A DNA stretch of 10,495 nt, taken from NCBI GenBank assembly GCA_964510165.1, contig CAZEBC010000144.1:1-10495 (forward strand), given 5' to 3'. A program made the position numbers and the translations under genes. The notes beneath the pieces are model-generated. The model searched no databases. It saw only the letters and a list, made by a program, of their open reading frames with translations, and was not told the origin of the DNA. Origin of the DNA: an uncultured bacterium (GTDB taxonomy: Bacteria > Abyssobacteria > SURF-5). This document shows positions 1-10,495 of this stretch, piece after piece. How positions within the stretch are numbered: position 1 is the first letter of the stretch; the number at the start of each line of letters is the position of its first letter.

Positions 1-95
1 ATGTCAGGATACAGGAGAATGCTCGCATATCCGAGTTAATTGTTTTGCAGCATTAGTGAGAGTTGTGGCGAGAAGTTTTGGGCTGGCTCGATAGC

Positions 96-134
96 ATGAA
101 GAGGGCGACCCTTCGAGCGGGTCGCCCTCTTCAT
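96..134 (-). terminator. Perfect 16-bp stem hairpin just downstream of the SDR/microprotein unit; likely terminator or 3' stabilising stem
   Basis: ATGAAGAGGGCGACCC (96-111), 7-nt loop, GGGTCGCCCTCTTCAT (119-134); 9 nt past the stop at 144. No clear U-tract on either strand. Confidence 0.65.
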
Positions 135-143
135 CCACCGAGA

Positions 144-323
144 TTAGTTGCGGGACGGTTGCAGCGTGCCGCAGTGGATGCATCGGTCGGTATTGAAATC
201 TTTGTCCAACACCATTCCGAAGCGACCGCAATGCTTGCAGCCGCGCGAGAAGTCCTTGATCTCGACCTTCAGACCCGCGATGCTGAAGCTCTCGACTTTT
301 TCTTCTTTTTCTTGTTCGGCCAT
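144..323 (-). CDS. 59-aa zinc-ribbon-like microprotein (CxxC-x15-CxxC), not in the supplied ORF track
   Basis: Manual translation MAEQEKEEKVESFSIAGLKVEIKDFSRGCKHCGRFGMVLDKDFNTDRCIHCGTLQPSRN*. SD-like AAAGGTGG upstream; starts 39 nt after the SDR stop on the same strand; followed by a strong hairpin. Confidence 0.8.
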   Translation of the reverse strand: MAEQEKEEKVESFSIAGLKVEIKDFSRGCKHCGRFGMVLDKDFNTDRCIHCGTLQPSRN

Positions 324-362
324 TACATCAAACCACCTTTCTCATGTAGAGGGATTATTGAA

Positions 363-1160
363 CTACAGGCCAACTCCGGAATCAACTTCCACGAGCTGGC
401 CGTTAATTCCGTCGGCCTGCGGAATCGCAAGAGCGAAAATGGCGCCTGCGGCCTCTTCGGGGGTCAGGATGCGTCCACCGCGCATCATGATGAATTGCTC
501 GCCCATCATGCGGGCTTGTTCCGGGATGCCAATATGGGCGCCGAGGATTTCGTCGCCCTTGGTTGCCTGGGTGAGCCGAGTTTCCACGAAGCCGTACGCG
601 ACGCAGTTGCAGTTGACTTTCAGTCGGAGCCACTCTTTGGTCAGGGCGCGCATCAGGCCTATGACGCCGCTCTTGGCCGCCGCGTAGTTGGTCTGGCCGG
701 CATTGCCACGGCTGCCGGCTTCGGACGCGACGAATATGACGCGCCTGTATTTTCCGTCCTGGCTCAGCTCTTTGAAGTGGGGATAGGCCAGCTTGCAGAG
801 CATCCAGGGAGCTTCCATATGGATTCGCTCCATGAGGCGGAAGTCCTCGAGTTCCATCTTCTGAATCACCTTGTCATTGCAAAAGCCGGCGCTGGGGACG
901 AGGATGTCGAGGCCTTTGAAGTTGTCAAGAGCGGCCTTGATCAATTGCTCGTTCGTTGCCTGCTCCATCACGTTGCCTGCGACGGCGACCGCCTTGCCGC
1001 CCGCCTTGTTTATGGCGCTGACGACTTCTTCGGCGGGACCCTTATCGAGATCAGAGACAACTACGCTGGCGCCTTGGGCTGCGAATATCTTGGCCGCGGC
1101 CGCCCCGATTCCACGTCCCGCTCCCGTAATTATGGCTACCTTACCATCGAGCAAACCCAT
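363..1160 (-). CDS. Classical short-chain dehydrogenase/reductase (FabG / 3-hydroxyacyl-CoA dehydrogenase-like), probably NAD(H)-preferring
   Basis: TGAGRGIG Rossmann motif, acidic residue after beta2 (VSDLD), catalytic Ser (ASEAG) and YxxxK (GQTNYAAAK), GQLVEVDSG C-terminal motif; SD GAGGAGG upstream. Confidence 0.93.
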   Translation of the reverse strand: MGLLDGKVAIITGAGRGIGAAAAKIFAAQGASVVVSDLDKGPAEEVVSAINKAGGKAVAVAGNVMEQATNEQLIKAALDNFKGLDILVPSAGFCNDKVIQKMELEDFRLMERIHMEAPWMLCKLAYPHFKELSQDGKYRRVIFVASEAGSRGNAGQTNYAAAKSGVIGLMRALTKEWLRLKVNCNCVAYGFVETRLTQATKGDEILGAHIGIPEQARMMGEQFIMMRGGRILTPEEAAGAIFALAIPQADGINGQLVEVDSGVGL

Positions 1161-1277
1161 ATCCTCTGCCTCCTCTTGTTTGAGATGACTGTTGGAAATT
1201 TCCGGAACAGGTATTGGGAAATCCGCCGCGAAGATTTGTGGGGGTTCCGCGGGGATTCCTCATAAAAAAGCTATGTT

Positions 1278-1305
1278 ATTGTACCATATTTTCTTCAAAT
1301 TGCAA
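1278..1305 (-). promoter_or_regulatory. Sigma70-type promoter for the SDR unit
   Basis: Minus strand TTGCAA (1305-1300), 16 nt, TACAAT (1283-1278), preceded by TGG (extended -10). Confidence 0.6.
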
Positions 1306-1391
1306 CATTTATTTGTCGGCATGAGTCCGAGGGTCTCGAGACGGGACACAAGAGCAGACTGACAGCAAACGGCCGGCCTCATAACGGAGCT

Positions 1392-1844
1392 TCAACCGAA
1401 AAACTTATCGAAATATTCCTTCTTGGAGAGGAGATTGAGATCGATCTTGAGGAAGTCTTCAGCTTCTTCCTTCGTGATAGGGGATGCTTCGGGATTTCTG
1501 ACGGAAGGAGACACTTCGCAATGAACCTGCCGCTCACATTGGCCGCTTTCTTCCGCTATTCGGTCCTCGGCCTGCCGTATGATGCGCTCTAGTCCCACCT
1601 CTTCCAGGGGCTTCTCATGCGTATTAATGTATTCCATGATTATGCGAGCGAGCGATTGTATTTTTTCCCCGAAGTTTTCTTTTCCAAACACTTCCCGCCG
1701 TAATCCTATTACTTTAGTTTCATACAGGGCCACGGGTTCTCCGCATATCGGACATGGTCCCATCAGGATAGTCCCGGGCAGGGGAGCGGCTATATATCCA
1801 CTGGATTTGCAGTACGGACATGTTACGCGAATCATCTGGGACAT
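1392..1844 (-). CDS. Hypothetical protein with N-terminal zinc ribbon (CPYC-x18-CPIC), about 150 aa
   Basis: Open frame with two CPxC motifs. SD AAGGAGG lies just upstream of ATG 1844 (ATG 1835 is an alternative), favouring these over the track's 1871 start; own promoter upstream. Confidence 0.8.
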   Translation of the reverse strand: MSQMIRVTCPYCKSSGYIAAPLPGTILMGPCPICGEPVALYETKVIGLRREVFGKENFGEKIQSLARIIMEYINTHEKPLEEVGLERIIRQAEDRIAEESGQCERQVHCEVSPSVRNPEASPITKEEAEDFLKIDLNLLSKKEYFDKFFG

Positions 1845-1895
1845 GCAGCCTCCTTGAGGGCAAATCACCAAGGTCTAGACGGTGTCAACATCCTT

Positions 1896-1924
1896 AGTAT
1901 AACACAAAAGGATGCTTGCTTCAA
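1896..1924 (-). promoter_or_regulatory. Sigma70-type promoter for the zinc-ribbon hypothetical gene
   Basis: Minus strand TTGAAG (1924-1919), 17 nt, TATACT (1901-1896), preceded by TGT (extended -10). Confidence 0.7.
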
Positions 1925-1940
1925 TGGGCTGAATGCGGGC

Positions 1941-1982
1941 AGGGCATTGCCGGTTGGGGGGATGGGAATCCGGCAATGCCCT
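1941..1982. terminator. Strong GC-rich hairpin (13-bp perfect stem, 16-nt loop); possible terminator of the tetR/small-ORF transcript or part of a structured RNA
   Basis: AGGGCATTGCCGG (1941-1953) pairs with CCGGCAATGCCCT (1970-1982). Lies just upstream of the next minus-strand promoter; no canonical U-tract. Confidence 0.5.
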
Positions 1983-2036
1983 TGTCATTTGCGTCGTTCG
2001 TGGCCGCACGAAGGGCTAGATCGTGCGTTACCCGCA

Positions 2037-2156
2037 TCATGTAACTCTCGCCTCCGCTAGAGGCGGAACGTATGTTTGGTACCTTTCCTCATCAGGCATG
2101 GTGAGCGCGGTATACGAGTTTCGTCCCTTCGAGATTCGAGAAGACGAGATTGTCAT
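2037..2156 (-). CDS. Possible 39-aa small protein
   Basis: MTISSSRISKGRNSYTALTMPDEERYQTYVPPLAEARVT*; SD GGAGGT 9 nt upstream; starts 22 nt after the stop of the 54-aa ORF. No recognisable motif. Confidence 0.3.
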   Translation of the reverse strand: MTISSSRISKGRNSYTALTMPDEERYQTYVPPLAEARVT

Positions 2157-2178
2157 CCGTGGGAGACCTCCAAAGCTC

Positions 2179-2343
2179 TCATTGCCGACTTGACGTGGAA
2201 GCTGGCGCTTTCTCCGTACGTTTCTTCGCTGGGAAAACGATTTCCTTCTTCAAGCTGTCAATGAGCCTTTCCAGTTCCTTCTGTTGCTCGACATCAAGAT
2301 TTATGGGGTTCAAAGAGTTATCATCGGTGTCCGGATTGTTCAT
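2179..2343 (-). CDS. Hypothetical 54-aa small protein downstream of tetR
   Basis: MNNPDTDDNSLNPINLDVEQQKELERLIDSLKKEIVFPAKKRTEKAPASTSSRQ*; SD GAGGT 7 nt upstream of ATG 2343; amphipathic-looking helix QKELERLIDSLKKEI. The track's longer start (2478) overlaps tetR and the operator-like site. Confidence 0.55.
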   Translation of the reverse strand: MNNPDTDDNSLNPINLDVEQQKELERLIDSLKKEIVFPAKKRTEKAPASTSSRQ

Positions 2344-2387
2344 TGTTTTGACCTCGCTTGCAGCCAGAGATTCAGACGGTTGCCTCA

Positions 2388-2405
2388 AAACCGACCAGTT
2401 GGTTT
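2388..2405. promoter_or_regulatory. Putative TetR operator, copy 2 (downstream of tetR)
   Basis: AAACCGACCAGTTGGTTT, 17/18 identical to the palindrome at 3054-3071; overlaps a perfect 14-bp palindrome GGTTTGTACAAACC (2401-2414). Confidence 0.7.
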
Positions 2406-2426
2406 GTACAAACCCAAAAAATTGTT

Positions 2427-3035
2427 CTATGAGGCCACTCCTTCCAGCAAAAGCAACCGCAGATTTCTGAACAGCCACGACAGATCGATGTGTTCCTCGT
2501 CCAAGTGAGCCATCATCGTCGTGCCCTGCAAGGCGCCGATTATCAACAAAGCCAGGGATTGGGGATTCATTGATTCCTTAAAAAGCCCTTCCCGTTTCCC
2601 TTGCTCCAGAATTTCTGTAATGCTGGCCTGCCAATCTCGGTATATTTTTCGCAGACGGTCGGAGAAATGATGCTGGGCTTCCATCATTTCGGCGGTCAAG
2701 ACCGCAAGCAGGGCGCATCCGTGAAAGACATGTCCTTGGTGGGTATCTATCATGATCTCGAACATTCTTTCGATTTTCCTGATGGCGCCCTTTTCCTTGG
2801 CTACTTCCTCAAGAACGTTATGGACCCAGAATTCCCTCATGTAGTCAATGACGGCGTCGCCGAGTTCATCCTTGCTTCGGAAATGGAAATAGAACCCGCC
2901 TTTCGTGAGCCCAGCCGCCTGGAGCACCTCGGTGAGCGAGGTATTGTGAAACCCGTTCTTTCTGAAGAGTTCGGCAGCGACCCTCACGATTCGATTTCGG
3001 GTCAATTTTCCTTTTTCGGGGATTGCTACGGTCAT
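2427..3035 (-). CDS. TetR/AcrR-family transcriptional regulator, NemR/LmrA/YxaF-like
   Basis: N-terminal HTH (AAELFRKNGFHNTSLTEVLQAAGLTKGGFYFHFRSKDEL); C-terminal GCxxxxxxAE motif; SD GGAG upstream. Confidence 0.95.
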   Translation of the reverse strand: MTVAIPEKGKLTRNRIVRVAAELFRKNGFHNTSLTEVLQAAGLTKGGFYFHFRSKDELGDAVIDYMREFWVHNVLEEVAKEKGAIRKIERMFEIMIDTHQGHVFHGCALLAVLTAEMMEAQHHFSDRLRKIYRDWQASITEILEQGKREGLFKESMNPQSLALLIIGALQGTTMMAHLDEEHIDLSWLFRNLRLLLLEGVAS

Positions 3036-3053
3036 ATAAGCAGGCTCCAGTGA

Positions 3054-3071
3054 AAACCGACCAGTCGGTTT
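3054..3071. promoter_or_regulatory. Putative TetR operator, copy 1 (autoregulatory)
   Basis: Perfect inverted repeat AAACCGAC-CA-GTCGGTTT between the tetR -10 box and its SD, i.e. just after the predicted transcription start. Confidence 0.8.
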
Positions 3072-3080
3072 CTTAATTAA

Positions 3081-3109
3081 ATTAAACCATACTTTTCGTG
3101 TTTTGTCAA
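3081..3109 (-). promoter_or_regulatory. Sigma70-type promoter of tetR
   Basis: Minus strand TTGACA (3109-3104), 17 nt, TTTAAT (3086-3081), preceded by TGG. Confidence 0.8.
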
Positions 3110-3261
3110 TACCCCCGGCGAGGAAAAGGCGAAAAAAATTTGGAACAGGGCGAACAGACTTCGGTTTATATCGGAGACACTCTGTTGGGCACTATGTGGA
3201 GTGTGGCTTTGTTTTCGGTTACGTCGCGAGCTGGCGCCTAGGGAAAACGGCCGAGAGCGTG

Positions 3262-3270
3262 TGATATAAT
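3262..3270 (+). promoter_or_regulatory. Extended -10 promoter for the phosphatase/Mut7-C/amrBA operon
   Basis: TGATATAAT, a perfect TGnTATAAT; no recognisable -35 box. Confidence 0.65.
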
Positions 3271-3342
3271 ATGGTGCAATCGGCCGGGCAATGGGGGCGC
3301 CCCGATTGGTTTTTGGCGCCTGGGACACGAGAAGTAGAACTG

Positions 3343-3834
3343 ATGGAATACAAACGAGCGATCCTGAATTTCAGCTTTGTAGTCCCGAATGCGCTGGCGG
3401 GAATGGCGCGCCCTGGCGTAATAGACTTATTAGCCGAAGATCTGCAATTTCTGAAAGGGGAAGGAATCAGGGCGATCGTGTCATTATCCGAGACTCCGCT
3501 TGAGGGGGACGCCGTTCGCCGGAGCGGATTGGAGTATTTACACGTTCCGGTGGATGATTTCACTGCGCCTGATTTGGAGAGTGTGGAGCGATGCATCGAT
3601 TTTGTCGAGAGGATGCTGCTCATAGAGAACAAGCCGGTGGCAATTCACTGTGGGGCGGGTTGCGGTCGCACCGGCACCATGTTGGCCTGTTATTTCGTCA
3701 AACAGGGTAAGACGGCCGAAGAGGCCATAGATCATTTGAGGTCGCTGAGGCCTTGTTCCATAGAGACTGAAGGCCAGAAGGCTTTGGTATACCGATACGA
3801 GGAACATCTGAAGTATCGTTCGTCCACGGATTGA
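3343..3834 (+). CDS. Cys-dependent dual-specificity / protein-tyrosine phosphatase family protein (about 163 aa)
   Basis: P-loop HCGAGCGRTG (CX5R), general-acid loop VPVDDFTAP, N-terminal NFSFV..LAGMARPG, C-terminal RPCSIETEGQ. Start set at ATG 3343 because ATG 3271 directly abuts the -10 box and would lie upstream of the transcription start. Confidence 0.92.
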   Translation: MEYKRAILNFSFVVPNALAGMARPGVIDLLAEDLQFLKGEGIRAIVSLSETPLEGDAVRRSGLEYLHVPVDDFTAPDLESVERCIDFVERMLLIENKPVAIHCGAGCGRTGTMLACYFVKQGKTAEEAIDHLRSLRPCSIETEGQKALVYRYEEHLKYRSSTD

Positions 3835-4328
3835 GATTGAACCGCGATTTGTCCTTTGCAGAGACCAGGACCCCCAGATTTCTTGCCGACAATATGTTGG
3901 GCCGTCTTGCCAAGTGGCTCAGGATTCTCGGATACGACACGGAATATGCATTCGACGCCTCCGACTCCGATCTCATCGCGCAGGCCCAATCGGAGGGCAG
4001 GATTCTGCTGACTCGCGACACTTCGTTGATACGTCGGAAGGAGTGTCGCAACTATATTTTCATCAGGAGCGATCACTGGCGCGAGCAATTGCGGCAGGTT
4101 TATGAAGAGGCAGGGCTCAACTGTGACTCGCTTCTCACAAGATGCGTGGTCTGTAATGCCCGGCTCAAAGCCGTGGATAAGCAATCCGTCGAGTCGGTCG
4201 TTTTTCCGTATGTCTACAAGACTCAGGAGCGGTTTTTCAAATGCGATCATTGTTCCCGCATATTCTGGCCGGCCACGCACGTGAGCCGCATCATTGATGA
4301 GATCAACAACTTGAAGGAGGATTCATGA
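3831..4328 (+). CDS. Mut7-C RNase domain protein (PIN-like fold with C-terminal zinc ribbon)
   Basis: FLADNMLGRLAKWLRILGYDT, EGRILLTRD, TRCVVCN...FFKCDHCSRIFWPATH are characteristic Mut7-C motifs; TTG start overlaps the upstream stop (exact start uncertain). Confidence 0.92.
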   Translation: MRLNRDLSFAETRTPRFLADNMLGRLAKWLRILGYDTEYAFDASDSDLIAQAQSEGRILLTRDTSLIRRKECRNYIFIRSDHWREQLRQVYEEAGLNCDSLLTRCVVCNARLKAVDKQSVESVVFPYVYKTQERFFKCDHCSRIFWPATHVSRIIDEINNLKEDS

Positions 4329-5950
4329 AAGGGATGAGGTTATTCTCGGGCTTGCTAGCCTTGACGGTTGCGCTTCTTGTCGGGTGTGCCCAGCGCGAGA
4401 ACGGGAATGCGACGGCCGAGCCTCAGACGCCGCAGCCGCGAGCGGCTCAACCGCAAGCGACGCAACCCGGCGCAATCGAGACGGAAGCGCCTCCGGAGGT
4501 GATTCGACCCTCGGTCTCGGGGATGTTTTATTCCTCCGATGCAGACACCCTAAGGTCCAACATAAGGCGTTATCTTGAACAGGCAGAGAAACGAGAGATT
4601 GACGGCGAAATCGTGGCGGTTCTTGTTCCGCATGCCGGGTACCAGTATTCGGGCCCTGTGGCGGCCCATGCGTATAAGGCCATCGCGGACGATGTCCGAA
4701 GAAGGAAACCGGAAGAACGACCCGAAGCGGTGGTTGTGCTTGCGTTCAGCCACAGGAGCGACTATGCCGGAGTCTCAGTGTATTACAAGGGGGCGATGGA
4801 AACCCCGCTTGGACGCGCGCATGTGCATGAGCGGATAGCCCGGGAATTGATGGCCAGCGATTCGTGTTTCTCTTTTTCTGAACGTGTTTTTGCGGGCGAG
4901 CATTCGGCAGAAGTGCAGATACCATTTCTTCAGGTGGTTCTGCCCGACGTGCCGCTGGTTCCAGTGGTTTTCGGACGGCAAAACGTTGGCAACATCGAGG
5001 CGGTCTCCAAGGGTTTGACGAAAGTCGCCGAGAAGAATCGAATTGTCCTTGTGGCGACGACAGACCTGTCCCATTTTCATCCGTACGATGCCGCAAATTC
5101 CATGGATTCCGAGATAGTTCAATCAATCTTAAGAGGCAGTCCTCGGGAGATGGCTGCCTTTATTGACCAGAATTATGGACGGATGCATGGGCCGTGCGGG
5201 CCGGGTCCGGTGCTTGCGGTGCTCTCGTATGCCGAGAGTCTGGGGGCGGCGCCAGTGTTATTGAAATACGCGAACTCAGGCGATGTCACGGGAGACAAAG
5301 GGGCGGTTGTCGGATACGCGGCAATTGCGTTCGTGAGGAAGAAGGATAGCGGAGAGAAAGCGGCAAAATCCGCGGTTGAAGAGATCCAGACCGAATCCTT
5401 TTCTCTCAGCGAAGAGGACAAGAAGACACTGCTCAAGCTTGCGCGCATTTCGCTGGAGTCGTTTATAAGGGAGGGCCGTATGGTGGAGATCGCCCCGCCC
5501 TCAAGCAAGGCGCTGACAGAGAATGGGGCGGCCTTTGTCACATTGCACAAGGCCGGGAACTTGCGCGGCTGCATCGGGAGCATGGAGGCGAGAGCGCCGC
5601 TGTACCAGACCGTCATGCGAATGGCGGTTGCGGCTGGCACGGAGGACCCGCGGTTTCCGCCCGTTCGTCCCGAAGAATTGGACGACATTCACATTGAGGT
5701 GTCGGTGAACACGCCGTTGAGAGAAGTGTCGGGCGCGGACGAGGTCATTCTTGGAACGCACGGTGTCGTAGTCGAGAAGGGATTTCGCCGTGGCGTCTTC
5801 TTGCCGCAGGTAGCCACGGAGACGGGCTGGACGAAGGAGGAATTCCTGGGGAATCTCTGTGTTCACAAGGCGGGGCTGCCAGCCGACGCGTACAAGAAGG
5901 ATGCGAAGCTGTATGTGTTTTCATCGATCATCTTTGAAGAGGAGCGGTAG
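4325..5950 (+). CDS. amrB: AmmeMemoRadiSam system protein B (MEMO1-like) fused to protein A (AMMECR1-like), with N-terminal lipoprotein signal peptide
   Basis: MEMO motifs RPSVSGMFY, PHAGYQYSG, EHSAEVQIPFLQ, TDLSHF, CGPGP, NSGD..VVGY; AMMECR1 motifs AFVTL..LRGCIG, DPRFPP, GVFLPQV, KAGL from about 5404; lipobox LVGC (Cys21); SD AAGGAGG; ATGA overlap with the Mut7-C gene. Confidence 0.93.
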   Translation: MKGMRLFSGLLALTVALLVGCAQRENGNATAEPQTPQPRAAQPQATQPGAIETEAPPEVIRPSVSGMFYSSDADTLRSNIRRYLEQAEKREIDGEIVAVLVPHAGYQYSGPVAAHAYKAIADDVRRRKPEERPEAVVVLAFSHRSDYAGVSVYYKGAMETPLGRAHVHERIARELMASDSCFSFSERVFAGEHSAEVQIPFLQVVLPDVPLVPVVFGRQNVGNIEAVSKGLTKVAEKNRIVLVATTDLSHFHPYDAANSMDSEIVQSILRGSPREMAAFIDQNYGRMHGPCGPGPVLAVLSYAESLGAAPVLLKYANSGDVTGDKGAVVGYAAIAFVRKKDSGEKAAKSAVEEIQTESFSLSEEDKKTLLKLARISLESFIREGRMVEIAPPSSKALTENGAAFVTLHKAGNLRGCIGSMEARAPLYQTVMRMAVAAGTEDPRFPPVRPEELDDIHIEVSVNTPLREVSGADEVILGTHGVVVEKGFRRGVFLPQVATETGWTKEEFLGNLCVHKAGLPADAYKKDAKLYVFSSIIFEEER

Positions 5951-6008
5951 CATCTTTGATGCCAAGCTGCGGACCAAAAAATTCTTTTTGAGTTCCCGAA
6001 TTTTTTAG

Positions 6009-6036
6009 TTGACAAAAACAAAATCGGTGGTATCAT
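6009..6036 (+). promoter_or_regulatory. Sigma70-type promoter of the receiver-domain gene
   Basis: TTGACA (6009-6014), 16 nt, TATCAT (6031-6036), preceded by TGG; AT-rich tract upstream. Confidence 0.75.
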
Positions 6037-6133
6037 TTATTCGTAAATCGTACCTGAAACAGTCTCCACGCCGCAAGTCCCCATGGAAAAAGCGCGAAAG
6101 AATTCTCGCCGAACGGCTCAGGAGCCGCCCACC

Positions 6134-6508
6134 GTGAGAAGGACAATTCTGGTGATTGACAGCGATCCCATCGTAGGAGAGTTGTTGCGCGGCTATCTGG
6201 CGCAACAGAAGGGATTCCAGCTTTTCGAGAGTAAGGCTGGCGCCGAGGGGATTGAGGCGGCGGTCAGGCATTTGCCCGACGTCATTTTTCTTGGGTTCAG
6301 ACTCGATGATATGGGTGGTCTCGAAGCCCACGAAGCGCTTAGGCAGAATCCTGTCACGAAGGACATCCCGGTCATTTACGTATCTTCATTCTTCACGCTT
6401 CGAACCGTCGAAAAGGCAACGGTGAAAGGAGCGAAGGGCTTCATCAGCCGGCCCTTCACCATCTCCAAGATACACAATAAGCTGAACACGGTCCTCGGCC
6501 CCTCTTAA
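6134..6508 (+). CDS. Single-domain response regulator receiver (CheY-like), atypical / pseudo-receiver
   Basis: Receiver fold pattern ILVIDSD...PDVIFLG...MGG...TKDIPVIYVS...GAKGFISRPF. GTG 6134 has SD AGGAG 9 nt upstream; ATG 6083 (track) has no SD but remains an alternative. Confidence 0.88.
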   Translation: MRRTILVIDSDPIVGELLRGYLAQQKGFQLFESKAGAEGIEAAVRHLPDVIFLGFRLDDMGGLEAHEALRQNPVTKDIPVIYVSSFFTLRTVEKATVKGAKGFISRPFTISKIHNKLNTVLGPS

Positions 6509-7194
6509 GTTGTTGCTACATTTCCGCATTCCGAAGTTGAGCGATTCCGGAGCAAGGTTTCAATCGCATCGTGCCGGATGGGGATACCCTTCACGCATCT
6601 GCACTGATTACAATTCTCACACTTTTCGATCCCAAGGGAGACTGCCTGAGCGAGTCGATCCATCTCGTCGCGGGGGTCAAGATGAAGCTGGGCAAGCCTC
6701 ACAAAGACGTATGGCCCACCGAAGCTCTCGTCTTGCCATCTGAAATGCGGACAGCTCGATACGCAACCATAACACTCAAGGCAGCCGATCAGGTGTTTGT
6801 AAGTCTGCGAAATCGGCAGCGGACCAAGCGTCTGCTTAACGGTCGGCCATACAAAGAGCTTCAATTCGGAAATCCTGGAGTCCAGGACGGACCTGTCCAC
6901 GATGAGGTCCCGCAGGGGGGGCAGATTCTTGAGAGGCGAGATTCTCATTTGTTCATGAGCGCTGGTGGCGCATGCGAGGCGAGGGATTCCGTCGACGTTC
7001 AGCGCGCATTCTCCGCACTTAACGCATCGGCAGCCGAACCTGAAGGCAAGCGTCGAGTCATATTCTTCATAGATATACAGCAAGGCTTGGAGGACGGTTG
7101 TCCCCTTTCCCATCGGGACATCATAGCTTTGCGTCTCGAACGTGCCTGATTCTGGCACGTAGCGTTCAATATGCACGTTTCCGCTCGACATCAC
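6505..7194 (-). CDS. Succinate dehydrogenase/fumarate reductase-type iron-sulfur subunit (SdhB/FrdB/TfrB-like)
   Basis: [2Fe-2S] motif CRCVKCGEC...LAC, PLKNLPPLRDLIVD, CLECYGCVSSCP, CENCNQCRC; start (GTG 7194 or ATG 7191) overlaps the flavoprotein stop. Confidence 0.9.
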   Translation of the reverse strand: MMSSGNVHIERYVPESGTFETQSYDVPMGKGTTVLQALLYIYEEYDSTLAFRFGCRCVKCGECALNVDGIPRLACATSAHEQMRISPLKNLPPLRDLIVDRSVLDSRISELKLFVWPTVKQTLGPLPISQTYKHLIGCLECYGCVSSCPHFRWQDESFGGPYVFVRLAQLHLDPRDEMDRLAQAVSLGIEKCENCNQCRCVKGIPIRHDAIETLLRNRSTSECGNVATT

Positions 7195-9002
7195 GCGTCT
7201 TCTCCGAGGTTCAATCGGGCATCAAGGATTCTTGCCTGTGTCTTGCGAGGTAGGGCGCTCAAGATCACGAACTGGATGCGCTCTCTGAGCGGGTTTGGGC
7301 CGCCCCGCGCATCGAGTCGAACCTTCGAGAGGGCGACATCCTCGGTCCCGACTGAAATCCTGCCGTCCTTCATGGATACGAGGACATTCTTGAGCCACTT
7401 CTTGTTGTTTCGGTTCGGATAATCCAGTCTGACATGGCCTCCCCGAGATTCCTCACGTGCGAGGGCAGAACGAGCAAGCGCTTCGGCGGTGCACAGCATC
7501 TTCTCAAGCTCGATTGCGTCAAGCCATTCGGGATTGCACTCTCGTCGCGCGGCAATTCTCATGTCGTTTGAAAGGGCGCGTATCTCAAGTATCTCTGAGA
7601 TGGCGGATTCGAGCCCAGTTCTATCGCGGATGGGGCCGACCTTGTCCCACATTGTTCTTTGGAGCCTGCGGATGAGTTCGATTGGCCTGTAACGGCCGGA
7701 TTGGCCGAGGAATCTCTCGGCAATGGAGCAGAATTCTGGTTCGGCTTCTGGGAAGGACATATGCGGCGCGTTTTTCGCCGCCAGTTCACCGGCGAGACGC
7801 CCAAAAATGAAAAGTTCGGCCAGGGAGGTCGAGCCGATGCGGTTAGCGCCGTGCAGCCCGCCCTGCACCTCTCCGACGGCGAAGAGGTTCTTGAGGCCTT
7901 TAACACGGCAATCGGGATTAACTCTGACGCCGCCCATCTGATAGTGAGCCGTTGGAAATACATCCCACGGGACCTTTCCCTGAGCGGCTTCTTCGCCGTA
8001 GGCCCGGCGGATCGAATCCGTCATGGAGGGAAACGTACTCTTGAGGAAATCGAACATCTTGGCGCCGAGCACCCTGCGCAGATTGGGGGAGAGGTCAAGG
8101 AGCATGCCGCCATATTCAGTCGCCCGGCCTTGCTCTTTAGCGAGGGACATGGCGGCGGCGACTTCTGCCCTGGTTCTGGTTCGAACATTGGATAGTATGA
8201 GGCGCCGTTTCGTGTCGAGGAGTCTGCCGTAGGGACCCGCTATTGCAGGCTCACCGCAGACGATTCCGATCATGGAATCGGGATGCGTAAGGGCGAAGGG
8301 GATGAATTGCTGATGCTCCATGTCGAGCAGTTCAGCGCCGGCCATAAGCGCCAGGGCATAGCCGTCACCTGTTACGGTGCGCATGTTGCTGGTGTGGGGA
8401 TAGAACAGCCAACCCAAGCCGCCGGTCGCGAGAATCGTCTGTTTGGCGGAAACGGCCAGCATCTCGCCGGTGAGCCATTGCAGGCAAAGCGCGCCTGCCA
8501 CTTCATTTCCGCATTGTAGGAGCCGCAGAACGACTGTCTCGTCGAGCACGCGCACGCCGGTTCGCGCGGCGGCGCTTCGGAGTGCCGTGCCGATGGGAAC
8601 GCCTTCGGAATAACCCGGCAGAGTGCGAGGGATACTGTGACCGCCGAGCGGGATGGGCAAGGGGGCGAGCTCCCCCGATTTCTTGCGGGCGAAGGTAAGC
8701 CCGAACTTCTCCATCAAGTCGGTTGCGCGATGCGCGCGCTCACAGAATCGCTCCACCAGAGATTGGTCGTTTAGGAACTCTCCCCCCACGACCATGTCGC
8801 GCATCAAGTTTTCCGGGGAGTCCCTAGGGGAAATGTTGGGGTGCAGAACGAGACCGCCCGCTATTCGGGTGTTGCCACAACCGTACGGCGCTTTCGAGAC
8901 CAGGAGCACTTGTGCGCCCGCCTGTGCGGCGGTTGCGGCGGCAACGATTCCCGCGCCGCCCCCGCCGATGCAGAGGACGTCGCATTGAAGATTCTTGATC
9001 AT
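7191..9002 (-). CDS. SdhA/FrdA/NadB-family FAD-binding oxidoreductase subunit, probably non-covalent FAD, substrate uncertain
   Basis: IGGGGAG, LATGG, TSN..TGDG, DME.QQF.P, PTAHYQMGG, GE..GGLHGANRIG, REESRGGHVRLDYP motifs. Confidence 0.92.
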   Translation of the reverse strand: MIKNLQCDVLCIGGGGAGIVAAATAAQAGAQVLLVSKAPYGCGNTRIAGGLVLHPNISPRDSPENLMRDMVVGGEFLNDQSLVERFCERAHRATDLMEKFGLTFARKKSGELAPLPIPLGGHSIPRTLPGYSEGVPIGTALRSAAARTGVRVLDETVVLRLLQCGNEVAGALCLQWLTGEMLAVSAKQTILATGGLGWLFYPHTSNMRTVTGDGYALALMAGAELLDMEHQQFIPFALTHPDSMIGIVCGEPAIAGPYGRLLDTKRRLILSNVRTRTRAEVAAAMSLAKEQGRATEYGGMLLDLSPNLRRVLGAKMFDFLKSTFPSMTDSIRRAYGEEAAQGKVPWDVFPTAHYQMGGVRVNPDCRVKGLKNLFAVGEVQGGLHGANRIGSTSLAELFIFGRLAGELAAKNAPHMSFPEAEPEFCSIAERFLGQSGRYRPIELIRRLQRTMWDKVGPIRDRTGLESAISEILEIRALSNDMRIAARRECNPEWLDAIELEKMLCTAEALARSALAREESRGGHVRLDYPNRNNKKWLKNVLVSMKDGRISVGTEDVALSKVRLDARGGPNPLRERIQFVILSALPRKTQARILDARLNLGEDA

Positions 9003-9008
9003 CAGGAA

Positions 9009-9350
9009 CTATTCTATCTCGATTTCCTTGACAGCCAGTTCCAGGCCTTCGATGACGTCAATGTCTTTCGACTGGCATTGCGGACAGAGGAACTTGAGGT
9101 CCTGCACCATAAAGATGTCCTCGCAGGATTTGCACTTCGCCTTTATCGGGACTTTCTCGACATCGAGCTTTGCGCCTTCGGCGGGCGTGTCCTTTGTGAT
9201 GAACTCGAAGAAGAAGGAGAGTTGGTCGGGAACGATGCCGCGAAGTTCGCCCGCGCGGATGCGGACGATCCTTATCTTGCGCGCGCCGTTTTTCGCGGCT
9301 TCGGCGAGGGTTATCCTCAGGATGCTCTGGGCGATTGACATTTCGTGCAT
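9009..9350 (-). CDS. hypA: Hydrogenase maturation nickel metallochaperone HypA
   Basis: N-terminal MHE Ni-binding motif, GEL..IVPDQLSFFF, CKSC...CPQC zinc site, G.EL.VKEIEIE C-terminus, 113 aa. Confidence 0.96.
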   Translation of the reverse strand: MHEMSIAQSILRITLAEAAKNGARKIRIVRIRAGELRGIVPDQLSFFFEFITKDTPAEGAKLDVEKVPIKAKCKSCEDIFMVQDLKFLCPQCQSKDIDVIEGLELAVKEIEIE

Positions 9351-9361
9351 AGTGCGTCTTT

Positions 9362-10429
9362 CTACCGGTTTCGTTTTTCCTGCATTATGGAGGACATCAG
9401 GTCGCGGAAGTTGCTTTTTGGGGGTTCGATTTGTTCACGGCGGATCATAGAGAGTGACTCAGTGGGGCAGACCATGTTGCAGAGGCCGCAGCCCAAACAC
9501 TTTTCGGGGTCAACCTCGGCGACCTCATTGACCGTCAGCGCGCCGAAATGGCAGCGGGCCACACAGGCCTCACATGCGACGCAGGTTTCGGCGTCGATGC
9601 TGACGACGAAATGGGATGTTGCGACCGCGTGGGGTTTGTGGAGCCGGGTGATTCCGCCGAGGATCCCGCAACAGCACCCGCAGCAATTGCAGATGAAGTT
9701 TATATGTTTCTGGGTATTATCGGAGAGGTGCACGAGCCCTTCCTGCTCCGACTTGTCAAGCACCTTGTAGGCCTCGTCTTTGGTTATCCGGCGCCCAAAG
9801 CCGCGCTCGACGACAAACTTTGCGAACGGCCCAAACTGGAGGCACACATCTTTGGACCTGCCGCAGGATTTTCCCAACAGTTCCATCTCGTGGCGGCAAT
9901 AACATGTTGCCAGGGCAAGGTAGTCGGCCTCTTCGATGAATTTCGATACCATCTCGTAAGGAAACACCTGGACGCCGCTCGGGATTTCCTTTTCCATGAC
10001 AAGCACCCGGGCCATTTGAGTTTTTGATGAAAACATGTTCTCGCCCCAACCACTGGTGTACATTTCTTCGAACAGCGCAGCCAGTTCCCGCGTTCTCTCG
10101 GTGACCTCGCCCTTCATGAACTGTAGTTCGAAAATGCCCGGCAATAGCGGTAGAATGCTGTAATGGTCCACGCCGTCCCGAACCCGGTGATACACAAGCC
10201 CTTTGTCGGCCATCGACTCGAGAATGGGTTTCAGCTGCGAATCATCCATCCCGATTGTTTCGCAGATTGAGGGTAGGGGAGTAGGAAGCATCGGAAGCTC
10301 GGCGCCCACCTTGGCTTGCTCGGCGGTAAAGAGCGCCTTCAGCAATTCGATGAATTTCTCGCTCAGAGGCGCACCCGCCGGGAATTGGTTGAGCTTGTCG
10401 ATCAGACGAGCGTAAATGCTCCGCGTCAT
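9362..10429 (-). CDS. Cys-rich 4Fe-4S binding protein (about 355 aa): HTH-like N-terminus, CxCR...CNCCGCCC central domain, C-terminal 2x[4Fe-4S] ferredoxin
   Basis: CVACEACVARC and CLGCGLCNMVCP ferredoxin motifs; central ATCYCRH, GLVH, ICNCCGCCCGIL; SD AGGAGG 6 nt upstream of ATG 10429 favours it over 10456. Confidence 0.88.
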   Translation of the reverse strand: MTRSIYARLIDKLNQFPAGAPLSEKFIELLKALFTAEQAKVGAELPMLPTPLPSICETIGMDDSQLKPILESMADKGLVYHRVRDGVDHYSILPLLPGIFELQFMKGEVTERTRELAALFEEMYTSGWGENMFSSKTQMARVLVMEKEIPSGVQVFPYEMVSKFIEEADYLALATCYCRHEMELLGKSCGRSKDVCLQFGPFAKFVVERGFGRRITKDEAYKVLDKSEQEGLVHLSDNTQKHINFICNCCGCCCGILGGITRLHKPHAVATSHFVVSIDAETCVACEACVARCHFGALTVNEVAEVDPEKCLGCGLCNMVCPTESLSMIRREQIEPPKSNFRDLMSSIMQEKRNR

Positions 10430-10439
10430 TGTGATCCTC

Positions 10440-10495
10440 CTAGGATTGGTTTCCAAGATTAAATTTGGGCCAGCGGTTCCAGTCGCCGTTCATCT
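10440..10495 (-). CDS. Possible 3' end of an upstream gene of the same operon (truncated by the window edge)
   Basis: One frame reads ...MNGDWNRWPKFNLGNQS* with TAG overlapping the next gene's SD (TAGGAGG); another frame ends in TAA at 10459-10461. No promoter visible. Frame and identity unresolved. Confidence 0.3.
   Translation of the reverse strand, partial: MNGDWNRWPKFNLGNQS

Follow-up and report, generated by a model that had tools for sequence, protein, structure and literature searches.

The window, meaning the whole stretch of 10,495 nucleotides that was analysed, comes from a genome of the Abyssobacteria and has three co-directional open reading frames with successive 4-nt overlaps (Table 1). 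They encode a phosphatase, a Mut7-C protein and a fusion of AmrB (Memo) with AmrA (AMMECR1), here AmrBA. These domain calls of the original prediction are upheld by Pfam and NCBIfam, and the overlaps it placed at 3831-3834 and 4325-4328 are confirmed by the sequence. In the first, TTGA, the TTG start of Mut7-C at 3831 runs into the TGA stop of the phosphatase (3832-3834); in the second, ATGA, the AmrBA ATG at 4325 overlaps the Mut7-C stop TGA (4326-4328). A GGAGG at 4316-4320 lies ahead of the AmrBA start. In all nine family genomes Mut7-C and AmrBA either overlap or are separated by no more than 5 nt, and the phosphatase/Mut7-C junction is an NTGA overlap in six and a gap of 26-37 nt in three.

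Table 1. Features of the operon and its surroundings (positions of the window)
Feature	Position	Strand	Evidence
TetR-family regulator gene	2427..3035	-	Pfam TetR_N and TetR_C_13
Extended -10 promoter element TGaTATAAT	3262..3270	+	Read from sequence
DUSP23/VHZ-like Cys-based phosphatase (gene 1), 163 aa, no signal peptide	3343..3834	+	Pfam, NCBIfam
Mut7-C protein (gene 2), 165 aa, TTG start, no signal peptide	3831..4328	+	Pfam PF01927, 153.6 bits (cut-off 23.3)
AmrB-AmrA fusion (gene 3)	4325..5950	+	ORF reading
Lipoprotein-type signal peptide MKGMRLFSGLLALTVALLVG with lipobox Cys21	4325..4387	+	Sequence; orthologues
AmrB / Memo domain of the fusion	4508..5326	+	PF01875, 180.8 bits; TIGR04336, 244.1 bits (cut-off 26)
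AmrA / AMMECR1 domain of the fusion	5432..5935	+	PF01871, 177.3 bits; TIGR04335, 175.1 bits (cut-off 99)
Sigma-70-like promoter TTGACA-16-TATCAT with TG	6009..6036	+	Scanner, 11/12 matches
Response-regulator gene	6083..6508	+	Pfam Response_reg

The extended -10 element proposed upstream of the operon is present; all 8 orthologous upstream regions keep its TATAAT unchanged, and the remainder of these regions is 39% identical. The -35/-10 consensus scanner passed over this element because it has no -35. A separate promoter serves the response-regulator gene downstream, so that the operon is bounded there on its 3' side. As read from the sequence, 3262-5950 is a single predicted transcription unit of three translationally coupled genes. 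The TetR-family gene is divergent from the phosphatase gene in five of eight family loci (the contig stretch stops short in the other three) and is a possible regulator of the operon. In agreement with the claim that the unit has no radical SAM gene, Pfam detected no radical SAM domain in the 11 window ORFs and a profile search of the genome gave no match to TIGR04337 (AmrS) on this contig. The 11 window ORFs gave no NFACT match either, the window contains no kinase, and the operon includes no transporter. The window has no Rfam match at gathering thresholds, and searches of the three proteins for PADLOC anti-phage defence or PIN-type toxin-antitoxin systems returned 0 families at E<=0.01.

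The phosphatase matches the Tc-R-P (97 bits), PTP-SAK (84) and DSPc (58) models of the PTP/DSP families. Orthologues support its start at 3343 rather than 3271, which the original prediction had overlooked. The P-loop is HC103GAGCGR109T and the general acid is D72; C103, R109 and D72 are invariant in the 8 orthologues, and the P-loop His is replaced by Phe in one of them (G005). By these motifs, the HCX5R(S/T) P-loop and the general-acid Asp, gene 1 is placed in the Cys-based PTP/DSP superfamily as a DUSP23-like member. DUSP23-like enzymes are known as protein phosphatases, and the RNA 5'-phosphatase branch (BVP/PIR1/DUSP11) is not known to have the general-acid Asp. The best PDB match is 25xa_A (E 1e-33). 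A reading of gene 1 as an RNA phosphatase is not supported, since the Asp is present and human DUSP23 (E 3.5e-23, aligned over the full length) is far closer than polynucleotide 5'-phosphatase 1yn9, which reaches only E 2e-6. The phosphatase also does not hold up as a recurrent member of the operon: it is found at 0 of 134 loci outside the family at HMM E<=10, and in the sister-family genome, which lacks Mut7-C, the phosphatase gene lies apart from that of a cytoplasmic AmrBA. The search for longer forms containing the phosphatase gave one animal PTPDC1-like protein, which is weak evidence. The phosphatase looks like a local addition and gives no basis for inferring the function of the system.

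The Mut7-C protein has conserved acidic residues at D20 and D36 (62 of 62 sequences) and D63 (55 of 62), and a Zn ribbon formed by C105, C108, C138 and C141 (56 of 62). Hallmarks of Mut7-C are a first acidic active-site residue after strand 1 and a four-Cys Zn ribbon (PMC5499597). The protein belongs to the PF01927 family by its model score, the acidic residue D20 and the four-Cys ribbon. The best fold match of its AF2 model (pLDDT 83.9) is the MUT-7 CTD 8q66_A, with an E of 3.5e-3 and a TMq of 0.51. Animal MUT7-C domains served as negative controls in RNA-degradation assays and contribute to RNA binding (PMC11347159). Six longer Mut7-C proteins have NTPase_1, SIR2 or an RNase Z-like domain as the fused partner; no fusion to Amr domains or to a phosphatase occurs among these six, which is weak evidence. 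At locus L153 an apparent Mut7-C-AmrS fusion of 442 aa is explained by a masked stretch of N and is an artefact.

In the third gene, H103, H143, D247, H250 and C291 of the Memo domain are invariant in 30 fusions. H103, H143, H250 and C291 may correspond to the His/His/His/Cys metal-site residues of human MEMO1 (Memo/PCAD superfamily). Human MEMO1 (3bcz) is matched at E 9e-10. The AMMECR1 domain carries LRGCIG at 413-418 and DPRF at 441-444, with G415, C416, G418, D441, R443 and F444 invariant in the 30 fusions, and aligns with PH0010 (1vaj) at E 8.6e-34. These residues form the RGChG cysteine motif and the DxRa motif that define AMMECR1 (PMC2034487).

The fusion also starts with a signal peptide, which was overlooked in the original prediction. 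The lipobox consensus is [LVI][ASTVI][GAS]C, and the N-terminus MKGMR-LFSGLLALTVAL-LVGC fits the pattern of n-region, h-region and lipobox. A linker rich in Pro and Gln then extends to about residue 60. All nine family AmrBA orthologues have a signal peptide, with a lipobox in six and of the SPI type in three, and 95 of the 120 closest relatives of the fusion have a signal-like h-region ahead of the Memo domain. Gene 3 therefore looks exported and is predicted to encode a lipoprotein-type AmrB-AmrA fusion.

The amrS gene is not adjacent to the trio, as first described, but neither is it missing from the genome. Two AmrS proteins exceed the TIGR04337 cut-off of 220, one on contig C122 (417.6 bits) and one on contig C142 (355 bits). 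The C122 AmrS begins MSGMFRRDFLVK and the DUF362 protein encoded upstream of it bears an RRRFLE signal; the twin-arginine motifs on these two proteins are FRRDFLVKTGAAAAGVGGGLAAY and TRRRFLEYVASVPA. The Tat consensus is an (S/T)RRxFLK-like motif with a mildly hydrophobic segment after it. A weak Pfam match to a Rieske TAT-signal model at this C122 pair (E 0.0038) lies below the cut-off of that model. AmrS and DUF362 are adjacent in eight of nine other family genomes (the contig is cut in the ninth, G003), and the RR motif is present in six of seven readable orthologous AmrS N-termini of the family, in addition to that of the window genome. A second amrA/amrB/amrS set in the genome is signal-less.

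In other phyla, AmrS lies within 7 kb of AmrBA at 36 of 80 loci, and of the two copies in the Abyssobacteria genome, the one on C122 is always more similar to these AmrS proteins than the one on C142. At two Acidobacteriota loci DUF362 adjoins AmrS and AmrBA, and on account of these DUF362-AmrS-AmrBA operons the C122 AmrS is the likely partner of the fusion. Signal-like N-termini were recognised by eye in 22 of the 36 AmrBA-linked AmrS proteins (12 TAT-like, 10 Sec-like), and among 150 representative AmrS clusters no fewer than 22 have a TAT-like N-terminus. In the phylum of genome G101, 18 of 19 AmrS proteins have Sec-like signals, which are hard to reconcile with Fe-S cluster loading. Two envelope-type neighbours stand out at the 80 Amr loci of other phyla: DsbD_2 at 10 of them and a Spermine_synth-like membrane protein at 19. 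QueH adjoins Amr genes at loci L129 and L158. Export of AmrBA, AmrS and DUF362 is a prediction from their N-termini. Among the papers listed in literature searches for an exported Amr system, none on AmmeMemoRadiSam deals with function by its title, and the term "periplasmic radical SAM" does not occur in those listed on radical SAM and twin-arginine. Burroughs et al. 2019 (JBC, on the Memo/PCAD superfamily) may already describe signal peptides or further Memo contexts.

The export signals on AmrBA, AmrS and DUF362, set against the signal-less genes 1 and 2, argue against both functions first suggested for the operon. One was a cytoplasmic module for RNA end-processing or modification, in which Mut7-C would cut or bind RNA, the phosphatase would trim the ends and AmrB-AmrA, with AmrS in trans, would modify a base. 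Such a module could account for the conservation of D20, D36 and D63 in Mut7-C, for QueH beside Amr genes at the two loci mentioned and for the RNA-binding contribution of animal MUT7-C (PMC11347159). It also agrees with published predictions that link AMMECR1 to RNA base modification and the archaeal NFACT/Mut7-C/AMMECR1 neighbourhood to RNA processing (PMC2034487 and PMC4075521). A joint machine is nevertheless very unlikely. The family conserves the lipoprotein signal of AmrBA and the TAT signals of AmrS and DUF362; such signals are common elsewhere too, and they put AmrBA in a predicted compartment different from that of the phosphatase and Mut7-C. In addition, the phosphatase is non-recurrent and keeps the general-acid Asp and the DUSP23 likeness described above. 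The other suggestion was a reader-eraser pair, with the Memo domain binding pTyr peptides and the phosphatase erasing the mark. The phosphatase does fall in the protein pTyr/DSP class, and human MEMO1 binds a pTyr peptide according to the title of Qiu et al. 2008 (cited in PMC7694686). This pairing is hardly credible here, since the two predicted compartments differ, the window is without a kinase, the phosphatase/Memo pairing was found nowhere else among 134 loci and the Memo domain retains metal-site-type His/Cys columns typical of an enzyme.

The trio itself did not recur beyond one family, but its Mut7-C/AMMECR1 pair did, both among archaea and in another phylum of bacteria. A conserved archaeal NFACT/Mut7-C/AMMECR1 gene neighbourhood was described by Burroughs and Aravind in 2014 (PMC4075521). 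Among 30 archaeal-side loci, Mut7-C and AMMECR1 are adjacent at 12, co-directionally at 8 of these, with unrelated flanks; NFACT is adjacent at one of the 12 (L185). The second bacterial phylum has the pair in 29 of 44 genomes and at 21 of 30 loci, in three arrangements that include Mut7C-AmrS-AmrBA and Mut7C-AmrA at rearranged loci. The Abyssobacteria family has it at 8 of 8 loci. In a quick, unfinished tree search, the Abyssobacteria clade is not joined to that of the second phylum. Mut7-C is absent from 79 of 80 AmrBA loci of other phyla, no Amr genes lie near Mut7-C at 22 bacterial loci of other phyla, and no AMMECR1 shares a contig with Mut7-C outside the family among the 150 matches listed out of 337 from 401 diverse genomes. 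The pairing is therefore not obligatory. The operon is a new bacterial variant of a gene pair already published for archaea.

Within the family, the phosphatase/Mut7-C/AmrBA trio is conserved at 8 of 8 loci inside a 13-gene collinear block; all 13 window genes are collinear in four family genomes and, in the others, as far as the contigs extend. The second phylum is also syntenic, with rph-rdgB upstream at L129 and L153. Since the surroundings are syntenic in both bacterial lineages, conservation within a lineage is weak evidence. Collinearity of this kind would equally be expected of a lineage-specific operon without a biochemical link among its genes, in which case the Mut7-C/AMMECR1 adjacency elsewhere would be a historical accident. 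The absence of the phosphatase from 134 other loci and of Mut7-C from nearly all AmrBA loci of other phyla agrees with such an origin, as does the sister family, where the phosphatase and a cytoplasmic AmrBA are apart and Mut7-C is lacking. For the trio, the gene order is indeed narrow and amrS is paired elsewhere, as the original prediction had expected of chance assembly, but this is not the case for the Mut7-C/AMMECR1 pair. An accidental origin seems unlikely given that Mut7-C lies upstream of AMMECR1 in archaea among unrelated flanks, that the pair recurs in the second phylum through rearrangements and that tight coupling is kept in nine of nine family genomes.

The preferred reading, held at a probability of about 0.5, is a coupled operon that encodes the envelope AmrBA of a split Amr system, with a Mut7-C/AMMECR1 core and the phosphatase as a family-specific add-on. 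The genome would thus have a second AmmeMemoRadiSam system, split in two, with gene 3 as its envelope arm and, as the radical SAM enzyme, the twin-arginine AmrS adjoining the twin-arginine DUF362 gene on C122. Since Mut7-C lies directly upstream of an AMMECR1 gene in archaea and in the second bacterial phylum, Mut7-C and the AMMECR1-bearing gene probably form the functional core. Mut7-C is most likely a cytoplasmic RNA-binding or metal-dependent phosphodiesterase-type partner, which may prepare, deliver or control something needed for the AMMECR1 chemistry. Gene 1 probably joined the operon in the Abyssobacteria family only, where it would be co-expressed and most likely has a regulatory or unrelated role. 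The comparisons made gave no evidence of a substrate shared by the phosphatase and AmrBA.

Further points count against this reading. A cytoplasmic Mut7-C and a predicted exported AMMECR1 have no obvious mechanism in common, and an extracytoplasmic radical SAM enzyme would have no evident supply of SAM or reductant. A split-compartment metabolite pathway would explain how a single coupled operon can combine an exported gene 3 with genes 1 and 2, which have no signal: in the cytoplasm, Mut7-C (as a phosphodiesterase) and the phosphatase would make a nucleotide- or phosphoester-derived precursor, which would be exported and tailored outside by AmrS, AmrB and AmrA. The order of nuclease-like protein, phosphatase and modifier fits, and envelope redox helpers (DsbD_2) occur near other Amr loci. 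It is pure inference and appears highly unlikely, however, as the operon is without a transporter, the phosphatase is missing from every other Mut7-C/Amr locus and DUSP23-like enzymes are known as protein phosphatases. A further proposal is tentative and rather doubtful, namely an extracytoplasmic Amr subtype. In it, an AmrS with a Tat or Sec signal, a DUF362 protein with a Tat signal and an AmrBA with a signal peptide or lipoprotein signal would have their substrate in the envelope or outside the cell, with a DsbD_2-type electron feed, and cytoplasmic Mut7-C, in this operon together with the phosphatase, would prepare or control the process. If true, this would be a radical SAM system working in the periplasm, and the AMMECR1/Memo chemistry and its link to Mut7-C would not be, or not only be, RNA base modification.

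Both MEMO1 and AMMECR1 have links to disease, and their conservation reaches from archaea to humans. What stands out here is the signal-bearing, predicted exported subtype of Amr, to which the radical SAM enzyme also belongs. For AMMECR1, the leading published proposal is that it modifies RNA bases together with Mut7-C (PMC2034487 and PMC4075521). The operon keeps this pairing, yet its AMMECR1/Memo protein and the radical SAM partner bear conserved export signals, and signal-bearing forms of AMMECR1/Memo and AmrS are frequent in many phyla. If these signals do direct export, the substrate is not cytoplasmic RNA; if they do not, the failure of the prediction is itself instructive. Either outcome would narrow the search for the reaction.

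The operon can be compared with four known systems. As in the archaeal neighbourhood, a Zn-ribbon Mut7-C lies directly upstream of a co-directional AMMECR1 with the RGChG Cys; here, by contrast, AMMECR1 is fused behind Memo and a lipoprotein signal, the phosphatase is added and the NFACT gene is missing. In the archaeal loci the AMMECR1 partner is a stand-alone protein, for which the signal-less AmrA of the Abyssobacteria genome gives the better alignment. Gene 1 resembles DUSP23 (VHZ) and the small archaeal PTPs Tk-PTP and SsoPTP in its size of about 160 aa, HCxxGxxRT P-loop, upstream general-acid Asp and full-length alignment, but unlike them it is bacterial and translationally coupled to Mut7-C. 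Gene 2 shares the Pfam family, the fold match and the four-Cys Zn site with the MUT7-C of C. elegans MUT-7 and human EXD3, and is a minimal stand-alone form without their exonuclease domain or animal insertion. The fusion matches the AmrA (TIGR04335) and AmrB (TIGR04336) models of the AmmeMemoRadiSam system over the cut-offs; here AmrA and AmrB are fused and predicted to be exported, and AmrS is on another contig, not adjacent to AmrBA, with a TAT signal and paired with DUF362.

The window is a whole contig (C144) from a genome of 4.17 Mb that is 97% complete; the nearest relatives of its proteins are labelled Candidatus Abyssubacteria/Abyssobacteria. The three genes form one co-directional, overlapping unit behind an extended -10 element, as originally predicted; the open reading frames, the TTGA and ATGA junctions, the domain matches and a conserved TATAAT all agree with this. 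The TATAAT is invariant in 8/8 orthologous upstream regions, the rest of which are 39% identical. A consensus promoter scan passed over the element because it has no -35 box. Terminator-like sites number 6 in the region and 3.5 +/- 2.1 in shuffles, which is no excess. The minus-strand genes further downstream keep their collinearity throughout the family and have nothing to do with the operon finding.

Features of the operon region, with window positions and basis
Feature	Position	Strand	Basis or remark
Extended -10, TGaTATAAT	3262-3270	+	Sequence reading
GC hairpin TGGGGGCGCCCCG, then T-run	3292-3314		Between -10 element and phosphatase start; possible leader terminator
Phosphatase gene	3343-3834	+	ORF; Pfam and NCBIfam: Cys-based PTP/DSP
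TTGA junction	3831-3834		Sequence reading
Mut7-C gene	3831-4328	+	ORF; Pfam and NCBIfam
GGAGG ahead of AmrBA start	4316-4320		Sequence reading
ATGA junction	4325-4328		Sequence reading
AmrB-AmrA fusion gene (AmrBA)	4325-5950	+	Memo and AMMECR1; TIGR04336 (AmrB) and TIGR04335 (AmrA), each over cut-off
Stretch concerned by the start of database entry P0001	4325-4522		
Separate strong promoter	6009-6036	+	Promoter scan; precedes next gene, a response regulator
SdhB-like and SdhA/FrdA-like flavoprotein genes, HypA, 364-aa protein with two 4Fe-4S motifs	6505-10456	-	

AmrBA starts with MKGMRLFSGLLALTVALLVGC, in which a positively charged n-region precedes 14 hydrophobic residues and an LVGC lipobox; about 40 Pro/Gln/Ala-rich residues then lead up to the Memo domain. 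A signal peptide is present in 9/9 family AmrBA orthologues, with a lipobox in six and of signal-peptidase-I type in three. In a large protein collection, the 120 nearest AmrB-AmrA proteins include 95 with a signal-like hydrophobic stretch before Memo (20 of these lipobox-like), 7 with short N-termini and no signal, 10 ambiguous ones, several of which resemble mis-called starts, and 8 fragments. Judged from these N-termini, AmrBA is probably exported. Database entry P0001, the same protein, starts at an internal Met (475 aa, MFYSSDAD), so the annotation loses both the lipoprotein signal and the overlap of the gene's start with the Mut7-C stop. In an alignment of 30 fusions the AMMECR1 half retains LRGCIG and DPRF and the Memo half has invariant His/Cys columns; the AMMECR1 half matches PH0010 with an E of 8.6e-34.

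The original prediction also noted that the unit has no radical SAM gene. This is correct: a radical SAM domain is found in 0 of the 11 ORFs scanned in the window. The genome, however, does have amrS, the gene for the radical SAM enzyme of the Amr system, in two copies over the TIGR04337 cut-off, on contigs C122 (417.6 bits) and C142 (355 bits). The C122 copy is paired elsewhere: a DUF362 protein with TRRRFLEYVASVPA, a twin-arginine motif, is encoded directly upstream (C122 10354-12666; loci L001/L162). This adjacency is kept in 8/9 other family genomes, the contig being cut in the ninth (G003). The C122 AmrS N-terminus, MSGMFRRDFLVKTGAAAAGVGGGLAAY, is of the twin-arginine type, and the RR motif is found in 6/7 readable orthologous N-termini besides the window genome's own; G009 has RK, and the G008 alignment starts only at query residue 51. 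DUF362 and the C122 AmrS are therefore candidates for export by their motifs, and may be partners of AmrBA. The second AmrS has no space for a signal in the family (open frames of 344-375 aa, alignments from query residues 43-64); a masked N run at about 1230-1320 of C142 cuts the N-terminus of the window genome's own copy. AMMECR1 is encoded twice in the genome (C144, C227) and Memo three times (C144, C227, C233). On contig C227, amrA and amrB lack signals and follow tyrS and a thioredoxin gene. With signal-bearing genes on C122 and C144 and signal-less ones on C227 and C142, the organism holds two sets, one cytoplasmic and one with signals.

A search with the alignment of 30 fusions gave 80 AmrBA loci from many phyla (L050-L129). 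AmrS lies within 7 kb in 36 of them, and in every case the C122 copy is the more similar of the window genome's two. By eye, 12 of these AmrS have an N-terminus of the RR/KR-x-F-L-K type, 10 are Sec- or anchor-like and 14 have no signal or are cut. In two Acidobacteriota loci (L067, L097) DUF362 stands beside AmrS and AmrBA. Of the 150 representatives (50% clusters) nearest the C122 AmrS, 77 lack an N-terminal extension; a strict rule classes 22 as TAT-like, and inspection by eye adds about 8. A further 4-5 are Sec-like, 17 carry long fusions at the N-terminus, and there are 6 fragments. Membrane proteins also recur near AmrBA: one of roughly 700 aa with a Spermine_synth domain within 4.5 kb (19/80 loci), and DsbD_2 (10/80). 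From these sequences we infer that the window's AmrBA would work with the C122 AmrS and DUF362, in an extracytoplasmic subtype. An AmrS outside the cytoplasm would need SAM and electrons there and, with a Sec-type signal, Fe-S clusters as well, a point against this reading. Some long AmrS relatives among P0131-P0277 have AmrS at the C-terminus (590-1055 aa) and others at the N-terminus (900-1150 aa), suggesting that the Amr system also occurs in multi-domain fusions.

Mut7-C is present in 8/9 other family genomes, the exception being G003 (77% complete), and the order phosphatase, Mut7-C, AmrBA is identical in 8/8 loci. All 13 window genes are collinear in four of these genomes, and in the other four to the limit of the contig stretch, except that G005 is without the two leftmost genes; family conservation of the trio therefore tells little alone. 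The G008 Mut7-C (L049 7971-8467; G008:C25) is broken into two reading frames, for which a frameshift, a pseudogene or an assembly error could account; phosphatase and AmrBA are intact there. Mut7-C is lacking in the sister-family genome (G010), where the AmrBA fusion is signal-less and in a tyrS-thioredoxin context and the phosphatase (58% identical) is on a separate contig among unrelated genes.

An HMM of 8 phosphatase orthologues has 0 matches at E<=10 among the ORFs from all six frames of 134 non-family loci (22 Mut7-C, 80 AmrBA and 32 further loci), so the phosphatase is a family-specific addition. In these loci the trio does not recur beyond one family, and the phosphatase-centred trio is mostly a lineage-specific operon. 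The best solved relative of the phosphatase is 25xa_A, a 162-aa 'dual specificity protein phosphatase family protein' (E 1e-33), followed by human DUSP23 (E 3.5e-23), Tk-PTP and SsoPTP; the polynucleotide 5'-phosphatase 1yn9 is weaker (E 2e-6). The 8 orthologues all keep C103, R109 and D72. The relatives named would suit a phosphotyrosine reader-eraser pair, but such a pair is extremely unlikely given the non-recurrence and the different compartments predicted for the phosphatase and AmrBA.

The absence of any functional link between the genes would agree with two counts: Mut7-C occurs in only 1/80 AmrBA loci (L129), and Amr genes lie within 1.5 kb of Mut7-C in 0/22 loci from other bacterial families. 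The evidence for a link comes from the phylum-level group (computed grouping, 65 genomes) of L129, which is labelled Candidatus Omnitrophota at NCBI. There, 21/30 Mut7-C loci have same-strand Amr genes next downstream, in 19 cases AmrS then Memo and in 2 a stand-alone AmrA. A coordinate cross places Mut7-C no more than about 2.5 kb from an AMMECR1 domain in 27 genomes; two more have it beside AmrS/Memo at a contig end, giving 29 of 44 genomes with Mut7-C over cut-off. The unlinked genomes have AMMECR1 only as short stand-alone frames. L129 (3640-9542) reads rph, rdgB, Mut7-C, AmrS, AmrBA, DsbD_2, QueH, with an 11-nt Mut7-C/AmrS overlap and a Sec-like AmrS N-terminus; L158 reads Mut7-C, AmrA, QueH, and in L138 Mut7-C overlaps AmrA. 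QueH, a tRNA-queuosine enzyme, thus adjoins Amr genes in two arrangements (L129, L158). In 18/19 linked AmrS the N-terminus is short and hydrophobic, the 19th being masked. An apparent Mut7-C-AmrS fusion ORF in L153 is false, as it was created by a masked N run. A quick maximum-likelihood tree built from 62 Mut7-C sequences joins the Abyssobacteria family clade (support 97) to unlinked sequences of other phyla, apart from the Omnitrophota-labelled group, in which both deep branches contain linkage.

Mut7-C also adjoins AMMECR1 on the archaeal side. Among 121 relatives of the genome behind L121 (record title Altiarchaeota archaeon), 35 have Mut7-C over cut-off, and AMMECR1 is directly adjacent in 12/30 fetched loci (8 co-directional downstream, 3 divergent). 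The flanks vary, as is expected of a selected pair: AspRS and fibrillarin, PolD, NFACT (only once), glycosyltransferases, AAA ATPase with intein, PhoU, CBS. Mut7-C and AMMECR1 are thus probably tied in function, and a complete lack of functional links among the three genes is unlikely. These AMMECR1 genes align better to the window genome's signal-less AmrA. In L202, L203 and L201 an AAA ATPase gene with a LAGLIDADG (intein-type) insertion is directly upstream of the pair.

A cytoplasmic RNA module, as first proposed, would fit published predictions. Burroughs and Aravind 2014 describe NFACT, an active Mut7-C RNase domain (Zn ribbon) and AMMECR1 as gene neighbours in all archaeal lineages, interpreted as RNA processing and modification (PMC4075521). 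Balaji and Aravind 2007 predict RNA base modification for AMMECR1 from its RGChG cysteine and from its association, by neighbourhood and by fusion, with a radical SAM enzyme and a ring-opening dioxygenase (PMC2034487). Matelska et al. 2017 list Mut7-C as of unknown function with 2-4 active-site residues (PMC5499597), and a 2024 MUT-7 paper assigns the animal domain RNA binding, not cleavage, and calls the prokaryotic function unknown (PMC11347159). In 62 Mut7-C sequences D20 and D36 are in 62/62, D63 in 55/62 and four Cys in 56/62. The AlphaFold model (pLDDT 83.9) best matches the C. elegans MUT-7 C-terminal domain (8q66_A, E 3.5e-3, TMq 0.51), and a PIN protein appears as a weak match (E 0.02). 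Signal-type N-termini are absent from the window's phosphatase and Mut7-C; the predicted export of AmrBA makes a cytoplasmic RNA module quite unlikely. A metabolite pathway split between compartments would accommodate both kinds of N-terminus, but seems very unlikely, the phosphatase being absent from the other Mut7-C and Amr loci searched. A signal-less Mut7-C that serves a predicted exported AMMECR1 has no evident mechanism, which counts against the reading favored below.

We favor one coupled three-gene unit with an envelope-side AmrBA served by the C122 AmrS, a Mut7-C/AMMECR1 core and a phosphatase added in this family only, at a probability of about one half. The predicted exported Amr subtype that the operon exposes merits direct testing. 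Both the pairing of Mut7-C with AMMECR1 and the AmrA/AmrB/AmrS system belong to kinds already known. The breadth of signal-bearing AmrS and AmrBA is provisionally new, as no description was found in literature on Amr and periplasmic radical SAM enzymes, with Burroughs et al. 2019 outside this scope. Also new are the bacterial version of the pair with a signal-bearing AmrB-AmrA fusion as the AMMECR1 partner, the addition of a DUSP23-like phosphatase to it, and an Amr system split over two loci.

Follow-up and report, generated by a model that had tools for sequence, protein, structure and literature searches.

A Memo-AMMECR1 fusion protein with an export signal, and a predicted twin-arginine AmrS as its candidate partner

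The DNA analysed here, referred to as the window, is a stretch of 10,495 nucleotides from an uncultured bacterium. It contains a series of overlapping genes, all on the + strand. An ORF resembling dual-specificity phosphatases (DSP; 3271..3834) overlaps by 4 nt a Mut7-C ORF with a PIN-like domain and a Zn-ribbon (3831..4328). The stop codon of the Mut7-C ORF (TGA, 4326-4328) in turn overlaps the ATG at 4325 of the next ORF, which results in an ATGA overlap. This next ORF (4325-5950, 541 aa) encodes a fusion of AmrB (Memo) and AmrA (AMMECR1), as identified from its translation and from profile searches. A Shine-Dalgarno box, AGGAGG, is read in the sequence at 4315..4320, 4 nt 5' of the ATG. Downstream of the fusion lies a stand-alone response-regulator receiver gene (6083..6508), which is retained in 7 of 8 loci of the same family. 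A search of sequencing runs lists 5 DNA data sets from 3 studies, and no RNA data set, that hold this DNA.

The N-terminus of the fusion is a predicted Sec/SPII signal peptide (residues 1-20; 4325..4384). It comprises the n-region MKGMR, an h-region from L6 to V19, and the lipobox L18-V19-G20. Cys21 (codon TGT, 4385..4387), at which the mature protein is predicted to begin and to be lipidated, follows directly, and residues 22-30 read AQRENGNAT. The PROSITE PS51257-type lipobox rule is [LVI][ASTVI][GAS]-C, with the cysteine at positions 15-35 and a K or R within the first 7 residues. The fusion has L18-V19-G20-C21, K2 and R5 within its first 7 residues, no D, E, R, or K in the h-region, and a peak 9-residue hydropathy of 2.94. 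The lipobox rule is satisfied by 51 of the 4530 ORFs of at least 200 aa in the source genome, and by 660 of 100000 shuffles of fusion residues 2-40. A lone lipobox match is thus an event of about 1%, and significance beyond chance comes from conservation in relatives. The source genome has lspA (104.5 bits, cut-off 73.95) and lgt (163.8 bits, cut-off 118.9), which are adjacent on one contig (C91), as well as tatC (184.8 bits, cut-off 132.7) and bamA.

The signal is followed by a Pro/Gln-rich tether (residues 22-60; 4388..4504), which is disordered according to the AlphaFold2 pLDDT values. Residues 31-57 of the tether are AEPQTPQPRAAQPQATQPGAIETEAPP, of which 31-34 form the conserved motif AEP(Q). 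Then comes EVIRPSVSGMFY, where the Memo domain begins. The AlphaFold2 model has a helix at residues 3-21, pLDDT values below 50 at 23-38 and 48-52 and above 90 in both domains, and a low-confidence inter-domain linker at residues 343-358 (5351..5398).

The Memo/AmrB domain covers residues 62-334 (4508..5326) and matches PF01875 with 180.8 bits (cut-off 27), while the AMMECR1/AmrA domain covers residues 370-537 (5432..5935) and matches PF01871 with 177.3 bits (cut-off 25). The corresponding NCBIfam profiles are TIGR04336 for AmrB (244.1 bits, cut-off 26) and TIGR04335 for AmrA (175.1 bits, cut-off 99). The cut-off of the equivalog NF001987, 'MEMO1 family protein', is not reached (202.6 bits, cut-off 295). 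The Memo residues H103, H143, D247, H250, and C291 are intact, as are R414-G-C416-I-G418 and D441-x-R443-F444 of AMMECR1, which belong to the RGChG and DxRa motifs defined in PMC2034487. An alignment of 40 sequences has P102-H103-A104-G105, H143, D247, H250, C291-G292, L413, G415-C416, G418, D441, and R443-F444 as invariant positions. The earlier note, made from the DNA letters, had described the MKGMR start, the hydrophobic core, L-V-G-C21, and the Pro/Gln linker, and had considered the MEMO site residues and the AMMECR1 motif to be intact; all of these are present. Its placement of the fusion in a different compartment from its two operon partners also holds, with no signal peptide in either the DSP-like or the Mut7-C ORF.

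Signals were classed in the relatives by rule-based scripts that use hydropathy, lipobox, and extension length. A hydrophobic N-terminal signal precedes the Memo domain in 124 of the 150 best 50%-identity representatives, and 59 of these 124 have a lipobox. Of the remaining 26, 15 have an extension of less than 15 aa, 6 have an extension lacking a hydrophobic stretch, and 5 are N-truncated. The signal is found in 99 of the 120 closest fusion clusters and in all 8 same-family orthologues. Of the 18 closest homologues, 13 have a cysteine aligned with Cys21, but in the 8 family orthologues the lipobox is clear in 4 and ambiguous in 1, and the remaining 3 have a signal without the cysteine. The RR motif is rare in fusions (4/150 representatives, 6/120 closest clusters). 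Because signals are kept and the cysteine occurs in only about half of the close orthologues, export appears to be conserved and the lipid anchor optional. At the level of sequence, it is confirmed that this MEMO1/AMMECR1-related two-enzyme fusion bears a genuine export and lipid-anchor signal, and the predicted export of both domains is supported by conservation. Of the earlier proposal that both domains are exported and membrane-anchored, the first part is supported, whereas the lipid anchor appears not to be generally conserved. The survey of lipoboxes in homologues that it called for likewise has a mixed outcome, with a frequent lipobox in the wider set and a clear one in only half of the family.

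The profiles of Pfam and NCBIfam detect no radical SAM gene in the 10.5-kb window, and AmrS is encoded on other contigs of the source genome. Two AmrS proteins exceed the TIGR04337 cut-off of 220 bits, one on contig C122 (415.9-417.6 bits) and one on contig C142 (355 bits). The N-terminus of the C122 protein is MSGMFRRDFLVKTGAAAAGVGGGLAAYWWL, and includes the canonical twin-arginine signal FRRDFLVK. The motif F-R-R-D-F-L-V-K is followed by the moderately hydrophobic TGAAAAGVGGGLAAYWWL, which together with the encoded TatC makes this AmrS a predicted Tat substrate. Among its 120 closest homologues, 95 have RR with a hydrophobic stretch and 5 more have KR or RK. An alignment of 34 homologues with 58-86% identity has R6 and R7 as invariant positions, and C70, C73, C77, C351, C354, C376, and C379 are invariant in it as well. 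The homologues of this Tat-type AmrS include proteins of the anammox lineages Brocadiales and Scalindua. The AmrS on C142 has no signal, and neither has an AmrA and AmrB pair on contig C227, which shares 41% identity with the AMMECR1 domain and 29% with the Memo domain of the fusion. The idea in the earlier note that export or the lipobox goes with the absence of amrS is contradicted, as this genome has two amrS genes, one of them with a twin-arginine signal, and exported fusions elsewhere adjoin signal-bearing AmrS.

The exported fusion and the Tat-type AmrS probably constitute an extracytoplasmic duplicate of the AmmeMemoRadiSam system, with a substrate in the envelope and not RNA. The fusion would be made as a Sec precursor. 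Following established lipoprotein biogenesis, Lgt would lipidate Cys21 and LspA would cleave between G20 and C21. The mature fusion would then be held to a membrane by the disordered tether (about 39 residues) and lie in the periplasm of a diderm cell. The other half of the exported system would be the AmrS of contig C122, which would leave the cytoplasm via Tat. The Fe-S clusters of AmrS are inserted in the cytoplasm, which accounts for a twin-arginine signal rather than a Sec signal. The use of Tat for the Fe-S enzyme and of Sec for the fusion matches this cofactor logic. The signal-less set, AmrA and AmrB on C227 with AmrS on C142, would serve the cytoplasm. With unaltered catalytic residues in both domains, the exported system probably performs the chemistry of its cytoplasmic counterpart. 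Its substrate would be a molecule of the envelope or periplasm, be it a peptide, a small metabolite, or a lipid or isoprenoid. An RNA-modification role would conflict with such a location, as the earlier note had also reasoned. The signals and their conservation, the paralogous sets, and the genes for export machinery are seen in the sequences, and from them we infer actual export, the partnership of the two exported proteins, and the class of substrate. As AmrS lies outside the window, the proposed partnership of the C122 gene with the fusion gene on contig C144 is drawn from co-occurrence only. A structure prediction for the complex of mature AmrS (50-389) with the mature fusion (61-541) came out without an answer (score 0.00, mark 0.32), which counts neither for nor against the pairing.

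The pairing of the two genes in other phyla bears on this partnership and on the leading alternative. According to the latter, the fusion is exported and anchored but needs no radical SAM partner. It would be a self-contained periplasmic metal or redox enzyme or a binding protein, the direction in which the earlier note leaned, and the Tat-type AmrS of C122 would serve another process. This is unlikely, although several observations agree with it. No amrS is present in the window, and AmrS is absent among the four ORFs on either side of the fusion in 42 of 69 loci from other phyla, and within about 5 kb in 49 of 80. In the family of the source genome, the Tat-type AmrS is instead flanked by a Tat-signal DUF362 gene on one side and an HAE3/MMPL transporter gene on the other. 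Two loci from other phyla, L040 and L059, have a lipobox fusion beside an AmrS without an N-terminal extension, as confirmed in the upstream sequence. Against it, AmrS is still by far the commonest neighbour of the fusion, in 27 of the 69 loci. Exclusion of 5 fragments leaves 22 usable loci, and among these an automatic rule classes 14 as signal/signal and 3 as none/none for fusion and AmrS. The ambiguous loci are L025, with an RR motif by eye, L033, and L037. AmrS is signal-bearing in 14 of the 16 usable loci with a signal-class fusion and an AmrS classed as signal or no-extension. Furthermore, 8 of 9 family genomes have the fusion and 8 of 9 the Tat-type AmrS, and an independent gain of signals by two parts of a three-part system in the same lineages would be a coincidence.

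The co-variation of the fusion and AmrS signals has a Fisher p of 0.0015 with relatedness ignored. There are only 2 phylogenetically independent contrasts, of which 1 is concordant, 0 are opposite, and 1 has no difference. The Fisher value was therefore set aside as strong evidence of co-variation, and the case for an exported pair is built on prevalence. On the AmrS tree, the signal state needs 4 changes compared to a shuffled mean of 12.1 (0/500 shuffles as low), and the signal-less second AmrS copies of relatives form a separate branch. Of 7 loci with an unfused Memo and AMMECR1 pair, 6 have the pair without signals. The AmrS N-termini are Sec-like rather than Tat-like in six loci, of which five carry the title Omnitrophota and one (L060) Planctomycetales, and this is hard to square with an Fe-S enzyme. 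The DUF362 and HAE3/MMPL genes were dropped as general components, as they are kept within the family only and occur in 0 of 80 other loci.

A further alternative considers the N-terminal segment as a membrane tether of a wholly or partly cytoplasmic protein, by means of an uncleaved anchor or an internal start at M67. The protein would take part in RNA-base modification with the RNase-like Mut7-C and the phosphatase as partners. In each of the 8 fusion-bearing genomes of the same family, the gene immediately upstream of the fusion is Mut7-C, with the ATGA overlap here. In PMC6393860, a row of Table 1 connects archaeal AMMECR1 with a 'PIN- and Zn ribbon' protein, which has the same architecture as the Mut7-C ORF. 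The signal-less, translationally coupled, and conserved upstream Mut7-C, along with this row, hints at a shared cytoplasmic role related to nucleic acids. The canonical AmmeMemoRadiSam system is treated as cytoplasmic, and PMC2034487 predicts RNA base modification with a radical SAM enzyme; the terms 'signal peptide', 'secreted', 'periplasm', 'lipoprotein', 'twin-arginine', and 'extracellular' do not occur in that paper. The public gene call that begins at M67 and the 3 of 8 orthologues without the lipobox cysteine also fit a protein kept on the cytoplasmic side. However, none of the loci examined in other bacteria has this linkage. Memo/AMMECR1 adjoins Mut7-C in none of 22 loci of other bacterial families, and neither Mut7-C nor the DSP phosphatase adjoins the fusion in any of the 80 loci from other phyla. 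Despite their tight linkage within the family, these two genes were thus rejected as general parts of the system. The positive-inside rule is an established basis for the prediction of topology from flanking charges. K2 and R5 before the hydrophobic core and a neutral or acidic stretch after it predict a topology with the C-terminus out. The canonical lipobox recurs in nearly half of the signal-bearing representatives, a start at M67 lacks a Shine-Dalgarno box and would cut into the Memo domain, and the Tat signal on the candidate partner AmrS makes sense for export only. A cytoplasmic-side protein is accordingly rather improbable.

It is very improbable that the first 66 codons are untranslated, with an ordinary cytoplasmic AmrB-AmrA fusion starting at M67 and a signal that arose by chance: the database gene call P0004 (475 aa, 100% identical) begins there and a lipobox match has the background described above, but the AGGAGG box and ATGA coupling are at 4325, only GGGG abuts the ATG of M67, the Memo profile match opens at residue 62 and would lose 5 residues, and homologues with 55-73% identity show protein-level conservation of the signal, of the Cys column, and of the AEP(Q) motif, the last of which indicates that the linker region is translated.

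The proposed exported pair can be compared with known systems. AmmeMemoRadiSam is a predicted three-protein system (TIGR04335 AmrA, TIGR04336 AmrB, TIGR04337 AmrS). Both domains of the fusion are above the cut-offs with intact motifs, and AmrS is present in the genome. In contrast to that system, B and A are fused here and carry a lipoprotein signal and a disordered tether, and the candidate AmrS has a Tat signal and lies on another contig. The three-gene neighbourhood is thus not found at this locus, whereas AmrS adjacency occurs in the 27 loci from other phyla. Human MEMO1 and the archaeal AMMECR1 homologues are intracellular. Unlike the fusion, they are separate, single-domain proteins. MEMO1 (PDB 3BCZ, 7KQ8) matches fusion residues 63-268 (phmmer 9e-10), belongs to the same family, and has the same putative metal-site residues. 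The archaeal AMMECR1 homologue PH0010 (1VAJ) matches fusion residues 359-540 (phmmer 1.2e-33) and has the same Cys motifs; MM0484 (1ZQ7) and ST0229 (1WSC) are also in the family of the fusion AMMECR1 domain. The main survey of the Memo families is reportedly that of Burroughs et al. 2019 (J Biol Chem 294:10211), which may already describe secreted forms.

AmrS shares an RRxFLK-type motif and a weakly hydrophobic, Gly/Ala-rich stretch with Tat-exported cofactor enzymes such as Rieske proteins, hydrogenase small subunits, and the DMSO-reductase family. Like the Tat-exported Fe-S enzymes, it must obtain its Fe-S clusters before export, and TatC is encoded in the genome. Unlike them, it is a radical SAM protein that needs SAM and a strong reductant. 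In the literature that was searched, no paper describes a periplasmic radical SAM enzyme or one that is exported by Tat. The nearest characterised relatives of AmrS are in the family of PflA, the pyruvate formate-lyase activating enzyme (PDB 3C8F). After TIGR04337, the best NCBIfam matches of the Tat-type AmrS are the glycyl-radical activases YjjW, PflA, and NrdG, and PflA is the only match among PDB sequences (2.7e-05). AmrS resembles PflA distantly and has additional Cys motifs towards both termini, to which the seven invariant cysteines listed above belong, and no glycyl-radical enzyme partner is evident.

The conservation of MEMO1 and AMMECR1 extends from archaea to humans, and both have links to human disease. 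In a broader and more tentative reading of the sequences, many bacterial phyla may possess a complete radical-SAM-dependent system outside the cytoplasm, consisting of a Tat-exported AmrS and a Sec-exported, often lipid-anchored Memo-AMMECR1 fusion. Since SAM and a suitable reductant are not known outside the cytoplasm, a Tat-targeted radical SAM enzyme would surprise enzymologists; that the periplasm has no known supply of SAM or of a low-potential reductant weighs against the exported pair. If the reading is true, SAM and reducing power might reach the periplasm. AmrS might instead take pre-bound SAM through Tat and act once, in the manner of an activase, on the Memo-AMMECR1 protein or on the substrate. 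As a third option, SAM might be a regenerated cofactor of AmrS. The chemistry of Memo and AMMECR1, including that of the human disease-linked proteins, would then not be tied to RNA, and its target would be a kind of molecule present on both sides of the membrane, for example an isoprenoid lipid or a peptide. Export signals on both proteins and on their candidate radical SAM partner, in a widespread form, would narrow the possible substrates and would argue against RNA or nucleotides for the exported form. The exported form would also be tractable, with periplasmic proteins, a defined compartment, and pairs of cytoplasmic and exported paralogues in one genome. The public gene call clips the signal of the fusion, and such forms are therefore easily missed in annotation-based surveys. 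The tether of the fusion has an insertion of about 12 residues, which in the alignment is specific to its own lineage.

The AmrB-AmrA fusion is encoded by an ORF of 541 aa (4325-5950, plus strand) and has two domains by profile search. The Memo/AmrB domain covers residues 62-334 (PF01875, 180.8 bits; TIGR04336, 244.1 bits against a cut-off of 26), and the AMMECR1/AmrA domain covers residues 370-537 (PF01871, 177.3 bits; TIGR04335, 175.1 bits against a cut-off of 99). The putative MEMO metal-site and AMMECR1 residues, described as intact in the earlier note, are all present, and PHAG-His103, SH-His143, D247-L-S-H250, C291-G, and L-R-G-C416-I-G are invariant across the 40-sequence fusion alignment. 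By score and motifs the fusion belongs to the AmrB and AmrA families. It is not a MEMO1 equivalog, as that profile gives 202.6 bits, below the required 295.

The translated N-terminus reads MKGMRLFSGLLALTVALLVGC21AQRENGNAT, followed by AEPQTPQPRAAQPQATQPGAIETEAPP, and matches exactly the lipobox and linker first read there. The n-region draws its charges from K2 and R5, the hydrophobic core L6-V19 is uncharged, and the lipobox L18-V19-G20-C21 has the textbook form. The start codon is well supported, because AGGAGG lies in the Shine-Dalgarno position (4315-4320, 4 bases 5' of the ATG) and the upstream ORF stop shares bases with the start in an ATGA overlap. In the AlphaFold2 model, built on the 40-sequence alignment and with a mean pLDDT of 89.9, residues 3-21 form a helix and both domains are predicted confidently; confidence is very low at 23-38 and 48-52, and low again in a second linker at 343-358. 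The protein thus runs from a signal peptide through a flexible tether to Memo, and on through a linker to AMMECR1.

A lipobox could arise by chance. Under a PROSITE-type rule it is found in 51 of the 4530 ORFs of at least 200 aa in the same genome and in 660 of 100000 shuffles of fusion residues 2-40. A lone match is thus a roughly 1% event, and the weight rests on conservation. Of the 120 nearest clusters at 90% identity, 99 carry a hydrophobic N-terminal segment ahead of the Memo domain, 23 of them with a lipobox; the remaining 21 comprise 11 with an extension shorter than 15 residues, 5 with a non-hydrophobic extension, and 5 that are N-truncated. The best 150 50%-identity representatives, 149 of them fused, include 124 with the segment, and a lipobox occurs in 59 of these (a strict rule identifies 44, and a relaxed rule the other 15). 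The other 26 have short extensions (15), other extensions (6), or truncations (5). The N-truncated entries include P0004 (475 aa, 100% identical, starting at M67), the sole form of the fusion in the public collection. Its lack of the signal peptide and tether indicates that gene callers clip such signals, so annotation-based surveys would undercount exported forms.

Fusion orthologues are present in eight of the nine other same-family genomes at 59-63% identity, and each of the eight bears an N-terminal signal. The lipobox is clear in four (FVGC, LVGC, FVGC, FAAC) and ambiguous in one, and the signals of the other three lack a Cys. In 13 of the 18 closest homologues the lipobox Cys aligns in a single column. 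The conserved trait of the family thus appears to be export, with a predicted lipid anchor that comes and goes, and the fusion is very probably exported. Of the proposal that it is exported and membrane-anchored, the first half agrees with the conserved signals, while the anchor seems optional. In the same 18 homologues an AEP(Q) motif about 10 residues past the lipobox Cys (residues 31-34, 4415-4426 in the window) is widely kept despite the variable linker, and may be a recognition or processing site. An insertion of about 12 residues in the linker is private to the window sequence.

The earlier suggestion that exported forms go with the absence of amrS does not hold for this genome, which has two genes for AmrS, the radical SAM component, over the TIGR04337 cut-off, on contigs C122 (417.6 bits) and C142 (355 bits). 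One is predicted to be Tat-targeted: the C122 protein (389 aa) begins with MSGMFRRDFLVKTGAAAAGVGGGLAAYWWL, which combines a twin-arginine consensus with a weakly hydrophobic Gly/Ala-rich stretch, as is typical of Tat signals. Its best 120 homologues comprise 95 with RR and a hydrophobic stretch, 5 with KR or RK and such a stretch, 2 with the stretch only, 10 with other extensions (several visibly clipped), 7 without an extension, and 1 without the landmark Cys motif. R6 and R7 are invariant in 34 homologues of 58-86% identity. Source names include Abyssubacteria, Brocadiales and Scalindua, Planctomycetota, and Acidobacteriota. In the fusions RR motifs are rare (4 of 150 representatives, 6 of 120 closest clusters). 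Tat on AmrS and Sec on the fusion follow cofactor logic, since AmrS must receive its Fe-S clusters in the cytoplasm, and this split argues against a compositional artefact. The earlier interpretation is supported once two points are corrected: the anchor is optional rather than fixed, and amrS, rather than being absent, encodes a predicted Tat-targeted enzyme.

The machinery is encoded in the genome, with lspA and lgt adjacent on contig C91, tatC on C94, and bamA on C14, all scoring above curated cut-offs. The cell is diderm with a periplasm. The genome also holds paralogous sets. The exported-type pair consists of the fusion and the C122 AmrS. On C227 a signal-less AmrA (200 aa) adjoins a signal-less AmrB, 41% and 29% identical to the respective fusion domains. 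The C142 AmrS is 41% identical to the Tat copy and its N-terminus extends into a masked stretch; its orthologues in two relatives (L127, L128) lack a signal. Eight of nine family genomes encode Tat-type AmrS orthologues of 72-76% identity, whose alignments start at residue 1-4; G004, the ninth, carries a different AmrS of the Tat type. Most family genomes with the Tat type also have a signal-less copy of 41-45% identity. An AmrS subtype in G004 (L119) and G009 (L125), 43-45% identical to the C122 copy, has a twin-arginine signal beginning TRREFA, so more than one lineage of Tat-targeted AmrS exists within the family. A third Memo-family paralogue (407 aa, C233, L009:1459-2682, minus strand; TIGR04336, 118.1 bits) is extended at its N-terminus by about 130 residues and lacks both a signal and a nearby AMMECR1 partner.

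The scan of species-representative genomes yielded 599 relatives; 80 loci were retained, and a simple ORF caller gave a Memo ORF in 69. By an automatic rule, 51 of these fusions have a signal, 13 have none, and 5 are unclear. AmrS is the commonest neighbour within four ORFs (27 of 69 loci); 5 of these ORFs are fragments, leaving 22 usable. By the same rule both proteins bear a signal in 14 loci (AmrS 8 Tat-like, 6 Sec-like) and neither in 3. L025 shows SRRQLL by eye, L033 and L037 are ambiguous, and L040 and L059 are discordant, with a lipobox fusion beside an AmrS that starts at its Cys motif, as the sequence further upstream confirmed. A signal-less fusion beside a signal-bearing AmrS was found in none of the 22. 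Where Memo and AMMECR1 are separate genes, both lack a signal in six of seven loci. On a FastTree of 75 AmrS domains without their N-termini, signal state requires 4 changes; shuffled states average 12.1, and none of 500 shuffles reaches a count as small. The relatives' signal-less second copies form their own branch, and in a Bacteroidales group the signal is lost on AmrS and absent on the fusion too. The Fisher p of 0.0015 for fusion against AmrS signal overstates the case, as only two phylogenetically independent contrasts exist, one concordant and one without difference. The Sec-like AmrS N-termini of L014, L017, L026, L043, L060, and L064 (five titled Omnitrophota; L060 Planctomycetales) are strongly hydrophobic, with AxA-like sites and no RR, and do not fit an Fe-S enzyme.

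The sequences themselves show conserved signals, unbroken catalytic motifs, genes for the machinery, and paralogous sets; the steps of the proposed mechanism follow established lipoprotein and Tat biology. The fusion would be exported unfolded via Sec, Lgt would modify C21, and LspA would cleave after G20, leaving the mature protein tethered by a flexible linker of about 39 residues and loaded with metal in the periplasm. AmrS would be exported by Tat, folded and cluster-loaded, and co-occurrence suggests that the two act together. AmrS may bring SAM through Tat and act once, comparable to the glycyl-radical activases, its nearest characterised relatives in sequence searches; SAM may serve as a regenerated cofactor; or SAM may be supplied across the membrane. 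The full explanation, including the partnership of the fusion with Tat-AmrS, is moderately favoured.

Burroughs and colleagues are said to have tied Memo, in 2019, to nucleotide-base and isoprenoid modification. The three genes of the AmmeMemoRadiSam system do not share one neighbourhood in this genome. Across the literature searched, the term AmmeMemoRadiSam appears a single time in each of six papers. Balaji and Aravind 2007 (PMC2034487) assigned AMMECR1 a predicted role in RNA base modification, in concert with a radical SAM enzyme and with a protein resembling dioxygenases, and noted fusions; none of six export-related terms appears in their paper. The available part of Kaur et al. 2020 (PMC7159879) merely cites 'Memo-Ammecr1 systems'. 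In two literature matches, radical SAM was a neighbouring gene in a figure legend, and the Tat signal belonged to a reporter construct described under methods. The literature searched yielded no account of an exported radical SAM enzyme or of a signal-bearing AMMECR1. The fusion and its candidate partner are read as a probable extracytoplasmic form of a system that is already known, though not characterised; it counts as new with the reservation that Burroughs et al. 2019 may mention secreted Memo forms.

The two upstream ORFs, a phosphatase-like ORF (3271-3834) and a Mut7-C ORF (3831-4328; PIN-like matches and visible CxxC pairs), lack signals, and the latter is translationally coupled to the fusion. 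The compartment conflict with these operon partners, raised at first reading, is thus real. Mut7-C lies directly upstream in all eight family genomes with the fusion (split in one), beside none of 80 fusion loci outside the family, and a Memo/AMMECR1 link is absent from 22 Mut7-C loci of other bacterial families. For archaea, Table 1 of Makarova et al. 2019 (PMC6393860) records a link between AMMECR1 and a protein described by its 'PIN- and Zn ribbon domains', the same architecture as the window's Mut7-C as far as the table describes it; we infer that the arCOG of that row is Mut7-C. The linkage recurs here even for an AMMECR1 domain preceded by an export signal. A response regulator follows the fusion in seven of eight family loci, with an SdhB-like gene next to it in several. 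Downstream of the fusion, the minus strand (6505-10456) encodes an SdhB/TfrB-like iron-sulfur protein, a flavoprotein of the SdhA/TfrA-like kind, and a protein with a 4Fe-4S ferredoxin domain.

In other phyla, a 720-840-aa protein whose weak aminopropyltransferase (spermidine-synthase-like) domain is set among about 10-15 predicted membrane spans adjoins the fusion in 17 loci (L027:2586-5105 and 16 others), all among the 51 with signal-bearing fusions. Its homologue in the window's genome (C64:15732-17972, L131; 30% identity) lies apart from any amr gene and adjoins a 429-aa ORF of membrane-permease-like appearance. A DsbD_2/CcdA-like membrane protein occurs in eight loci (L064:6481-7128 and seven others; seven titled Omnitrophota, one Planctomycetales), all with signal-bearing fusions. 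Such proteins move reducing equivalents across the membrane. Both neighbours are no more than leads for a possible periplasmic supply of SAM-related compounds or reducing power.

Directly upstream of Tat-AmrS on C122, a gene (L001:2686-3813, minus strand) encodes a DUF362 protein (PF04015, 75.3 bits) that itself bears a twin-arginine motif, TRRRFLEY; the pair is kept in six of eight family loci and is missing from all 80 of those in other phyla. In most family loci, Tat-AmrS also has a convergent neighbour that encodes an HAE3/MMPL-type RND transporter (C122, L130:7922-10255, plus strand). The transporter contains a sterol-sensing-like domain and weakly resembles HpnN, a hopanoid transporter (94.9 bits, well short of the cut-off), and may hint at a lipid link.

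Follow-up and report, generated by a model that had tools for sequence, protein, structure and literature searches.

The window analysed here is an entire contig (C144, 10,495 nt) from an uncultured bacterium. Its four co-oriented minus-strand genes, encoding a Cys-rich iron-sulfur protein (FeS355), HypA and a pair resembling succinate dehydrogenase/fumarate reductase subunits (SdhA' and SdhB'), form the downstream end of an operon of ten genes that encodes no membrane anchor and occurs in a single family of uncultured bacteria, labelled Candidatus Abyssubacteria. As the first-pass annotation of the sequence had described, the genes are separated by gaps of 11 nt (FeS355/hypA) and 6 nt (hypA/sdhA'), and sdhA' and sdhB' overlap by 4 nt; the overlap is 1 nt if the start is the ATG at 7191. 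The features are listed below.

6505..7194, minus strand: SdhB', 229 aa, Fe-S subunit; TIGR00384 142.3 bits (cut-off 88); Fer2_3 and 4Fe-4S dicluster domains
7191..9002, minus strand: SdhA', 603 aa, SdhA/FrdA-fold flavoprotein; changed active site (N44, I234, F236, A255); 35-aa C-terminal tail
9009..9350, minus strand: hypA, 113 aa, nickel metallochaperone; PF01155 119.5 bits (cut-off 28.9); TIGR00100 104.2 bits (cut-off 88.1)
9362..10429, minus strand: FeS355, 355 aa; winged helix ~1-98; unclassified Cys-rich domain ~100-270; 2x[4Fe-4S] ferredoxin domain 277-328
10430..10489, minus strand: hypB-FeS355 spacer, 60 nt; AGGAGG ribosome-binding site at 10436-10441
10490..10495, minus strand: 3' end of hypB (last codon and stop); remaining gene on the adjoining contig G000:C190 (50-721)

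The final 55 bases of the window recur at the start of contig C190 and on no other contig, and hypB ends at 10490-10492, 60 nt ahead of the FeS355 gene. Further 5' lie genes for an acyl-CoA dehydrogenase, a QueG-like Fe-S protein, a CoxE-like vWA protein, a MoxR ATPase and PadR. The full row, read from the adjoining contig and seven related genomes, is padR-moxR-vWA-(queG-like)-acad-hypB-FeS-hypA-sdhA'-sdhB'; its last five genes are contiguous in seven relatives and lie across two contigs in an eighth (G009). The contig overlap and the seven contiguous relatives put hypB directly upstream, so the earlier statement that no hypB is adjacent was wrong. Neither is hypA a lone oddity between redox genes, as it had seemed, because it and hypB stand on either side of the Cys-rich protein, an arrangement also present in the isr operon. 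The minus strand of the hypB-FeS355 spacer shows no promoter-like or terminator-like site, and the FeS355 start ATG at 10429 is six bases past the AGGAGG.

No gene for a hydrogenase or other nickel enzyme lies in the 5' part of the operon, and the place of the nickel enzyme suggested upstream is taken by the genes named above. No SdhC/D, cytochrome b or CCG domain was found in the window, as already noted, or in the 6.8-kb upstream contig, and no protein of the operon has a hydrophobic 19-residue stretch above 1.61 (Kyte-Doolittle). The proposed look upstream for hydrogenase, hypB and anchor genes therefore turned up only hypB.

The Cys-rich protein between HypB and HypA

HypA and HypB deliver nickel to [NiFe]-hydrogenase; the MHE motif of HypA is its nickel site and its two CxxC pairs bind zinc. 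Judged by curated models, both proteins are bona fide here. HypA, the sole match in the genome, carries an N-terminal MHE motif and two CxxC pairs (CKSC, CPQC). HypB is a 223-aa ORF on C190 (TIGR00073 267.7 bits, cut-off 121.2), and its G-domain Cys-His...Cys site reads GSACH and NLVCP. In a tree of 33 rows picked by hand, the window HypA groups with those of G105 and the hydrogenase-less genomes G016 and G185 at 99/99 support.

The AlphaFold model of FeS355 has a pLDDT of 94.3, the winged helix is recognised at Z 9.5, and Pfam covers only residues 277-328. The Cys-rich domain contains ten cysteines (C176, C178, C189, C196, C247, C249, C250, C252, C253 and C254), and eight cysteines of this domain are invariant among 47 sequences. 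Residues 18-306 align with 23-322 of the 894-aa protein P0241 (E 1e-33; E 2.6e-23 in another search), which carries PF14691 and PF07992, the architecture of IsrA, and the CxC and CNCCGC cysteines are conserved between the two. By this homology and its CxC and C-x-C-C-G-C cysteines, FeS355 belongs to the IsrA N-terminal Cys-rich domain family, for which no Pfam model exists. The family has 2601 cluster representatives at E up to 0.001 and occurs in 55 of 391 sampled genomes from outside the bacterial family. The protein had been called a polyferredoxin. A VhuB-type assignment was rejected, since FeS355 has one dicluster domain rather than many in tandem and scores 22.1 bits against the NF045874 cut-off of 600.

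The closest parallel is the published isr operon (Kronen 2023, PMC10134865). In Acetobacterium wieringae ISORED-2 the order is isrA-hypA1-hypB-350-aa 'ferredoxin'-hypA2, induced by isoprene. According to that paper, the genome lacks [NiFe]-hydrogenase and hypCDEF, the 'ferredoxin' joins ~270 aa like the IsrA N-terminus to a 4Fe-4S domain, and IsrA, the putative isoprene reductase, carries a fused NfnB/GltD-like FAD/NAD(P)H module. Of 988 IsrA homologues, 73% lie within five genes of HypA and 56% within five of HypB, and the authors propose nickel in a Cys6 site; their neighbourhood analysis gives no HypA/B association with the ferredoxin gene (PMC10134865). Likeness to the isr proteins (VUZ27132.1, VUZ27135.1) was judged here through P0241 and the text of that paper.

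Genes for HypA and HypB also meet this protein family elsewhere. In G105 the order is FeS-MCM-like-B12-hypB-hypA, and 18 nt away lies another FeS gene in convergent orientation; G113 has hypA-hypB-FeS379. With the induced isr operon, hypA/hypB flank or adjoin the FeS355-type family in three further unrelated lineages. Because hypA and hypB bracket the Cys-rich protein as they do in isr, a nickel-chaperone client is likelier than the simple stand-in for a membrane anchor, serving as electron input, that was first suggested, although FeS355 remains a plausible redox partner of SdhA'B'.

The SdhA'B' pair

SdhA' contains FAD_binding_2 (213.4 bits) and Succ_DH_flav_C (107.1 bits) domains. In alignments to 7d6v_A and 3p4p_A, Asn44 replaces the covalent-FAD His. 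Ile234 stands in place of the fumarate-binding His (QxHPT) and Ala255 in place of the catalytic Arg (E-G-x-R-G-E-G-G loop), these being the roles we take the aligned positions to have. Without these three residues SdhA' is not a standard fumarate reductase. Instead, its sequence places it in an SdhA-like subfamily that has other residues in place of the His and Arg of fumarate reductase: among 32 sequences with the motifs QFxPF and GEPAxAGP, F236 is invariant and A255 is found in at least 90%, while the position of Ile234 varies. In SdhB', the predicted ligands are C55/60/63/75 for a [2Fe-2S] and C138/141/144/148 for a [4Fe-4S] cluster; the third motif is C192-x2-C195-x2-C198-x-C200 and not C-x5-C-x3-CP. 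As far as the sequences tell, the pair is anchorless and soluble.

A genuine Tfr-type enzyme (fumarate reductase or succinate dehydrogenase), the example given in the first-pass annotation, would likewise be soluble. The best NCBIfam rows are indeed TfrA (NF004900) and TfrB (NF004898), and the HYxMGG His and HGANR Arg are retained. Nevertheless, the scores are far under the cut-offs (339.4 against 718 bits for TfrA, 166.7 against 385 for TfrB), and that for TIGR01812 also stays below its cut-off (319.5 against 567.3). The substitutions above argue against Tfr-like catalysis, and SdhB' has no match to the CCG domain (PF02754), the TfrB match being confined to profile positions 5-217 of 488. We regard this assignment as highly improbable: the soluble, FrdAB-like part of the original description stands, and the Tfr-like part does not.

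The operon might instead be mixed, with SdhA'B' acting on an organic acid alone or with a partner encoded elsewhere and having no functional tie to FeS355 or HypAB. Among 80 metagenome loci with a member of the SdhA' subfamily, 69 have SdhA' and SdhB' together, amid varied neighbours (TRAP/TTT transporters, enolase-superfamily enzymes, 2-hydroxyacid dehydrogenases, UbiD, glycyl-radical enzymes, CCG proteins). None of the 80 has HypA or HypB nearby and one has a FeS355 relative, which confines the SdhA'B' link to one bacterial family; in addition, the paralogous pair that this genome carries on C4 is preceded by a DUF362 protein instead. However, the 6-nt hypA-sdhA' gap is matched by ~7 nt in relative L004, as implied by tblastn coordinates, the order hypA-sdhA'-sdhB' is kept in all seven relatives, and SdhB' requires some redox partner, for which the operon offers no other candidate. 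A mixed operon therefore seems improbable to us.

Possible nickel clients and the proposed mechanism

The usual clients of HypA and HypB are missing from the genome, which is 97% complete: it has no match to PF00374 ([NiFe]-hydrogenase large subunit) or HypD, neither copy of NuoD has the CxxC motifs, and nothing scores above the cut-off for urease alpha. PF00374 is absent from nine of the ten family genomes, and HypA is kept, at the FeS355 locus, in nine of ten. Over the 391 non-family genomes, the N-domain family is found in 6 of 9 that are HypA-positive and hydrogenase-negative, compared with 49 of the other 382. In genomes lacking hydrogenase, seven further hypA loci, of which five are hypAB pairs, are surrounded by unrelated genes.

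Other nickel clients in the genome are a CooS/ACS Wood-Ljungdahl cluster and four LarA-like genes. HypAB could accordingly be general nickel chaperones for CODH/ACS and perhaps other nickel enzymes, with an inherited position around FeS355, which would then be an ordinary low-potential carrier for SdhA'B'. This main rival comes close to the view of the first-pass annotation. CooS is present in all ten family genomes, and the ORFs examined at the full acs cluster on C23 include none for a chaperone. The region is syntenic in one family only; the row does hold in seven relatives, yet the synteny spans the whole neighbourhood, opposite-strand genes included, so its conservation may be plain inheritance. 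The ten FeS355 paralogues in the genome, and most homologues elsewhere, do not adjoin hyp genes, the paralogues lying instead beside varied oxidoreductases (Mo enzymes, an SDR fusion, ACAD), and 12 of the 55 non-family genomes with the N-domain lack HypA. On the other hand, the genome has three MinD-type ATPases with a CxC motif, one adjoining an ACS-like fragment, which are candidate CooC/AcsF chaperones if, as we assume, that motif is the criterion. For its hydrogenase, G113 keeps a separate hypA at a distance of 4 kb; the eight invariant extra cysteines exceed what a plain carrier needs, and hypA/hypB meet this protein family in the three unrelated lineages named above, one of them with an induced operon. 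We consider general chaperones unlikely, though a serious contender.

Our preferred reading, to which we give somewhat less than an even chance, is that HypAB load nickel into FeS355, which exchanges electrons with the anchorless SdhA'B'. The operon core would be hypB-FeS355-hypA, a cassette of the isr-operon kind. The GTPase HypB and HypA would most likely supply the ten-cysteine domain of FeS355 with nickel, and FeS355 may then pass electrons on through its two [4Fe-4S] clusters. SdhA'B', apparently a translationally coupled, soluble flavoprotein and three-cluster Fe-S subunit whose substrate is presumably not fumarate, probably docks on FeS355 through SdhB'. FeS355 and SdhA'B' could thus form a split counterpart of single-chain IsrA, in which an Sdh-type flavin module replaces the NfnB-type.

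A bolder proposal, which we hold to be doubtful, is that catalysis takes place in the FeS355/IsrA-N-terminal domain, as part of a class of nickel-iron-sulfur enzymes not described before and matured by HypA/HypB alone. FeS355 and SdhA'B' would then make up a soluble reductase of three subunits: an organic acid or thioester would be oxidised at the Sdh-type flavin and, coupled to this, an unactivated C=C bond (hydrocarbon or isoprenoid-derived) would be reduced at the nickel site. Hydrogenase-free genomes would keep a single hypAB pair for eleven paralogues; this genome has one pair and 11 N-domain loci.

The locus suggests that an uncultured bacterium of the subsurface has a soluble redox enzyme that may depend on nickel. 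To our knowledge, few types of nickel enzyme have been described, and a HypAB-dependent Cys-rich Fe-S domain, if true, would be an additional, widespread one. The locus places the hypB-FeS-hypA cassette outside Firmicutes and offers an explanation for HypA/HypB genes in hydrogenase-less genomes. In addition, the Cys-rich module is a separate subunit here and its neighbour is another kind of flavin module, which suggests a family of modular enzymes and not just one isoprene reductase.

Comparison with known systems

Like the MvhB/VhuB polyferredoxins of methanogens, FeS355 is Cys-rich with 4Fe-4S ferredoxin motifs, but its remaining cysteines sit in a non-ferredoxin domain. SdhA'B' resembles methanogen TfrAB in being soluble and anchorless with non-covalent FAD and in its best-scoring NCBIfam rows, but differs in scores below half of the cut-offs, in the replaced fumarate His and catalytic Arg, and in lacking CCG domains. 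HypA and HypB have a precedent for serving a non-hydrogenase client in the urease of Helicobacter pylori (cited in PMC10134865); unlike in systems with that enzyme or [NiFe]-hydrogenase, here their genes bracket an Fe-S protein in a genome without those clients. The isr operon differs in having a fused IsrA where a separate SdhA'/SdhB' pair stands here, in two hypA genes instead of one, and in phylum, and the window cassette sits behind moxR, vWA and acad. Both hosts lack [NiFe]-hydrogenase. Both operons share hypB followed by a ~350-aa Cys-rich and 4Fe-4S protein and then hypA, a HypA with MHE and two CxxC pairs, a HypB without the N-terminal metal site, and a Cys-rich domain homologous to the N-terminus of IsrA-architecture proteins.

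Layout of the operon and its upstream genes

The window is the entire 10,495-base contig C144 of the source genome (assembly 4.17 Mb, 97% complete) and carries four minus-strand genes, one of which encodes the Cys-rich Fe-S protein FeS355.

Genes of the operon (window coordinates)
9362-10429, minus: FeS355, 355 aa, AGGAGG ahead of the ATG, single 2x[4Fe-4S] domain (profile search)
9009-9350, minus: hypA, 113 aa, score over the curated cut-offs (profile search)
7191-9002, minus: sdhA', 603 aa, flavoprotein of the SdhA/FrdA fold (profile search)
6505-7194, minus: sdhB', 229 aa, SdhB-type Fe-S subunit, TIGR00384 142.3 bits (cut-off 88)

The first-pass annotation described these genes as a co-oriented unit, and the ORF coordinates agree, with gaps of 11 and 6 nt and a 4-nt overlap of the last pair. 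It also described the Sdh-like pair as anchorless. Indeed, profile searches find no membrane anchor, cytochrome b or CCG domain at the locus, and a hydropathy scan finds no convincing hydrophobic segment in any operon protein. A response-regulator gene on the opposite strand lies 3' of sdhB'.

The reported absence of an adjacent hypB is an artefact of the window edge, because hypB runs onto contig C190 and the gene row recurs in relatives. The final 55 bases of the window are the first 55 of C190 and are shared with no other contig of the genome. The hypB stop codon is located at window 10490-10492, and the body of the gene continues on C190 (TIGR00073 267.7 bits, cut-off 121.2). A scan of the minus strand between hypB and FeS355 shows nothing resembling a promoter or terminator. 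Read onward from hypB on the minus strand, C190 encodes an acyl-CoA dehydrogenase, a QueG/RDH-like Fe-S protein, a CoxE-type vWA protein, a MoxR AAA ATPase and PadR, with 0-60 nt between neighbours. An uninterrupted copy of this row occurs in 7 related genomes, only some of which have the QueG-like gene. In the relative G009 the row is split across two contigs, and in G003 (77% complete) it was not found. The nickel enzyme that had been suggested upstream is not among the C190 genes, nor is a hydrogenase. Judged by the source labels of orthologues, the family (ten sampled genomes) belongs to Candidatus Abyssubacteria / Hydrogenedentota. The initial observation is partly confirmed by these data, and the mechanism proposed with it is partly supported.

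Elsewhere in the window, a single 541-aa ORF (4325-5950, plus strand) fuses a Memo-like domain (PF01875) to AMMECR1 (PF01871). The N-terminus of the fusion is hydrophobic (Kyte-Doolittle 1.95 at residue 4), and 7 relatives retain the same fusion. A DSP-type phosphatase (187 aa) and a Mut7-C RNase-domain protein (165 aa), encoded at 3271-4328 (plus strand) with a 4-nt overlap, form a pair conserved in relatives. A 159-aa ORF at 1392-1871 (minus strand) has CxxC pairs close to its N-terminus and no Pfam match.

The Sdh-like pair

SdhA' scores far under every curated cut-off, the best model being TfrA at 339.4 bits vs 718. Its residues were placed by alignment to a solved SdhA (7d6v_A) and E. coli FrdA (3p4p_A). 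Asn44 lies at the position of the covalent-FAD His, Ile234 and Phe236 replace the His and Thr of QxHPT, and Ala255 occupies the position of the catalytic Arg, where we assume the roles usually given to these positions in SdhA/FrdA. The HYxMGG His and the HGANR Arg are retained. A GNTR / QFxPF / GEPAxAGP pattern is common to 32 sequences of the SdhA' subfamily (40-71% identity). SdhB' keeps the [2Fe-2S] set, the [4Fe-4S] set and the four-Cys third motif. The replaced residues and sub-cut-off scores rule out the label of fumarate reductase, that of the Tfr type included.

SdhA' orthologues at 62-71% identity occur in the Abyssubacteria family only. Of 401 sampled genomes, the 10 with an SdhA' match at E up to 1e-90 are all family members; among the 19 closest database clusters, those named bear this group's labels, and a scan of genome contigs with SdhA' as query returns 1 locus, from a family member. 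The wider subfamily (32-51% identity) was recovered at 80 metagenome loci. SdhB' adjoins SdhA' in 69 of these, most of the remaining loci stopping at a contig edge. A FeS355 relative is present in one of the 80 loci and HypA or HypB in none. The neighbours at 16 loci include carboxylate transporters, enolase-superfamily enzymes, 2-hydroxyacid dehydrogenases, UbiD, a glycyl-radical enzyme and CCG proteins, among others. Together, the residues, scores and neighbour genes suggest that SdhA'B' is a soluble dehydrogenase or reductase whose substrate is probably carboxylated.

A second SdhA'/SdhB' pair in the source genome, paralogous to the first (46% and 44% identity), lies at G000:C4:31642-35149 (L011:6643-10150), 3' of a DUF362 protein gene and near HpaB-like, enoyl-CoA hydratase and thiolase genes.

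FeS355 and the clients of HypAB

The predicted structure of FeS355 (pLDDT 94.3, pTM 0.90) begins with a winged-helix domain (residues 1-98), which matches 5y6i_B over 61 residues at Z 9.5, followed by a central domain for which there is no Pfam model and a ferredoxin domain (residues 277-328). The profile search finds only this one 2x[4Fe-4S] domain. The earlier name of polyferredoxin is therefore dropped, being ruled out by the single dicluster domain and a low profile score. C176, C178, C189, C196, C247, C249, C250 and C254 are invariant across 47 homologues, and C252 and C253 are present in at least 90% of them. The motif CNCCGCCC includes a Cys-Gly-Cys, which we take to resemble the A-cluster motif of acetyl-CoA synthase. 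Foldseek matches to the full model are confined to its ferredoxin and winged-helix parts, none of them reaching E 0.001, and the wide structural match list is taken up by winged-helix proteins. Folded alone, the Cys-rich domain gives a low-confidence model (pLDDT 62.1; best Z 2.1) that does not argue for a novel fold. In the ESM Atlas, the matches are only unnamed or 'ferredoxin' clusters.

The N-terminal 275 residues retrieve 2601 cluster representatives at E up to 0.001, and homologues of this part (the N-domain family) occur in 55 of 391 genomes outside the Abyssubacteria family. The source genome has 11 N-domain loci, some beside Mo-oxidoreductases, one fused to an SDR and some near ACAD or acyl-CoA ligase genes. 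The fusion, of 641 aa (G000:C34:13104-15029; L013:4105-6030, minus strand), joins a FeS355-type module, made of a TrmB-like winged helix, a Cys-rich part and a 4Fe-4S domain, to a short-chain dehydrogenase domain. FeS355-family genes adjoin molybdopterin oxidoreductases on G000:C138 (L014), a contig with three copies, and on C241 (L016).

In the source genome, PF00374 (hydrogenase) and HypD have 0 matches, both NuoD copies lack CxxC motifs, and no urease alpha match over the cut-off was found. Across the family, PF00374 occurs in 1 of 10 genomes and HypA in 9, every time at this locus.

N-domain presence in 391 genomes outside the family, by HypA and PF00374
HypA yes, PF00374 no: 6 of 9 genomes
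HypA yes, PF00374 yes: 37 of 184 genomes
HypA no, PF00374 yes: 4 of 23 genomes
HypA no, PF00374 no: 8 of 175 genomes

Genomes with HypA and without PF00374 are enriched in the N-domain relative to the rest (odds ratio 13.6, p = 3.6e-4, Fisher's test), a result that is overstated because two pairs among the six positive genomes share a family. Two genomes outside the Abyssubacteria, G105 and G113, have hyp and FeS355-family genes together. G105 (85% complete; sole PF00374 match under the cut-off, E 8.9e-4) has FeS-MCM-like-B12-binding-hypB-hypA on one strand, and a second FeS355-like gene on the other strand ends 18 nt away. The same locus (L104, G105:C318:1-12362) also holds two HGD-D (2-hydroxyacyl-CoA dehydratase-type) genes, an FMN reductase and a glycyl-radical enzyme. 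G113 has hypA-hypB-FeS379 on a single contig and a second hypA on another, 4 kb from a hydrogenase large subunit. The lineages of G113 (phylum, 17 genomes) and G105 (class, 2 genomes) contain no orthologue to show that the hyp-FeS adjacency is conserved. A tree built from 33 hand-picked HypA sequences places HypA of the family with those of G105 and two other sampled genomes, G016 and G185 (99/99 support); the FeS-linked HypA of G113 falls outside.

Alternatively, HypAB could serve the CooS/AcsB Wood-Ljungdahl cluster or LarA-like genes instead of FeS355. The source genome has such a cluster, CooS is present in all ten family genomes, and four LarA-like (Lar_N) genes score over the cut-off (contigs C13, C2, C141 and C212 of a 4.2-Mb genome). 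HypA is absent from 12 of the 55 N-domain genomes, and most N-domain family members are not beside hyp genes. A further seven hypA loci, from genomes that lack hydrogenase, are surrounded by unrelated genes, with no N-domain gene by tblastn and only unrelated Pfam matches. In addition, the link to SdhA'B' is limited to a family whose entire neighbourhood is syntenic. Against this alternative, the source genome encodes three MinD-type ATPases with a CxC motif, a feature that we presume to mark candidate CooC/AcsF chaperones.

The Wood-Ljungdahl cluster (G000:C23:3488-18080; L020) comprises HdrA-like, MvhD, FolD, MetV/MetF, CooS, ferredoxin, AcsB, CdhD-like and RACo genes, and no MinD-type chaperone gene is among its ORFs examined. 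At G000:C236:3849-5332 (L103), a 255-aa protein is encoded whose similarity to the ACS beta subunit is limited to the middle of that subunit; its neighbour at the contig end is a MinD-type ATPase with a CxC motif.

Likeness to IsrA and the isr operon

Among longer proteins, FeS355 has a single match, an 894-aa protein carrying PF14691 and PF07992. Residues 18-306 of FeS355 align with its residues 23-322 (28% identity, E 1e-33), with the cysteines conserved. IsrA of Acetobacterium wieringae ISORED-2, a putative isoprene reductase, is described with this architecture (PMC10134865). The isr operon runs isrA-hypA1-hypB-'4Fe-4S ferredoxin' (350 aa)-hypA2, is transcribed as a unit that isoprene strongly induces, and resides in a genome without [NiFe]-hydrogenase and hypCDEF; the first ~270 aa of the ferredoxin are similar to the IsrA N-terminus (PMC10134865). 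HypA lies within 5 genes of 73% and HypB of 56% of 988 IsrA homologues, and the authors propose nickel in a Cys6 site of the IsrA N-terminal domain, without biochemical proof (PMC10134865). The neighbourhood analysis of that paper finds no association of HypA/B with the ferredoxin gene (PMC10134865), which speaks against FeS355 as the client of HypAB. In Pelotomaculum, isoprene reportedly induces hypA ~373-fold and hypB ~585-fold (a 2026 preprint). We found no paper that brings Abyssubacteria and HypA together, and no account of this operon in the accessible portions of the literature on Abyssubacteria and hydrogenase.

The reading that we favour, at slightly less than even odds, makes the locus a nickel-chaperone cassette of the isr type. 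In Abyssubacteria alone, its Cys-rich Fe-S protein would partner an Sdh-like pair that is anchorless and of a non-fumarate type. FeS355 would bind nickel and contact the SdhA'B' subunits, which may act on a substrate other than fumarate. With the Sdh-like pair separate from FeS355, the locus would represent the IsrA design divided over several proteins. Its hypB-FeS355-hypA order is the same as hypB-ferredoxin-hypA2 in the isr operon.
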